Of a stretch of 64,000 nt of DNA, positions 1 to 64,000 are shown one piece after another. The stretch spans positions 175 through 64,174 of the forward strand of contig CANQWK010000006.1 in the NCBI GenBank assembly GCA_947627545.1, given 5' to 3'. The DNA comes from an uncultured Clostridia bacterium. GTDB lineage: Bacteria; Bacillota; Clostridia; Christensenellales; UBA1242. A program made the translations under genes and the position numbers. Numbering within the stretch: position 1 is the first letter of the stretch; each line of letters begins with the position of its first letter. The notes below the pieces were generated by a model that did not search any database, was not told where the DNA came from, and worked only from the letters and a program-made list of their open reading frames with translations.

Positions 1-795
1 GTTGCTGGCATTTGTAGGGGAAATGATTTTTCTGCCCAGTTCTTTCTCATATCTTTGTCTTGTTTCGCCTGCAAACTTGCCGCCACGCTTTGCAATTTCC
101 TTGTTTTGATTGAATGTTTCTGGCTTTTCTTTTTGTGAGAGTTCAGTTGTGGTGACTTCTGCAAGCATATTTAGCACCAATTCAATATTTGTCATGTTGT
201 CACGCAAGTTTTCTTTTTTCAAGCCTTTAAGTTTCTTGTATTCTTTAACACTTAGGCCAGACCATGCTTTTGTCATTTCGTTTGTGAGAATGGCATAATC
301 TTTTTCTTGTGTTATCCCTCGTTGTTGCCATTCCGCTGTCAGTTCTTTTCGCATTTTGATTGTCATCATGCGCTGCGTAATCCATTCTTCTGGATAGCCT
401 TTCTCGCGATATGTCGCAATGGCTCTGTCTATTGCTTTTTGTGGGTCGGCAATCTCATCAAGCCTTTCGCTTCCAACTTGTGCAAGCCAAACTTTGAATG
501 GCTCAGCCTTTGGACTTGGAATAGATTGAACGAGCCTAAGAAGCCATTTGGTATTAAGCATATCGGTCTTGTATGTTTTTCCATCGCTTGAAGGCATTTT
601 CAGTTGCACGAGATTTTCGTGCAACTCACTTCCTTCTTTTTTTAATTTCCTTTTCAAATCGCTCCAATAGTTTCTTGGCGTTTTGCTATCACTAAAAACT
701 GCACACACATCAACAACAGAGAAATACCAATCTTCTTCCATCTCGTTCCATTGTGTGCGTATTTGTTTGTTCTCAAAAACTTTAATATTCGCCAT
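1..795 (-). CDS. Bro-N domain (phage antirepressor-like) protein, running off the window edge
   Basis: Not in the ORF track because no stop codon lies in the window. Manual translation from ATG 795 (AGGAG upstream): MANIKVFENKQIRTQWNEMEEDWYFSVVDVC...QSIPSPKAEPFKVWLAQVGSERLDEIADPQKAIDRAIATYREKGY...LRDNMTNIELVLNMLAE. Frame spot-checked at the start, at 541-600 and at the window edge. Confidence 0.85.
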   Translation of the reverse strand, partial: MANIKVFENKQIRTQWNEMEEDWYFSVVDVCAVFSDSKTPRNYWSDLKRKLKKEGSELHENLVQLKMPSSDGKTYKTDMLNTKWLLRLVQSIPSPKAEPFKVWLAQVGSERLDEIADPQKAIDRAIATYREKGYPEEWITQRMMTIKMRKELTAEWQQRGITQEKDYAILTNEMTKAWSGLSVKEYKKLKGLKKENLRDNMTNIELVLNMLAEVTTTELSQKEKPETFNQNKEIAKRGGKFAGETRQRYEKELGRKIISPTNASN

Positions 796-961
796 CTCAT
801 GTTCTCCTATGCTTATATGATAGCATAAACAAGCAAAATTTGTATCGAAATTTCTAAATTTTTCTAAAATGAGAAAAGAAATGTTTATATGTAAAATCTA
901 AAAAGAATTACATAGTTTTAGGCAGTTCAACATCGTTTTAGTTCACTCAAAATGGCATAAT

Positions 962-1002
962 TGTTGTCAACTGTTGTCAATATTTCCAAATTTTTGACAA
1001 CA
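962..1002. repeat. TGTTGTCAA direct pair plus inverted TTGACAACA (possible integrase arm-type sites)
   Basis: TGTTGTCAA at 962-970 and 972-980; reverse complement TTGACAACA at 994-1002; about 85 bp inside the tRNA-derived att core. Confidence 0.45.
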
Positions 1003-1016
1003 CTTTTTCAAATTGA

Positions 1017-1045
1017 TTGCCAAATCGTTTTAATTATGGTATATT
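1017..1045 (+). promoter_or_regulatory. sigmaA-type promoter pointing across the att core
   Basis: TTGCCA (1017)-17 bp-TATATT (1040), with TG in the extended -10 position. Confidence 0.4.
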
Positions 1046-1085
1046 TATAAGCATAGAACACAACCCTTTGTTATGTTGTTTTTGT

Positions 1086-1134
1086 CTTGGTAAGGTGGGG
1101 TGTGTCGTGGGTCCGATTCCCACCAGTAGCTCCA
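1086..1134 (+). pseudogene. Decayed 3' half of tRNA-Thr(GGT); probable attR of an integrated element
   Basis: C-TTGGTAA-GGTGG anticodon loop and 3' stem, T-arm GTGGG-TCCGATT-CCCAC, acceptor 3' strand CAGTAGC-T-CCA. No complementary 5' acceptor strand or D-arm upstream. Confidence 0.75.
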
Positions 1135-1182
1135 TATAAAACGAGTAAAAAGTCTTAATAAATCATTATTAGGAGGGAAATT

Positions 1183-2055
1183 ATGAAAAATGATTTGCAT
1201 GTAAGAACAAATTTTTCGGCGAGTGCTTCAAGAGATTGGAATTGGGAAAGAGTTTTAAAGAAATGTCAAGATGAAGGAATTCAAAGACTTGCAATAACAG
1301 ACTTTGATACATGCATTTTCCATGTTATTAATAAAATTGTGGACACATCATCATTGTTTAAGGGACAAATTATAACTGGAATGGAATGTGATGTTTGTGA
1401 AAATGGCCTTACATTTGAACTTCTTGCATACAATTTTGATCCGATTAAAACTTTGTCTTGGTCTTATGAAACATATGGCACTTTGGAAATGCGACAAACA
1501 AAGATAAAAGATCTGTTAATTGATGTTGCAGAGAAAAAGCATATCAAGGTTGACAAGAAAGCAAAGTTTAATGGCAAAGTAGATTTTGGACACAAATATG
1601 TGTATGAAAATATGTTGAAGTACAAAGAAAACCAAGCATTATTTAATAAATATAATATTGAAAATTTGGGTGATTTCTATAATGCAAGTACTAAACAAAA
1701 AGATTTCCCATTATATGTTAGCATGAATAAGATTTTCCCCTCAGTTAAGAAAGTTGTGAATTTTATTCACTCCGTTGGAGGATTTGTTGTTCTTGCCCAA
1801 CCATGCAAAAGTAAAAATAAAACAAATTTGGAATTTTTACTTAATGATGCTTTAAAAAATGATGTTGATGGTATCGAGGTTTATCATCCATCACACAGCA
1901 AAGAAGATATTAAATTCCTATTAGATTTCTGTAAAAAAAATAAATTAATCGTAACAGGCGGAAGCAATTTTAACGGAAAGCCAGAAAATATGTCTGTAGG
2001 AATTCAAAATATAGATAAATCAGAAAGTGAGATTTTGAAAAATATGAAAATCTAG
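1183..2055 (+). CDS. PHP-domain (TrpH/YciV-like) protein, metal ligands largely lost
   Basis: Motif skeleton DLHVRT / AITDFD / GMEC / LAQP / GIEVYHPSH / GGSNFNG; SD AGGAGG. Confidence 0.8.
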   Translation: MKNDLHVRTNFSASASRDWNWERVLKKCQDEGIQRLAITDFDTCIFHVINKIVDTSSLFKGQIITGMECDVCENGLTFELLAYNFDPIKTLSWSYETYGTLEMRQTKIKDLLIDVAEKKHIKVDKKAKFNGKVDFGHKYVYENMLKYKENQALFNKYNIENLGDFYNASTKQKDFPLYVSMNKIFPSVKKVVNFIHSVGGFVVLAQPCKSKNKTNLEFLLNDALKNDVDGIEVYHPSHSKEDIKFLLDFCKKNKLIVTGGSNFNGKPENMSVGIQNIDKSESEILKNMKI

Positions 2056-2227
2056 TTTGATTTTCGCAAAATCAAACGGCTGTCGCGAAATATGAGGTAT
2101 AATGCTGCCTCGCTCACTTGCTGATTTGTGCAAGCACATCGAAGTTCGACTCGTTGCATTATCAAAATTTGATTATTTTTGATTTATTTTGATTTTTAAT
2201 CAAAAAATGAGTTATCGCAAAATCAAA
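2055..2227. repeat. Structured intergenic element with nested inverted repeats
   Basis: GTTTGATTTT-CGC-AAAATCAAAC hairpin (2055-2077); ATAATGC...GCATTAT stem (2099-2162) with inner CTTGC/GCAAG; TCGCAAAATCAAA at 2064 and 2215. Confidence 0.55.
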
Positions 2228-2270
2228 TGAAAAAAATCAAAGGTCGACTTTTTGGCGGTAACTCCCACAC

Positions 2271-2320
2271 AAAAATCCATCAAAAACCCCCTATTTTATA
2301 GAGGTTTTGGTGGATTTTTT
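2271..2320. terminator. Long bidirectional hairpin terminator between convergent genes
   Basis: AAAAATCCATCAAAAACC...GGTTTTGGTGGATTTTTT imperfect inverted repeat with A/T tails. Confidence 0.65.
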
Positions 2321-2328
2321 CTAAGGTG

Positions 2329-2898
2329 TCAAAGGGCGAAATTGCTTATTGTCTTATAGAGAAATTGTGTAAGTTTGACAATTTCTTTATCGTAAAATTT
2401 TTTTGATTCGTCAAAAAATAAAATTTCATTTCTTAATTTTGGAAGGAGATTGATTATAGAATCTAATTTTTGTCCGTTTTTGAGACAACTTTTCCATCTT
2501 CTAATCCCCAGCCAGGCCAATTTATCGGCATCTTTTAAAATTTTTCCCTCAATAGTAAGAGGTGTCATGTTATATTTATGATTTTCAATTGCAGCATAGC
2601 AATTGTCAATAAATGATTTTTCAAATTTTTGTTTTTTTAGTTCCTTTTTAAGCATTTCCGCTGAAATTTTTTCATGGTTGTTTGCAGTTTTCAATCGCCC
2701 TATGTCATGCCAATATGCAGCGAGAATGCAAACTTCCGCATCAGCGTTTACTTTTAAAATTGACAAAAGTTTTTTGACATAACAAACAACATCTTTGATA
2801 TGTTCAAAATTGTGTTCATAATCTTGAGAGTGCAACATTTTCTCTTTAGCGATATCTATAAGTGTTTTGTATTTATTTTCAATAAGATCAAAGTTCAT
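2329..2898 (-). CDS. HD-domain phosphohydrolase
   Basis: HNFEH...AYWHDIGR...HEKISA...ILKDADKL motifs; start moved to ATG 2898, which has an AAGGA SD. Confidence 0.8.
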   Translation of the reverse strand: MNFDLIENKYKTLIDIAKEKMLHSQDYEHNFEHIKDVVCYVKKLLSILKVNADAEVCILAAYWHDIGRLKTANNHEKISAEMLKKELKKQKFEKSFIDNCYAAIENHKYNMTPLTIEGKILKDADKLAWLGIRRWKSCLKNGQKLDSIINLLPKLRNEILFFDESKKFYDKEIVKLTQFLYKTISNFAL

Positions 2899-3017
2899 TT
2901 GAGTTTCCTTTTTGTTCATAACATTAATATTATAAAACAAATTTTTTACATTTCAAAACTATTTATATTTTTTTATTTAACCTTTACAACATTAAATTAT
3001 CTAAAATGTAACGATAT

Positions 3018-3734
3018 TTATTTTTTTAAATAGGCTACATATTCAACGTTTCCGTCTCCGCCTAAAATTATGCTTTTTTCACAGCCAATAAATGTAAATC
3101 CTGTATCTTGTAAGTTTTGTATAACATTTTTTACAACTTTTTCACGCATTTTTTCATCTTTTACAATACCTTTATGTTTTTTTGCATATTCTTTGCCAAC
3201 TTCAAATTGTGGCTTTATTAGGCAAATAAATTCATTTCCTAGGTTAAGCAAATTATAAACATAACTAGATATTTTTGTAAGTGAAATAAACGAAACATCA
3301 CAAACTGCCATGTTAACATCTGGCACAAGGGATTTATTTAATTTTCGTATATCTGTTTTTTCTAAATTTACAACATTATATTTTAACAAGTTTTTATCCA
3401 ACTGATTTTCTCCAACATCAACGGCATAAACTTTTTTTGCTCCGTTTAAAATGCAAAAATGTGTAAATCCACCTGTTGATGCTCCAATGTCTAAAACCAC
3501 TTTATTTTTAAAATCTAAATTAAAACATTGCTTGGCACCTTCAAGCTTTAATCCTGCTCGCGAAACATAAGGACACTTATTTAAAATTTGTATATCAAAA
3601 CTTTCATCAACCAAATCACTGCATTTGCAATGTTTTCCATTAACTAAAACTTGATTTGCATTGATAAGTTCTTTACTTTCCGACCTAGATTTTGTAAGCT
3701 TTTGCTCAAATAAAAAAACATCTAATCTTTTCAT
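3018..3734 (-). CDS. tlyA: TlyA-family rRNA 2'-O-methyltransferase
   Basis: N-terminal S4 domain (RLDVFL), YVSRAGLKL, DIGASTGGFT, DVSFISL, LIKPQFE. Confidence 0.92.
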   Translation of the reverse strand: MKRLDVFLFEQKLTKSRSESKELINANQVLVNGKHCKCSDLVDESFDIQILNKCPYVSRAGLKLEGAKQCFNLDFKNKVVLDIGASTGGFTHFCILNGAKKVYAVDVGENQLDKNLLKYNVVNLEKTDIRKLNKSLVPDVNMAVCDVSFISLTKISSYVYNLLNLGNEFICLIKPQFEVGKEYAKKHKGIVKDEKMREKVVKNVIQNLQDTGFTFIGCEKSIILGGDGNVEYVAYLKK

Positions 3735-3740
3735 AATTTT

Positions 3741-3749
3741 ATTATATCA
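3741..3749 (-). promoter_or_regulatory. Extended -10 promoter 6 nt upstream of the tlyA ATG (leaderless)
   Basis: Minus strand reads TG-A-TATAAT-AAAATT-ATG; no SD. Confidence 0.55.
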
Positions 3750-3835
3750 TATTTTTTTAAATAGTAAAAATCTTTAATTGTATCTATTAAAAAACGTAAA
3801 TTTCAATTGACAACCTTTGGCATATTTTGATTATT

Positions 3836-4711
3836 CTAATAAATATTAATTTGTTGTTTTATGTATGTTTCCGCGTTTAATGAAATAACAATAATTGCAA
3901 TAATCAGCAAAGGTAAAGCAATAAACACGCCAACAAAAACATTTGTTATTGCCACTGCCAAACCAGAAATAGCAAACGAAATTAAATATATTAATAAATT
4001 ACAAATAGATAAATTTAACAAATTTTTAAAGTTTACAATTTGCTTTAAAGGTAGTTTTTTGAGTCCATAAACAAGATAGGCTTCAAACAGCGAAATAACG
4101 CCATAAATTAAAATACCAATTATGCTAGCTAAAATGATGTTAGGCGTCCACAAAAAAGCCAAATAAAAGGTTAGTGCAGTTAAGCCTAGGGTAAAAATGC
4201 TATCAAAAAAGGTTGTTAAAATAAGTTTTAGTGCATTTTGTTTAGAAATATCGCGTTTAATTATAAATCTAGTTAAAAATAAACCAGCAATTAAACCTAA
4301 AATTGTACAACAAACAAATGCTACTACATATTTAACATAGCCTTTAATTGCAGATGAAACCGAATTTTCAATATCATGTGCATATTGTTTATAATTATCA
4401 ATAGTGTTTTCTAAATTTATTTTTAAAGTTCCATCAATCCATTCTTTTGATGTTATTGTTTTAACGGCATTAATAGGATTATTCCAATTTATTTCAGCTA
4501 CGCTATCAATAACACATTTTTTTAAATCGTCAAAGCCAATGTCCGCTTGTTCAGTTATGGCTTTTATATCTGCCGTGGCTTGATTAACTTGAATTTTAAA
4601 CCCAGAAAACAAAAAACATACTCCAAACAACAAACCTAAAAATAATGTGCCAAGCGGAGTAAAGCAATATTTTAAATTTTTAAAAAAACTAGTTAAGCCT
4701 TGTTTAATCAT
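3836..4711 (-). CDS. Hypothetical multi-pass membrane protein
   Basis: 291 aa with an N-terminal TM, a soluble loop and several C-terminal hydrophobic segments; GGAG SD; overlaps the upstream gene by 8 nt. Confidence 0.7.
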   Translation of the reverse strand: MIKQGLTSFFKNLKYCFTPLGTLFLGLLFGVCFLFSGFKIQVNQATADIKAITEQADIGFDDLKKCVIDSVAEINWNNPINAVKTITSKEWIDGTLKINLENTIDNYKQYAHDIENSVSSAIKGYVKYVVAFVCCTILGLIAGLFLTRFIIKRDISKQNALKLILTTFFDSIFTLGLTALTFYLAFLWTPNIILASIIGILIYGVISLFEAYLVYGLKKLPLKQIVNFKNLLNLSICNLLIYLISFAISGLAVAITNVFVGVFIALPLLIIAIIVISLNAETYIKQQINIY

Positions 4712-5402
4712 TTTTTACTCCTTTGTTGTTTTTCAATAAATCTTCTTTTTTCTCTTCTTTAAAGTAATTTTTTTCTTTAAAACCATTTTCTTTTTCAAAT
4801 ATATTTTTTTCTTTAAAGGTTAAGTTTTTTTTAATTTTTAGGTTATTTTCTTTTTCAAAGTTAATTCCTTCAATTGTAATGTTTTTAATAGATTTTGCAA
4901 CGGCTATGGCTTCTTTATTTTCTTGATTTCGTTCTATAAATGCGGAATATACGCCTTCCCACACAAATAATGTTCCGCTAATGTTAATTAAATCAAACCA
5001 TAAATTGAAATTACGAAGCAAATAACTTAGCAACAAAATTATTGCACCAACAACAATTAACGACCAACCTGTTGCTCGCTTTTTGTTGTTGTCTTTAATT
5101 ATTTTGTAACCCATTAAATAAACATTTTGCCTTATAATTTTTTCGCATTCCTCGTTTGTGTAATTGCCAAAATCTTTTATAACGATGTGCAAATTTAATT
5201 TATAACTTCTGGGCAATAACATAACAGCATCTTTAATGTCGCAAAATAATTTATCGTTTAATTTTTCAGTTTTGTCATCGCCAAAATTAGGGTTGACAAG
5301 CTCACTAAAACTATCATAAACAAGGTTTAGCGTTGCAACTTTGCCTTCAATTTTAAAATAATTTTGCAATAATTTTAATTGTAATTCTTTGCTTTTTCTC
5401 AT
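4704..5402 (-). CDS. Hypothetical membrane protein (two TM segments, Lys/Glu-rich tail)
   Basis: 232-aa ORF, AAGGA SD, hydrophobic pair near residues 115-155. Confidence 0.7.
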   Translation of the reverse strand: MRKSKELQLKLLQNYFKIEGKVATLNLVYDSFSELVNPNFGDDKTEKLNDKLFCDIKDAVMLLPRSYKLNLHIVIKDFGNYTNEECEKIIRQNVYLMGYKIIKDNNKKRATGWSLIVVGAIILLLSYLLRNFNLWFDLINISGTLFVWEGVYSAFIERNQENKEAIAVAKSIKNITIEGINFEKENNLKIKKNLTFKEKNIFEKENGFKEKNYFKEEKKEDLLKNNKGVKND

Positions 5403-5555
5403 TTTCCTTCAAACTCCTATAAAATTAACTTTTTATTTACGCATTTTATCATATTTTAGTTTATTTTTCAATTTATTTTTATAATTAATCAATTAAATTA
5501 TATATAACACTAAAACTCTTAGAAAAAAACTTATATTTTTTTCCTTTACTTGTAC

Positions 5556-5583
5556 TTGACTTTTACGTTATTTTAAGTATAAT
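5556..5583 (+). promoter_or_regulatory. sigmaA promoter of the repeat-protein gene
   Basis: TTGACT-16 bp-TATAAT, followed by an AAGGAGG SD. Confidence 0.6.
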
Positions 5584-5624
5584 TTATACAACACATAGTT
5601 TTATAAATTTAAAAGGAGGTAACT

Positions 5625-7340
5625 ATGGAAAGAAAAACCACTTCAAAAGAAGAATTATATTTAAAACAACAGCAGTTACAAGAATTTGGTAGGGTAAAAA
5701 GCCATGCTCCACTTGTTTCACGCCTTGTAGATGAACACGAAAAAGTGGCAAATCTAAATTTGTCCGTTTCAGGCAAAAATACAATCAGCTTAGCAGGAGT
5801 TGATACCTTTGGCAAAGGCAGGTGGATGAAGTTTGATATAGATAAATATAAAAAAAATGCCCAAGAACTTAAAGCTTTGGTGGAAAATGATGTCTTTGAA
5901 TTAAGAAAAGGGGATTATTATATTTTTATGGATAACGAAGGCAAACCTCATATAGCGGTTTATATAATTGGCAACACAGTTAAAAGGGTGTATGGCATAA
6001 AAGGAAGTTTCTTCACAGTAAACCTAGCAGAAAAATATCTTGATGTTGTAATAGAATTTTTAACAAAAAATCCAAATGCCAAAGATAGCGATAAATGGCT
6101 TAAAATAGAAGAGTTGGAAGCTCGTTTAATTGAATATAAAAAACAAATTGAAAGTGGGAAAACGGATGAAATAGATATTGGTTCTCTCATGGCTGATTAT
6201 TATGAAACCTTTGCATATCATCGATATTTTAATACAGAAATTTTGTCAAAACTTCGTCCACAACTTGCAAAGCACCTTAAATGCAAGCCAGAAGAAATTG
6301 ATTACGGAGCAGATTTTAAAGGAAAATGCAAACAACCTTATGTGATTGTTTTGAGAAATGTTGATTTTGAGGATTCACAAATTACAAATTTAGGCAAATT
6401 GCAAACAATAGGTGGAAATGCAAATTTTGAAAATTCACAAATAACAAGTTTAGGCAATTTGCAAATGATAGGTGGGTATGCAAATTTTATAGATTCTCAA
6501 ATAACAGATTTAGGCAAATTGCAATTGATAGGTGGCAATGCCAATTTTGAAAATTCACAAATAACAAGTTTAGGCAAATTGCAAACAATAGGTGGAAATG
6601 CATATTTTGAAAATTCACAAATAACAAGTTTAGGCAAATTGCAAACAATAGGTGGTCGTGCATATTTTGAAAATTCTCAAATAACAAGTTTAGGCAAATT
6701 GCAAACAATAGGTGAAGATGCAAATTTTGAAAATTCACAAATAACAAGTTTAGGCAAATTGCAAACAATAGGTGGAAATGCATATTTTGAAAATTCAAAA
6801 ATAACAAATTTAGGCAATTTACAATTGATAGGCGGATATGCTTGGTTTAGAGATTCACAAATAACAAGTTTAGGCAAATTGCAAACAATAGGTGAAAATG
6901 CATATTTTGAAAATTCACAAATAACAAGTTTAGGCAACTTGCAAACAATAGGTGGAGATGCTTGGTTTTGTGATTCACAAATAACAAGTTTAGGCAAATT
7001 GCAAACAATAGGTGGAGATGCAAATTTTCAAAATTCAAAAATAACAAGTTTAGGCAACTTGCAAACAATAGAAAGAAGTGCTTATTTTGGAGGTGCTGGA
7101 TATTCACAAATAACAGATTTTGGCAATTTGCAAACAATTGGCGGAGGAGTTTTTATTGAAAATGATATAAAATTAAAAAAATTGTTTCTTTCTCAATTTG
7201 AAAAAGATGGAAAAGGCTGGAAACGTAAATTAACAGCAAAAGTTGAACAAGAAAAACCAACTAATGATGATAAACAAAAGAAGTCAAAAATCAAAACAGA
7301 AAAAGAAAATATGACACATAATGATATTTTAGAAAAGTAA
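5625..7340 (+). CDS. Signal-less protein with 13 tandem 20-aa L-domain/LRR-like repeats
   Basis: Repeat consensus AxFxxSQITSLGxLQTIGGx; N-terminal globular region of about 245 aa; charged C-terminal tail. Confidence 0.85.
   Translation: MERKTTSKEELYLKQQQLQEFGRVKSHAPLVSRLVDEHEKVANLNLSVSGKNTISLAGVDTFGKGRWMKFDIDKYKKNAQELKALVENDVFELRKGDYYIFMDNEGKPHIAVYIIGNTVKRVYGIKGSFFTVNLAEKYLDVVIEFLTKNPNAKDSDKWLKIEELEARLIEYKKQIESGKTDEIDIGSLMADYYETFAYHRYFNTEILSKLRPQLAKHLKCKPEEIDYGADFKGKCKQPYVIVLRNVDFEDSQITNLGKLQTIGGNANFENSQITSLGNLQMIGGYANFIDSQITDLGKLQLIGGNANFENSQITSLGKLQTIGGNAYFENSQITSLGKLQTIGGRAYFENSQITSLGKLQTIGEDANFENSQITSLGKLQTIGGNAYFENSKITNLGNLQLIGGYAWFRDSQITSLGKLQTIGENAYFENSQITSLGNLQTIGGDAWFCDSQITSLGKLQTIGGDANFQNSKITSLGNLQTIERSAYFGGAGYSQITDFGNLQTIGGGVFIENDIKLKKLFLSQFEKDGKGWKRKLTAKVEQEKPTNDDKQKKSKIKTEKENMTHNDILEK
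6360..7148 (+). repeat. Coding tandem repeat, 13 x 60 bp
   Basis: Successive 60-base lines align almost base for base (..ttttgaaaattcacaaataacaagtttaggcaaattgcaaacaataggt..); the last unit has an in-frame insertion. Confidence 0.95.
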
Positions 7341-7375
7341 CATCAAAATATGAAGATATTTTATAAGGAAATGTT

Positions 7376-7957
7376 ATGAGATTTATTAATGCAAAATTTA
7401 TTAAAAGTGCTAGCAAAAAGGCGGAGTTTATTCAAGATGAACTCCCTCAAATTTCAATTGTTGGGCGCAGCAATGTGGGCAAATCTAGCCTAATAAATTT
7501 GCTAACAAACAACAGCAAAATGGCAAAAACCAGTTCCACGCCAGGCAGAACACGTTTAGTTAATTATTTCAATATAAACAATCAATTTTATTTGGTAGAT
7601 TTGCCAGGTTACGGCTTTGCCAAGGCAAGTAAAAACACAACTTCGGCTTGGGATAGCATTATGAATGACTATTTTGTAAATAACCCACAACTCAAACTAA
7701 CTTTTTTGCTTTTAGATTGTCGCCTAATGCCAACACAATTGGATTTGCAAATGTTAGATTATCTTGCTGGGTTAGAAATTCCAGTGGTAATAATTTTAAC
7801 CAAAGCGGACAAAATTAGCCGAAGTGAACTCAACTTAGCAATTGATAAAATTTCAAAACAACTTCGCTTTAACAAAAACCGCATAATTGCAACCAGTGCA
7901 AGCAAAAAGCAAGGGGTGGAGCAAATTGCAGCAATTTTAGATGAATTTATAAAATAA
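7376..7957 (+). CDS. engB: Ribosome biogenesis GTPase YsxC/EngB
   Basis: GRSNVGKSS, TPGRT, DLPGYG and TKAD G-motifs. Confidence 0.95.
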   Translation: MRFINAKFIKSASKKAEFIQDELPQISIVGRSNVGKSSLINLLTNNSKMAKTSSTPGRTRLVNYFNINNQFYLVDLPGYGFAKASKNTTSAWDSIMNDYFVNNPQLKLTFLLLDCRLMPTQLDLQMLDYLAGLEIPVVIILTKADKISRSELNLAIDKISKQLRFNKNRIIATSASKKQGVEQIAAILDEFIK

Positions 7958-7980
7958 AAAACTGCCTTTTGGCAGTTTTT
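7957..7980. terminator. Bidirectional intrinsic terminator
   Basis: AAAAACTGCC-TTTT-GGCAGTTTTT. Confidence 0.85.
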
Positions 7981-8071
7981 TAATCTAAGCAGTTTAATTT
8001 AAATAATTTTGTAACTTAGTTAGTTTTGTAATAAACTTTCTTTTTAAAATTTTATTGGCTACTAAAAATGT

Positions 8072-8737
8072 TTATCTTGAATTGGTGGATTGTGGGCTAA
8101 CTGCGGTTGGATATAGTGGCAAATCAAACACTCCTGGGCATACATCGTTATTAGCATAAGGTGTGCATGGCGGAATTGGGCAATATCCATAACTTGGTAC
8201 AAGCACATCTACCACTGCTACAACCTTTAAAATAGATGTAACGCAAGCATTAATAGAAAAGCCGCCTGTGGTTGGGTTAAACGAGCCAGACGAAATAACT
8301 GCACTGCCAAAAGCAATTACATCAATAGGCGTTAGCGATGGCTGAGGTACATATAAAATAACATCTTGAACAAGAGTTATTGTGCCAGTTGCGGTACCTG
8401 CAACGTTATTAGCATCGGTGTATGTAACAACAACAGGAATGTTCACATTTGCTTGAACACGAGCAAAATTTGGTCTATCTTCAAACCTTGTAACAACTAA
8501 ATTTGAAACAGTTGCATTGCCTCCAACCGAATTTCCGCTTACAAAATTAAGTGGAAGAGCAGGGTTTGCAGGGTTAAAATTAGTTAATGATAGTTGATAA
8601 TCTTCAATTTGAGATTGGTTCATGCAAGCATCAAAAACTTTTGTGGTTTGAATGCAAATTCTTTCACAAAGCCCATTTAAAGCGTTGTTTGTTTGGCCAG
8701 GGAAAATGCCTGGTCTTGCGTCAGTATAAAATGACAT
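8072..8737 (-). CDS. Conserved hypothetical Cys/Pro-rich beta-protein, possibly spore coat or exosporium
   Basis: ERICIQTTKVFDAC motif, C-terminal PSYGYCPIPPC; AGGAGG SD; no signal peptide. Confidence 0.55.
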   Translation of the reverse strand: MSFYTDARPGIFPGQTNNALNGLCERICIQTTKVFDACMNQSQIEDYQLSLTNFNPANPALPLNFVSGNSVGGNATVSNLVVTRFEDRPNFARVQANVNIPVVVTYTDANNVAGTATGTITLVQDVILYVPQPSLTPIDVIAFGSAVISSGSFNPTTGGFSINACVTSILKVVAVVDVLVPSYGYCPIPPCTPYANNDVCPGVFDLPLYPTAVSPQSTNSR

Positions 8738-8988
8738 TTTTTCCTCCTATAACTACTATTTAATATTCATCACACCATTTTTTTGTGAATTATGCCACAA
8801 TTTAATAATCAATGTTTTGTTGACTAATTATAAAAAAAGTGATAAAATAAAAAATAAGTAATTAAATTGTTAAAAATATTAAAAATTAAAATTTTTAAAA
8901 GGTAAAATACATTTTAAGTTTATAAGATATAAATAGCAAATAAATTAGTAAATAGAAAAATGTTATTAAAAGGGTTAAATAATATAAA

Positions 8989-9684
8989 ATGAAAATTTTT
9001 TCAATTAGCGATTTACATTTAGATATAAACAATACTAAGCCAATGGATATATTTGGCCCTGTTTGGCATGGACATACAGCCAAAATTGTAGAAGATTGGA
9101 AAAGCAAAGTAACAGATGATGATATTGTAATTTTGGCAGGAGATTATTCTTGGGCAATGAAATTGGAAGATGTTGTGCCAGATTTTCAGTTTTTAGTAGA
9201 TTTGCCTGGCACGAAAATTATAATTAGAGGCAATCATGATTACTGGTGGAGCAGCATTGCTCGAGTGCGAGAAAAATTGCCGCCAAAAACTTATGCACTT
9301 CAAAATGACGCAATAAAAATTGGAAATTATATTTTTTGCGGTAACCGAGGTTGGTTAATTCCGCAAGGCAAATTCGATACTGAGGAAAATAAAAAACTTT
9401 ATGCACGAGAGGTTATAAGATTAGAACTTTCACTTAAAGCCGCACAAAAATTGCAAACGAACAACGAAAAAATAATTTTTATAACACATTATCCGCCATT
9501 TAATAACAAAATTGAACCTAGCCAATATACCCAATTAATTGAACAATATGGTGTTTATAAAGTTGTATTTGCACATTTGCATGGATATATAAATCCTAAA
9601 ATGCTTTATAATGAAATAAATGGCATATCTTATTATTTAACCAGCTGCGATGCATTAAAAAATTCATTAATTCAAATTGATTAA
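8989..9684 (+). CDS. Calcineurin-like metallophosphoesterase
   Basis: SDLH, GD, RGNHD, THYPP and AHLH motifs. Confidence 0.88.
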   Translation: MKIFSISDLHLDINNTKPMDIFGPVWHGHTAKIVEDWKSKVTDDDIVILAGDYSWAMKLEDVVPDFQFLVDLPGTKIIIRGNHDYWWSSIARVREKLPPKTYALQNDAIKIGNYIFCGNRGWLIPQGKFDTEENKKLYAREVIRLELSLKAAQKLQTNNEKIIFITHYPPFNNKIEPSQYTQLIEQYGVYKVVFAHLHGYINPKMLYNEINGISYYLTSCDALKNSLIQID

Positions 9685-9802
9685 TTATATTGAAATTTAT
9701 AAATAATTTATAAATTAAATAATTAAAAATAATCAAAATTTATAAATAAAATTATTAAATATAAGCATAGTTTATAATAAAATTTAAATTTAAAGGTATA
9801 AG

Positions 9803-10732
9803 ATGGAATTTAATCACATTTCAGTTTTAAAAAAAGAGAGCATTGAAGGGCTAAACATTCGCCCTGATGGTTTTTATGTGGACTGCACTACGGGTGGCGG
9901 TGGGCATTCACTTGAAATTGCAAAACAATTAACAACAGGCAAATTAATTTGTATAGATAAAGATATCGATGCTTTAAAAAAAGCAAAGCAAGTTTTAAAA
10001 GAACATCTTAATAAAATAATTTTTGTTAATGATAATTTTGCAAATTTAGAAGAAATTTTAAACAGTTTAAACATAGCAAAGGTTGACGGAATTTTAGCAG
10101 ATTTAGGAGTTAGCAGTTATCAGCTAGACGAAGCAGAGCGAGGTTTTAGTTTTATGCGTAACGCAAAATTAGATATGCGAATGAATAAATCTCAAAAACT
10201 TTCTGCGTATGAAGTTATAAATAGTTACAGCGAAAGTGAACTTGCACGCATTATGTTTGAATATGGCGAAGAAAAAAATTCACGCCAGATAGCACGCAAA
10301 ATTTTAAAATTAAGGCAAATAAAACCAATTGAAACAACTTTTGAATTGCGAGATATTGTTATAGATAGTTATCCGCCAAAATTTAAAAATAAAACTAGTT
10401 TGCCAAACAAGGTGTTTCAAGCAATAAGAATAGAGGTTAACAACGAACTTAACGATTTGCCTAACGCAATTGAAACTATGTTGCAAAAGTTAAATAAAAA
10501 CGGCAGATTGTGTGTAATAACTTTTCATCCGTTAGAAGATAGAATTGTAAAAACTAAATTTAAACTTCATTCTACTGATTGCATTTGTCCGCCAAGAATA
10601 CCTAAATGTGTGTGTGGTCATAAAGCCGATATAAAACTTATAACCAAGCATCCAATTGTTCCGTCTAATGAAGAGTTACAATCAAATTCTCGCTCAACCT
10701 CGGCAAAATTGAGAATTGCAGAAAAATTATAA
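9803..10732 (+). CDS. rsmH: 16S rRNA m4C1402 methyltransferase
   Basis: HISVL, DCTTGGGGHS, DLGVSSYQLD, RGFSF, FQAIRIEVN, SAKLR. Confidence 0.97.
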   Translation: MEFNHISVLKKESIEGLNIRPDGFYVDCTTGGGGHSLEIAKQLTTGKLICIDKDIDALKKAKQVLKEHLNKIIFVNDNFANLEEILNSLNIAKVDGILADLGVSSYQLDEAERGFSFMRNAKLDMRMNKSQKLSAYEVINSYSESELARIMFEYGEEKNSRQIARKILKLRQIKPIETTFELRDIVIDSYPPKFKNKTSLPNKVFQAIRIEVNNELNDLPNAIETMLQKLNKNGRLCVITFHPLEDRIVKTKFKLHSTDCICPPRIPKCVCGHKADIKLITKHPIVPSNEELQSNSRSTSAKLRIAEKL

Positions 10733-10951
10733 AATTAATAAAAGAAATTGACAAAAATATTCTAAAAAGATAAAATACTAAAAATTTTATAAAAATGAAA
10801 AATAATATAAAAATTTACAAAAAATGTAAAAAATAACCATAATTTTTAAAATTTTGTTAAAATTTTGCTTAAATTTTAAAAAAATTGACGAAATTTTTAA
10901 CTTTTTTAAAAATTATGTGTTACAATATTGTTTACTAAGGAGGGTTTAATT

Positions 10952-11512
10952 ATGGAAGAAAATTTTAACCAAACCTTACAGCCAGAAAAAGAAACTCAAT
11001 CAACAACTCAAACAATAACTGAAACAGAAAAAGAAACTAAAGTAGGGTTGGAAGGTTTAGCAGATTTGCCACGCATTGAAGATTTATTGCGTAGTGAAAA
11101 AGAAATTAAACCTTCACAAAATTTTCAAGGTTTAACAACAGTTAACAATAATTCGCAAAAAGAAGATAAGCCTTTTACGTTAAAAAAAGATGAAAAAAAA
11201 GCTTATGTAAAAAAACGAGTTAAAGTTTTAACATCTGTATATGTTGCGGTTGTAGGCTTGTTGTTTGCGTTTGTGTTTGGAAACGCAATTACAATGGCAG
11301 TGCTATCAAAAAAAATAAATTCTAACACAGATACAATTCAAAGCCGTTCGGAAATTGTTCAAGCGTATGAAATAAATTCTTCTCAAGAAGAACAAGAAGC
11401 AAGTGGAACATTTCAAGTTAAACTTAACGAGCCAAGAGATTATAGCGATGATACCAAAGAACTAACCTTTTTTGATAAATTAACAATTTTATTTAGAAAT
11501 CTTTTTGGTTAA
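10952..11512 (+). CDS. Bitopic membrane protein in the ftsL position (FtsL-like)
   Basis: Lies between rsmH and the PBP gene; single central TM preceded by basic residues; ATG 10952 has an AAGGAGG SD. Confidence 0.5.
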   Translation: MEENFNQTLQPEKETQSTTQTITETEKETKVGLEGLADLPRIEDLLRSEKEIKPSQNFQGLTTVNNNSQKEDKPFTLKKDEKKAYVKKRVKVLTSVYVAVVGLLFAFVFGNAITMAVLSKKINSNTDTIQSRSEIVQAYEINSSQEEQEASGTFQVKLNEPRDYSDDTKELTFFDKLTILFRNLFG

Positions 11513-11548
11513 AATTCTAAAATACGCTTATAAAAAATAAAATGTTTT

Positions 11549-13453
11549 ATGAGCGGATTTAAAACCTTTTATAATTTTTATAATATAGAAAGAAGATTTG
11601 TTGCAATAATTTTAATTGTTGCAACTCTTTTTATTGCACTTTTAGGCAGAGTTTTTTATTTGCAAATTGTAAACGGAAAACAGCTTCAAACTATGGCTGC
11701 TGACGAATGGCTTAGAGATTTACCTTTAAGTAGCAAACGTGGCGAAATTTATGATGCCAACGGCGTTAGTCTGGCAACAACAATAACTACTTATGACGTT
11801 TATGTTAGGGCAAGAAATGTGGAAAACGCTATAGATTTAGCAAATGCTTTATCTAACGAATTGAATTTAGATTATTCAAATGTATATAAAAAAATAATAA
11901 ATAAAAATATAAGCGAAGTTTTAATAAAAATGCAAGTAGATGAACATATTGCCTTAAATTTAACGCAGTTTAGCGGAGTATATTTATCTCAAAATGTCGC
12001 ACGAGTTTATCCCTATTCAAACTTGTTAACGCAGGTTTTAGGTTATTGCACAATTGACAACATTGGTCAGGCAGGTTTGGAGTTGTATTATGATAAATAT
12101 TTAAAAGGAATTGATGGTAAAAGTTTAACTCAAACCAACGCACAAGGCAAGGAAATTGAAAATTCACTAGGCTATTATATTCCTAGCGTGCCTGGTGCAG
12201 ATTTATATACAACAATTGATGTTCAAATGCAATCAATTTTAGAAAAAGAATTGCAAACTGCTTATGAAGAACATAAGGCAACAAGTGTAAGCGGAATAAT
12301 TTTAGATGCTGAAACTGGCGGAATAAAGGCGATGAGTAATCTTCCAAGTTTTGATTTAAATAACGTTCCGCGAGATGACATAAACATGCTTCAAAACCGT
12401 ACAAAAAACTCATGCGTTGTAGATGTTTATGAGCCAGGAAGTACATTTAAATTAATAACGTTAGCCGCAGCATTAAATGAAGGACTAACAGATATAAATG
12501 AACATTTCTTTTGTGGTGGAAGAACAACTGTTGACGGCGAAACAATTAAATGTTGGAAAACAACGGGTCATGGAAATTTAACTTTAATGGAAGCGTTTAA
12601 GGCTAGTTGCAACTGCGTTTTTGTTAATTTGGCGTTGCGAGTAGGACTAGATAAATTTTATGAATATTTAAATTATTTTGGCATTGGCAAAAAAACAGGG
12701 GTAGATATTGCAAGTGAAAGTAGTGGAATTATAATGCCAAAAGAAAATGTTAGAAGAGTGGATTTAGCTAGAATAGGCTTTGGACATGCAATTGCAGTAA
12801 CTCAACTTCAAATGGCAAATGTTTACGCAAAAATAACAACAGGAAATCAAATTACACCCCACCTTTTAGATAAAATTTCGGTAGATGATAAAATTTTATA
12901 TCAAATAAGTTCTCCAAAAACAAAAGTTAAATTATCGCAAAATACAATTCAAACAATAAATTCAATGCTTGCAAATAATGTTAACAGCGAAGGAAAGTTC
13001 ACTTTTATTGCTGGTTATGATGTGGGTGGCAAAACAGGCACGGCACAAAAATATGATGAAAATGGAAAAATTGCAACAGGTAAATATATTTCAAGTTGCA
13101 TAACCACATATCCAGCTCAAAATCCTAAATATATTTTTATTGCAACAGTAAATGAACCTAGTAATGGAGCATATTATGGTGGAGTTGTTGCAAAGCCGAT
13201 TGGAGAAAAAGTTTTTAGCAAAATTTTTGAAACAAAAGCAATTCAACCAACTGATGAAAGCCAACTTAATAACACTCCAAATATTGAAATGCCAAATGTA
13301 GTAGGCATGAGTTTGGCAGAAGCAGTTGCAACATTAAAACAGTTAGGTCTAGATTGTATTTTTGATGGCGAAGGAGAATATGTAATTGCACAACTTCCAC
13401 CACAAGGAACAAAATTATATTTTGCCGAAATTGTTTTCTTAATTACAAATTAA
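11549..13453 (+). CDS. spoVD: Class B penicillin-binding protein (SpoVD/FtsI-like) with PASTA domain
   Basis: RGEIYD, EPGSTFK, SCN and KTGT motifs; C-terminal MPNVVGMS PASTA. Confidence 0.85.
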   Translation: MSGFKTFYNFYNIERRFVAIILIVATLFIALLGRVFYLQIVNGKQLQTMAADEWLRDLPLSSKRGEIYDANGVSLATTITTYDVYVRARNVENAIDLANALSNELNLDYSNVYKKIINKNISEVLIKMQVDEHIALNLTQFSGVYLSQNVARVYPYSNLLTQVLGYCTIDNIGQAGLELYYDKYLKGIDGKSLTQTNAQGKEIENSLGYYIPSVPGADLYTTIDVQMQSILEKELQTAYEEHKATSVSGIILDAETGGIKAMSNLPSFDLNNVPRDDINMLQNRTKNSCVVDVYEPGSTFKLITLAAALNEGLTDINEHFFCGGRTTVDGETIKCWKTTGHGNLTLMEAFKASCNCVFVNLALRVGLDKFYEYLNYFGIGKKTGVDIASESSGIIMPKENVRRVDLARIGFGHAIAVTQLQMANVYAKITTGNQITPHLLDKISVDDKILYQISSPKTKVKLSQNTIQTINSMLANNVNSEGKFTFIAGYDVGGKTGTAQKYDENGKIATGKYISSCITTYPAQNPKYIFIATVNEPSNGAYYGGVVAKPIGEKVFSKIFETKAIQPTDESQLNNTPNIEMPNVVGMSLAEAVATLKQLGLDCIFDGEGEYVIAQLPPQGTKLYFAEIVFLITN

Positions 13454-13664
13454 AAAAAATAAAAAAAATTCAAAAATAAAAAAAATTTAATAACAAAAAA
13501 TAAAAAATTTTTAAAAAACAGTATAAAAAACAAAAAATATAGCAAAAAACCAATAAAATTTTAACTTTTTTAAAAATTTTATCATAAATTTAATCATTTT
13601 GTCTTATTTTGGCTGCTTAGTTAAATTTGTAATTTTACATGATAAATTAGCAATAGGAGATGTT

Positions 13665-15122
13665 ATGAAGTTGTATGATATAATTTCCAATTTAAAATTT
13701 ATAGGCATAAAACATTATCAAGATATAGAAATTAATGCACTTACCTGTTCTAGTAAAGAAAGAGTTTCAAATGGAATTTATTTTTGCATAAAAGGCCTAT
13801 CGCAAGATGGTCATAAATTTGCTTTGGAAAGCGTAAAAAATGGAGCAGTTTGCTTAGTTGTTGAAAAATATTTAGATATTCCTATAACTCAAATTTTGGT
13901 TGAAAATTCTAGAATTGCAATGTCTTATATAAGTTCAATATTTTATCAAACATATAAATCTAAAATGAAATTTATAGGAATAACCGGCACAAATGGAAAA
14001 ACAACAACATCGTATGTAATTAGAGAAATTTTAACAAATCTTGGCAAGAAAGTAGGATTAATAGGAACGGAGGGAGTTTATATAAATAATTTATTATTGC
14101 CTTCTAGTTTAACAACTCCTGACCCAATTATGTTGCACAAAATTATTTACGAAATGGAAAGTAATGGATGTGAATATTGTGTTATGGAAGTAAGTGCACA
14201 TTCAATAGCTTTAAATAAAATTGATAACATAAATTTCGATGTTGCAGGCTTAACAAATATAACAAAGGACCATTTAGATTTTTTTCTCTCAATGGAAAAT
14301 TATATTAAATGCAAAGCAAGTTTATTTAATGTTAAACATACAAAATTAGGAGTAATAAATGCCGACACAAAACAATTAAAAGATATAGCAAAAAAATCTA
14401 ATTGTGAAATAACAACAATAGGCAAAGATGGCGAAGTTAAAATTGAAGAAATAATACAAACTTTAAGGGGTACTAATTTTAAAATAAGTTTTAATAATAA
14501 ACAATATTCAGTCCATACAAATTTGCTAGGCGAATATAATGTACACAACGTTTTGTTAGCAATTATTTGTGTTGCAAAAATGGGTTTTAAAATAACTGAA
14601 ATTATAAATGTTGTAAAAAATAATATTATTATAGTGCCAGGAAGATTTAATGTATTAAATATAGATGCTAATTTTAATGTAATTGTAGATTATGCACACA
14701 CTCCAGACGGAATAAAAAATGTACTTTCCACAATAAAAAAACTTTCAATTTCGCGATTAATTACCGTGTTTGGCTGCGGTGGAAATAGAGATAAAACAAA
14801 GCGTGCAGAAATGGGACAAATTGCGTCAGAGCTAAGTGATTATGTTGTTGTTACAACTGACAATCCACGAGATGAAAATCCTGAAATGATAATAGATGAT
14901 ATTTTAAGAAACAATGATAAAGAAAATATAGTTAGAATTTTAGATAGAAAATCTGCTATAGAATATGCGCTTTCAATTGCAAAAAGGGGAGATGTTGTAG
15001 CAATTTTAGGCAAAGGAGCGGAAAATTATCAAGAGGTAAAAGGAATAAAATTGCCATTTAGCGATTATGCAGTAGTTGATGAATATTTTAAATATAAATC
15101 GAAGGACGAATTAAAAGCATGA
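13665..15122 (+). CDS. murE: UDP-MurNAc-tripeptide synthetase (meso-DAP type)
   Basis: TGTNGKTT, TTPD, MEVSAH, DYAHTPD, FGCGGNRD, DNPR; start moved to ATG 13665 after AGGAG. Confidence 0.95.
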   Translation: MKLYDIISNLKFIGIKHYQDIEINALTCSSKERVSNGIYFCIKGLSQDGHKFALESVKNGAVCLVVEKYLDIPITQILVENSRIAMSYISSIFYQTYKSKMKFIGITGTNGKTTTSYVIREILTNLGKKVGLIGTEGVYINNLLLPSSLTTPDPIMLHKIIYEMESNGCEYCVMEVSAHSIALNKIDNINFDVAGLTNITKDHLDFFLSMENYIKCKASLFNVKHTKLGVINADTKQLKDIAKKSNCEITTIGKDGEVKIEEIIQTLRGTNFKISFNNKQYSVHTNLLGEYNVHNVLLAIICVAKMGFKITEIINVVKNNIIIVPGRFNVLNIDANFNVIVDYAHTPDGIKNVLSTIKKLSISRLITVFGCGGNRDKTKRAEMGQIASELSDYVVVTTDNPRDENPEMIIDDILRNNDKENIVRILDRKSAIEYALSIAKRGDVVAILGKGAENYQEVKGIKLPFSDYAVVDEYFKYKSKDELKA

Positions 15123-16117
15123 TTAAATTAATTTTATCATTTCTAATAAGTTTTGTTCTTTCGCTTATTTTAATGCCGTTAATTATTAAAATTTTAAAAA
15201 AACAGAGTGCTGGACAAACCATATTAGGATATGTTGAAGAACATAAATCAAAAAACGGAACGCTTACAATGGGCGGAGTTGTATTTATAATTACAACGCT
15301 TTCTTTGGTATTTTTCTTTTTAAAATATAATTCAATATGGTTTATGGTTTTGCTTGTAAGTGTGTTTTTTGGTGTGCTTGGATTTATGGATGATTTTATT
15401 AAGGTTAAATTTAAACAAAATTTAGGACTTCGTCCATATCAAAAAATAATAGGACAAGTTGGAATATCTGTAATTTTTGCAATGTTTGTTTACTTTTTTA
15501 GCGGACAAGCAGGTAATATAATAATTCCATTTTCTAATATAGTTATTAATTTGAAATGGATTGTAATTCCGCTTGTTATTATTGTTTTGTTGGCAACAAC
15601 AAATAGTGTTAATTTAACTGATGGTTTAGATGGCTTAGCGGGTAGTGTTAGCTTAATATATTTGGTGTTTTTTACAATAATTGCAAACATATATGCAAAT
15701 AAAATTTATCAGCTAGGTGAAACAGGGCAACTTATTGAAACAATTAAAAATATAAATATTTTATCTATGTTGTTTGCTGGTTCAATTTTAGGATTTTTAA
15801 TTTTTAACACAAATAAAGCCAGCATATTTATGGGGGATGTTGGTTCGCTGTGCCTTGGCGGATACATTGGTGCTTCCGCATGTGTTTTAGGTTTTGAATT
15901 TTTAATTTTAATTTTAGGTTTTTGTTTTGTGTTTAGTGCAGTATCAGTAATTTTGCAAGTTGCATTTTTTAAGTTAAAACATAAACGAATTTTTAAAATG
16001 GCACCATTTCATCATCATTTACAGATGTCTGGTTTAAGCGAACCGAAAATTGTTTTAATATATTCTTCCGTAACAATTTGCATTGGATTGATATGTGTAA
16101 TTTTATATTTAATTTAA
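15119..16117 (+). CDS. mraY: Phospho-MurNAc-pentapeptide transferase
   Basis: TMGG, DDFIK, NLTDGLDGL, FMGDVGS, MAPFHHH. Confidence 0.96.
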   Translation: MIKLILSFLISFVLSLILMPLIIKILKKQSAGQTILGYVEEHKSKNGTLTMGGVVFIITTLSLVFFFLKYNSIWFMVLLVSVFFGVLGFMDDFIKVKFKQNLGLRPYQKIIGQVGISVIFAMFVYFFSGQAGNIIIPFSNIVINLKWIVIPLVIIVLLATTNSVNLTDGLDGLAGSVSLIYLVFFTIIANIYANKIYQLGETGQLIETIKNINILSMLFAGSILGFLIFNTNKASIFMGDVGSLCLGGYIGASACVLGFEFLILILGFCFVFSAVSVILQVAFFKLKHKRIFKMAPFHHHLQMSGLSEPKIVLIYSSVTICIGLICVILYLI

Positions 16118-16291
16118 TAAAAAATTTTTAAAAGTTAAAAAAATAATATGTTTTTTATAAAATTTGTAAATTTTAATGCTATTTTTTAAAAATTTTAAAA
16201 ATTTTTATGTTTTTAATATTTTTTAAATTACAAAAATAATTCAGTTTGTAATATAAATTTAAAATAAAAAATAAATTTAAATGGGTGATGT

Positions 16292-17602
16292 ATGAATTTT
16301 AAAAATAAAAATGTTTTAGTTTATGGGTTATCTAGTTCAGGAGAGTGGGCAGCAAAACTTTTGTTAAAACTTAAAGCAAGCGTTTTTTTGTTTGATGACA
16401 ATTTAGAAAAGTTAAAAACAAAACATTTTAAAAATTGTTATTTAGTTCAATCGCTAAATGAAAATTTTATTTCTCAATTTGATTACATTATATTATCACC
16501 TTCTATAGAGCCAGATAATGAAAATGTAATAATTGCAAAACAGTTAGGAATAAGAATTTTTAGTGAATTAGAATTTGCTAGTTTATTTGCAAAAAATTAT
16601 GTAGCAATAACGGGTACTAATGGAAAAACAACAACGGTTCAATTGCTAACTGCCTTATTAAATAAAAAGCAAAAAGCAATTGCTTGCGGAAATATTGGTT
16701 ATCCACTTTCAAAAGCGGTTTTGGAAAATAAAAAACAAATTAAGGTTATAGAAGTAAGCAGTTTTATGTTGGAAAATGCTGTTTCTTTTCATCCTCATAT
16801 TGCTACAATTTTAAACATTCAGCCTGACCATTTAATTAGGCATAAATCAATGGAAGAATATGCTAAATTAAAATACAACATTTTTAACAATTTAACAGCT
16901 AATGATTACGCAGTAATTAATTTAGACAATGAAATTCGTCCTAAGCAACAAACAATGTTAGTTACATATTCTCAAACTCGTTCGGCTGACGTATATTTAA
17001 AAAATGGAGCAATTTTTTTACACAATAATAAAATTATAAACAAAAACGAACTAAATATTAAAGGTAAGCACAATATTTACAATGTGATGTGTGCAATTTG
17101 TTTTGCTTATATTTTAAAAGTTAAGCCAAATGATATGCAATTAGTTTTAAAAAATTTTTATGCCGATGATTATAGAATTCAACATGTAGCAACAATTAAT
17201 AATATTAATTTTTATAATGATAGCAAATCAACAAACATCTCTTCAACATTGGCTAGTGTAGAAACAGTTAAAGGACCAATTATTCTTTTGCTTGGCGGTT
17301 CAAACAAATTTTTAAATTATAACGAATTGTTTTCAAATTTATCTTCTCGCGTTAATTATATTTTTGTTTATGGCGAAATTTCAAATGATTTAGAAACTGC
17401 AAATAATAACAAATTTAAATTAAAAAAATGCCGTGATTTAACAGAGGCCTTTGAAAATGCAACAAAAGTGGCTATTAGCGGTGATAACATTTTGCTTTCT
17501 CCGGCAACTGCAAGTTATGACCAATTTTCTAATTACATAGAAAGGGGCAAAAAATTTAATGAATTGGTGAGGGAATATGAAACTAAAACAAAACAAAGAT
17601 AG
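16292..17602 (+). CDS. murD: UDP-MurNAc-L-Ala:D-Glu ligase
   Basis: ITGTNGKTT, EVSSF, NIQPDHLIRH, NDSKSTN, LSPATASYDQF. Confidence 0.95.
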   Translation: MNFKNKNVLVYGLSSSGEWAAKLLLKLKASVFLFDDNLEKLKTKHFKNCYLVQSLNENFISQFDYIILSPSIEPDNENVIIAKQLGIRIFSELEFASLFAKNYVAITGTNGKTTTVQLLTALLNKKQKAIACGNIGYPLSKAVLENKKQIKVIEVSSFMLENAVSFHPHIATILNIQPDHLIRHKSMEEYAKLKYNIFNNLTANDYAVINLDNEIRPKQQTMLVTYSQTRSADVYLKNGAIFLHNNKIINKNELNIKGKHNIYNVMCAICFAYILKVKPNDMQLVLKNFYADDYRIQHVATINNINFYNDSKSTNISSTLASVETVKGPIILLLGGSNKFLNYNELFSNLSSRVNYIFVYGEISNDLETANNNKFKLKKCRDLTEAFENATKVAISGDNILLSPATASYDQFSNYIERGKKFNELVREYETKTKQR

Positions 17603-18698
17603 TTTAGTTTTAATTTTTTCGACTTTAATTCTTGCTATTTTTGGTTGCGTAATGGTTTACAGTGCAAGTAAATATTCAGCATCTCAAAGTTATGCTGATA
17701 GTTTTTTCTATTTAAAAAAACAAATAATAGGTGTTGTAATAGGTTTTATAGGTTTAGTGATATGTTCATTTGTAAATCATAAAATTTATAGAAAGTTTTA
17801 TTGGATATTTTATTTTGTTGGGCTAGTGTTTTTACTTTTAGTTTTCATTCCGGGTTTAAGTAGAACAAGTTATGGTGCAACTCGCTGGATAGGAATAGGA
17901 AATTTTACTTTGCAGCCTAGTGAAATTTCTAAATTTTGCCTTGTATTCTTTTTGGCAGGCTATTTAAGTGATGGAGATAAACTTTCAAAAATAAAACATA
18001 TTTTAATAACGCTTTGTTTGGGCGGAGTGTATTGCTTGCTAATTATGTTAGAGCCTAATATGTCAATAACTATGTGCGTAGCTTTCACTTTAATTTTCAT
18101 GATGTTCATTGGTGGGTTACGCCTAAAAGTTTTTGGATTTTTAACAATTCCTGCAATAGCCTTGGTTGTTGTGTTAATTTTAATAGAACCTTATAGGCTA
18201 AGCCGAATTGTTGCATTTTTAAATCCGTGGGAAAATCCATTAGATGAAGGTTATCAATTAATTCAATCGTTATATGCAATAGGCAGCGGCGGTTTATGGG
18301 GAGTAGGTTTATTTAAAAGCCGACAAGCTGAATTATTTTTGCCATTTAGTGAATCGGATTTTATATTTTCTATTATAGCAGAAGAACTCGGTTTTGCCGG
18401 CTGCGTTATTTTATGCGTGGTGTTTATGCTTTTAATTATTTCAATTTTAAAAATTGGCATGCGCGCAAACAATAAATTTTCGTCTTTTTTATGCTTTGGG
18501 ATAGCGTCAATAATAAGTATTCAAGTTTTGCTTAACATAGCCGTAGTAACAGGCTCAATTCCGCCTACAGGTTTACCTTTGCCTTTAATAAGTGCAGGAA
18601 GCACCTCACTTTTTGTGTTTATGTCGGCAATAGGTGTAGTTTTAAATGTAAACAAACAAACACTTAAAGAAAGTTCAATTTATATTAAAACTCATTAA
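17577..18698 (+). CDS. ftsW: SEDS peptidoglycan polymerase FtsW/SpoVE
   Basis: GATRW, QPSE, GYQLIQS, LPFSESDFIF, TGLPLPLIS. Confidence 0.93.
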   Translation: MKLKQNKDSLVLIFSTLILAIFGCVMVYSASKYSASQSYADSFFYLKKQIIGVVIGFIGLVICSFVNHKIYRKFYWIFYFVGLVFLLLVFIPGLSRTSYGATRWIGIGNFTLQPSEISKFCLVFFLAGYLSDGDKLSKIKHILITLCLGGVYCLLIMLEPNMSITMCVAFTLIFMMFIGGLRLKVFGFLTIPAIALVVVLILIEPYRLSRIVAFLNPWENPLDEGYQLIQSLYAIGSGGLWGVGLFKSRQAELFLPFSESDFIFSIIAEELGFAGCVILCVVFMLLIISILKIGMRANNKFSSFLCFGIASIISIQVLLNIAVVTGSIPPTGLPLPLISAGSTSLFVFMSAIGVVLNVNKQTLKESSIYIKTH

Positions 18699-18862
18699 AA
18701 AACAAAATTAAAAAATTTAATAAAATTAAAACATTTTCACACAACTTTAAAAAAATTATACTTAAAACAAAAAAGCCACTCACACAAAATCTTTAAAGCC
18801 TTCATTTAAAACCATTTAATATACAATTTATCATTAAATATTAGTAATTCATATATAATTAT

Positions 18863-20131
18863 ATGAAATTAAACCTTAATGATGTTTTTGTTGTGCGTGG
18901 TGGAAACCAATTAAATGGAACAATTAAAATTCAAACAAGCAAGAATGCTACATTGCCAATAATGTCGGCAAGTCTTTTAGCGGAAGGAGATGTAAAAATA
19001 AATGATTGCCCAAACATAACCGACTTGCATAACATGATATCCATATTAAAAAAGATGAATGTAAGGGTTGAAAAGCAGGGCAACAGTTACATATTAAATT
19101 CATCAAAAGCGGCAAACGCAGAAATAGATGAAGAATTAGCAAAAAGTATGCGTTCTTCAATTTTTTTGTTAGGTTCAACACTTTCAAAATTTAAAACCAC
19201 AACAATAACAATGCCTGGCGGATGTAAAATAGGCAAACGACCAATAGATTTGCATATTTTTGCACTAAAAAAATTGAATGTTAAGGTAAAAGAAGTGGGC
19301 GAAATGCTATATTTCGATGCAACAAAAGCCAAAAGCGGTTACATAAAATTAAAAATTCCTAGCGTAGGAGCAACCGAGAATATTTTGCAATTTGCATGTA
19401 AATTGAAAGGAAAAACTATAATAGACAACGCGGCAAAAGAGCCAGAAATAGCAGATTTGTGCAATTTTTTAAATTTAATGGGAGCGAAAATTTTAGGTGG
19501 CGGCACATCTAGAATTACCATATACGGAGTAAACGAATTAAAAGGCACAGAATATACACCAATTTCAGATAGAATTGTTGCAGGAACAATAATGATAGCC
19601 GTTGCAATTTTAGGCGGAAAGGTAACATTAACAAACGCATTTAAACATCAAAATGAAAAATTAATTGAAATTTTATCGTTAATAGGTTGTAAAATAAATT
19701 CAAAAAATGGTATAATAGAAATATCTAAACAGGGCAACCTTGCTCCAATAGGCAAAATATCAACAGGCTATTATCCAAGTTTTGCAACCGATTTGCAATC
19801 GTTAATTGTGGCACTAGCATGCACAACAAACGGAAAAACCATTGTGCAAGAAAATGTTTTTGAAAATCGGTTTTTAATTTTAAACGAACTAAAAAAATTA
19901 GGTGCCAACATTCATCAAATATCAAACAACAGCGTAGAAATAAATGGCACGCAAAACTTGTCAGGCTGCGAAATTAGTGCGTTAGATTTAAGGGGTGGGG
20001 CAAGTTTAGTGCTTGCAGCATTGGCTAGTAAAGGCGCATCAATAATAAAAAATGTGTTTTACATAGACAGAGGCTACGACCATTTAGAAAAAATGTTATC
20101 AAGTTTAGGAGCGGACATTAAACGAAAATGA
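18863..20131 (+). CDS. murA: UDP-GlcNAc 1-carboxyvinyltransferase
   Basis: SKNATLP, PGGCKIGKRP (catalytic Cys), SVGAT, DLRGG, IDRGY. Confidence 0.95.
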   Translation: MKLNLNDVFVVRGGNQLNGTIKIQTSKNATLPIMSASLLAEGDVKINDCPNITDLHNMISILKKMNVRVEKQGNSYILNSSKAANAEIDEELAKSMRSSIFLLGSTLSKFKTTTITMPGGCKIGKRPIDLHIFALKKLNVKVKEVGEMLYFDATKAKSGYIKLKIPSVGATENILQFACKLKGKTIIDNAAKEPEIADLCNFLNLMGAKILGGGTSRITIYGVNELKGTEYTPISDRIVAGTIMIAVAILGGKVTLTNAFKHQNEKLIEILSLIGCKINSKNGIIEISKQGNLAPIGKISTGYYPSFATDLQSLIVALACTTNGKTIVQENVFENRFLILNELKKLGANIHQISNNSVEINGTQNLSGCEISALDLRGGASLVLAALASKGASIIKNVFYIDRGYDHLEKMLSSLGADIKRK

Positions 20132-21078
20132 ACAAAAAAAAGATAGTAATAATTTCAATAGCATCGGTTTTAGCGGTAATTTTGCTGCTAAACATAATTT
20201 TATTTGGACTAGTTTTTCGCCTAAGGCATCAAATGGTGGAAATTGTTGGCGAAGATGGATTGTTTAAATATGTTCAAACGGCAGAAACGGAAAATGAAGG
20301 CAAACAAAAAGTTCCTTTAACAAAAGAAGATATTTTATCTGCTGCTGGAATAAAAAAAGGCTCATCAACTTTGCTTATAAACAAAACAAAGGCTGCAACA
20401 AAAATTGAACAAGCCTATCCGTACGTTAAGGTTATACAAATTTCAACCACAGGCGTTTCAACAATAAAAATTCGCCTAACTTGCCGCTACGAAATGTTTT
20501 ATTATAAATTAGACCAATCTTCTAGTTTTTATGTTTTAGATGAAGATTTAAAGGTTTTAAATATAACTCAAATTCAACCAAACTTGCCGCAAATAAATCC
20601 AACCTCGTTTAAAAACAACGGAACAGCGGAAACAACCAATATTTTAAAGGTAACAAATCAAACAAAAGTGGGAGATTTTTTAACAAACGGAAATTTCAGC
20701 CAAATAATAAGCAGCCTATATGTATCAATGTATCGCTCGGTTTTGCTAAACGAACAAGGTAATTTAAGGTTTGAAGAAGCCGAAACAACACACTACGCAA
20801 CACGGCAAGAAATATCAACAATAATAACCAACATAACCTTTAAAATTGGCAACACACTAGAAGGCAACTATCAACGCATAGTTTTAGCCACCAACTGCGG
20901 AATAAAAATTGATATAGGCAAACCAGAAGAAGATTTATTAACCAAAGTAAATATATGCTTTTCGTCAATTAACCAGATGAGTGAAGAGGACTTTTCTCGC
21001 AAGGGAACAATAATGTACGGCTATGACGAAAACGGCGAAATTGAAATGTCATATATCTTTAACAATCAAACTGTCTAA
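20128..21078 (+). CDS. DivIB/FtsQ-like cell division protein (divergent)
   Basis: Short basic N-terminus, single TM, POTRA-like segment (ILSAAGIKKG...IEQAYPYVKV); dcw position before ftsA. Confidence 0.7.
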   Translation: MNKKKIVIISIASVLAVILLLNIILFGLVFRLRHQMVEIVGEDGLFKYVQTAETENEGKQKVPLTKEDILSAAGIKKGSSTLLINKTKAATKIEQAYPYVKVIQISTTGVSTIKIRLTCRYEMFYYKLDQSSSFYVLDEDLKVLNITQIQPNLPQINPTSFKNNGTAETTNILKVTNQTKVGDFLTNGNFSQIISSLYVSMYRSVLLNEQGNLRFEEAETTHYATRQEISTIITNITFKIGNTLEGNYQRIVLATNCGIKIDIGKPEEDLLTKVNICFSSINQMSEEDFSRKGTIMYGYDENGEIEMSYIFNNQTV

Positions 21079-21232
21079 TAAATCAATTTATAAAAGGTTA
21101 AAATCTAAATAAAACGCCAAAATTTCAAGCACTACCCCACAAAAATATAAGCGGTAATTGCAACATAAAATATACAACATCTTGTGGTGTTACACAAAAA
21201 TTTAAAATTAAATTAAAAGCGGTTAAATTTGT

Positions 21233-21261
21233 TTGACAAGTTTAAAAAATTTTTCTATAAT
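21233..21261 (+). promoter_or_regulatory. sigmaA promoter of ftsA-ftsZ
   Basis: TTGACA-17 bp-TATAAT. Confidence 0.75.
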
Positions 21262-21288
21262 TATTGCAATTAATAGGGGAGAATTTTT

Positions 21289-22395
21289 GTGCTAAACATA
21301 AAGTACATTTTAGATGTTGGCTCTTCCTGCTTACGCTTGCTGGCGGTATCAAAGTTCATGGGCAGAAATCAAATAGTGGCGGAAGAAGAGGTTTTGTATG
21401 ACGGTTATATGGACGGCGAATTTTTATCTGCCGAAAACCTAACAGCCAATTTAGATGAATTAATAAACAAAATGTCCAACAAAATGCGGAAACCAATAAA
21501 AGCGGTTGTGGTTGGCGTGCCAAGTGAGTTTTGCGTGTGCGTTTGCAAACGAATATCACGCAAGTTTAATGTTTCTCACAAAATAACGGATTTTGACGTT
21601 AAAGATTTGTTTGAAACCAACAAAAGTTTTGGAGATAGCCAAACCTATTCGGTAATAAATTACAGCCCAATGCAGTTTGTTTTAGATGACGATGTAAAAA
21701 CCTTAACACCAATAGGCATGCGTTCGTCAAATTTGGTGCTAGACGCAAGTTACATATTGGCAAAACGAACATTTATAAACTTATTTTTAGAAGAATTTGC
21801 CAAACTTAACATATTTGAAATAGATTTTATATGCACCGCACTAGGCCAAGCCTTAAGTTGCGAACAAGCCAAGGAAAAAGTAAAGCCCTTTGCCGTTGTA
21901 GATGTAGGCCATATATCAACAAGCGTGTGCGTGCTAAAAGGGGAAGGGCTAGCACTGTTAAGTTCGTTTTCAATGGGCGGCGGACATATTTCAAACGATT
22001 TAATGCAAATTTTAAACCTAAATTTTAAAGACGCCGAACTAATAAAACGCAAAGTAATTTTAACGGTGGAAAGCAGCAAAAATGAAAGTTACGAGGTTTG
22101 CTCAAAAGGTAATTTAATTAAAGCGCCAATTAACATGACAAACCAAATAGTAAAAAGCCGAATAGAAATAATAGCAAAAGTTATAGGCGAAATTTTATCA
22201 ATAGACCAAGCGTTTAAAGATATAACCATATATTTAACAGGCGACGGAATATCACACTTTAAAGGAGTGAAAAACATTATAAAGAATGTAACAGGGCTAG
22301 ACGTAATAGAGTTTTCAATTCCGTTTGACAATTCAAAAGGCCGCTATCAAACATCAAAAATAGGTCTAACCACACTGGCGGAAATAGTTGTGTAA
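21289..22395 (+). CDS. ftsA: Cell division protein FtsA (divergent, short C-terminus)
   Basis: LDVGSS, VVDVG, MGGGHISNDL, LTGDG; GTG start; directly upstream of ftsZ. Confidence 0.85.
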   Translation: MLNIKYILDVGSSCLRLLAVSKFMGRNQIVAEEEVLYDGYMDGEFLSAENLTANLDELINKMSNKMRKPIKAVVVGVPSEFCVCVCKRISRKFNVSHKITDFDVKDLFETNKSFGDSQTYSVINYSPMQFVLDDDVKTLTPIGMRSSNLVLDASYILAKRTFINLFLEEFAKLNIFEIDFICTALGQALSCEQAKEKVKPFAVVDVGHISTSVCVLKGEGLALLSSFSMGGGHISNDLMQILNLNFKDAELIKRKVILTVESSKNESYEVCSKGNLIKAPINMTNQIVKSRIEIIAKVIGEILSIDQAFKDITIYLTGDGISHFKGVKNIIKNVTGLDVIEFSIPFDNSKGRYQTSKIGLTTLAEIVV

Positions 22396-22583
22396 AAGCG
22401 GCACTAAAAAACTTAAATTAGCAATATAAAAACCTTATTATTTATAATGACATTATTATATAAAGAAAAATCAAAAGAATAACGTAAAGAAAAATTCAAA
22501 TAAAAATAAAAAAATTCAAGAAAAATCTAAAAGAAAAATTAAAACCTAAAAGAAAATTTAAAGGAGAATTTATAGGAGGATTT

Positions 22584-23774
22584 ATGAATAATTATGACTT
22601 ATCTTCAAATATCTGCAACATTAAAGTTGTTGGCGTGGGTGGTGGCGGAAACAACGCAATCAACCGCATGGTAGCCTCAGGTGTTAAAGGTGCATATTTC
22701 GTGGCTGTAAACACCGATATGCAGGACTTAAAAATGTCTAACGCCGATGAGGTTATTCAAATAGGCGCAAAACTTACGCGCGGTTTAGGTGCAGGCTCTA
22801 ACCCTGAAATAGGCAAAGCCGCAGCGGAAGAAAGTAAAGAAGAATTAACCAAAATGCTTCAAAACACCGACTTATTGTTCATAACCACCGGCTTAGGCGG
22901 CGGCACAGGCAACGGCGCAGCCCCTGTAATAGCCAAACTAGCCAAAGAGATGGGCATTTTAACCATAGGCGTAGTAACCAAACCCTTTAAATTTGAAGGC
23001 CCTAAACGTGCTGCCAACGCCGAACAGGGCATAAGGGAAATGAAACAGTATGTAGATTCCCTTGTGGTTATTCCTAATGAAAAACTATACACCATCTTTA
23101 ACAAAGAGGTTTCTTTTGTAGATGCGTTTAGATATGCCGATGATGTTTTGCATCAAGCCATTCAAGGCCTAAGCGAACTAATTTCTGTTCCTGGCCTTAT
23201 TAACCTAGATTTTGCCGATGTATCTACCATAATGCGAGATAAAGGCATAGCACACATGGGCATAGGCAAGGGCAGAGGTGCAAACAAAACAATAGAGGCA
23301 GTTCGCCAAGCCGTAACCAGCCAATTGCTAGAAACCAGCATAGAAGGTGCAACGGGCATTTTAATTAACATAACTGGCGGAAGAGATTTAACTTTAAGCG
23401 AAGTTTATGAGGCAGTTGATTTAGTTAGAGATGTAGCAGACAAAAACTGCAATATCATTTTTGGTGCAAAAATAAATAATGACACTAACGGCGAAACTGA
23501 AATCACCGTAATAGCCACCGGCTTTGATAAGGACTCTAAAAAAGTGGAAGAAACCGCCAATTTTAGCGATAACCGAGCCAACTATAAACCATTTGTAAAT
23601 TATCATCCAATAGAAGAACAACAACCACAGCCAGCCAACCAATCACAAACCACAGCACAAACCAACCCTCAACCTGAGCCAAAGGACAAAGTTGAAGATA
23701 TATCTCTATCAGCCAACCGCCCAATAATAGACGATGACGATTTACCACCATTCTTGCGCAAACTAAGGAAATAA
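22584..23774 (+). CDS. ftsZ: Cell division protein FtsZ
   Basis: GVGGGGNNA, GGGTGNG, NLDFAD, C-terminal DLPPFLRK. Confidence 0.98.
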   Translation: MNNYDLSSNICNIKVVGVGGGGNNAINRMVASGVKGAYFVAVNTDMQDLKMSNADEVIQIGAKLTRGLGAGSNPEIGKAAAEESKEELTKMLQNTDLLFITTGLGGGTGNGAAPVIAKLAKEMGILTIGVVTKPFKFEGPKRAANAEQGIREMKQYVDSLVVIPNEKLYTIFNKEVSFVDAFRYADDVLHQAIQGLSELISVPGLINLDFADVSTIMRDKGIAHMGIGKGRGANKTIEAVRQAVTSQLLETSIEGATGILINITGGRDLTLSEVYEAVDLVRDVADKNCNIIFGAKINNDTNGETEITVIATGFDKDSKKVEETANFSDNRANYKPFVNYHPIEEQQPQPANQSQTTAQTNPQPEPKDKVEDISLSANRPIIDDDDLPPFLRKLRK

Positions 23775-23781
23775 TCATATT

Positions 23782-23854
23782 TGTCATACCGAGCGTAGTC
23801 GAGTGTATCTCCAACATGTCATACCGACCGAGCGTAGTGAGTGGAGTGTATCTC
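23782..23854 (+). repeat. REP-like palindrome cluster 1 (2 units)
   Basis: TGTCATACCGAGCGTAGTCGAGTGTATCTC (23782-23811) and TGTCATACCGACCGAGCGTAGTGAGTGGAGTGTATCTC (23817-23854). Confidence 0.9.
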
Positions 23855-23883
23855 GTATCTCATCTCATCTTAAAAGGAAACCA

Positions 23884-24168
23884 ATGAAAGATTATTATGT
23901 ATATATTTTAACAAACAAAACCAATTCCACATTATATGTTGGAGTAACTAATAATCTTATAAGGCGGGTAGAAGAGCATAAAAACGGAGTAGTAGAAGGC
24001 TTTACAAAAAGATATAATATACATAAATTAGTTTATTTTGAAATAACCAATGATATTGAAAGTGCAATAGAAAGAGAGAAAAAATTAAAATTATGGTCAA
24101 GAGAAAAGAAAAATCGATTAATATCATTAAATAACCCAACTTGGCAAGATTTAAGCAACAATTTTTAA
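23884..24168 (+). CDS. Small stand-alone GIY-YIG nuclease (94 aa)
   Basis: YYVYIL...LYVGVTNNLIRRVEEH...FTKRYNIHKLVYFE...AIEREKKLKLWSR; true start ATG 23884 after AAAGGA. The track start at 23803 reads through repeats. Confidence 0.92.
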   Translation: MKDYYVYILTNKTNSTLYVGVTNNLIRRVEEHKNGVVEGFTKRYNIHKLVYFEITNDIESAIEREKKLKLWSREKKNRLISLNNPTWQDLSNNF

Positions 24169-24183
24169 TTGTTGCTTTTTTTA

Positions 24184-24554
24184 TGTCATACATTAACCTG
24201 TCATACTGAGCCCCGTCATGTCATACCGAGCGAGTAAAACGAGTCGAGCGTATCTCCAATATGTCATACCGACCGAGCGTTAGCGAGTGGAGTGTATCTC
24301 CAATATGTCATACCGACCGAGCGTTAGCGAGTGGAGTGTATCTCATAATTAATCGAGTGTATCTCAATAGATTCACTCCATTCGTGCTTACGCACTCAGT
24401 CGGAATGACAAGGATAATATGTCATACCTTAACATGTCATACCGAGCGAGTGCAACGAGTCGAGTGTATCTCATTTATAACAAACCAACCCTCAAATGTC
24501 ATACCGACCGAGCGTTAGCGAGTGGAGTGTATCTCAAATTATCGAGCGTATCTC
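24184..24554. repeat. REP-like palindrome cluster 2 (6 full units plus fragments)
   Basis: Full units at 24219-24256, 24262-24300, 24306-24344, 24369-24410 (inverted), 24435-24472 and 24497-24535; fragments at 24184, 24199, 24353, 24420 and 24542. Confidence 0.92.
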
Positions 24555-24615
24555 AACCTAAAAAATAAATTTGCAAAAAATTCTACAAAAAAATTTAAAA
24601 ATCTTTAAAAATCGC

Positions 24616-24644
24616 TTGACTAATTTTTTTTTAATTTATAAAAT
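24616..24644 (+). promoter_or_regulatory. sigmaA promoter of the fibre-like operon
   Basis: TTGACT-17 bp-TAAAAT; predicts a leader of about 135-140 nt before ATG 24789 with an AGGAGG SD. Confidence 0.65.
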
Positions 24645-24788
24645 AAAAATGTATAAATGCAATGGGCAGGTATACATTTAAAAAGTTTGAACAAACTATA
24701 AATGTTAGGTCGGGGGAATGTTAGTTGAAGATACCTCAACTAATATGGAAGGTTAATTTTTAAAAAAATATAGGAGGAATTAAAAAAT

Positions 24789-25457
24789 ATGACCGCAAAA
24801 CAAAAAATGACTATTGCTATTACCGCTCTATGCTTAGTTGCAGTAATTGCAATCGTTACAGTAATTGCAGTTTTTGCTGCTACTACAGCAAAAATTAACT
24901 CTGCTGTTAATGTTAGTTATACTGCTACAGACGTTGTTGGTACTGCCTCTGCTAAATGGTACGGCGGCGCAGAAGACGCTGAATTAGCAGGTGAAAACAT
25001 GGATAACAATGGTTCTGAAGTAGATGGCGAAACAGTTCTAAATTTTGATGCTGATTCAGATTTATCTTCTCAAAGTGGAACATTATCTCCAGCTAAAGAC
25101 ATCACTTTTGATGCTAGCCACCAAGATGTTATTTTTGAATATAAATTCACTAACAGTGGTTCTCGTAGCTACAAAGCAACAGTTGTTTTCACTGGAACTA
25201 TTGAAAATGTAACTATTACTTCTAAAACTCAACCTACTACACCAATTACAGTTTCTAGTGGACATTCTACAATTACAGATGATGTAAGCCCTACTTCTCA
25301 AAGTCCTAGTGCTACATTCACAATTGCTAATGTTGCAGTTGCTGCTAACACTGGTGTAACTTATGTTTATGTTAAATTACACTTAACAAGCAAAGCTAAA
25401 GATGCTACATTCTCTGGTACTTTTGCTTGGACATTAACTGCTGACGCTAAAGCTTAG
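24789..25457 (+). CDS. Secreted TasA/pilin-like beta-protein, probable major subunit
   Basis: Basic N-region, long hydrophobic H-region ending AVFA/A, Thr/Ser/Ala/Val-rich mature part, C-terminal YVYVK...FSGTFAWTL; codon usage typical of high expression (TAC, AAC, TTC, GCT, ACT). Confidence 0.7.
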   Translation: MTAKQKMTIAITALCLVAVIAIVTVIAVFAATTAKINSAVNVSYTATDVVGTASAKWYGGAEDAELAGENMDNNGSEVDGETVLNFDADSDLSSQSGTLSPAKDITFDASHQDVIFEYKFTNSGSRSYKATVVFTGTIENVTITSKTQPTTPITVSSGHSTITDDVSPTSQSPSATFTIANVAVAANTGVTYVYVKLHLTSKAKDATFSGTFAWTLTADAKA

Positions 25458-25477
25458 TATTAAAAATTAATTATTTT

Positions 25478-25520
25478 AAAACTCCATATTATTTTAGGTA
25501 TCAAAATCGTATGGAGTTTT
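25478..25520 (+). terminator. Hairpin terminator/attenuator after the major subunit gene
   Basis: AAAACTCCATA...TATGGAGTTTT with inner ATTTT/AAAAT pairing. Confidence 0.7.
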
Positions 25521-25541
25521 AATTTTAATTAATGCTTTTTA

Positions 25542-25700
25542 GAGATACACTCCACTCGTGCTTACGCACTCGGTCGGTATGACAACGTAATGGAGATACA
25601 CTCCACTCGTGCTTACGCACTCGGTCGGTATGACGGGGTAAGTCGGTATGACAGGGAATCTCAACCTATTATGTCATTCTGAGTGTAGTCGAAGAATCTC
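25542..25700. repeat. REP-like palindrome cluster 3 (3 full units plus fragment)
   Basis: Inverted units at 25542-25584 and 25593-25635 (GAGATACACTCCACTCGTGCTTACGCACTCGGTCGGTATGAC); fragment at 25642-25653; direct unit TGTCATTCTGAGTGTAGTCGAAGAATCTC at 25672-25700. Confidence 0.92.
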
Positions 25701-25738
25701 ATCCTTATTTAAAAAAAATATTCTTTCGGAGAATAATT

Positions 25739-26347
25739 ATGACAACTAAAACTAAATTAACACTTTCAATTACAACCATTTGTTTGCTTGCTATAATTTC
25801 GGTTGTGGCTGTTGTGGCGGTTTTTGCTGCTACTGCTCAAGATTTTAGCAGTAACATTATTGTTAATTTTGAATGTAATAATGTTGATGGTAGTGTTAAA
25901 GCCAATTATTATGTTGGAGACGAAACTAACAGTTTTGCCATGCTTTCTTCTTCTGGTAGCGAAACTATAAACTTTAATTCTGAACAATTTAAGCCTGAAG
26001 CAGAATTAACTCTTGCTCCTATTAAGGACATTGATGTTAATGGCGAACGATTTGTTGTTATTGAATTTATTTTTACAAATTTGGCAGATGTTAATTACAC
26101 AGCCAATTTGTCTTTTGTGGGCGAGGCTAATAATGTTACAATTATTGTTCCTAACAAACACTCACAAATTTCTAATTTTGATGCTATTGTAACCGAAGCA
26201 CAACCAAATTCTTCTACTTTTGCACATAATGTTGAAGTTAATAAAAATTCAACATGCTATGTGTATGTTAAAGTTTCTATTAGCAAACCAAATGAGGGTG
26301 CTTCATTTTCTGGCAACTTTAATTGGGTTTTAAACGGAGAAATTTAA
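25739..26347 (+). CDS. Secreted TasA/pilin-like paralogue 2
   Basis: Signal ends AVFA/A; shares VxG, EFxFTN, YxAxxxFxG, YVYVK and FSGNFNWVL with the first gene. Confidence 0.7.
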   Translation: MTTKTKLTLSITTICLLAIISVVAVVAVFAATAQDFSSNIIVNFECNNVDGSVKANYYVGDETNSFAMLSSSGSETINFNSEQFKPEAELTLAPIKDIDVNGERFVVIEFIFTNLADVNYTANLSFVGEANNVTIIVPNKHSQISNFDAIVTEAQPNSSTFAHNVEVNKNSTCYVYVKVSISKPNEGASFSGNFNWVLNGEI

Positions 26348-26351
26348 TTTA

Positions 26352-26963
26352 ATGACTAAGAAAAAGAAAATTATTGTTTCAATAATTTCGGTTATTGCTG
26401 TTATATGCGTTTTAGCAATTTCTGTTATTGTTATTTACGCGGCTTCACAGCATGATTTTTCTAGTGCTATTAAAGTTTCGTTTGATGCTCAAGGCGTTGA
26501 CGGTGCAGTATCGGCTAAAATTTATTTAGGTGGCTCCGACACTAAGGGCAGCAGTTTTACTAGCGATGGCACAACTAGTGGTAAAAAAGTTCTAACTTTT
26601 AAAAAGGACCAATTTACAAGTTTAATTTTAAAGCCTACTCAAGAGTTTAGTTTGCAAAAACCTAACACTTTTGTTGTTTTTGAATATGAATTTGATTGCA
26701 GCACCATTATGCAAGGTGGTTACACTGCTACTATGGAATTCTATGGCATTGCAGATAACATTAAAGTTACAACTTTAAACAGTGCTTCTCACACCACTAA
26801 TTACGGCTCTATTACTTCAACTGTGTCCGACCCTACTAATTTTACTGTATCGGCAAACATTCCGCAGGGTAGAAAATACTTTGTGTACATAAAAGCCGCT
26901 ATTATTGACGATAGCATAGATGCTAATTTTTCAGCAAATTTCAGTTGGAAATTAAAGGTTTAG
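26352..26963 (+). CDS. Secreted TasA/pilin-like paralogue 3
   Basis: Signal ends VIYA/A; DFSSAIKVSF, VDG, VVFEYEF, FVYIK, FSANFSWKL. Confidence 0.7.
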   Translation: MTKKKKIIVSIISVIAVICVLAISVIVIYAASQHDFSSAIKVSFDAQGVDGAVSAKIYLGGSDTKGSSFTSDGTTSGKKVLTFKKDQFTSLILKPTQEFSLQKPNTFVVFEYEFDCSTIMQGGYTATMEFYGIADNIKVTTLNSASHTTNYGSITSTVSDPTNFTVSANIPQGRKYFVYIKAAIIDDSIDANFSANFSWKLKV

Positions 26964-27015
26964 CCATTTTATTTGTTAACATTTAGTTAACGCATTATTA
27001 AAATTCAGGGGTAAT

Positions 27016-27633
27016 ATGTCAAAAACTAAAAAGGTAACACCTTCCATTCAAGACACTGAAAAGGCGTATAAAGAGGGTTTAGAAGATAACTTAAGGAAAA
27101 GAAAACGCAAGCGTATAATATTGCGTATTGTTTTGCTTATGTTAATTTTGTTATTAGTTCTAGTTATTATTCTTGCTTTATCTTTAACAAGTTGCACAAA
27201 GGTAGAAAAAGAATTGGCTCTTGATATGTCCGTTTCTTCTTATGGGGTGGAAAACGGCCACGCCGAGCAACTGGGTAATACAAAAAAATATCGCTACGAG
27301 CGTGGCACCGAAACCGATGGAGTACAAAACATAGAATATCCTCCATTTAATTTAGATGTTGGCGTATATTTCCGCCTAGATTACAAAATTCATAATTTAA
27401 GTGAAATTACATATTCTTATGTTATAGATTTAACTAAACTAGAAATTTTTAACTGTGAAGTTACCTATTTTACAAATTTAACCGATGAAGAAGAAGTGTT
27501 CCCTGAAAGCAATATTTTAAGGTTGGCACATAATAAAGATTTTGAATTTTCTATTGTTATTAAAGTTAAAGATTATGATATTTCAACTGCTAATTGTAAA
27601 GGCGTTATTTCTTTCACAATAGAAATTATGTAA
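27016..27633 (+). CDS. Membrane-anchored, possibly lipoprotein, distant paralogue
   Basis: Charged N-terminus, RKRKRKR followed by a long TM ending LSLTSC; C-terminal beta pattern (LDYKIHN, YSYVID, FSIVIKV, KGVISFTI) resembles the paralogues. Confidence 0.55.
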   Translation: MSKTKKVTPSIQDTEKAYKEGLEDNLRKRKRKRIILRIVLLMLILLLVLVIILALSLTSCTKVEKELALDMSVSSYGVENGHAEQLGNTKKYRYERGTETDGVQNIEYPPFNLDVGVYFRLDYKIHNLSEITYSYVIDLTKLEIFNCEVTYFTNLTDEEEVFPESNILRLAHNKDFEFSIVIKVKDYDISTANCKGVISFTIEIM

Positions 27634-27641
27634 GGTGAAAA

Positions 27642-29207
27642 GTGAACAGCAATGGAGTTAACATAAATGTTGTTGAAAATGATAGTGTAAACCACTACAT
27701 GAAAGTAGCGGCTAAACTTTCTAAAAAATACAACAAAAAACGTAACATAAATGAATTGTTCTTAAAGCCAAAATCTCCTTTAAGAAGGGTTGTTTCATAC
27801 ATTTTAAACACTCTAAGCATTATTGTTTTTTGCTTCTGCTTATTGTTCTGCTTTAGTGCGGTGTATAATCGTGTGCAAAACATGCCACCTTCCATTGCTG
27901 GCTATTTCTGCATGCGGGTTAGTTCTGGCAGCATGGTAAACAGTGGCTTTGATAAGGGCGATGGCGTTATTGTTCGTTCGGTAGATGTTAAAACTCTTAA
28001 AGAGGGCGACATTATTGCTTTTTATAGCGATAGCACTTACATTAACGGCATTGATTATAACCTTACAAAAGTTTCATCTAACGACATTCCTAAAACTAAA
28101 TATTCGCTAACTTTAAAAAAGTTTTTTGGCATTCAGTCTAAAAAAGTTAAAACGGTTGCAAGCCGTAACCAAATGTTAGTGTTCCATCATATTAGAGAAG
28201 TTTATCAAGACGCCTCAGGCAAAAGATATTTTAAAACTTATGGCTCGTCTAACCTAAAAGATAAGCAAGGGGAGGTTGAGGACGATAACATTATTTTTGA
28301 TACAAACCTTGTTCAAGAAGACTTAGTTATTGGCATTTACAACAACAGCAAAACCGCTAAAACTATTGCATCTGTATTAAATGTTGTTTCAACTCCTTTT
28401 GGCATGCTTGTTGCTTTGTCTGTGCCTGTAATTATTTTAATTATATCTTTGCTATTAAACTCATTTAGAAATGTTCAATTGGCATTTTTGGAAAATGATG
28501 TTGTTGAAGAAAAACGCAAACTTACCGATGAAATTTGTGTTAAAAATGAAATTGGTTATAGAATGAGCACCAAAACCAAATATAAAGTGCTTGCTCAGGC
28601 ACCTGAAGATAAAAAACTTGAATATATCAATTTGTTGTGGAAAACCGACAATCGACCACAGAATATTCGCAAATATTATTTAAGAAAAAGCATAATTTTA
28701 AGGCCAATGCAAAAATTGCGTGATGTAAACCGCCAGTGTGAACAAATGTTTAAAGATAATGTTGACCCTAAGAAAATTGCAAAATTTTATATGGAAGAAA
28801 AAGCAAAAATTCAAGAAGAAGAAAAACGCTATAACAAAATGTTGAGAGATATTAGCCAAAAATCTAAACTTGAAAATAAAACTACTGCATTAGAGAACGG
28901 CACGGCAATTTTAAAACCTAAAACTGCAAATACAAAACAAGTAAAGGGTAAAGCGGACAGCACAAACACAGTTGTTAAAGCAAAAACAAATGCAAAACCT
29001 AAAACATCGGCAGCAAAGCAAAGTGCTAAATTGCCTACAAATAAAACTGATAAAAACAATGCTAGTGCAACAAAAACCAGCACAAAGCAAGTAAGTAACA
29101 GCAAAAAAACAACAGCTGCTAACAAAAAGGCAACAACCAACACAAAGGCAAACACTAACACAAATACAACAAATTCAAAAAAAACTGCCAAAAAATCTAG
29201 TAAATAA
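27642..29207 (+). CDS. SipW-type (S26, ER/archaeal-like) signal peptidase I fused to a C-terminal extension
   Basis: TM, then RVSSGSM, KGDGVIV, EGDIIAF, VFHHI, FKTYGSSN; second TM, helical domain and Lys/Thr/Ala/Asn-rich tail; GTG start. Confidence 0.8.
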   Translation: MNSNGVNINVVENDSVNHYMKVAAKLSKKYNKKRNINELFLKPKSPLRRVVSYILNTLSIIVFCFCLLFCFSAVYNRVQNMPPSIAGYFCMRVSSGSMVNSGFDKGDGVIVRSVDVKTLKEGDIIAFYSDSTYINGIDYNLTKVSSNDIPKTKYSLTLKKFFGIQSKKVKTVASRNQMLVFHHIREVYQDASGKRYFKTYGSSNLKDKQGEVEDDNIIFDTNLVQEDLVIGIYNNSKTAKTIASVLNVVSTPFGMLVALSVPVIILIISLLLNSFRNVQLAFLENDVVEEKRKLTDEICVKNEIGYRMSTKTKYKVLAQAPEDKKLEYINLLWKTDNRPQNIRKYYLRKSIILRPMQKLRDVNRQCEQMFKDNVDPKKIAKFYMEEKAKIQEEEKRYNKMLRDISQKSKLENKTTALENGTAILKPKTANTKQVKGKADSTNTVVKAKTNAKPKTSAAKQSAKLPTNKTDKNNASATKTSTKQVSNSKKTTAANKKATTNTKANTNTNTTNSKKTAKKSSK

Positions 29208-29220
29208 AACAAAATAACAA

Positions 29221-29247
29221 AAAATGGAAGGGCAAACCTTCCATTTT
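29221..29247. terminator. Bidirectional intrinsic terminator
   Basis: AAAATGGAAGG-GCAAA-CCTTCCATTTT. Confidence 0.85.
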
Positions 29248-29274
29248 TTATATTAAAAACCTTTAAGTTTTTTG

Positions 29275-29443
29275 TTATTTCAAATGCTTTTTCATAAAAT
29301 TTACTCTCGTTTCACTTCGAGTAATTTATTTCACTTTTCATAAAATTTACTCTCGTTTCACTTCGAGTAATTTATTTCACTTTTCATAAAATTTACTCTC
29401 GTTTCACTTCGAGTAAAAAATTATTTCAAATGCTTTTTCATAA
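29275..29443. repeat. 46-bp-period tandem array of a 24-nt hairpin, flanked by a duplicated 23-bp gene end
   Basis: TTACTCTCGTTTCACTTCGAGTAA at 29301, 29347 and 29393; TTATTTCAAATGCTTTTTCATAA at 29275-29297 and 29421-29443. Confidence 0.9.
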
Positions 29444-30227
29444 TTTTTTCGAACAATGCAACTGCAAAATACATCAATGCCGCCAACACGCACAATATTA
29501 CCGTCGCTGTCATTACTAAGTGCATGTTTGCTACTTGTTTTCCATAAGTCAATAAATACCCTAAACCAGCCTTGCTTACTAACATTTCGCCCATTATTGA
29601 GCCTATAAAACTTAGCCCAACGTTCACTTTTAGTGTCGATATTATATCTTTTAACGAATGTGGCAAAACTAGTTTGAAAAATATTTGATTTTTGCTAGCC
29701 CCTAGGCTTCTGCCTAGCGATATCAGTTGATTGTCGCAGCTTGTAAATGAATTTAATGTGTTTAATATTGTTACTATTATAACTATTAATATACACATAA
29801 ATATTATAGCTTTATCGCCCGCACCAAACCATATTATGATTATTGGCCCTAAGGCAATTTTTGGCAGCGAATTTAACACAACTAAATACGGCTCGCTTAC
29901 TCGCCTTAAAAAGTTGCTATACCACAACACATACGCCACCAAAAAGCCTACGCCTGTTGCTATTGCAAATCCAATAAGTGTTTCGTTTAAAGTTATTTTT
30001 GTGTGATAAAATAATTCTCCACTTTTATATAGTTCGCCAATTGTTTTTGCAATGCGTGAAGGACTTGAAAAGAAGAATGAACTTATAATTTCGTGTTTTG
30101 ATAGAAGTTCCCATCCTAACAAGAACACTACTAGCATTGCAATTTGAGTTATTAGCACTAGTGCTTTTATTGTTCTATGCTTTTTTAAATAGTCATAATG
30201 AGCTTTGCTAAATTTTTGATTTTTCAT
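29421..30227 (-). CDS. NitT/TauT-family ABC transporter permease
   Basis: FFFSSPSRI, NSLPKIALGPII and EAA-like loop; start likely ATG 30227, overlapping the ATPase end. Confidence 0.88.
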   Translation of the reverse strand: MKNQKFSKAHYDYLKKHRTIKALVLITQIAMLVVFLLGWELLSKHEIISSFFFSSPSRIAKTIGELYKSGELFYHTKITLNETLIGFAIATGVGFLVAYVLWYSNFLRRVSEPYLVVLNSLPKIALGPIIIIWFGAGDKAIIFMCILIVIIVTILNTLNSFTSCDNQLISLGRSLGASKNQIFFKLVLPHSLKDIISTLKVNVGLSFIGSIMGEMLVSKAGLGYLLTYGKQVANMHLVMTATVILCVLAALMYFAVALFEKIMKKHLK

Positions 30228-30978
30228 CTTGAATTTCCTGCCATATAGTGCTAAATAACTTTTTAGCTTTGCTTGAATTTCTTCGCTCAAATGGGGTAAG
30301 GGTTTTGTCAAAATCCAAATTATGAACCGATTTTATTTCTGCTGGACGCTTTGTTAAAACTATTATTTTATCCGACATGCTTATTGCTTCTTGAATATCA
30401 TGCGTTACCAAAATTGCCGTTTTGTTTTCGCCTTTTATTATGTTAAATATATCATCGCACAAATTAAGCCGTGTTTGATAGTCTAATGCACTAAAAGGCT
30501 CGTCAAGTAATAGCAATTCAGGCTTTAATGCAAGCGTTCTTATTAAAGCAACTCGCTGCCGCATGCCACCGCTTAGTTCATTTGGATATTTCTTTAAGAA
30601 ATCCTTTATTCCATATTTTTCTGCTAATTTTATTGCGTATTCTTTTTTCTCTTTGGTAAGTTGTTTCTTTATTTCTAAACCAAGAAAAATGTTTTTTTCT
30701 ATGTTTCGCCAAGGTAATAAATTGTCTCGTTGAAACATGTATCCGCACAGATTTTCTTTAGGGCTAGGTTTTTTATTGGCAACAACAACTTTCCCTGTTG
30801 TGGGCTTAATTAAACCCGCAATTAGCGATAGTATTGTTGTTTTGCCGCAACCAGATGGCCCTACAATTGAAACAAATTCTTGCTGTTCAATTTTAAAATT
30901 GACATTATTTATTGCAGATGTTTCATCTTTTATGCTTTGATAGTTTAAACTTAAATTTTCAACTTCAACAATGCTCAT
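30208..30978 (-). CDS. NitT/TauT-family ABC transporter ATPase
   Basis: GPSGCGKT, LSGGMRQR, LLLDEPF, VTHD. Confidence 0.93.
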   Translation of the reverse strand: MSIVEVENLSLNYQSIKDETSAINNVNFKIEQQEFVSIVGPSGCGKTTILSLIAGLIKPTTGKVVVANKKPSPKENLCGYMFQRDNLLPWRNIEKNIFLGLEIKKQLTKEKKEYAIKLAEKYGIKDFLKKYPNELSGGMRQRVALIRTLALKPELLLLDEPFSALDYQTRLNLCDDIFNIIKGENKTAILVTHDIQEAISMSDKIIVLTKRPAEIKSVHNLDFDKTLTPFERRNSSKAKKLFSTIWQEIQDEKSKI

Positions 30979-31995
30979 TTAAGCTACTTTTAAAGCAAAA
31001 CTTGTGTTTACAGCATCGTTCCAGGCAACTCGGCTGGTCAACTCGCCAGCGTTATCCATTATGTCTTGCAAAACATTCCAAGAACTTTCTTTAAGAACAA
31101 AGCTGCTTGCATAAGCTCCTATGCGAATATAATTTTTTACCGATGACACAATCAAATTGTCGCTTGTTGTGGAGAATGATGGCTTTAATGAAGCCACTAT
31201 TTCAGCATCTGTTCGGTTTGTGTCCACTAAATAATCATAACCTCTTTTTAATGCTCGCATAAATTTATCAATTTTATCGCTATTTTTGGTTATATATTTA
31301 GGGTTTGCAACAAAGCATGTGTATGGAACATCGCTAACTTCTTCGCCAAGTGCTGCAACTATAACCGCTTTTCCTAAGGCATCGTTTTCACTGGCCGAAG
31401 GGTCAAACATTGTTACATAATCGCCCGTGCCACTTAAAAATGTTGGAACTGTCATGTCAAACGGAACAGAAAAGTCAAATTTAACATCTACATCATCGCC
31501 AAGTTCATCGCCTAACTTTAAGTTGTAATTCCTTTCAAGAATATATTGTAAAGTCATTGCAGGCATACCACCTCGTCTGCCAGCTATAACATGCTTTCCT
31601 TTAAGATTTTGCCAACTAAAATTGTCGTTTTCGCCTGGTCTGCCCATTAAGAATGAACCGTCACACGCAGTTAGCTGTGCAATAATTACAGGTGCGTTTT
31701 TCATACCATTATTTCGCACAAATATTGTGCTTTCTGGACCCATTAAACCTATGTCGGCAGAATTCGATGTTAATGAGCTTAACACGGTGTCGCTTCCACC
31801 AGCATTTGTTAGGTCAATTTCTAAGCCTTCATCTTCAAAATAACCGTTGTTTATGGCTACATAAAGTGGAGCATAGAAGATTGAGTGTGTTACTTCACTA
31901 ATTCTAATTTTATTGCTATTAGAATTTCCGCAAGCGGAAAGAAGAATGGCAAATACACCCATAAAAATTACTAATAAAATAGAAATTTTTTTCAT
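30979..31995 (-). CDS. NitT/TauT-family substrate-binding lipoprotein (SsuA/THI5, YtlA-like)
   Basis: Lipobox LSAC; EVTHSIFYAPLYVA, GGSD, GRRGGMP. Confidence 0.88.
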   Translation of the reverse strand: MKKISILLVIFMGVFAILLSACGNSNSNKIRISEVTHSIFYAPLYVAINNGYFEDEGLEIDLTNAGGSDTVLSSLTSNSADIGLMGPESTIFVRNNGMKNAPVIIAQLTACDGSFLMGRPGENDNFSWQNLKGKHVIAGRRGGMPAMTLQYILERNYNLKLGDELGDDVDVKFDFSVPFDMTVPTFLSGTGDYVTMFDPSASENDALGKAVIVAALGEEVSDVPYTCFVANPKYITKNSDKIDKFMRALKRGYDYLVDTNRTDAEIVASLKPSFSTTSDNLIVSSVKNYIRIGAYASSFVLKESSWNVLQDIMDNAGELTSRVAWNDAVNTSFALKVA

Positions 31996-32043
31996 TCGTT
32001 CTCCTTTTAGAAAGTGCTATGTGGTTTAACACTTCCATATTGC

Positions 32044-32070
32044 ATACTATGAACGATAAACGTTTTTGTG
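32044..32070 (-). promoter_or_regulatory. Possible sigmaK-type (mother-cell) promoter of the ABC operon
   Basis: Minus strand CACA...CATAGTAT with AC-N16-CATAnnnT spacing. Confidence 0.35.
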
Positions 32071-32171
32071 ATAAATTACCTCAAAAATTTAAATTTTGCC
32101 TAAAAATAGTTGTAATTTTATTTGTTTTTTGTTAAAATATTAATTATAAGTTATATTTAAATGGAGAAGTT

Positions 32172-32711
32172 ATGTCTAAAAATGATAATTTTTTTAAAGT
32201 GTTGTTTGCAATAGAGTTAGCATTATTACCAATGGTGTTTTTTGCAAATATGTTTATGCCTAAATGGACAATTGGCTTGTTTATTGCAGGCATATTGCTT
32301 TCAAAGGTGTGGTTAGAGTTATTTAAAGATAAAAATAATAGAATTCATACAATTATAGATAGCCTTGGCAGCGTTGCAGTGTTTTCAACTTTAATTATTT
32401 TTTATTTAACAACAGATTATATAGCATTACCTTTAGGCATTTCAGTTATAATTCTTGTTGTTTTAATGAACCTTTTATTGCCAATTTTATTCAATAATTT
32501 AATGCCAGAATTTGTTGATGCAGTTGATTTTTGCTATATGTTGTTTGAATGCTTTACTTTGGCGGCCTTTACCTTTACCGCTTATTACACTTTAATTACC
32601 AACATAGGTTTATTTGCCTTATTATTAACATCGGCAGTTTCAGTAATTTATAAATTTTATTACCTTTTCCGCAGAATTGGCACAAATTCAAAAAATAAAC
32701 GTAAAAAATAA
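32172..32711 (+). CDS. Hypothetical multi-pass membrane protein
   Basis: 179 aa, mostly hydrophobic, basic C-terminus; GGAG SD. Confidence 0.7.
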   Translation: MSKNDNFFKVLFAIELALLPMVFFANMFMPKWTIGLFIAGILLSKVWLELFKDKNNRIHTIIDSLGSVAVFSTLIIFYLTTDYIALPLGISVIILVVLMNLLLPILFNNLMPEFVDAVDFCYMLFECFTLAAFTFTAYYTLITNIGLFALLLTSAVSVIYKFYYLFRRIGTNSKNKRKK

Positions 32712-32720
32712 AAAAGGGTA

Positions 32721-32749
32721 TTGACAAACTTTAAGTTGTGTGGTACAAT
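32721..32749 (+). promoter_or_regulatory. sigmaA promoter
   Basis: TTGACA-17 bp-TACAAT with upstream TG. Confidence 0.7.
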
Positions 32750-32767
32750 AGTTTAAGGAGATGAAAT

Positions 32768-33028
32768 ATGAACAATTTATTATCTTTTGTTAATCCACTA
32801 GAATTTTTGCTTCGTTATACAGTTATTATAGGTGTAATTTTAGCAATAATTGGCGTGGCAATTTTGTGCAGTGCAAAAAGAATAACAATGGCAAAAAGAA
32901 AACAAGACGAAATTAGCAAAAATGATTCATTCTATATGGCTTTAATAATTATTGGTGCTGGTTTAGTTATTGCTGGCATGATTGTTATGGTTTTGCCTAT
33001 AAGTGCAACTTTATATCCTGGCGTTTAA
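32768..33028 (+). CDS. Small two-TM membrane protein
   Basis: 86 aa with two hydrophobic segments; AAGGAG SD. Confidence 0.65.
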   Translation: MNNLLSFVNPLEFLLRYTVIIGVILAIIGVAILCSAKRITMAKRKQDEISKNDSFYMALIIIGAGLVIAGMIVMVLPISATLYPGV

Positions 33029-33029
33029 T

Positions 33030-33629
33030 ATGCAACATTATTTTATTGATAAACCTCATGCAGAAACTGATTTTTTTGAGTTTTCTGACACGGTTCTTGG
33101 TTATGAATTATGCTTTCGCAGTTGCGATAGCATTTTTTCAAATCATAAAATAGATGACGGTTCACGAGCCTTATTAAATGCTATTGCTAAAAATGAAGAA
33201 TTAGCAGGCTTTGGCTTAGATTTAGGCTGTGGATTAGGAGTTATAGGAATATCTTTAATTAAACATTTCGGCGTAAAAATGGAAATGATAGATATAAATA
33301 ACACGGCAGTTAACTTAACAAAACAAAATTTAATAAAAAATAATGTGCAACACAGTGCAATTGCATATTATAGCGATGGATTTAAAAACATAAATAATAA
33401 TTATGATTTTATTGTTACAAATCCACCTATAAAAACAGGAAAAGTTTTATTATTTGACCTTATGGAAGGAGCATTTAATCATTTAAAACAAAATGCACCT
33501 TTAATTTTAGTTATTCGCAAAAATCATGGAATGGAAAGCCTAAAAAAACACTTAATTGAACTATTTGATAATTGCGAAATAATAGCACGAGATAAGGGAT
33601 ATTACATTTTAAAATCAATAAAAAAATAA
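33030..33629 (+). CDS. Class I SAM-dependent methyltransferase (RsmC/MTS, YbxB-like)
   Basis: IFSNHKIDDGS, LDLGCGLG, NPPIKTG; ATG 33030 follows the previous stop directly. Confidence 0.88.
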   Translation: MQHYFIDKPHAETDFFEFSDTVLGYELCFRSCDSIFSNHKIDDGSRALLNAIAKNEELAGFGLDLGCGLGVIGISLIKHFGVKMEMIDINNTAVNLTKQNLIKNNVQHSAIAYYSDGFKNINNNYDFIVTNPPIKTGKVLLFDLMEGAFNHLKQNAPLILVIRKNHGMESLKKHLIELFDNCEIIARDKGYYILKSIKK

Positions 33630-33716
33630 GCGTATTGCCTATTTTTTTGTTTATAGTTTTATTTTGTTTGAAAAATTAATTATTTTTTGATATAATTATA
33701 TCAATTGGAGATTTTA

Positions 33717-35687
33717 ATGAAAATTTTATATGAATTTTTAATAGGGGTTGAGCCAGAAGATGTAGTAAATGGAAGGGTGGAAATTCCTAAAGGCATTTCC
33801 TCTATATCTAGCTATGCATTTTATGAAATTCCAGGGCTAGAATATTTGGAATTGCCCGAAGGTATTACGGAAATAAAAGAAAGCGCAATTACTGATTGTC
33901 CAGATTTAAAATATGTAAAAATTCCTGGTAGTTTAAAAGTATTGAATTTTTTTAATATTCGTAATTGTCCTAATTTAACAAAAATAGATTTAGGAGAAGG
34001 TTTAACTGAATTTTCATTTTCTGCGTTAGAAGAACTTCCAAATTTACAAGAAATAAACTTTCCCAAATCGTTAGTTGAACTAAATTATTTCGATTTGGCT
34101 TTTGATTTTTTTGATTCCTTACATACCATAAAAATACCATATAGTTTAAAATTGATGAAACAAACGAATATCAAAGGCAAAATTTACATTAAAAGGGTTC
34201 AAGATGGATATATTTTAACTGATAAAGAAATAGAAAATGCTGATTTTTCATTTCAGAACGAAAATGTGGATTTTTTACCATTTTTAATGAATACTTTAGA
34301 TAATTTAGAAGTTTCAAAACAAATTAGAAGTGATATTTTTAAAAGCAATAAAAGAGAAGAATATGTTAGTCTTTACTCTGCTCTTTATAAACTTATGTCT
34401 AAGGAACAATTTGAAAATTTTGTTTTAACAAAAAATTCCAAATTTTTTGAAAAATTAGATTTAAAATCTATAGGATTTACAGATGGCTATAATAACGAGG
34501 ATTTATCCATTTTTTTCTATAATCTTGGTTTATTTCAGCCTACAATAGTAGAGGAAAGAGTTAGTAAAAGTGGCAACATAATAAATAAAGAAGTTAATTA
34601 TGCTCAAATAGTTGGCGAATGGTTAAAAGAAAAAATGTTAAATCGCACAATAATGCAATTAATAAATAGTTCGAGATTAGAAAAAATGAAATTGCAAGGT
34701 TTTAAGCCTGAATTTACCAAATTTTTGTTAGATAAAAACAACTTTGCTGAAATGATGCAACAAGAAATGTTAGAACATGGCTTTATAATTAAATGTTATA
34801 ATTGTTTTGAAGAAATTCAGGCAACAAATACTTCAAACAAAGGCAGTCAGCACCAATTAAAACCAACAGTTAAAAAATTTATACACTTTTTTATGAAAAA
34901 TAAATTTTCAGGCATCACCGAAGATAATCTTCCTATTGCAGAAACAATTTCTCCATATTTTGATGAACAAGAAGATTTTGACAATGCTGTTAGCATAATG
35001 AAGGAAAAAGAGGAATTAAAAACGCCTAACAATATAATAGCAGAACCGCAAATAGAAGATGGAAATTTTGATTCAATTGATGAATATATAAAAGAAGTGG
35101 AAAGTTCGCTAAAAGATTTACTTTCAAATTTAATAGATATTGCGGTTAAAGAATTTACTTTTGAATGGCTTGCGAAAAATGACCCTACAAATTTAATTCT
35201 TGGCAAACTGTGTTCGTGTTGTGCCCATTTGGCTGGTGCAGGTTACGGAATTATGCATGCAAGTATAGTTCATCCAGATGTACAAAATTTGGTTATAAGA
35301 GATAAAACTGGTAAAATAATAGCAAAATCTACTTTGTTTGTTAATAGAAAACAAGGTTATGGGGTTTGCAATAATGTTGAAATAGACGAAGACGTTCCAG
35401 ACGAAGATAAGCAAAAAATTTATGATAAAATAAAAGAAGCAATTAAATTATTTGCTGAAAAATATAACAGTAAATATCCAGACATTCCTTTGCAACAAAT
35501 AAATGTAGGAATGAACAATAATGACTTAGAAGAACTTATTATTAGCAAAGACAAAGAATCTGAAAAATTATTACAAGCATTAAATTATGGGGAATATGGC
35601 ATTTACAATCAAACATACGAAGGCGATAGTTCGGAAAGCCAATATGTGCTTTGGGAAAAAGGAGTAACAGATGAATTTGGAGTGTAG
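33717..35687 (+). CDS. BspA-type LRR protein with an uncharacterised C-terminal CSCC-motif domain
   Basis: N-terminal repeats (IPKGISSISSYAF, LPEGITEIKESA, IPGSLKV, LGEGLTE, FPKSLVE); C-terminal LGKLCSCCAH...NLVIRD...AKSTL...NNVE; no signal peptide. Confidence 0.7.
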   Translation: MKILYEFLIGVEPEDVVNGRVEIPKGISSISSYAFYEIPGLEYLELPEGITEIKESAITDCPDLKYVKIPGSLKVLNFFNIRNCPNLTKIDLGEGLTEFSFSALEELPNLQEINFPKSLVELNYFDLAFDFFDSLHTIKIPYSLKLMKQTNIKGKIYIKRVQDGYILTDKEIENADFSFQNENVDFLPFLMNTLDNLEVSKQIRSDIFKSNKREEYVSLYSALYKLMSKEQFENFVLTKNSKFFEKLDLKSIGFTDGYNNEDLSIFFYNLGLFQPTIVEERVSKSGNIINKEVNYAQIVGEWLKEKMLNRTIMQLINSSRLEKMKLQGFKPEFTKFLLDKNNFAEMMQQEMLEHGFIIKCYNCFEEIQATNTSNKGSQHQLKPTVKKFIHFFMKNKFSGITEDNLPIAETISPYFDEQEDFDNAVSIMKEKEELKTPNNIIAEPQIEDGNFDSIDEYIKEVESSLKDLLSNLIDIAVKEFTFEWLAKNDPTNLILGKLCSCCAHLAGAGYGIMHASIVHPDVQNLVIRDKTGKIIAKSTLFVNRKQGYGVCNNVEIDEDVPDEDKQKIYDKIKEAIKLFAEKYNSKYPDIPLQQINVGMNNNDLEELIISKDKESEKLLQALNYGEYGIYNQTYEGDSSESQYVLWEKGVTDEFGV

Positions 35688-35916
35688 AAACGAGTATATT
35701 AGAATTTTGCAAACAATTGAAGATTTAATTAAAAGGTCTGAAAAGTTTAATGAACAAACTGCTAAATTAAAAGAATTATACAATAAAGCACCAGATAATA
35801 AAGCATTGTTAGAATTAATTAAAATTCAAGAAGAAAATTATAAAAAATTAATTAAACAATTAAAAGAAACAAAAGAAAGGGCTTTAAAACTAAAAGATAG
35901 CACTAAAAATGGTTAA
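35671..35916 (+). CDS. Small coiled-coil hypothetical protein
   Basis: 81 aa, Lys/Glu/Leu-rich, overlaps the upstream stop; AAAGGAG upstream. Confidence 0.6.
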   Translation: MNLECRNEYIRILQTIEDLIKRSEKFNEQTAKLKELYNKAPDNKALLELIKIQEENYKKLIKQLKETKERALKLKDSTKNG

Positions 35917-36116
35917 CCTTCAAAATTGTTAAAATTAATAAAGTTATTATTAAATGCAAAAGGGTTATTATTGTTGCAATTAGGGTTGCAAAATGTGTGG
36001 CAACAACAATTTGCTGGCACAAAGTTGCAGTATATATTTCCGCTAAATGCAATTTGGCTTAAATTTGAAATGTTTACACAATCGCAACAGCCCGTTCTAA
36101 AAAAGAAATAATACAT
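35913..36116 (-). CDS. Small Cys/Asn/Phe-rich protein, possibly spore coat
   Basis: MYYFFFRTGCCDC...NCCCHTFCNPNCNNNNPF; GAGGT SD before ATG 36116. Confidence 0.45.
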   Translation of the reverse strand: MYYFFFRTGCCDCVNISNLSQIAFSGNIYCNFVPANCCCHTFCNPNCNNNNPFAFNNNFINFNNFEG

Positions 36117-36246
36117 AATATACCTCATTTCAGTTTATGGAAGTGAGGTATTTTTTGTGAAGTGAATTGAACTTTCGTCCCCAAAATTTGCCAAAATATT
36201 TTAGAGTAAAATATAATTTAGTGCATATTATACATTAGAGGTATTT

Positions 36247-36999
36247 ATGAGAGAGATTGCCTTGGCAACCAAAGTGGCAAACAAAAAAATTATAGATTTT
36301 TTGCACGCAAACATCTCATCTAAAATAGATTTTTGCAAAAATATTATAACAAGTTATAGCGACAATAATTTTATTTATCTTTTGTTTGCCTGCGATGAAG
36401 GTTACATACAACCTTGCGAAACTATTTTACGTGAAATAATTATAGATTACATTGAAAGTGTTTATAAAGTGGATTATATTAAACATAAAATAAAAAATCC
36501 GCTTAACAACACACTTGCTTTTAATGCTTATGTTAAAGTACTTTCAATTTTTGACAAAACTACAGATGAATCCGCTCTTGCAAAAATAATTTTATTTAAC
36601 CAAACATTTTTTATAGATAGTTTTTTAGAATTTCGCTTAACGCCACTAAAACATCATTGGGACAACCTAGCCGAACTTTCTAGTGACAATATAACCCTAT
36701 TTAATTCTGGCACATTTTTAGATGTTATACGCTTTTTAATTAACACAATGGATAGCCTAGTTTATAAGGTAAAAGTCGTGTGCGAAGGCGAAAATTATAG
36801 CGTTTACAACATAAAAAATAAAAATGCGCATATAAAAAAGATTGCCGAATGCCACGATTCACTAGAACTTATAACTAATGTGCTTAATTCTTGCCCAAGT
36901 TATATAGATGTGTATATTGGCAACCAAGAGAGCAACGAAGCCGTTAGTTTTTTAAGCAATGTTTTTTCTAACCGCCTAAAAATAATTATGAAAACATAA
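36247..36999 (+). CDS. YtxC-like sporulation protein
   Basis: IDSFLEFRL...FLDVIRFL motif; conserved position upstream of thrS. Confidence 0.6.
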   Translation: MREIALATKVANKKIIDFLHANISSKIDFCKNIITSYSDNNFIYLLFACDEGYIQPCETILREIIIDYIESVYKVDYIKHKIKNPLNNTLAFNAYVKVLSIFDKTTDESALAKIILFNQTFFIDSFLEFRLTPLKHHWDNLAELSSDNITLFNSGTFLDVIRFLINTMDSLVYKVKVVCEGENYSVYNIKNKNAHIKKIAECHDSLELITNVLNSCPSYIDVYIGNQESNEAVSFLSNVFSNRLKIIMKT

Positions 37000-37155
37000 A
37001 TTAATTTTTTGTTTAGTTAAAAAATTTACTTAAAATGACCTATTTTAAAAAAAAATATTAAAAATATCTGCATTTTTGAAAAAATTATTTTAAATTATGA
37101 TTATAAAAAATTTACTTTAAAAAACTTGCATTTTTGAAAATTTTAATTATTCTTG

Positions 37156-37184
37156 TTGACAAATTAAAATCAATGTGTTAAACT
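37156..37184 (+). promoter_or_regulatory. sigmaA promoter of the T-box leader
   Basis: TTGACA-17 bp-TAAACT with extended TG. Confidence 0.7.
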
Positions 37185-37199
37185 AAAAATAGTTAAATA

Positions 37200-37404
37200 G
37201 ATTTTTGGTTGGACAAGTATGTTTATATCAAGGTTTACAGAGAGTGCCTGCCGGCTGAGATTGGCACAACACAATATAAACTGAAACCACCAACTAGGTC
37301 AAGGCTGGTGAATCCAGAAAAAATAAGTGGGTGCAAAGCATCAAATAGGGTGGAACCACGGTTATAAATCGTCCCTTGCAACAATTTTTTTGCAAGGTTT
37401 TTTC
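37200..37404 (+). promoter_or_regulatory. Threonine T-box riboswitch
   Basis: AGAGA and GGCTGAGA stem-I motifs, GAA-ACC specifier (Thr), T-box AGGGTGGAACCACG, antiterminator partner CGTCCCTT, terminator CCTTGCAA...TTGCAAGG-TTTTTT. Confidence 0.92.
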
Positions 37405-37419
37405 TTTTAAGGAGAGATT

Positions 37420-37965
37420 ATGAAAAATTATTTTATTATTCATGGCAGTTTTGGTTCAAGTCAAGAAAATTGGTTTCCTTGGTTGGAATATAAAATTGAG
37501 GCAATTGGTGGCAAAGTTGAAAACTTAGATTTTCCAATTGGAGAAAATAATCAAAATTATCATAATTGGGAGATGGTTCTTAACTCGCAAAAAAGGTTTA
37601 TAAATGAAGAAACAGTTTTCTTTTGTCATTCAATTTCGTGCATTTTTTTAATTAAATATTGTATAAGGAATAACTTAAAAATTGGCAAAGCAGTTTTTGT
37701 TTCTGGTTTTAATCATTATTTTGGAATAGATGAAAATTTTGATGATGTAAATTGCACAATGTACACAACTCAAATTAAACAATTTAAAAATTTATGCAAT
37801 GAAATTATATGTTATTATTCAAATAATGACCCTTATGTAAAATTGGAAAAACTTAAAGAATTCGCAAAAAGTCTTAATGCAAAAGAAATTGTTGTCGAAA
37901 ATGCAGGACATTTTAATACTGCGTCTGGATACAGAGAATTTAAAGATTTATTAAAGCATATTTAA
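37420..37965 (+). CDS. RBBP9/YdeN-family alpha/beta hydrolase
   Basis: IIHG...NWFPWL, CHSIS nucleophile elbow, SNNDPYV, NAGHFN. Confidence 0.85.
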   Translation: MKNYFIIHGSFGSSQENWFPWLEYKIEAIGGKVENLDFPIGENNQNYHNWEMVLNSQKRFINEETVFFCHSISCIFLIKYCIRNNLKIGKAVFVSGFNHYFGIDENFDDVNCTMYTTQIKQFKNLCNEIICYYSNNDPYVKLEKLKEFAKSLNAKEIVVENAGHFNTASGYREFKDLLKHI

Positions 37966-37983
37966 TGTTAAAAAGGAGAAACT

Positions 37984-39732
37984 ATGGAAAAAGAAGAATT
38001 AGAAAAACAACAAATGTATCGCCATAGCATGAGCCATGTGCTTGCTAAGGCAATTAAATCATTATATCCACAAGTAAAAGTGGCAATAGGCCCTGCTATT
38101 GACAATGGTTTTTATTATGATTTTGACAATTTAAACATAAATCAAGAAGATTTTGCTAAAATTGAAGATAAAATGCATGAAATTATCAATAAAAATGAAG
38201 ATTTTACTCGCAAAGAGGTTAGCAAAGCCGAAGCCTTAAAACTTTTTGCCAATGAGCCTTATAAAACGGAAATAATAAATGACCTTCCAAAAGACGCAGT
38301 TATTTCTATTTATTACACAGGCAGTGATTTTTGTGATTTGTGCCGTGGTCCACATGTAGAGAACACAAAATTTTTGCGTGGTTTTAGTTTTAAAATTAAT
38401 AGAGTTAGTGGTGCATATTGGCGAGGAAGCGAAAAGAATAAAATGCTAACTCGTGTTTATGTTTATGGCTTTTTAAATAAGGACGATTTAAAAGAGTGCA
38501 TTCGTTTAGAAGAAGAGGCTAAACAGCGAGACCATCGCAAACTAGGCAAAGAACTTAACATATTTATGATGAGCGATTTAGTAGGCAAAGGTTTGCCAAT
38601 TTGGTTGCCAAATGGTTTTTTGTTGCGTAGAGCGTTAAGTGATTATATTATGGACAAAGAAATTGCTCTTGGTTATCAGCATGTTATGACGCCATCTTTG
38701 GGGTCAATTAATTTATACAAAACTTCTGGGCATTGGGAACATTATAAAGAAGATATGTTTCCAGCAATGGAGCGAGATAGCGAAACTTATGTTTTGCGTC
38801 CAATGAATTGTCCGCATCACATGATGATTTATAAATCTTTCATGCACTCGTACAAAGATTTGCCAATTCGCATAGCAGAAATTGCCAACGATTTTAGGTT
38901 TGAAGGCAGTGGTAATTTATGCGGAATAGAACGCACCCGAGCATTCACTCAAAATGACGCTCATATTTTTTGCCGCCCAGACCAAATTAAAGACGAAATT
39001 AAAGGTGTTATAAACTTAATTTTAGATGTGTATAAAGATTTTGGCTTTAAAAATTACACATTCCGCTTGTCTTTGCGAGATAAAAACAATACAGAAAAAT
39101 ATTTTGGCAATGATGAATTGTGGGAGAAAAGCGAAACTGCCTTGCGTGAAATTTTAAAGAATAGTGGAGCAGACTATTATGAGGCAGAAGGCGAAGCTGC
39201 TTTCTATGGTCCTAAAATTGATGTTCAGGTTAAATCTGCAATAGGTCACGAAGTTACATTGTCAACTGTGCAGTTAGACTATCAACTTCCAGAAAGATTT
39301 GAACTAGAATATGTTGACGAGCAAGATAATCGAGTTCGTCCGGTTGTTATACATCGAGCAATTTTAGGCTCGTTAGATAGATTTGCAGCCTTTTTAATTG
39401 AAGAAACAAAGGGCAATCTCCCTGTATGGTTAAATCCTGTTCAAGTTAAAATTTTAACGGTAAGTGAAAAGAATATTGAATATGCAAAACAAATAGAAAG
39501 CAAATTGCATTTAAATAGAATTAGAGTAACTGCGGACATTTCAAATGAAAGTGTTGGCAAAAAAATTCGCAAGGCGGTGCTAGAAAAATCTCCTTACATT
39601 TTAGTGCTTGGAGATAAAGAAATGGTGGAAAACAGCGTTGCCGTTCGTGTTAGAGGCAGCAAAAACACTGTTTCTATGTCATACTCACAATTTGAACAAG
39701 AAATTTTAAACACAATAAACAATAAATTGTAA
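37984..39732 (+). CDS. thrS: Threonyl-tRNA synthetase (no N-terminal TGS domain)
   Basis: RHSMSH, DLCRGPH, RDHRKLG, RPMNCPHH, AFYGPKID, IHRAILGS. Confidence 0.97.
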   Translation: MEKEELEKQQMYRHSMSHVLAKAIKSLYPQVKVAIGPAIDNGFYYDFDNLNINQEDFAKIEDKMHEIINKNEDFTRKEVSKAEALKLFANEPYKTEIINDLPKDAVISIYYTGSDFCDLCRGPHVENTKFLRGFSFKINRVSGAYWRGSEKNKMLTRVYVYGFLNKDDLKECIRLEEEAKQRDHRKLGKELNIFMMSDLVGKGLPIWLPNGFLLRRALSDYIMDKEIALGYQHVMTPSLGSINLYKTSGHWEHYKEDMFPAMERDSETYVLRPMNCPHHMMIYKSFMHSYKDLPIRIAEIANDFRFEGSGNLCGIERTRAFTQNDAHIFCRPDQIKDEIKGVINLILDVYKDFGFKNYTFRLSLRDKNNTEKYFGNDELWEKSETALREILKNSGADYYEAEGEAAFYGPKIDVQVKSAIGHEVTLSTVQLDYQLPERFELEYVDEQDNRVRPVVIHRAILGSLDRFAAFLIEETKGNLPVWLNPVQVKILTVSEKNIEYAKQIESKLHLNRIRVTADISNESVGKKIRKAVLEKSPYILVLGDKEMVENSVAVRVRGSKNTVSMSYSQFEQEILNTINNKL

Positions 39733-39914
39733 AAGATAATTAATTTTAAATTCAACAAAATTTTATCTTTTTGTTAAAAATTTACAAAATTAAAGCGGTT
39801 GATTGTTGTTTCAGCTGCTTTTTTATTGAAAATTTTTAATTTTAATGCTATAATTTAAAAGTAAATTTTTGTATTAATTAGGGGTTTAATATTTAAATTT
39901 CTTAAGGAGTGTTT

Positions 39915-41123
39915 ATGAATTTTTTTAAAAAACTTTATTGCAGAATTTATCAAACAGTGTTCAAATTGGCTTTACCTTTTTTGCCATATAGAGAGCCAAA
40001 ACTTTTAAAGGACTATGAAAATTTAGTTCAACTTTTAATTTACAAAAACAAAAAGAATGTTTTGTTGGTTACAGATAAAAGCATTAAAAGTTTAGGTTTA
40101 ACCAATGTTTTAGAACAACAAATTTTAAAAGAAAATTTAGGTTTATTTATTTATGATAAAACCGTTGCAAATCCTACAACGGACAATGTTGCCGAGGCTC
40201 TTGAAATGTACAATCAAAATAATTGCGATTGTATTATAGCATTTGGCGGTGGTTCGGCAATGGATTGTGCAAAAGCAGTTGGTGCAAGGGTGGCGTATCC
40301 AAACAAAACATTAAATCAAATGAAAGGTATTTTAAAAGTACGCAAAAAATTGCCATTGTTAATTGCAATTCCAACCACGGCAGGTACAGGCAGCGAAACT
40401 ACACTTGCAGCGGTTATAACCGATAGTAAAACTCGTCATAAATATGCAATAAATAGTTTTCCGCTAATTCCTGCTTACGCACTTTTAGACCCTAACCTTA
40501 CACTAGGTTTGCCTAAAAATATAACCGCAACAACCGGCATGGACGCATTAACGCATGCAATTGAGGCTTACATTGGCAGAAGCACAACTAAGCAAACACG
40601 TGATTGTGCTTTGCGTGCAACCAAACTAATTTTTGACAATTTAGAGGTAGCATACAACAATGGTTCTAATTTTAAAGCGCGTGGTGAAATGTTGTCGGCG
40701 GCATATCTTGCTGGCGTTGCGTTTACAAAATCTTATGTAGGCTATGTGCATGCAATTGCTCATTCATTAGGTGGAAAATATAATGTTGCACACGGATTAG
40801 CAAATGCAATAATTTTACCTTATATGTTAAGAAAATATGATAAAGCAGTTTACAAAAAATTGTGGGAATTGGGCGTTTATGCAGGTTTATTTGATAAATC
40901 AGTTTCTCATGAAATGGGTGCAAAATTATTTATAGAAAAAATAGAAGCAATGAATGAAAACATGGGTATTGGAACAAAAATAGATGAAATTCAAATTGAG
41001 GATATACCTAGTTTAGCTCGAACAGCAGAAAAGGAAGCAAATCCGCTTTATCCTGTTCCTGTTTTATTTACCGCTAATCAGTTAGAAGAAGTTTACAACG
41101 AGGTTAAAAATGGAAAAGACTAG
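39915..41123 (+). CDS. Iron-containing alcohol dehydrogenase
   Basis: AFGGGSAMD, PTTAGTGSE, GMDALTHAIE, HAIAH, HGLAN. Confidence 0.92.
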   Translation: MNFFKKLYCRIYQTVFKLALPFLPYREPKLLKDYENLVQLLIYKNKKNVLLVTDKSIKSLGLTNVLEQQILKENLGLFIYDKTVANPTTDNVAEALEMYNQNNCDCIIAFGGGSAMDCAKAVGARVAYPNKTLNQMKGILKVRKKLPLLIAIPTTAGTGSETTLAAVITDSKTRHKYAINSFPLIPAYALLDPNLTLGLPKNITATTGMDALTHAIEAYIGRSTTKQTRDCALRATKLIFDNLEVAYNNGSNFKARGEMLSAAYLAGVAFTKSYVGYVHAIAHSLGGKYNVAHGLANAIILPYMLRKYDKAVYKKLWELGVYAGLFDKSVSHEMGAKLFIEKIEAMNENMGIGTKIDEIQIEDIPSLARTAEKEANPLYPVPVLFTANQLEEVYNEVKNGKD

Positions 41124-42483
41124 TTTAGATGAAACTGTAAAATGTATGCGTAAATTTTTAGCAGAAAATTCAATGCAACAAGTAAAAAATAGAATTAAAT
41201 GTTTAAAGCGTTTATATAAAAACATTAAAATAATGCAAGATGAAATTTATCAGGCTTTAAAAGAAGATTTAAACAAAAGTGCAGCAGAAAGTTATATGAC
41301 GGAAATTGGCATTACTTTAAGTGAAATTAGTTATATGATTGGTCATGTAAAAAGATTTTCTAAACCTAAAAAAGTTCATACTCCGTTAAATAATTTTCCT
41401 GCTAAAAGTTATAGATTACCATCACCTTATGGAATTGTGCTTATAATAAGTCCATGGAACTATCCTTTTATGTTATCACTAGAACCTTTAGTTGATGCTA
41501 TAGCGGCTGGAAATTCAGTTATTTTAAAACCAAGCATTACAGCAGTTAGCACATGCAAAGTTTTAGGTAAATTAATAGAAAAAACATTTAATCCAGAACA
41601 TGTTAAAATTATTTATGAACATGAAGAAAGCAACTATTTAATTGATAATGATATGGTAGATTATGTGTTCTATACAGGCAGCACAAATGTTGGCAAATTA
41701 ATATCAAAAAAATGTGCAGAGCACTTTATTCCTGTAACTTTGGAAATGGGTGGAAAAAGCCCTTGTATTATAGACGAAACTGCGAACATTTCAATAGCGG
41801 CAAAACGAATAATTTGGGGCAAATTATTAAATGCTGGTCAAACGTGCGTTGCTCCTGATTATATTTATTGCCATAAGTCAGTTAAAGAAAAATTAATTTA
41901 TGAATTAACAAGACAAATTATTTTGCAATATTCAACCAAACCATTATCAAATGTAAATTATCCTAAAATGATAAATAAAAAACAATTTGATGCTATGGTA
42001 AAATTAATAGAAAAAGATAAAGTAATTTTTGGTGGAAACTACAACGAAAAAACTTTAAAAATTGAGCCAACAATTTTAAACGCAAATTTTAATGACGAAT
42101 GTATGCAAAATGAAATTTTTGGTCCAATTCTTCCAATTGTAACTTTTGAAAATTTAGATGAAGTTATTTCGTATGTAAATAGTCATTTTAAACCGCTTGC
42201 ACTTTACATATTTTCAAACAGTAAATTTAATCAAAATAAAATTTTAAATAATTGTGAATTTGGCGGTGGTTGTGTTAATGATACAATTATGCACATAGCA
42301 AACAGTAACTTAGGTTTTGGTGGTTTAAAACAAAGTGGAATAGGAGAGTATCATGGTAAGGTTGGCTTTGATACATTCACTCATTATAAAAGCATTGTTA
42401 AAAAACCTATGTTAGAACTTCCATTAAGATATCAACCTACAAGTAAATTTAAACAATTTATAATAAGAATGTTTTTAAAATAA
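41110..42483 (+). CDS. Aldehyde dehydrogenase (ALDH3/fatty-aldehyde-like)
   Basis: PWNYP, YTGS, LEMGGKSP, NAGQTCVAPD, EIFGP; overlaps the ADH stop. Confidence 0.92.
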   Translation: MEKTSLDETVKCMRKFLAENSMQQVKNRIKCLKRLYKNIKIMQDEIYQALKEDLNKSAAESYMTEIGITLSEISYMIGHVKRFSKPKKVHTPLNNFPAKSYRLPSPYGIVLIISPWNYPFMLSLEPLVDAIAAGNSVILKPSITAVSTCKVLGKLIEKTFNPEHVKIIYEHEESNYLIDNDMVDYVFYTGSTNVGKLISKKCAEHFIPVTLEMGGKSPCIIDETANISIAAKRIIWGKLLNAGQTCVAPDYIYCHKSVKEKLIYELTRQIILQYSTKPLSNVNYPKMINKKQFDAMVKLIEKDKVIFGGNYNEKTLKIEPTILNANFNDECMQNEIFGPILPIVTFENLDEVISYVNSHFKPLALYIFSNSKFNQNKILNNCEFGGGCVNDTIMHIANSNLGFGGLKQSGIGEYHGKVGFDTFTHYKSIVKKPMLELPLRYQPTSKFKQFIIRMFLK

Positions 42484-42641
42484 TTTTAAATATATAAATT
42501 TTTTAAATATAAAAATATCAATAAAATTTTTTAAAAAGTAAAAAAATAAGGGTAAAAAATTAAAAAAATAAAAAATTAGCCCTTATTTTTTTAATTTTTA
42601 AAATTTTTTTATAAAAATTCATTCTTTTAAAAATAATTTGC

Positions 42642-42670
42642 TTGCAAATAAATTGTTAATAATTTAAAAT
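42642..42670 (+). promoter_or_regulatory. sigmaA promoter 6 nt before the yhhN-like ATG (leaderless)
   Basis: TTGCAA-17 bp-TAAAAT-ATTTAT-ATG; no SD. Confidence 0.55.
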
Positions 42671-42676
42671 ATTTAT

Positions 42677-43354
42677 ATGGAAAGAAAAGAGAAAAAAATT
42701 TCATACATCTTAAACATAATTTTTATAATTTTAATTATGGTTGGAGATATTTGTTATATAACATTTGGCGGAACATGGCTTAAAGGTTTAACAAGTGCTT
42801 TATTTGTTTTGTTGGGTACAATTAATTTATATTTTGCAATTTTGTTTAAAGGGAACATTAAATTTTGTTCGTGGCTTTTAGCGGGATTGTTTTTTGCAAT
42901 GCTTGGAGATATTTTACTAAACATACATTTTATTACAGGTGCAATATTTTTTGCGGTTGGACATATTTTCTTTTTTGTTTCATATTGCTTTTTGCAAAAA
43001 TTTAAATGGCAAAATTTAATTTATGGTTTAGCAATTTTTATTCCTTCGTTATTAATAATAACATTAGTGCCAATTTTTGATTTTAATGGTATTTTAATGG
43101 AAATTATTTGCATTGTTTATGCACTTATAATTTCATTAATGGTTGGCAAATCAATTTCAAATTTTGTTAATAAAAAATCGGTTTTAAACATTTTAATTTT
43201 AATAGGTAGTGGTTTGTTTTTCTTTTCAGATTTAATGTTGCTTTTAAATGTGTTTGGCGGTTTGCCAAAAATTATAGATATTCTTTGTTTGTTAACTTAT
43301 TATCCTGCAGAAATTTTGCTTGCACATTCTATATTGCATTCTAAACAAAATTAA
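42677..43354 (+). CDS. YhhN/TMEM86-family lysoplasmalogenase-like membrane protein
   Basis: LKGL, GLFFAMLGDILL, FAVGH, FFFSDLML and YY motif pattern across about 8 TMs. Confidence 0.82.
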   Translation: MERKEKKISYILNIIFIILIMVGDICYITFGGTWLKGLTSALFVLLGTINLYFAILFKGNIKFCSWLLAGLFFAMLGDILLNIHFITGAIFFAVGHIFFFVSYCFLQKFKWQNLIYGLAIFIPSLLIITLVPIFDFNGILMEIICIVYALIISLMVGKSISNFVNKKSVLNILILIGSGLFFFSDLMLLLNVFGGLPKIIDILCLLTYYPAEILLAHSILHSKQN

Positions 43355-43536
43355 AGTGTTAAACAATGTTTCATCTTTTTAAATTATTACATTATAATTA
43401 GTACAATTCCTTTAATTGTTAGAAATTTGAATTAATAATTAGAAATATAATAGACAAAACGTAAATTCAATTTTTTTAGTTGACATATTATTTTTTTCAT
43501 GCTAAAATTCAAAGCACAAAACAAAGGAGAAATATC

Positions 43537-43956
43537 ATGGATTATATTGCACAACTTTTTAAACTTTTAAGGAATGAAAGAGTTTTAGATTCTTTTATTA
43601 GAAATCTTTTTGATTTTACCGACAATGAAAATTATACACTTTCAAGTATAAGAATTTTGCCTTGCGAAGAGGGTAATAGTTTGTTAATAGATGTTAGTAA
43701 TGATGAATTAAATGTTATTAAGATATCAATTGCAGAATATAAAATAAGGTATGTTGAGGAAAATTATCAATTTATGAAGCCTGAATTAAATGGTTATACA
43801 GAAAGATATTTAAAATATATGGCAGAACTTTTTCCAGATTACGCCAATGATTGCATTCAAGATAAACTACTAGAATGTGAAAAAAATAAACATAAACAAA
43901 TAGAAAAATTAGAAAAACTTTTTAATATTTCGCAAGGGAAGAAAACTGATTTATAA
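43537..43956 (+). CDS. Hypothetical protein
   Basis: ATG 43537 after AAGGAG; upstream TTGACA(43480)-17-TAAAAT. Confidence 0.6.
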   Translation: MDYIAQLFKLLRNERVLDSFIRNLFDFTDNENYTLSSIRILPCEEGNSLLIDVSNDELNVIKISIAEYKIRYVEENYQFMKPELNGYTERYLKYMAELFPDYANDCIQDKLLECEKNKHKQIEKLEKLFNISQGKKTDL

Positions 43957-44030
43957 TATTTACAATTTGAAATTATTTTAAAAATTCCAATTTAACCAAT
44001 ATAAATTTTAAAATATTTTTGTAAAAATGG

Positions 44031-44059
44031 TTGACAAATAAAACTTTATATGCTAAAAT
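44031..44059 (+). promoter_or_regulatory. sigmaA promoter of infC-rpmI-rplT
   Basis: TTGACA-17 bp-TAAAAT with extended TG. Confidence 0.75.
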
Positions 44060-44065
44060 GAAAAC

Positions 44066-44186
44066 GTAAAAGTAGGAGTACCACTTCTCACCTTGAAGCT
44101 TTTGCGACAATGGTTGTATGCAAAATTTAAGCCGTAAGGCATGTTTATTTGTGTATAAGTGGGGCTGCTGCACAGCCTCATTTTTT
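44066..44186 (+). promoter_or_regulatory. Ribosomal protein L20 leader
   Basis: AAGTAGGAGTACCACTTCTCACC...AAGTGGGGCTG...CAGCCTCATTTTT directly upstream of infC-rpmI-rplT. Confidence 0.8.
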
Positions 44187-44221
44187 ATTGAGGTTAAGGT
44201 AATTCGTTCACAGGAGGGAAA

Positions 44222-44737
44222 TTGAAAGAATCACTAAAAAATGAACAAATTGTTTTGCCAGAAGTTCGCTTAATAGGTGCGAATTCTGAACAACTTGGTT
44301 TAATGTCTAGCAGCCAAGCGTTAGAAATTGCTAGGTCAAATAACTTAGATTTGGTGCTTATAGCTCCAGATAGCAAGCCACCGGTTTGCAGAATTATGGA
44401 CTATGGCAAATATAGGTTTGATGAACTAAAAAAACTTAAAGACCAAAAAAAGAACCAAAAAGTTCAAAAGGTTAAGGAAATGAGTTTGTCAATGACAATT
44501 AGCGACCATGATTTAGAATTTAAAGCAAAACAAGTGTGCAAATTTTTAGTTGATGGAAGCAAAGTTAAGGTTAACATCTTAATGAAAGGTAGAATTCAAG
44601 CTCGCCCTCAACTTGGAATTGACATTATGAACAAATTTGCAGATATGTGCAAAGAGGTTGGTCAAATAGAAAAGGCGCCTCAAATTAATGGACGAAATAT
44701 CTTTATGTTTTTAGCACCACTAACTCAAAAGAAATAA
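44222..44737 (+). CDS. infC: Translation initiation factor IF-3
   Basis: VRLIG, PPVCRIMDYGKY, HDLEFK; non-AUG (TTG) start after GGAGGG. Confidence 0.95.
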   Translation: MKESLKNEQIVLPEVRLIGANSEQLGLMSSSQALEIARSNNLDLVLIAPDSKPPVCRIMDYGKYRFDELKKLKDQKKNQKVQKVKEMSLSMTISDHDLEFKAKQVCKFLVDGSKVKVNILMKGRIQARPQLGIDIMNKFADMCKEVGQIEKAPQINGRNIFMFLAPLTQKK

Positions 44738-44800
44738 CAGAACTGTGTATTCAAATTTTACAATTAGCATCAAGCTAAATTTAAATTAAAGGAGAAAATT

Positions 44801-44989
44801 ATGCCAAAAATGAAAACAAGAAAAGCAGTTGCAAAACGTTTTAAAGAAACAAGCAACGGCAAAATTAAAATGATGCACGATGGTAAAGGTCATATTCTTA
44901 CCAAAAAATCTAGAAACAGAAAACGTAGATTAAGAAAAACCGGTTATGTTTCAAAACAATTTGAAAAGAATTATAAGGAAATGATGTAG
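44801..44989 (+). CDS. rpmI: 50S ribosomal protein L35
   Basis: [15 protein letters not shown]...HILTKKS. Confidence 0.97.
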
Positions 44990-44999
44990 GAGGGCAATT

Positions 45000-45350
45000 A
45001 TGAGAGTAAAAAGAGGAGTTAATGCAGTAAAAAAACGCCGTGCTATTTTAAAACAAGCAAAAGGCTATCGCGGAGCAAAATCTAAATTATATCGTGTTGC
45101 TCGCCAAGCAGTTATGAAATCTGGCCAATATGCTTATGTTGGGAGAAAACTTAAAAAACGTGATATGCGTTCTTTATGGATTACTCGTATAAACGCAGGA
45201 TGCCGTGAAAATGGAATTTCTTACAGCGTGTTTGTAAATGGTTTAAAAAAGGCTGGGGTAGATTTAAACCGCAAAGTTCTTGCTGAACTAGCTGCTACAG
45301 ATAAACCAGCATTTGCAAAACTTGTAGAAACTGCAAAAAAAGCAAAATAA
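45000..45350 (+). CDS. rplT: 50S ribosomal protein L20
   Basis: MRVKRG...[10 protein letters not shown]...[10 protein letters not shown]. Confidence 0.98.
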
Positions 45351-45351
45351 T

Positions 45352-45378
45352 AAAAAACTACCCAAGCGGTAGTTTTTT
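45352..45378 (+). terminator. Intrinsic terminator
   Basis: AAAAAACTACC-CAAGC-GGTAGTTTTTT. Confidence 0.85.
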
Positions 45379-45744
45379 TATGCAAAAAATTATTAAAAAT
45401 ATACATACACACTGAACAAAGTGTTTTATTTTACCAGTGTGAAAACAAGAGAATAAGCAGGCATATTTAAGAATATAACCGCAACATTTAGATTATATCA
45501 ATAAACCAAAAATAAGACTTGCAATAAAAAGTCTTATTTTTCATTTGCTAAACTTTTGATTTCTAGCAAAATTTTGATAAAAAAATCAAAAATCAAATCA
45601 TCGCAAAACTATTTTGCGAAATCAATATATCAAAACAAAAATCAAAAATAATTGCTTGATTATTTATATAATATGTGGTAAAATCAAAATAATTTTTCTG
45701 TTTAGTTGATACATTTACACTGAAAAAGATAAAAAGGAGTATAG

Positions 45745-46488
45745 ATGGAAGAGGTTGAATATTGTGACCCATTTGATGGTAAAAAATATGATTATTGGAT
45801 GAAGCTTGAACACGCAGGAAGATATGAATTTGCAAAGAATTTTATATGTGAAAATGTTAAAAATGGCAAAGTGGCAGACATTTCTTGCGCAACAGGATAT
45901 GGAACAAAACTTTTAGCAAATGTTTGTGAGCAAATAGATGGTTACGATTTGCGAAAAGAGTATTTAAAATTGGCTGAAAAGCGAAAAATTAAAAATGCAA
46001 ATTTTTATGAAATAGATTTTAATAAACAACTTTTAAAAGATAAAAAATATGATATTGTTGTAAGTTTTGAAACAATTGAACATATTGAAAACACCGAAAA
46101 TTTTATTAAGTCGCTAAAAAATATTGTAAAAAAGGATGGTTATTTAATATTATCAGTGCCAAATCCAAAATATGAACAATTAGATGAATTTGGAAATATA
46201 ATTTACAAATATCATAAACATGTTTTTAGCAAAGAACAAATTTTAAAATTGGTATCTGATTTTGGCTTTGAAACAAAGCAAATTTTGGGTCAATCATTGT
46301 GCAATAGGATTGTTTCAAATTTTCATAATTTAAGGCATGAAAGAGCAGAATCTTACAATAAAAAATTATTAAATAAATATAAATATTCAAAACAGGCCAT
46401 AGTGATGAATTCATATTTATATTCGTACCCAGATGAAGTTTTAATTGATGACTCATATTCATACATTTTTATTTGTAAAAAAATATAA
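45745..46488 (+). CDS. Class I SAM-dependent methyltransferase
   Basis: HAGRY, DISCATGYG, SFETIEH, LSVPN, YHKH. Confidence 0.85.
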   Translation: MEEVEYCDPFDGKKYDYWMKLEHAGRYEFAKNFICENVKNGKVADISCATGYGTKLLANVCEQIDGYDLRKEYLKLAEKRKIKNANFYEIDFNKQLLKDKKYDIVVSFETIEHIENTENFIKSLKNIVKKDGYLILSVPNPKYEQLDEFGNIIYKYHKHVFSKEQILKLVSDFGFETKQILGQSLCNRIVSNFHNLRHERAESYNKKLLNKYKYSKQAIVMNSYLYSYPDEVLIDDSYSYIFICKKI

Positions 46489-46586
46489 AATCAAAATGAT
46501 CGCAAAATCAAAATTAAAAAATTAAAAAAAGACTTTGTGTTCAGTTGATACATAACAAATTACATATTCGTAATTTAACTTGCAAT

Positions 46587-46913
46587 TTAATACATAACAG
46601 AATATAAATTGTCTAAAATTGTTGCTAAGTGATTGTCTGCTATTCTTTTTACTACATCTTCAATTAATTTAACTATTTTAGATGGTTTTGTGTGAGAAGA
46701 AACATAACAAAACTTTTTTATATCATTTTCATTGCTAGTTAAACGAATGGTTTTGCTTACATCTTCCCTTGTTATTGTAACATAAACATCGCTATTATTT
46801 TCATTTTGGCTTACATCAAAATTAAAATCAGGATATTTTTGGCAAAGTTCTCTATTTATAATTTTTTCAATATTACTAACGCTTAATTCAAAATTTTGCT
46901 TGTTATCTTTCAT
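46587..46913 (-). CDS. Hypothetical protein
   Basis: ATG 46913 preceded by GGAG; about 108 aa. Confidence 0.5.
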   Translation of the reverse strand: MKDNKQNFELSVSNIEKIINRELCQKYPDFNFDVSQNENNSDVYVTITREDVSKTIRLTSNENDIKKFCYVSSHTKPSKIVKLIEDVVKRIADNHLATILDNLYSVMY

Positions 46914-47012
46914 AAAAACTCCGTTTGATAGGTTAACATAAAATTTTAGTTTTGTCAACTGATTTTAAATGTAAAATTAATATAAAAAAATTGTTATTAA
47001 ACATTATTTTAA

Positions 47013-47041
47013 TTGACTAAAAATTAAACATTTTATATAAT
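47013..47041 (+). promoter_or_regulatory. sigmaA promoter 6 nt before the trmH-like ATG (leaderless)
   Basis: TTGACT-17 bp-TATAAT-TAAAGT-ATG. Confidence 0.65.
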
Positions 47042-47047
47042 TAAAGT

Positions 47048-47773
47048 ATGCAGTTAACCAAACAAAACATAAAAAATTTAAAAGATAAAAAGTTTAGGCG
47101 GCAAAACAAATTGTTTTTTGTTGAGGGCGAGAAATTTTGTGCCGACCTTGTTAGGTTAAACCATGAAATTTTGCTTACTTTAACCACAAACAAGGAACTT
47201 AAAGGTTATCCAAACATTTGTGTTGTTACAGAGCAAACTTTATCTGGCCTTGCAACAACAAAAACTAATCAAAACATTATTTGTGTGTGCAAAATTAAGG
47301 ATTATGAAATTAGTTCAGTTGGTAATTCACTAGTGTTAGACACTTTGCAAGACCCAGGCAATGTTGGAACATTAATTCGCTCGGCAATGGCTTTTGGTTT
47401 TGAAGATGTTTATCTAATTAATTGTGCCGATGTTTATAGCGAGAAGGTCATTCGTTCTTCGGCAGGCACAGTGCTTTCAGCGCGATTGCATGTGCTAAAT
47501 TTTGAACAATTTAATTCTAACAAGCAAAAAATAGCGAAAAATTTTTTAGTTGCAGATATGTTTGGTGAACCTTTGGCTAAAATTTGTTTGCCAAAAAACA
47601 AAATTGCTGTTATAATAGGCAATGAAGGCAATGGAGTTAGCGAACAATTCATGTCAATTGCTAACACAAAAATTTCAATTCCAATGTCAAGCAAGGTGGA
47701 AAGCCTTAACGCTGGCGTTGCAGGTAGCATAATAATGCAAAAAATAAGTGAGGTGAAAAATGTCAGGTCATAG
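47048..47773 (+). CDS. TrmH/SpoU-family RNA 2'-O-methyltransferase
   Basis: QDPGNVGTLIRS, IGNEGNG, ESLNAGVA. Confidence 0.93.
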   Translation: MQLTKQNIKNLKDKKFRRQNKLFFVEGEKFCADLVRLNHEILLTLTTNKELKGYPNICVVTEQTLSGLATTKTNQNIICVCKIKDYEISSVGNSLVLDTLQDPGNVGTLIRSAMAFGFEDVYLINCADVYSEKVIRSSAGTVLSARLHVLNFEQFNSNKQKIAKNFLVADMFGEPLAKICLPKNKIAVIIGNEGNGVSEQFMSIANTKISIPMSSKVESLNAGVAGSIIMQKISEVKNVRS

Positions 47774-48494
47774 CAAATGGAATAACATTAAAGGAAGAAA
47801 AGAAAAAAGTGATGCAGAACGCAGCAAAATTTTTACCAAAGTTGGTAGGGAAATTATGGTTGCGGTTAAAGAGGGCGGAGCAAACGTAGATGCAAACAGC
47901 AAATTAAAAATGGCAATTGCAAAAGCTCGCCAATATAATATGCCAAATGATAGAATTAACAGTATTATAAAAAAGAATAGCGAAGTAGATAATTCCAGCT
48001 TTATTGAACAGACCTATGAAGGTTACGGCGTAGGCGGCGTTGCAGTAGTTGTTAAATGTTTTACCGATAACAAAAACCGCACTAGCAGTGATATTCGCTA
48101 TGCTTTTGATAAATTTGGCGGTAGTTTAGGTTCAAGCGGCTGCGTTTCTTATATGTTTGATAACAAAGGCGTTATAGTGCTAGAAAAAAATGATAAATTT
48201 AATTCAGACGATGCTTTTGCTACGGCGATAGATAAAAACGCATTGGATTGCGAAGATGAAGAAGTGTTCACAATATATACCGAGCCAAACGCGTCAACAG
48301 TAAACGATTTTGTTTCAGCATTTGAAAACGCCGGTTACACAATTTTGTCTAGCGGAGTGGAAATGATTCCGCAAAATTATGTCAATTTAGATGAGCATCA
48401 GCGAGAAACCTTTAACAAAATGTTAGATAAATTAAACGAAAATGACGATGTTATAGATGTAATACATAATTTAGAGGAGCAAGATGGAGAATAA
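47760..48494 (+). CDS. yebC: YebC/PmpR-family protein
   Basis: MSGHSKWNNIK, YEGYG, TDNKNRT. Confidence 0.95.
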   Translation: MSGHSKWNNIKGRKEKSDAERSKIFTKVGREIMVAVKEGGANVDANSKLKMAIAKARQYNMPNDRINSIIKKNSEVDNSSFIEQTYEGYGVGGVAVVVKCFTDNKNRTSSDIRYAFDKFGGSLGSSGCVSYMFDNKGVIVLEKNDKFNSDDAFATAIDKNALDCEDEEVFTIYTEPNASTVNDFVSAFENAGYTILSSGVEMIPQNYVNLDEHQRETFNKMLDKLNENDDVIDVIHNLEEQDGE

Positions 48495-49083
48495 CGAAAG
48501 ATTAAACCAAATTTTAAAGGAATTAAACGATAACAGAAGCAAACTTTCTGCCTTATTTTCTTTGTATAATTCCTCTTTAATTATGGCAGAAGATAGCCGC
48601 TCAAATTTAATGAACTATTACGAACAAATGATAGATTTTAAAAATGATTTAAGCACACTTTCTACTACATTAGCAAACACTAAAAAGGAAGAAAGGCAAG
48701 CCGCATTAAAAAAGAATAAATCAAAAATTATAAAACTAGATAAAGATGCAAACGAGGCAAACGCAAATTTTGAAAATTCTTGTTCAAACTATAAAATTGC
48801 TCTTCAAGATTGCGGCTCACTAAAAACGGAATATAAACACGCAGTAAGTGAACTTTGCAAAGAATTTAAATCTTTGGTAAATGAAAATAAAGATGTTCCT
48901 TTTTTGGTTGTAAAAGGATATAAACAACAAGTAAAAATTATTCGTGCAATATTAGATAAAATTGAAGCATTAATTGCCGATTATAATGTAAAAAGAAATA
49001 AAGTTGAATTAGACAGCGAAAATTTCAAGCAATTATATGAAAGCGTTAATTCTTTAATTTCAAAATTAAAAGAAACAGCATAG
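48484..49083 (+). CDS. Hypothetical coiled-coil protein
   Basis: 199 aa with helical heptad character; translationally coupled within the operon. Confidence 0.65.
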   Translation: MENNERLNQILKELNDNRSKLSALFSLYNSSLIMAEDSRSNLMNYYEQMIDFKNDLSTLSTTLANTKKEERQAALKKNKSKIIKLDKDANEANANFENSCSNYKIALQDCGSLKTEYKHAVSELCKEFKSLVNENKDVPFLVVKGYKQQVKIIRAILDKIEALIADYNVKRNKVELDSENFKQLYESVNSLISKLKETA

Positions 49084-49090
49084 GTTAAAA

Positions 49091-49576
49091 ATGAAAATTT
49101 TAGGCATTGACCCAGGCTATAACATAATAGGTTATGGAATTATAGAAACAAATGGTTTTAAAGTGGTGGATTATGGGGTAATAACAACACCCAAAACAAT
49201 GAACATAAGCACCCGTTTAAACACCATTTTTCAGGCGTGCTGTGAACTTATGGAAACTTTTAAACCAGAAGAAGTTGCTTTTGAAGAATTGTTTTTTAAC
49301 ACCAACACAACAACAGGCATTGCAGTGGCGGAAGCAAGAGGTGCATTAATTGTTGCTTGCAAGCAATATATAAACAAACTTTTTGAATATACTCCGCTTC
49401 AAATAAAACAAGCACTAACAGGTAACGGCAGGGCAGAAAAAAAACAAGTTCAGTTTATGGTTAAAAACATTTTAGGCTTAAACGCTGTGCCAAAACCAGA
49501 TGATGCCGCCGATGCACTTGCAGTTGCCATTTGCCATATTCAAACTAGCAGCGTTATGAGCGATAATAGCATGTAA
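49091..49576 (+). CDS. ruvC: Holliday junction resolvase
   Basis: GIDPG, EELFF, EYTPLQIK, DDAADALAVA. Confidence 0.96.
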   Translation: MKILGIDPGYNIIGYGIIETNGFKVVDYGVITTPKTMNISTRLNTIFQACCELMETFKPEEVAFEELFFNTNTTTGIAVAEARGALIVACKQYINKLFEYTPLQIKQALTGNGRAEKKQVQFMVKNILGLNAVPKPDDAADALAVAICHIQTSSVMSDNSM

Positions 49577-49644
49577 ATTCTTTTGCTTTGCTTTTCTTAT
49601 AAGAAAAGTAAAATAAAAGAAATTTTATTTTTTAAAGGATATTT

Positions 49645-50241
49645 ATGATAGGTTTTATTAAAGGCATTTTAAGAGATAAAGATATGGGCAACATCACTGT
49701 TGAAGTTGGTGGTGTTGGTTTTTTAATTAGCGTAACAAATAGTTGCATGGCAAATTTGCCAAATATTGATGAAGAGGTTAAAATTTACACCTATATGCAG
49801 GTAAAGGAAGACGAAATTAGCCTATTTGGTTTTGCCAGCCCAGAAGAAAAACGCTTTTTCTTGCAACTTATTTCAGTAAGTGGAGTGGGCAGCAAAACTG
49901 CCATTCAAATTTTATCTGCTGAGCGAATGACTGCATTAATTTCTAGCATAATAAATGAAGATGCGTCAATAATAGCAAATTGCAAAGGCATTGGCAAAAA
50001 AACAGCCGAACGCATTATTGTTGAACTAAAAGACAAAATTAAGCCATTTGATTATATTCTACCAAACGAAACAAACACCGCAGTTAATGTTAAAAATGCA
50101 AGCATTGACGATGCAGTTGTTGTGCTAACCAGCCTTGGAGTTGGCAAAAATGAGGCAACTCGCCTAGCTAAAGAAGTATTTGCCGATGGCGACACCGCCG
50201 AACAAATTGTAGCCAAAGCCTTGCACAATATGGGTGGGTAA
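49645..50241 (+). CDS. ruvA: Holliday junction branch migration protein
   Basis: VEVGGVG, LFGF, GVGSKTA, GIGKKTAERI. Confidence 0.96.
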   Translation: MIGFIKGILRDKDMGNITVEVGGVGFLISVTNSCMANLPNIDEEVKIYTYMQVKEDEISLFGFASPEEKRFFLQLISVSGVGSKTAIQILSAERMTALISSIINEDASIIANCKGIGKKTAERIIVELKDKIKPFDYILPNETNTAVNVKNASIDDAVVVLTSLGVGKNEATRLAKEVFADGDTAEQIVAKALHNMGG

Positions 50242-50250
50242 AAGGAGCTT

Positions 50251-50799
50251 ATGCCAAAATGTATTGTTGAAGTGGGAATGCCGCTTAAAAAGAATTTAAT
50301 TTATTATCACGATATGTTGCAAAAACACGGTTTGGAACTTGTTTTTGCTTGCATAACGCATGATTTATATTACGCAAAAAACACAAATTTTGATGGCTTA
50401 ACCGAAAAACAAATAAAAGATGCGTGCGTTAGGTTGCGTATGTCAAACGGCGGAATAAACACAAAACCACTTGGAAACAATCAAAAAATGTTAAAACAAG
50501 TGCAGGAACTTGTAAAACAAGGGTATACAAAAGTTTTTGACACTATTAAGTTTGATTTTCATTATTGCAAAGAAGGCATGAATTCACGCATTCAACTGCA
50601 AGACATAAAAGATATCGGCTTATTGGCTTATTATGATAATAGCAATTATTATAAATATCCACTAAAAAAGCAGCGTCAACTTTTAATTGAAGAATTAAAC
50701 AGTTATGGTTTTAAATTTAAGCAAACAGATTTAGGGCTAGATAAATTGCGAACATTTTATTTTGGCAAAAAGATGTACAGCGAAAATCAATATAGTTAA
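50251..50799 (+). CDS. Hypothetical protein, possibly CYTH-like fold
   Basis: IVEVG, HDLYY, VRLR and DIKDIG resemble degenerate CYTH motifs; AAGGAG SD. Confidence 0.4.
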   Translation: MPKCIVEVGMPLKKNLIYYHDMLQKHGLELVFACITHDLYYAKNTNFDGLTEKQIKDACVRLRMSNGGINTKPLGNNQKMLKQVQELVKQGYTKVFDTIKFDFHYCKEGMNSRIQLQDIKDIGLLAYYDNSNYYKYPLKKQRQLLIEELNSYGFKFKQTDLGLDKLRTFYFGKKMYSENQYS

Positions 50800-50895
50800 G
50801 AGCATTCTAAACAATTTTTAAAAGAAGCATACAAACGAGCAAAAAATTAGAAAATTTAATTAATAAATATAAAAACAAATAAAAAAGGGAACATT

Positions 50896-51936
50896 ATGGA
50901 AGAAAAAGATAGATTTATTTCAAGCACAAAAAATATGAGTGATGTCGAGGTCGAAAACAAACTTCGACCTATGTCTTTTGACGAATATGTGGGGCAGGAA
51001 AAAATTAAATCTAATCTTAAAGTGTACATTAATGCGGCAAAGAAAAGGAAAGAAGCACTAGACCACGTTTTACTTTATGGTCCGCCAGGGCTAGGCAAAA
51101 CCACTTTAAGCCATATTATTGCCAATGAAATGGGCAGCCAAATTAAAATAACCAGTGGTCCAAGCATAGAAAATGCCGCCGACCTTGCAGCAATATTAAC
51201 AAATTTAGGCACAAATGATGTGCTATTTATTGATGAAATTCATCGCATTTCTAAATCTGTTGAAGAAATTTTATATCCAGCAATGGAAGATTACGCACTA
51301 GATTTTATTGTAGGTAAAGGTCCAAGTGCTAGAAGTATGCGTTTAAAAATTCAACCTTTTACACTAATTGGAGCAACCACAAAAGCAGGCAATTTGTCAA
51401 GCCCGTTGCGAGATAGGTTTGGAGTTTTATGCCGCCTAGATATGTACACAGTTGAAGAAATTGGCAAAATCATTTCTCGTTCTGCAAACATTTTGGGCGT
51501 TAAAATTGACAAGGACGCTGAAACAGAAATAGCAAAACGTAGCCGAGGTACGCCACGGGTTGCAAACCGCTTGTTAAAACGTGTGCGAGATTTTGTTCAG
51601 GTTGAAGATAAAGACATTATTTCGCTTGAAGACGCTAAAAAAGCCTTGTCTTTAATGGATATTGACGAATTAGGGCTAGATTTTGTAGATAAGCGCATTA
51701 TAATGGCAATGATTGAAAAGTTTGGTGGCGGTCCTGTTGGATTGGAAACTTTATCGGCAACCACAAATGAAGAAGTTTCAACAATTGAAGATGTGGTTGA
51801 GCCATATTTGTTGCAACTAGGTTTTATTGTCCGCACAAACAGGGGCAGAATGGTTACTCGCCTAGCATATCAACATTTCAATTTGCCTGTGCCAAAAAAT
51901 TTGTTAGAATCAGGGGACGAAGATGATAAATTATAA
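50896..51936 (+). CDS. ruvB: Holliday junction helicase
   Basis: [29 protein letters not shown]. Confidence 0.97.
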
Positions 51937-52954
51937 ACTTCTTTCCACCTATGACTACAATTTGCCAGAAGAATTAATTGCTCAAATTCCGTTAGAAAAA
52001 CGAGATGAAAGTAGGCTTTTGGTTTTTAACCGTCAAACCAAGCAAATTGAAGATAATCATTTTAAAAATATAACCAATTATTTAAAAAAGGGCGATGTGC
52101 TTGTAATTAACAACACAAGAGTTTTGCCTGCACGCTTGCTTGCGCATAAAGACACTGGTGCAGAAATTGAAATTTTGCTTTTAAAACGCTTTAATTTAAC
52201 CGAGTGGGAAGTTCTTTTAAAGCCTGCAAAAAAGGTTAAAATTGGGCAAACACTTGTTATAAACAACGAACTAAGTTGCACTTTGTTAGAAACTTTGATT
52301 GACGGAAAACGCAAAATAAAATTTGAATTTAATGGCGTGTTTGAAGACATTTTAAATCGTGTAGGCAGCATGCCTTTGCCTCACTATATTCACGAAAAAT
52401 TGAAAGATAAAGAACGCTATCAAACAGTGTATAATAAAGTTGAAGGCAGTGCAGCAGCACCAACCGCAGGCCTTCATTTTACAAACGAATTATTGCAAAA
52501 AATTAAAGATTTAGGAGTGCTAATTGTTGAACTTACACTAGATGTTGGGCTTGGAACTTTTCGCCCATGCAAAGAAGAGGACATAACAAAACATATTATG
52601 CACAGCGAACATTATCATCTTTCACAAGATGTTGCAGACACTATAAACAAAGCCAAAGCGGAAGGCAGGCGAGTTATTGCAGTTGGCACAACAAGTGTCC
52701 GCACGCTTGAAGCAGTTGCTAGTAAAGGTTTACCACTTAAAGCAGACGATGACGAAACCAGTATTTTTATTTATCCTCCATACAAATTTAAAGTGGTTGA
52801 CGCGCTTATAACCAACTTTCATTTGCCAAAAAGCACATTAATTATGCTTGTTAGTGCGTTTGCAGGCTATGAAAACACAATGAACCTTTACAAACACGCA
52901 GTTGACAATCACTACCGCTTTTTCAGTTTTGGCGACAGTATGTTTATTGTGTGA
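51923..52954 (+). CDS. queA: S-adenosylmethionine:tRNA ribosyltransferase-isomerase
   Basis: [41 protein letters not shown]. Confidence 0.96.
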
Positions 52955-53026
52955 GAAATTATTCTTATTTATATTACGGCAAAATTTATAAAATATCAAA
53001 TGGAAAAATAAAAAATTTTAGGTTAA

Positions 53027-54151
<1,125 letters not shown>

Positions 54152-54400
54152 AATTTTTACTTACCAATACAAAAATTAAGATTTTTAAATTTTAAGATTT
54201 TTTATATTTAACAAAATTTATCAATCATATAAATAATATAAAACCTAAGAAAATCAACAAAAAACAAAAGATTTTTGAAAATTTGTCAAATTTCTTTGTT
54301 TTTTTGTTTAATTCTTAAAATTTTTTAGTGCAAATAAATTGACAATCTAAAATAAATTTATTATTATGATTAAATAATTTATAAAAATAAGGAGAAATTT

Positions 54401-54943
54401 ATGGCACAATATGCAATTTTAATAGTTTTGTTGGTAATGGTTATTGCTTTGTTTGTGGTTAGTTATGTTAGAAAGAAAAAATACACTGCTGAACTTGGTC
54501 AAATGCGTGAAGAATTAAAAATTGGCGATAAGGTTATGACCGATACAGGCGTGGTTGGCGAAGTTGTTGATAGTTATGTAGAAGATGATTATAAATATTT
54601 TGTTTTAAAGTCTGGCAGAGGAAACAATGTTGGTTATTTTGCTGTACATGCTAATGCAATTTATTATGTTTTTGGCAGGGAAGAGGAAAAGAAACAAAAC
54701 ATGGCAAATGTAAAAAAAGAACATAAAAATTCAAACGCAGAAAACAAAAATGAAAACCAAGAAAATGCCACCGAACAAAACAAAAATCAAACAACACAAG
54801 CTAATTTACAAACCGAATTAACCAAAACTGACAATGTAACTGAGAATATCAAGCCAAACGAAGTAGATAATTCAATTTCACATGAAACAAAAATTGACGG
54901 AGAAGTAGTAAAATCTAAAAAGAATAAGAACAAGAAAAAATAG
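54401..54943 (+). CDS. yajC: Preprotein translocase subunit YajC with a long polar tail
   Basis: N-terminal TM, LKIGDKVMT-TG; tgt-yajC synteny; upstream TTGACA(54339)-17-TATTAT. Confidence 0.82.
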   Translation: MAQYAILIVLLVMVIALFVVSYVRKKKYTAELGQMREELKIGDKVMTDTGVVGEVVDSYVEDDYKYFVLKSGRGNNVGYFAVHANAIYYVFGREEEKKQNMANVKKEHKNSNAENKNENQENATEQNKNQTTQANLQTELTKTDNVTENIKPNEVDNSISHETKIDGEVVKSKKNKNKKK

Positions 54944-55269
54944 AATAAATTTTAAATTAAATGGCAAATTTTTGCCATTTTTTTATTTGTAGTTTATTTT
55001 TATGTTCTTTTTCTTATAATTCAGTGCTTTAATTTAAATATAAGTTTATCGTTTTTTAGTGCATTACTTATAAATTAATGTTTATTATAAAAAATATATC
55101 TGTCAATTTTATATTACATCAAATTTAATATAAAGTTATTTTAATTTATAAAATGCTTTTTACAAATTCTACAAAACACAACAAAATGTCAAATAATAAT
55201 TTAAATAGATTAAAAATTTTTTGTTATGTGCTAAGTTCTAATTAATAAACTATTTTAGGAGGCAAAATT

Positions 55270-55665
55270 ATGCAAAAAATAAAATCTTTAAATTTTTCAG
55301 GATTAATTTCCATTATTAAATGCTGTTTAATTGGCATTATTTTCACTTTGGCAGGCATTGTGGCATTTGCCGTTGTTCTAAAATTTGTAGATGTTCCGTC
55401 AAACGCAATTGGCTACATTAACGATGTTATAAAAGGAATATCAATTTTTGTTATGGTGCTATTTTTAAAAAAGGGTAGCAATGAAAAACTACTTTTAAAA
55501 TCTGCTTTAGGCGGCATTGTTTACGCAGTTTTAAGTTTAATTATTTTTTCTATTTTAAACGGCTCATTTTCGTTTAATTTAACAGTTGTTTGCGACCTTG
55601 TTTTTGCTTTAATTGTTGCTATTGTGGCTTCAATTATTGTTAATGTGCTTAGCAAAAAAGCTTAA
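55270..55665 (+). CDS. Four-TM membrane protein (TIGR04086/YrzE-like)
   Basis: Four hydrophobic helices; usual position near yajC and secD in Bacillota. Confidence 0.6.
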   Translation: MQKIKSLNFSGLISIIKCCLIGIIFTLAGIVAFAVVLKFVDVPSNAIGYINDVIKGISIFVMVLFLKKGSNEKLLLKSALGGIVYAVLSLIIFSILNGSFSFNLTVVCDLVFALIVAIVASIIVNVLSKKA

Positions 55666-55752
55666 GTTTAAAAATTTATATTAAAAACGAGCCTTTTAGT
55701 CAATAATCTTTTAGTTAATTATCTAACAAAACAAAAATTTGCCTATATTTGA

Positions 55753-55781
55753 TTGACAATATTTAAAAGTTAGGTTATAAT
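55753..55781 (+). promoter_or_regulatory. sigmaA promoter of secD-secF
   Basis: TTGACA-17 bp-TATAAT. Confidence 0.75.
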
Positions 55782-55803
55782 TATAGTTAAATTAGGAGAA
55801 TTT

Positions 55804-57150
55804 ATGACTAAAACTCGTTCTAAATGCTTATTTGTTGTGTTTGCCATAATTTTAGTTTTATGTTTAATTGCAACATTCTTTAATTTTACTTATCCGCTTG
55901 CTATAAATGGAAATTATTATTCTTATTCTAGTTTTATAAGTAATGTTAGGCTTGGGGAAGATATTTCAACTTCGGTAAAATATGTTTATAGGGCAGAAAT
56001 TGAAGATGAATATGAGCAAAAAACTAATTATGAAAATTTAAGAACATCAACCGCAAATGCTTTGCAATCTATTTTGCAAGGGGAAGGTTTTAAAGATACA
56101 ACCGTAACAAATTATGATAATGACAAAATTGTTGTAAAAGTAGGCAATTTAATAACAAAAGACGATGCTAGTAATGTTGAATCTTTAATTGCAAACCCTG
56201 CAAGAATAAGTTTTTCAATGTCTAATGATGCGTCTGCGGCTTTTGCTGGGGCAAAAGATATTTCAAATGTTTCCGCTTACGATTATCCAGATAGCACAAC
56301 ACACGCAACAACTTATTATGTAATGATTAGATTTAAAGATAAAGATAAAATTGCTGAGGCTACTAAAGATGGTGGTACTTTATACATTTTCTTTGGAGAT
56401 ACACAATTTACAAGTATGTCGCTAGGTGAAGGAATTACTGACGGCTACATTTTAATTTCTAGCGAAGCGTTTGTTGACCATGCAACTGCAAACTCTTATG
56501 TAAATCGAATTAAAACCGGCATGCTAGATTTAAAATTAACACAACTTAGTTCGGAAATTGTAGAGGGTAGTTATGGCTCGGTTACAAATTTCAATAATCG
56601 CAAAATTTTTGGTGCTTTAAGCGGACTTTTAATTTGGATTGCTTTAGGCGTAATTATGCTTATAGGCTTTGTTTTCTTAATTGTAAAATATAAACAAATG
56701 GGCTGGTTGGCTTGTTTTAACTTATTGTTCTTTGTTTGCATTGGCTTGTTCTTATTGCAATCTATTCCTATTGCACATTTCAATTTTGCAGGAATGGTTG
56801 GTTTAATTTTGTGCTTAATGTTTTCTGCCGATAGTTTAATGACAATTATAGAAAAAGCTAAAAAATATTATAATGCAGATACAAAATTACACATTGCATT
56901 TAAAACCGCTCAAAAGGAAAGTTTGGTTAAAATTTTCATTCAAAACGGCTTGTTAATTTTTGTAGGCTTAGTTTCAATATTTATGCCGAACATGGCAATT
57001 CAATCGTTTGGCTGGGCAATGTTAGTTCTTCCTTTTGTAACGCTTTTCACTTCCCTTGTGTTAATGAGGTTGTTTATTAAAATGTACCTTTCTTTGAACA
57101 GTTTTGACGGCAAAAAATGCAATTTCCACAAAGGAGGTAAAAATGCTTAA
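55804..57150 (+). CDS. secD: SecD-like protein translocase subunit (divergent)
   Basis: TM1, RLGED (degenerate LGLDL), large extracytoplasmic domain, five C-terminal TMs with SADSLMTIIEK; adjacent to secF-like gene and recJ. Confidence 0.72.
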   Translation: MTKTRSKCLFVVFAIILVLCLIATFFNFTYPLAINGNYYSYSSFISNVRLGEDISTSVKYVYRAEIEDEYEQKTNYENLRTSTANALQSILQGEGFKDTTVTNYDNDKIVVKVGNLITKDDASNVESLIANPARISFSMSNDASAAFAGAKDISNVSAYDYPDSTTHATTYYVMIRFKDKDKIAEATKDGGTLYIFFGDTQFTSMSLGEGITDGYILISSEAFVDHATANSYVNRIKTGMLDLKLTQLSSEIVEGSYGSVTNFNNRKIFGALSGLLIWIALGVIMLIGFVFLIVKYKQMGWLACFNLLFFVCIGLFLLQSIPIAHFNFAGMVGLILCLMFSADSLMTIIEKAKKYYNADTKLHIAFKTAQKESLVKIFIQNGLLIFVGLVSIFMPNMAIQSFGWAMLVLPFVTLFTSLVLMRLFIKMYLSLNSFDGKKCNFHKGGKNA

Positions 57151-58120
57151 TAATAGAGATTTTTCTAAGTCTAACAAAGAATATATTAAAAAAAATAAAT
57201 TGCCTATAATTATAGTTTGTTTAATTTTAGTTTTAGGTTTAATTTGCGGCATAGCATTTGGTTTTAACGGAAACTTTGAATTTAAAGGTTACAATGAATT
57301 TTCAGTTTTAGTGGAAAATGCAAGTAAAACAGAAATATCTAAATATGAAAATAAAATTGAAACAATTGTTAATAAGCAGGGCGGAGATGTTAAAACTATT
57401 TCTATTGAAGGCGAAGGCGATAACACAAAACTTGTAATAAATTACCAAACTAATTTAAAAACTGATAAGCAAAATGAAATTAATAAAGAAATAGCAAAAA
57501 TATTAAATGTTGAAGAAGAAAAAATACCTGAATATATTTCCGCACATGTTCATGTTTCAGCTATAGTTAAAAATTCAGATTATATTTATACTGTTGCAAC
57601 AATTTTAATAATATTGGTTGTTTCAACTATATTTGCATATTTTAGATACGATGGTGCAAGTGCAATAAGCACATTCTTAGCGTGTTTGATAGGCAATTTG
57701 GCATTTTTAAGCTTTGCAACAATTTTCCGTTTAACAATTGGAATGAGTTATTTTGCAATGCTAGTTATGTTGAATTTACTAATTATTTATTGTAATTTCC
57801 AAATTTTTGAAAATATAAGAGAAACAAGTTGGTTGCAATCAAAAGAATATTCAGCCGCACTATCAAACGCTTTAAAAGATACTCGCACAAGAATTTTGTT
57901 TGCAACTATAGGTTTGATGGTTATAGGATTAGCATTCGTTTTAATTGCTTCAACAAGTATAAAATTTATAGCAATTAACATTTTGTTTATGTCGGTAGAT
58001 ATGTTGTTTGCTGTATGGTACGTTATGCCTTTCTTTTGGAGTATGTTTATAACTCACATAAATATTAAAAGGTTTAAAATTAAATCTCAAACAAATAAAA
58101 ATCAATCAACAGAGGAATAA
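57143..58120 (+). CDS. secF: SecF-like protein translocase subunit (divergent)
   Basis: FGFNGNFEFKG (cf. GIDFxGG), IFENIRE, DTRTR; ATG 57143 after AAGGAGG. Confidence 0.72.
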   Translation: MLNNRDFSKSNKEYIKKNKLPIIIVCLILVLGLICGIAFGFNGNFEFKGYNEFSVLVENASKTEISKYENKIETIVNKQGGDVKTISIEGEGDNTKLVINYQTNLKTDKQNEINKEIAKILNVEEEKIPEYISAHVHVSAIVKNSDYIYTVATILIILVVSTIFAYFRYDGASAISTFLACLIGNLAFLSFATIFRLTIGMSYFAMLVMLNLLIIYCNFQIFENIRETSWLQSKEYSAALSNALKDTRTRILFATIGLMVIGLAFVLIASTSIKFIAINILFMSVDMLFAVWYVMPFFWSMFITHINIKRFKIKSQTNKNQSTEE

Positions 58121-58172
58121 TCATTAATTAAAAAATGCCTTTCTTCACGAAAGGCTTTTTAAAATAACAAAT

Positions 58173-60563
58173 ATGAAATATTTTTGCAGTTTAGATAATA
58201 ATGTTAATGAAGAGTTCGTGAACGAGATGTCTAATTTATATAATTTAGATAAACATCTCGTTAGACTTTTATATTCTCGCGGCATTGATAATAAAGAAAG
58301 TTTACATAAATTCTTAAATCCTAGTATTTTAGATTTTTACAATCCATTTTTGTTTGAAGATATGCAAAAAGTGGTAGATAAAATAAACGCTCATTTAAAG
58401 AATAACAGCAAAATATTGATATTTGGAGATTACGATGTAGATGGAATTACTGCAAGTGCAATTTTAATAAAATATTTCAAATCAATTAATGCACAAGTGT
58501 ATAACTTTATGCCAAACCGATATAAAGACGGCTACGGCTTAACTAAGGAAACATTAACTAGAATAATAGACCAAAATAAACCTGATTTAATAATTACTGT
58601 AGATTGCGGAATTACAGCGGTTGAGGAAACAAAATTTTTAATTGAACAGGGCATAGATATAATTGTTACCGACCATCATGAAAGAGGGGAAGAATTACCA
58701 AATTGTTTAATTATTAATCCTAAAGTAAGTCAAACATATCCTTTTAATTGTTTGTGTGGTGCAGGCGTGGCGTTTAAATTAGTTCAGGCAATGGCTGGGT
58801 TAGATGTTGCAAAAAACTATTTGCCTATTTGTGCAATTGCAACAATTGCAGATATTGTAGATTTACTAGATGAAAATAGAGCAATTGTTAGTTTAGGTTT
58901 GCAAAATTTGGCAAATGCTCCTGCTGGAATTTTAAGATTAATGCACGAATGCGGAGTGTTAGTCGATTGTAAGGCTAGTGATATTGCATTTAAAATTGCA
59001 CCTAAAATAAATGCAAGTGGGCGAATGGGCTCGGCAGAAACAAGTTTAGAACTTTATATGGAAACTGACCCTATAAAAATAAAAAAACTTGTAAAGCAAG
59101 TGCTTAACTTTAACACTGAACGTCAACAACTATGTGATAAAGTTTACAATGATGTAAAATTAGAATTAAAAAATAAAGATATATTTAAAATTAGTGCCAT
59201 AACAATGTCTAGTAACGAGTGGGATAGTGGAATTTTAGGAATAGTTGCAGCTAGAATTGCAGATGAGTATCATAGACCAACATTTTTATTTAGTCAGGTT
59301 GGAGATGAATTAGTGGGTTCTTGCCGAAGTGTTAATGGAGTTAATGTTCATACACTATTGAGCAGTATGCCCGAACTTTTAACAAAATTTGGTGGTCATC
59401 CAATGGCGGCAGGATTAACTTTAAAAGTAGATAAGTATGATGAATTTGTGCGATTAACAAACGAATATGTTGCACAAAATTTAAACAAAACTGCATTTTT
59501 GCCAACTAAATCTTATGATTTTGAAATGGATTCTAATGAAATAAATTTGAAATTGGTGGAAGATTTAGATAGGTTAGAGCCTTGTGGGCATTTAAACCCT
59601 AGACCAATATTTAAATTCACATTAAAAAATGCAACAATAAGTGGGTTGCCGCGTCATCCACAACATTTAATGTTAAATTATCACAATTTTAATTTGCTTG
59701 CCTTTAACAGCAGTGATATGTATTTTGTTCTTTCAGGCAACACTTCTAGCATAATTTTGGCAGATATGAGCGTAGATACATTTAGAAATACAAAAAAGAT
59801 TTCTGGCATTGTTAAATCGATAGATTATGAAGATATATATAGACCTGTAGATGCCGACATTTTAATTGCAGAATATGTAAAACAATTAATTTATCCATTA
59901 GAAAATGGTTATCAATTTAACAATTATAACAGAGACCAACTTATTAGAATGCTAGTTGATATGGACAATAATGTGTATGGCACATTAATTGTAGCCAATG
60001 ATTATAACACTTATTTAAATTTTAAAGCTATTTATGATAGCAATAACATTTTTAGAAATCGTGTTTTTGAAATTAACGATGAAACAGGGTTAAATACAAT
60101 TGTGTTAGCACCAACAAATTTTAAATGTTTTAACACTTTTAGTAGAATTATATTTTTAGACCCAATTTTAAACATGGGGTATTTGTCTGCTTTGCAAAAA
60201 GAAACAAAATCTACAATATATCTTCCTCACATGCCTGAAACTTCTATGTCAATTATGAATAGGTTAGATTTATCAAGGGAAACTTTTGGTAAATATTTTA
60301 GGTTAATGCAATTCGCGTGTGAAAATAAAATAACAGGGTATTATTGTTATCATTTTTATAAAAACATTTTAACAAAAATAAAAAATAAAGATGATTATAA
60401 TTATTTGCAATTTTTTGTTTGTATGCAAGTTTTTAAAGAACTTAAATTTATTATAGTAAATGAAAATGATAGTTGCATTACAGAATTAACAGAAATTAAA
60501 ACTCCATTAAACTCTAGTTCTTTTTACAATCGCTTATCTACATTAAAAGTTTCAAATAATTAA
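58173..60563 (+). CDS. recJ: ssDNA exonuclease RecJ (long Bacillota type)
   Basis: GDYDVDG, TVDCG, TDHH, INASGR, GSCRS, FGGHPMAAG. Confidence 0.95.
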   Translation: MKYFCSLDNNVNEEFVNEMSNLYNLDKHLVRLLYSRGIDNKESLHKFLNPSILDFYNPFLFEDMQKVVDKINAHLKNNSKILIFGDYDVDGITASAILIKYFKSINAQVYNFMPNRYKDGYGLTKETLTRIIDQNKPDLIITVDCGITAVEETKFLIEQGIDIIVTDHHERGEELPNCLIINPKVSQTYPFNCLCGAGVAFKLVQAMAGLDVAKNYLPICAIATIADIVDLLDENRAIVSLGLQNLANAPAGILRLMHECGVLVDCKASDIAFKIAPKINASGRMGSAETSLELYMETDPIKIKKLVKQVLNFNTERQQLCDKVYNDVKLELKNKDIFKISAITMSSNEWDSGILGIVAARIADEYHRPTFLFSQVGDELVGSCRSVNGVNVHTLLSSMPELLTKFGGHPMAAGLTLKVDKYDEFVRLTNEYVAQNLNKTAFLPTKSYDFEMDSNEINLKLVEDLDRLEPCGHLNPRPIFKFTLKNATISGLPRHPQHLMLNYHNFNLLAFNSSDMYFVLSGNTSSIILADMSVDTFRNTKKISGIVKSIDYEDIYRPVDADILIAEYVKQLIYPLENGYQFNNYNRDQLIRMLVDMDNNVYGTLIVANDYNTYLNFKAIYDSNNIFRNRVFEINDETGLNTIVLAPTNFKCFNTFSRIIFLDPILNMGYLSALQKETKSTIYLPHMPETSMSIMNRLDLSRETFGKYFRLMQFACENKITGYYCYHFYKNILTKIKNKDDYNYLQFFVCMQVFKELKFIIVNENDSCITELTEIKTPLNSSSFYNRLSTLKVSNN

Positions 60564-60719
60564 AAATCTATATATAGTGTAGTTCATTTATTAATTACAC
60601 TATATTTTTAACAAATTTTTACTAATCAACTATAAAATTTTTATTAAAAAATTTAAATTATTTGTTAAATTATTTGCTCTATGGGAGATAATTTGATATA
60701 ATACAATTGGTGGGTTTAA

Positions 60720-61406
60720 GTGATATATTTTATTTTATTCAATCAAAACATAACATTTAAAGAAGCGGTAATTTACATTTTAATTACGTTGTTTGTTTTT
60801 ATGATTTCTTTAACAATACATGAATTTGCACATTCGTTTGTCGCTTATAAAATGGGTGACCCAACTCCAAAAGAAAGAGGAAGATTAACTCTCAATCCTT
60901 TTAAACACTTAAACGGAAGTGGTTTTTTGTGCTTTGTTCTCTTTGGTATAGGTTGGGCTAACCCTGTTCCAATCAATCCGCTTAATTTTAAAAAATATAG
61001 AACAGGAACAAGATTAGTTTCTATTGCTGGAGTTTTATCTAACTTCCTTTTAGGATTGTTTGCTGCTATAATTTATGCAATCCTTCTTGCAACTGTTGGC
61101 ATTAGTTCGGTTGCTATGGAATATGTTTTCTTAATTTTGGAATATTTCATGTTGGTTAATAGTTATTTAGCTATCTTTAATTTGTTGCCAATTTATCCGC
61201 TAGATGGGTTTAATTTTATAACTTCTTTTATGAAGCCTGACAACAAATTTATTCGATATGGTGTTCAAAATGGATTTAGAATTTTGTTTATGATTCTTTT
61301 ATCTTGCTTGTTTATAGAACTTTTCTTTGGTTTTGATTTGCTTGATTGGATATTTTCGTTATTCTATAATTACATTTTTGTGCCAATATCATTATTGGGG
61401 GTGTAA
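60720..61406 (+). CDS. Site-2 protease (M50 family)
   Basis: HEFAH, GRLTLNP, GWANPVP, FNLLPIYPLDG. Confidence 0.92.
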   Translation: MIYFILFNQNITFKEAVIYILITLFVFMISLTIHEFAHSFVAYKMGDPTPKERGRLTLNPFKHLNGSGFLCFVLFGIGWANPVPINPLNFKKYRTGTRLVSIAGVLSNFLLGLFAAIIYAILLATVGISSVAMEYVFLILEYFMLVNSYLAIFNLLPIYPLDGFNFITSFMKPDNKFIRYGVQNGFRILFMILLSCLFIELFFGFDLLDWIFSLFYNYIFVPISLLGV

Positions 61407-61407
61407 A

Positions 61408-62163
61408 GTGGCAGAAATTGAAAATGAAGAGGAAATATTATCTAAATTTACATGTTCGGTAGAAGGTTTTGAAGGGCCAATGGATGTTTTGCTTGATATG
61501 ATTAAAGCTAAAAACATATCTATTATGGAGGTTAAAATTTCAGAAATAACTGACCAATATATGAGTTATATTTCAAATTTAACAGAATTAGATATGGAAG
61601 ACGCCACTGCATTTTTAAGCATGGCAAGTAGATTGCTTGAAATTAAATCATTTAAGTTGTTGCCGGTTGAACAGGTTGAAGATGAAGAAGAGCAAATAGA
61701 CCCAGAAACTCAGTTAAAATTGCAATTAATGGAATATGATTTGTTTAAACAGGCTGGCAATCAACTTCATGAAATCGAAAATGTTGATAGGTTTTATAAA
61801 CAACCAGATAAATCTGCTGGCGATGTAAAAATTGTGTTTAACCAATTTAACTTGGAAAAATTATTAGATTCGTTTGCTTTTATTTTAATGCGAACAAAAG
61901 ATAAAGAAAATCCAAGTGAAAAGAAAATTGTTAGAGATAGGTGGACAGTTGCTGACAAAATGGCTTTTGTAACAAAAGTGTTAGAAGATAACAAACAAAT
62001 AAATTTCTTTAATTTATTTGACGATACATATTCAAAAGCGGAAGTAATAACAGTTTTTTTGGCAATTTTAGAAATGTTAAAATTGCAAAAAATAGAAGTT
62101 GAACAATCTAATATATATGCTGATTTTATAATAAAACGAAAGGAGGAAGAGAGTGGAACTTAA
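61408..62163 (+). CDS. scpA: Segregation and condensation protein A
   Basis: FEGPMDVLL, ITDQY, FLAILE; likely GTG start at 61408. Confidence 0.92.
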   Translation: MAEIENEEEILSKFTCSVEGFEGPMDVLLDMIKAKNISIMEVKISEITDQYMSYISNLTELDMEDATAFLSMASRLLEIKSFKLLPVEQVEDEEEQIDPETQLKLQLMEYDLFKQAGNQLHEIENVDRFYKQPDKSAGDVKIVFNQFNLEKLLDSFAFILMRTKDKENPSEKKIVRDRWTVADKMAFVTKVLEDNKQINFFNLFDDTYSKAEVITVFLAILEMLKLQKIEVEQSNIYADFIIKRKEEESGT

Positions 62164-62926
62164 CGAAATTGCAAAAATTATTGAAGGAGTTTTGTTTGTT
62201 TCAGGAGAGGGTGTAGATATAGACGCATTTAAATCTAAATTTGAAATGAATGATAGAGAATTCAATAAATGCGTAGATATATTAACAGAGAAATATAATG
62301 AAAATAGCGGAATTAATATAATTAGATATAAAAATAAAATTCAGTTTTGTTCAAATCCTCAACTAGCAGATAGCATTTCGGACATATTAAATCCTATAAG
62401 AGAGCGAAGTTTAACAAAAACGGCATTGGAAACTGTGGCAATTATTGCATACAAACAGCCAATAACACGTGTTGAAATTGAAAGTATTAGAGGGGCAAAT
62501 AGCGATTATGCTATTCAGTTGCTACTTTCAAATAACCTTATTGAAGTTGTAGGAAGAAAAGATGCAGTGGGCAAGCCACTTTTGTTTGGCACAACAGATA
62601 ATTTTTTAAAACGATTTGAACTTTCTTCAATTGAAAGTTTGCCAGATTATGAGCAACTTTTGGATAGAATAAGGGTTATACATAGCGGAGGAGATTCTCT
62701 ATATAGAGAATTTACTGCACCAGACCCAAATTCTCAAGATAGTTTAATTTCAGTAAACAATTCAACTCAACAAAATAACGAGAGAGAAAGTAAAGATACA
62801 AATCAGGAATTAAACTCGAATTCTGGCAATTATGAAAAAGAAAGTGGCAAAAGTTCCGTACAAAATTTAGAAAATGCAATCAAAAATAGCAAAGAAAATG
62901 AAACAGAAAAGCCTCAAACTGCCTAA
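62153..62926 (+). CDS. scpB: Segregation and condensation protein B
   Basis: ALETVAIIAYKQPITR, RG, GKPLLFGTT. Confidence 0.94.
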   Translation: MELNEIAKIIEGVLFVSGEGVDIDAFKSKFEMNDREFNKCVDILTEKYNENSGINIIRYKNKIQFCSNPQLADSISDILNPIRERSLTKTALETVAIIAYKQPITRVEIESIRGANSDYAIQLLLSNNLIEVVGRKDAVGKPLLFGTTDNFLKRFELSSIESLPDYEQLLDRIRVIHSGGDSLYREFTAPDPNSQDSLISVNNSTQQNNERESKDTNQELNSNSGNYEKESGKSSVQNLENAIKNSKENETEKPQTA

Positions 62927-63054
62927 TATTTTATTTTATGTGAGAAAAGTTAAATTTTAAATTTATATTTAATATTCTTATTATTTAAATAAAAGCATAA
63001 AAACCAGCAAGGCATTTATTGAATAAATATTAAATTTTAAAAGATACTACAAAT

Positions 63055-63624
63055 ATGTGGCATCTTTTATTTTTATTTTCTATAATAATGAATATTTTAG
63101 GTCTTATTTATCCTTTTTTAGTTAAGTTTGATATTAAATTTAACATTATTAAACTTAAAGGTACAATAAGGCTTGTTTTGTTTAACAAAATAAACATTGA
63201 ATTTAAAATAAGAATAAAGAATGGTTATATTTATATTAATCATAAAGCAAGAGAAAGACGAGAAAAAATTAGTAAGAAAAACATAAATTTTGTTTTTATT
63301 TTAAATTTAATTAATCAACTTTATTTTAGAGAACAATTTTTAACATTTGATGTAAAATCGAATTTTGGCTATAAATTAGATGCCTGCACAACAGCAGTAG
63401 GTTGCGGTTATATAGATGTTGTTTCTAAATCGCTATTAACAAAATTAAAAAACAATAAAAAAAGTTCACATATTTTTGTTTCAGTTGAGCCACAATATAA
63501 TCAAGATATATTTAATGCTAGAATAACAAACACAATTAGAGTTTCAATGTTTGATGCTATTTACGCATTGATATATACTGCATTTTATACATGGAGAAAT
63601 TATGAAAAATATGGAAAAAGTTAA
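63055..63624 (+). CDS. YtfI/DUF2953-like protein
   Basis: N-terminal TM, DACTTA...G motif, positioned directly before ytfJ. Confidence 0.55.
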   Translation: MWHLLFLFSIIMNILGLIYPFLVKFDIKFNIIKLKGTIRLVLFNKINIEFKIRIKNGYIYINHKARERREKISKKNINFVFILNLINQLYFREQFLTFDVKSNFGYKLDACTTAVGCGYIDVVSKSLLTKLKNNKKSSHIFVSVEPQYNQDIFNARITNTIRVSMFDAIYALIYTAFYTWRNYEKYGKS

Positions 63625-64000
63625 TTTAAATGGTAAAAACAAAATAGAATCTCTTATTGATGTATCATTAGATAAAATTCGCACACTTATAGATGTAAAT
63701 TGCGTAATAGGCAATGCAATTTCAATGCCAGATGGCAGTTCAATTATTCCTATTTCAAAAGTAAGTGTAGGTTTTGTTGCTGGAGGTGGCGAATATAACG
63801 ATTTAAACGCAAAACGTAATTCAGCAGACTTCCCTATGGCAGGTGGAACAGGCGGAGGTTTTACAGTCTCTCCTATTGGATTTTTTGTGCTAGAAAAAGA
63901 TAAATTTAAAATAATTCATGCAGATAAATCAACCGCATATATGGGGTTAATAAAAAATGCTACCGATGTGTTAAAAAAACTTGTGGAGAAACAAAAATGA
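63602..64000 (+). CDS. ytfJ: GerW/YtfJ-family sporulation protein
   Basis: IPISKVSVGFVAGGGE, GGTGGGFTVSPIGF. Confidence 0.9.
   Translation: MKNMEKVNLNGKNKIESLIDVSLDKIRTLIDVNCVIGNAISMPDGSSIIPISKVSVGFVAGGGEYNDLNAKRNSADFPMAGGTGGGFTVSPIGFFVLEKDKFKIIHADKSTAYMGLIKNATDVLKKLVEKQK

Follow-up and report, generated by a model that had tools for sequence, protein, structure and literature searches.

Does a small nuclease gene that lies among short repeats belong with those repeats, and would such a pair be a new system for repeat propagation? The question was raised by a locus downstream of ftsZ in a 64,000-nt stretch of DNA (the window) from a reduced-genome gut Clostridia bacterium with a 1.10 Mb assembly. 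An earlier note on this DNA had read the locus as the architecture of REP-RAYT loci with a GIY-YIG enzyme in place of the transposase, and had proposed that the nuclease nicks at or near the folded repeats and drives their spread or turnover. We examined the gene, the repeats, their counterparts across homologous loci and the corresponding sites in relatives.

The nuclease gene and its repeats

The open reading frame at 23884–24168 (+), here called ssn, runs from ATG to stop, encodes 94 aa and starts 110 nt past the ftsZ stop (ftsZ ends at 23774). A profile search returned PF01541 (residues 4–76, E 6.5e-17) as the sole domain of the protein, in agreement with its earlier description as a minimal GIY-YIG gene without an extra domain. 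The gene stands by itself between ftsZ and orf222; neither an intron nor an intein was found at it, its product has no DNA-binding domain, and no NCBIfam model matched the protein above cut-off. It is single-copy in the genome (one tblastn match). Ssn nucleases, proteins with one GIY-YIG domain of about 90–100 aa, and their Ssn-related hairpin motifs (SRM) are a published system (Chenal et al., Nat Commun 2025, PMC11893778), in which homology to SsnA was defined by a tblastn E value < 1e-10. The window protein showed 46–55% identity to Neisseria-genus homologues, present in 12 of 41 Neisseria-genus genomes, with E values of 1e-21 to 1e-27, well within that threshold; the set consists of genus-level homologues in which the N. 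meningitidis 8013 protein is not singled out. The one N. lactamica and the one N. mucosa genome searched lacked the gene. The alignment with the Neisseria-genus homologues was gapless over 90 aa, and the catalytic residues were kept in the window protein (the GIY and YIG tyrosines Y6 and Y18, R27/28, H32 and the Glu of the RE.K motif). Several of the Neisseria-genus genes are flanked by exact NTS copies (six within 1.5 kb at locus L244), and the proteins of two further NTS-flanked genes were 49–54% identical to the window protein. The closest solved structure, UPF0213 BH0048, is far more distant (E 1.4e-6). By sequence, the window protein is a member of the Ssn family.

The repeats around ssn have fixed ends, as had been claimed. 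The head TGTCATWCYGA occurred 12 times in the window (0.04 expected), always within 23782–25682, and the tail GTGTATCTC 10 times (0.69 expected), nine of them at the locus. Eleven full units of 29–43 nt and about eight head-only or tail-only fragments, against at least 11 and six in the earlier count, lie in three intergenic gaps around ssn (Table 1), two full units upstream of the gene and nine downstream. Most units (eight of 11) have + orientation, in head-to-tail runs with 5-nt CAAYA spacers, and there is one tail-to-tail pair. The two periods noted earlier were recovered as a 44-nt tandem period (24218–24344, 2.9 copies) and a 51-nt spacing between units C1 (25542) and C2 (25593). Three 39-mer units (B2, B3 and B6) are 100% identical, two 43-mers differ by one base, and tandem and block duplications of units adjoin ssn. 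A CRISPR array was rejected, as the unit length varies, both strands are used and there are no spacers. An 85-aa open reading frame (24261–24518) was likewise rejected as a coding repeat; it merely reads through the repeats.

Table 1. Coordinates of the repeat units and neighbouring features in the window
Feature	Position	Strand	Description
ftsZ	22584–23774	+	PF00091 E 8e-51, PF12327 E 5e-30; left border of insert
Species-specific insert	23775–29420		5.6 kb; ssn and repeats, four small secreted-protein genes, 521-aa gene
Unit A1	23782–23811	+	30 nt, short type, one G·A tandem
Unit A2	23817–23854	+	38 nt; followed by tail fragments GTATCTC/ATCTC at 23855–23870
Terminator-like hairpin and T run	24153–24184	+	Overlaps ssn stop codon
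Head-only fragment	24184–24191	+	TGTCATAC
Head-only fragment	24199–24215	+	TGTCATACTGAGCCCCG
Unit B1	24219–24256	+	38 nt
Unit B2	24262–24300	+	39 nt, identical to B3 and B6
Unit B3	24306–24344	+	39 nt, tandem with B2 (44-nt period)
Tail-only fragment	24354–24365	+	After B3
Unit B4	24368–24410	−	43 nt, ATTC type; tail-to-tail with B3
Head-only fragment	24420–24431	+	Before B5
Unit B5	24435–24472	+	38 nt
Unit B6	24497–24535	+	39 nt
Tail-only fragment	24543–24554	+	After B6
Promoter-like site for orf222	24616–24644	+	TTGACT-17-TAAAAT
orf222	24789–25457	+	222 aa, membrane or signal segment at the N-terminus; flanked by repeat clusters on either side
Unit C1	25542–25584	−	43 nt
Unit C2	25593–25635	−	43 nt, head CGTCAT
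Head-only fragment	25642–25653	−	Abuts the following tail-only fragment
Tail-only fragment	25654–25662	+
Unit C3	25672–25700	+	29 nt, short ATTCT type

In the whole genome, about 15 full units plus fragments were counted, approximately 23 copies in all. About 85% of them fall within 1.9 kb at the ssn locus. The roughly four copies outside the locus occupy only two small sites among the 20 contigs (C3:1122 and C19:~8230–8300). A reversed-genome control gave 0 matches. Four independently assembled contigs from other samples were identical to the window sequence wherever they overlapped it. Only one of them spans the entire ssn–orf222 array, which shows that at least this array is not an assembly artefact.

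Fold of the repeats and their association with the gene

All 11 window units fit one fold. Each has a 4-nt tag, TGTC or, in a single unit, CGTC, a stem whose first pairs are A-T and then T-A (AT...AT), and a 3-nt tail, CTC or CTA. The stems are made of five Watson–Crick pairs, a GA tandem, two Watson–Crick pairs, a second GA tandem and two to four further Watson–Crick pairs; the conserved G·A/A·G tandems number one or two per stem, and single T residues bulge from the 3' arm. Single units are not the Watson–Crick palindromes that the earlier note had taken them for: with standard DNA parameters they folded no better than shuffled sequences (z +1.1 to −1.4; NTS z −5.5). Since Watson–Crick folding of single units gave no signal, the hairpin is shown by covariation instead, with sheared G·A pairs assumed. 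Among 152 distinct units, stem pairs 3–5 were 97% Watson–Crick, with all four pair types present at pair 3, and the stem closed on an invariant GA/GA. The proposal that inverted copies could form a long hairpin held for the pair 24306–24344 and 24368–24410, for which an imperfect hairpin of −24.4 kcal/mol (z −5.3) is possible.

The association of gene and repeats extends far beyond this genome, and both its occurrence and its co-variation with the nuclease phylogeny, which the earlier note had put forward as checks, were observed. In a set of 80 homologous genes from at least 13 phyla, TGTCAT-type heads showed an approximately 10-fold enrichment at distances of up to 200 nt from the gene, mostly on the + strand upstream and on the − strand downstream, so that the homologues typically lie between an outward-facing inverted pair of units, as in an insertion sequence. 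Structured G·A-type units reached 1.67 per kb near the 80 homologues and 0.05 per kb farther off (32-fold), and among the loci of the 80 closest homologues, 28 had G·A-type hairpins. Mapped on the nuclease tree, the hairpin type changed six times, compared with 18–32 times (mean 25) when labels were shuffled. The 38 G·A loci, the window among them, all fall within one split of the tree (support 90), and the Neisseria-genus and NTS-flanked homologues fall opposite the G·A loci at the main split. No tested enzyme from the G·A-associated subclade was found. The published degenerate SRM pattern matched neither the window nor any other part of the genome, and it occurred near the gene at only 18 of the 80 homologue loci.

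Probably, then, the gene at 23884–24168 encodes an Ssn-family nuclease, whose cognate Ssn-related hairpin motifs are the repeats around it. Ssn homologues cut ssDNA upstream of their hairpin, and neither duplex DNA nor RNA (PMC11893778). The suggested cutting at or near the folded repeats is thus borne out for homologues as cutting beside the repeat; duplex DNA is left uncut, so these enzymes are not duplex nickases. As a member of a family of small single-domain GIY-YIG nucleases that cut ssDNA at a defined site, and by analogy with the tested homologues, the window protein would be expected to bind a folded unit only when the strand carrying it is single-stranded. Such occasions could arise on the lagging-strand template, in incoming transforming or conjugative DNA or during repair, and the cut would then probably fall a few nucleotides 5' of the tag. 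The system may serve to control motif-bearing ssDNA, as in meningococcal transformation (ComEC and DprA are encoded in the genome), or it may alternatively serve its own selfish maintenance. Since only about four copies lie elsewhere in the source genome, its repeats are unlikely to act genome-wide as the hundreds of NTS copies do in meningococci.

The insert in ftsZ-adjacent DNA and other explanations

The ftsZ gene was found in 26 of 26 same-genus genomes. In seven of these, the next open reading frame past ftsZ, 30–250 nt away, is a homologue of window 29421–30311 (−), a convergent ABC permease gene that nearly adjoins the ftsZ stop in these relatives. None of the proteins of the 5.6-kb insert, which is specific to this species, was found at the ftsZ site in these seven genomes. 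In the insert, orf222 encodes the first in a set of three paralogous secreted proteins; neither it nor the other insert genes apart from ssn matched a Pfam or NCBIfam family above cut-off. For the same reason a TasA/SipW-like operon was not confirmed for these other genes. Repeat clusters lie upstream of orf222 and orf202, and the singleton unit at C3:1122 lies upstream of a collagen-like surface-protein gene. The B repeats sit between the predicted ssn terminator and the predicted orf222 promoter, a position that fits a role at the DNA level.

Within the genus, ssn was absent from 24 genomes searched and present in one relative (G043) at a different locus, hence in two of about 27 genomes in all. 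By strict counting, 18 genomes had no unit and the highest counts were 20 and 32; genomes with 4–32 units and no detectable ssn gene were among them, and one relative without an ssn match, G025, carries 32 or more units in an assembly of 76% completeness. Some orthologous intergenic sites contain unit clusters in G043 and are empty in the source genome (flanks ~75–80% identical). These distributions bear on whether ssn and its units form a still-active mobile system, like RAYT with REP/REPIN, in which the nuclease would make or relocate repeat copies, preferentially near its own gene. Such mobility is compatible with the Ssn-family explanation, to which it adds a function, and it was also raised in PMC11893778. 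We consider it unlikely. The patchy occurrence of ssn, the varying unit counts and the filled and empty sites all speak for it, but no target-site signature was readable in the filled-versus-empty comparisons at this level of flank identity, and the comparison of the G043 ssn cassette site with the source genome is confounded by rearrangement of the flanks and by the lack of one of the flanking genes in the source genome. The identical 39-mers and near-identical 43-mers, present as head-to-tail copies and in tandem and block duplications beside ssn, would point to a preference for making new copies in cis; slippage or unequal recombination, however, explains the duplications equally well. Homologues bracketed by an outward-facing inverted pair resemble insertion sequences, and the genome offers no other candidate of the Y1 transposase type. 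Y1 transposases (PF01797) were absent from the 94%-complete genome in a search that was positive in six of 14 control genomes, so the independence from RAYT asserted earlier stands. Yet single-strand nucleases of the hydrolytic GIY-YIG type have no known transposition chemistry and no known joining activity. The nuclease-driven spread or turnover claimed in the earlier note did not find support here, as the array was base-for-base the same in the four assemblies from other samples where they overlapped it, including the one that spans the ssn–orf222 gap, and just about four copies lie beyond the locus. It is equally doubtful that the G·A-type Ssn branch and its tagged hairpins are a mobile autonomous/non-autonomous pair, a hydrolytic equivalent of RAYT/REPIN, that was recently active in the genus.

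Two explanations that separate the nuclease from the repeats fared far worse. A free-standing homing endonuclease of the GIY-YIG type, with unrelated terminators or mRNA stabilisers nearby, is a very improbable reading of the gene. It would suit a gene within a horizontally acquired insert, and the protein weakly resembles TIGR01453, a model of group I intron endonucleases, at a sub-threshold 24 bits (cut-off 56). GIY-YIG homing endonucleases, however, join the nuclease domain to a DNA-binding domain and often lie inside an intron or intein, none of which was found here. The TGTCAT-unit association, seen again at 80 homologues from at least 13 phyla, follows the nuclease tree; the B repeats, moreover, lie outside the predicted transcripts, on both strands and without T runs. 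Even less credible is a function of the repeats at the RNA level, be it as structured leader, small RNA or attenuator of surface-protein genes, with the nuclease as a bystander. The clusters do precede orf222 and orf202, as the C3:1122 singleton precedes the collagen-like surface-protein gene. However, an Rfam scan of 23000–26500 (E up to 5) gave only chance-level matches, both unit orientations occur inside one gap, and the B cluster ends before the predicted promoter of orf222. In their tandem G·A design and unpaired tag, the units match Ssn-family DNA motifs, and the tested homologue, N. meningitidis SsnA, neither bound nor cut RNA (PMC11893778). The locus is thus best read as an Ssn-family nuclease with its cognate hairpins.

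Significance and comparison with known systems

The candidate system of the earlier note is the Ssn/hairpin system of 2025, already published with the REP-RAYT/IS200 analogy in its discussion (PMC11893778), and is therefore not to be counted as a discovery. The main value of the analysis is accordingly negative: the locus is a further Ssn example, with hairpins that are partly held by G·A pairs. As these hairpins are missed both by the published pattern and by Watson–Crick folding, surveys with those tools undercount the family. The G·A branch, in which neither Neisseria-genus or NTS-flanked homologues nor a tested enzyme was found, may offer new ssDNA specificities for biotechnology. The genus is also a compact natural comparison for Ssn-driven spread: its genomes either carry or lack the gene, their unit numbers run from 0 to more than 32, and some sites are filled while others are empty.

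The locus resembles REP/REPIN-RAYT systems in its short tagged hairpin repeats around one small nuclease gene, in its inverted dimers that can form long hairpins and in the presumed recognition of ssDNA. It differs in its enzyme, a hydrolytic GIY-YIG rather than a tyrosine HUH protein, in its tag, TGTC and not GTAG, and in the lack of a Y1 transposase in the genome. Mobility has been demonstrated for RAYT/REPIN, not for Ssn.

Ssn-related hairpin motifs are the CGTC/TGTC-tagged REPs of Di Nocera, De Gregorio and Rocco (2013, BMC Genomics 14:522, PMC3733652), who listed TGTC as a variant tag. Their families have an 8–9 bp Watson–Crick stem, a 4–5 nt loop and a CCA-like tail, occur mostly as head-to-head dimers with negligible head-to-tail arrangement, and were reported from five phyla, Firmicutes not among them (PMC3733652). 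The window units share the unpaired 4-nt tag, the A-T/T-A first stem pairs, the short loop and the 3-nt unpaired tail, and they too are without a dedicated transposase. In contrast, their stems are broken by G·A tandems, their tail is CTC and head-to-tail arrays dominate.

Compared with Ssn/NTS of N. meningitidis, whose stem is a perfect 8–9 bp, the window units have stems broken by T bulges and by tandem G·A pairs, one or two per stem, and the published SRM pattern misses every window unit. Most window copies stand head-to-tail in short tandem arrays rather than as inverted brackets, the source genome has about 15 full units plus fragments where meningococcal NTS number hundreds of copies, the host is a reduced-genome Clostridia bacterium, and the nuclease belongs to a subclade apart from the Neisseria-genus NTS-flanked homologues of the tested SsnA. 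Both systems have a single-domain GIY-YIG protein, here of 94 aa and approximately 50% identical to Neisseria-genus NTS-flanked homologues, and no transposase is involved in either. Oriented hairpins with a YGTCAT head, an A-T/T-A stem start and an ATC-containing tail lie to either side of the gene, and, as in meningococcal NTS clusters, the repeats also cluster around a neighbouring surface-protein gene.

The nuclease gene and its repeat array

The genome (1.10 Mb, 30% G+C, 20 contigs, 94% complete; window at C6:175–64174) contained a single gene of this kind, ssn, which started 110 nt past ftsZ and encoded a 94-aa protein with GIY-YIG as its sole domain match (PF01541, E 6.5e-17). The Ssn family is defined as single-domain GIY-YIG proteins (CDD cd10448), and SsnA of N. 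meningitidis likewise has 94 aa (Chenal et al. 2025, PMC11893778). Homologues were present in 12 of 41 Neisseria-genus genomes (46–55% identity to the window protein, E 1e-21 to 1e-27). Exact copies of the meningococcal hairpin repeat NTS flanked several of them, with six within 1.5 kb at one locus (L244), and two further NTS-flanked genes encoded proteins with 49–54% identity. The window protein aligned with its homologues over 90 residues without gaps and with the catalytic residues kept; the nearest solved structure, UPF0213 BH0048, was much more remote (E 1.4e-6). No Y1/RAYT transposase was found in the genome by a search whose control worked.

The flanking repeats described in the earlier note were present as 11 full units (29–43 nt) plus 8 fragments consisting of just a head or just a tail, all within three intergenic gaps (ftsZ–ssn, ssn–orf222 and orf222–orf202). 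The head TGTCATWCYGA occurred 12 times in the window (0.04 expected), always between 23782 and 25682, and the tail GTGTATCTC 10 times (0.69 expected), nine of them at the locus. Units followed one another head-to-tail, separated by CAAYA spacers of 5 nt, and a block duplication was superimposed on these runs; the 44-nt tandem period and the 51-nt spacing were as the note had stated. Its inverted pair, arranged tail-to-tail, can form a long imperfect hairpin (−24.4 kcal/mol, z −5.3). At 25642–25662, a minus-strand head-only fragment directly abutted a plus-strand tail-only fragment (GTCGGTATGACA followed by GGGAATCTC), an odd junction that recombination or template switching between units could have left behind. 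Independently assembled contigs from four other samples differed from the window by 0–1 mismatches and no indels over the shared parts. Since one of them covered the entire ssn–orf222 array, the array is not an assembly artefact.

Coordinates of features in the window
Feature	Position	Strand	Remark
ftsA	21289–22395		
ftsZ	22584–23774		
Insert	23775–29420		contains ssn, repeats, orf222, orf202, orf203, orf205 and the gene of a 521-aa protein
ssn	23884–24168	+	94-aa ORF
Duplicated blocks	24182–24300 with 24418–24535		
Tail-to-tail unit pair	24306–24344 / 24368–24410		
orf222	24789–25457	+	repeat clusters on both sides
ABC-transporter permease gene	29421–30311	−	convergent with ftsZ

A structure-aware pattern applied to the whole genome retrieved 10 distinct units at the locus and one at 1122–1164 of contig C3, and none in the reversed genome. 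The C3 unit preceded a gene for a collagen-like surface protein (Gly-X-Y repeat) and had a NADAR-like gene on its other side. Apart from it, the sole units outside the locus formed a small cluster on contig C19 (approximately 8230–8300), between the gene of a 449-aa protein and a small Smr-like gene. The genome-wide count proposed in the note thus placed approximately 85% of all copies within 0.17% of the genome.

Hairpin structure of the units

The description of single units as palindromes did not hold. With nearest-neighbour DNA parameters they folded no better than shuffled sequences (z +1.1 to −1.4); meningococcal NTS reached −9 kcal/mol (z −5.5) with the same parameters. Covariation was assessed in 152 distinct units from the compared loci, collected with a pattern that placed no constraint on the stem positions. 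Stem pairs 3, 4 and 5 were 97% Watson–Crick, pair 3 occurred in all four types (T-A 75, C-G 35, A-T 27, G-C 10), and an invariant 5'-GA/5'-GA tandem closed the stem. This covariation settles that the units are hairpins and not Watson–Crick palindromes.

When G·A pairs were allowed in our own scoring scheme, one fold accommodated all 11 window units. It begins with a 4-nt tag (TGTC) and an outer stem of five Watson–Crick pairs (ATACC or ATTCY). Next come a tandem G·A and two pairs whose 3' arm carries a T bulge; long units have another tandem G·A at this point. Two to four inner pairs, a loop of 3–4 nt and a 3-nt tail (CTC) complete the fold. It is established that DNA stably accommodates tandem G·A pairs in a pyrimidine-GA-purine context, and we infer that they form in the window units.

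Distribution among homologues and within the genus

In the surroundings of 80 homologues, drawn from at least 13 phyla, YGTCAT heads occurred approximately once per locus per 100 nt beside the gene and approximately 0.1 times further off, mostly on the plus strand upstream and on the minus strand downstream; the note had proposed a test for such flank enrichment. For units of the G·A type, the density was 1.67 per kb up to 300 nt from the gene and 0.05 per kb at greater distances. The published degenerate pattern of the Ssn-related hairpin motif (SRM) had no match in this genome; among the homologue loci, it found a nearby unit at 18 of 80, the G·A-type pattern at 28 and either pattern at 45. 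Taken together, the protein similarity, the heads near homologues, the density of structured units and the lack of a Y1/RAYT transposase assign the locus to the Ssn/SRM system.

Each homologue locus was labelled according to whether the G·A design came after the head. When mapped on a maximum-likelihood tree of the 81 proteins, this label changed just 6 times, versus 18–32 times (mean 25) in 300 label shuffles. One split (SH-aLRT 90) united the window with every other G·A locus (38 in total) and took in just 5 of 36 non-G·A loci; the Neisseria-genus and NTS-flanked proteins fell on its opposite side. The co-variation test requested in the note was thus positive, repeat type tracking the nuclease phylogeny, although label and host taxonomy are partly confounded (Bacillota mostly G·A, Pseudomonadota mostly not); despite this, the G·A clade covers at least 13 phyla.

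Within the genus, ssn was absent from 24 genomes searched and present in the sister species G043 (contig L001; 77% identity) at a different locus, inside an inverted unit pair. Strict unit counts were 0 in 18 genomes, 1–5 in five, 10 in this genome, 20 in G043 and 32 in G025. The G025 units were scattered across at least 25 contigs, yet this 76%-complete genome yielded no ssn homologue, so that either ssn belongs to the quarter not assembled or units can persist in its absence. Some orthologous intergenic gaps carried unit clusters in G043 and were short and empty in this genome. Several TGTCAT-headed families were mixed in G043 clusters (L225 700–915, L231 470–790, L232 550–790), some units having long Watson–Crick inner hairpins, e.g. 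TGTCATTGCGAGGCAACTTGACCATCAAGTTGGCGTGGCAATCTC.

Genomic setting and mode of action

In seven same-genus genomes, a convergent ABC-transporter permease gene lay 30–250 nt past the ftsZ stop. Because it adjoins ftsZ there, the 5.6 kb separating the two genes in the window are a species-specific insert. Two other same-genus genomes carried unrelated, differing inserts of approximately 2.7 kb in this gap (L211 in G021:C6, L212 in G007:C2), which seems to be a preferred site for acquired genes. Apart from ssn, the insert encoded three small secreted proteins that are paralogous to one another (orf222, orf202 and orf203; 200–222 aa) and have N-terminal membrane or signal segments, as well as a 205-aa protein (orf205) and one of 521 aa whose tail is rich in Lys, Thr and Asn; none of the five matched a Pfam or NCBIfam family above the cut-off. 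The insert closed on its right side with a perfect tandem repeat of a 46-nt unit (29289–29416; 2.8 copies, 100% identity: TTTTCATAAAATTTACTCTCGTTTCACTTCGAGTAATTTATTTCAC), which ends 5 nt short of the permease stop codon. Its copies each contain a TTACTC...GAGTAA inverted repeat, and it lacks a TGTCAT head. A 12-nt repeat (AACCACAGCACA, 3.4 copies, 23623–23664) encoded a Gln/Pro/Thr-rich stretch of the FtsZ C-terminal linker.

We consider it likely that the locus comprises an Ssn-type nuclease and its cognate G·A hairpins. By homology, the protein would cleave single-stranded DNA on the 5' side of the tag once a unit folds. The genome encodes ComEC and DprA, and uptake of single-stranded DNA is therefore at least possible. 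The earlier note had the nuclease drive the spread or turnover of the repeats, which is compatible with an Ssn nuclease acting on cognate hairpins and which we regard as rather improbable. The patchy occurrence of ssn and the variable unit counts in the genus, the filled and empty orthologous sites and the identical unit copies adjoining ssn speak for such a role, but no joining chemistry is known for an enzyme of this type, the array was identical in independent assemblies over the shared parts (just one spanning the ssn–orf222 gap), and slippage or unequal recombination accounts equally well for the tandem and block duplications.

It is unlikely that ssn is a homing endonuclease or that the repeats are an RNA element. 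Ssn proteins bind their tagged hairpin repeats (NTS, more generally SRM) solely as single-stranded DNA and cut upstream of them, leaving duplex DNA and RNA uncut (PMC11893778). The large B cluster, between ssn and orf222, is probably untranscribed; it sits between a terminator-like hairpin that extends across the stop codon of ssn and a promoter-like site upstream of orf222.

The interpretation of the locus as a RAYT-independent repeat-propagation system was partly supported, but both the system and the analogy had already been published: SRM-type repeats occur in the flanks of 71% of Ssn homologues, and the NTS–ssnA–NTS layout was likened to insertion sequences and REP/RAYT in the discussion of Chenal et al. 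2025 (PMC11893778). The repeats are CGTC-tagged REPs, which were described without a dedicated transposase and with TGTC as a listed variant (Di Nocera et al. 2013, PMC3733652). Among the papers searched, none took up Ssn mobility or G·A-type motifs after that work. What the locus adds to the Ssn system is a set of hairpin variants and a host lineage new to it. In contrast to the system as published, the window units escape the degenerate SRM pattern, and they form head-to-tail runs where a heads-out bracket is typical of Ssn loci. Like the meningococcal NTS clusters, which surround surface-protein genes (PMC11893778), the window repeats bracket a secreted-protein gene.
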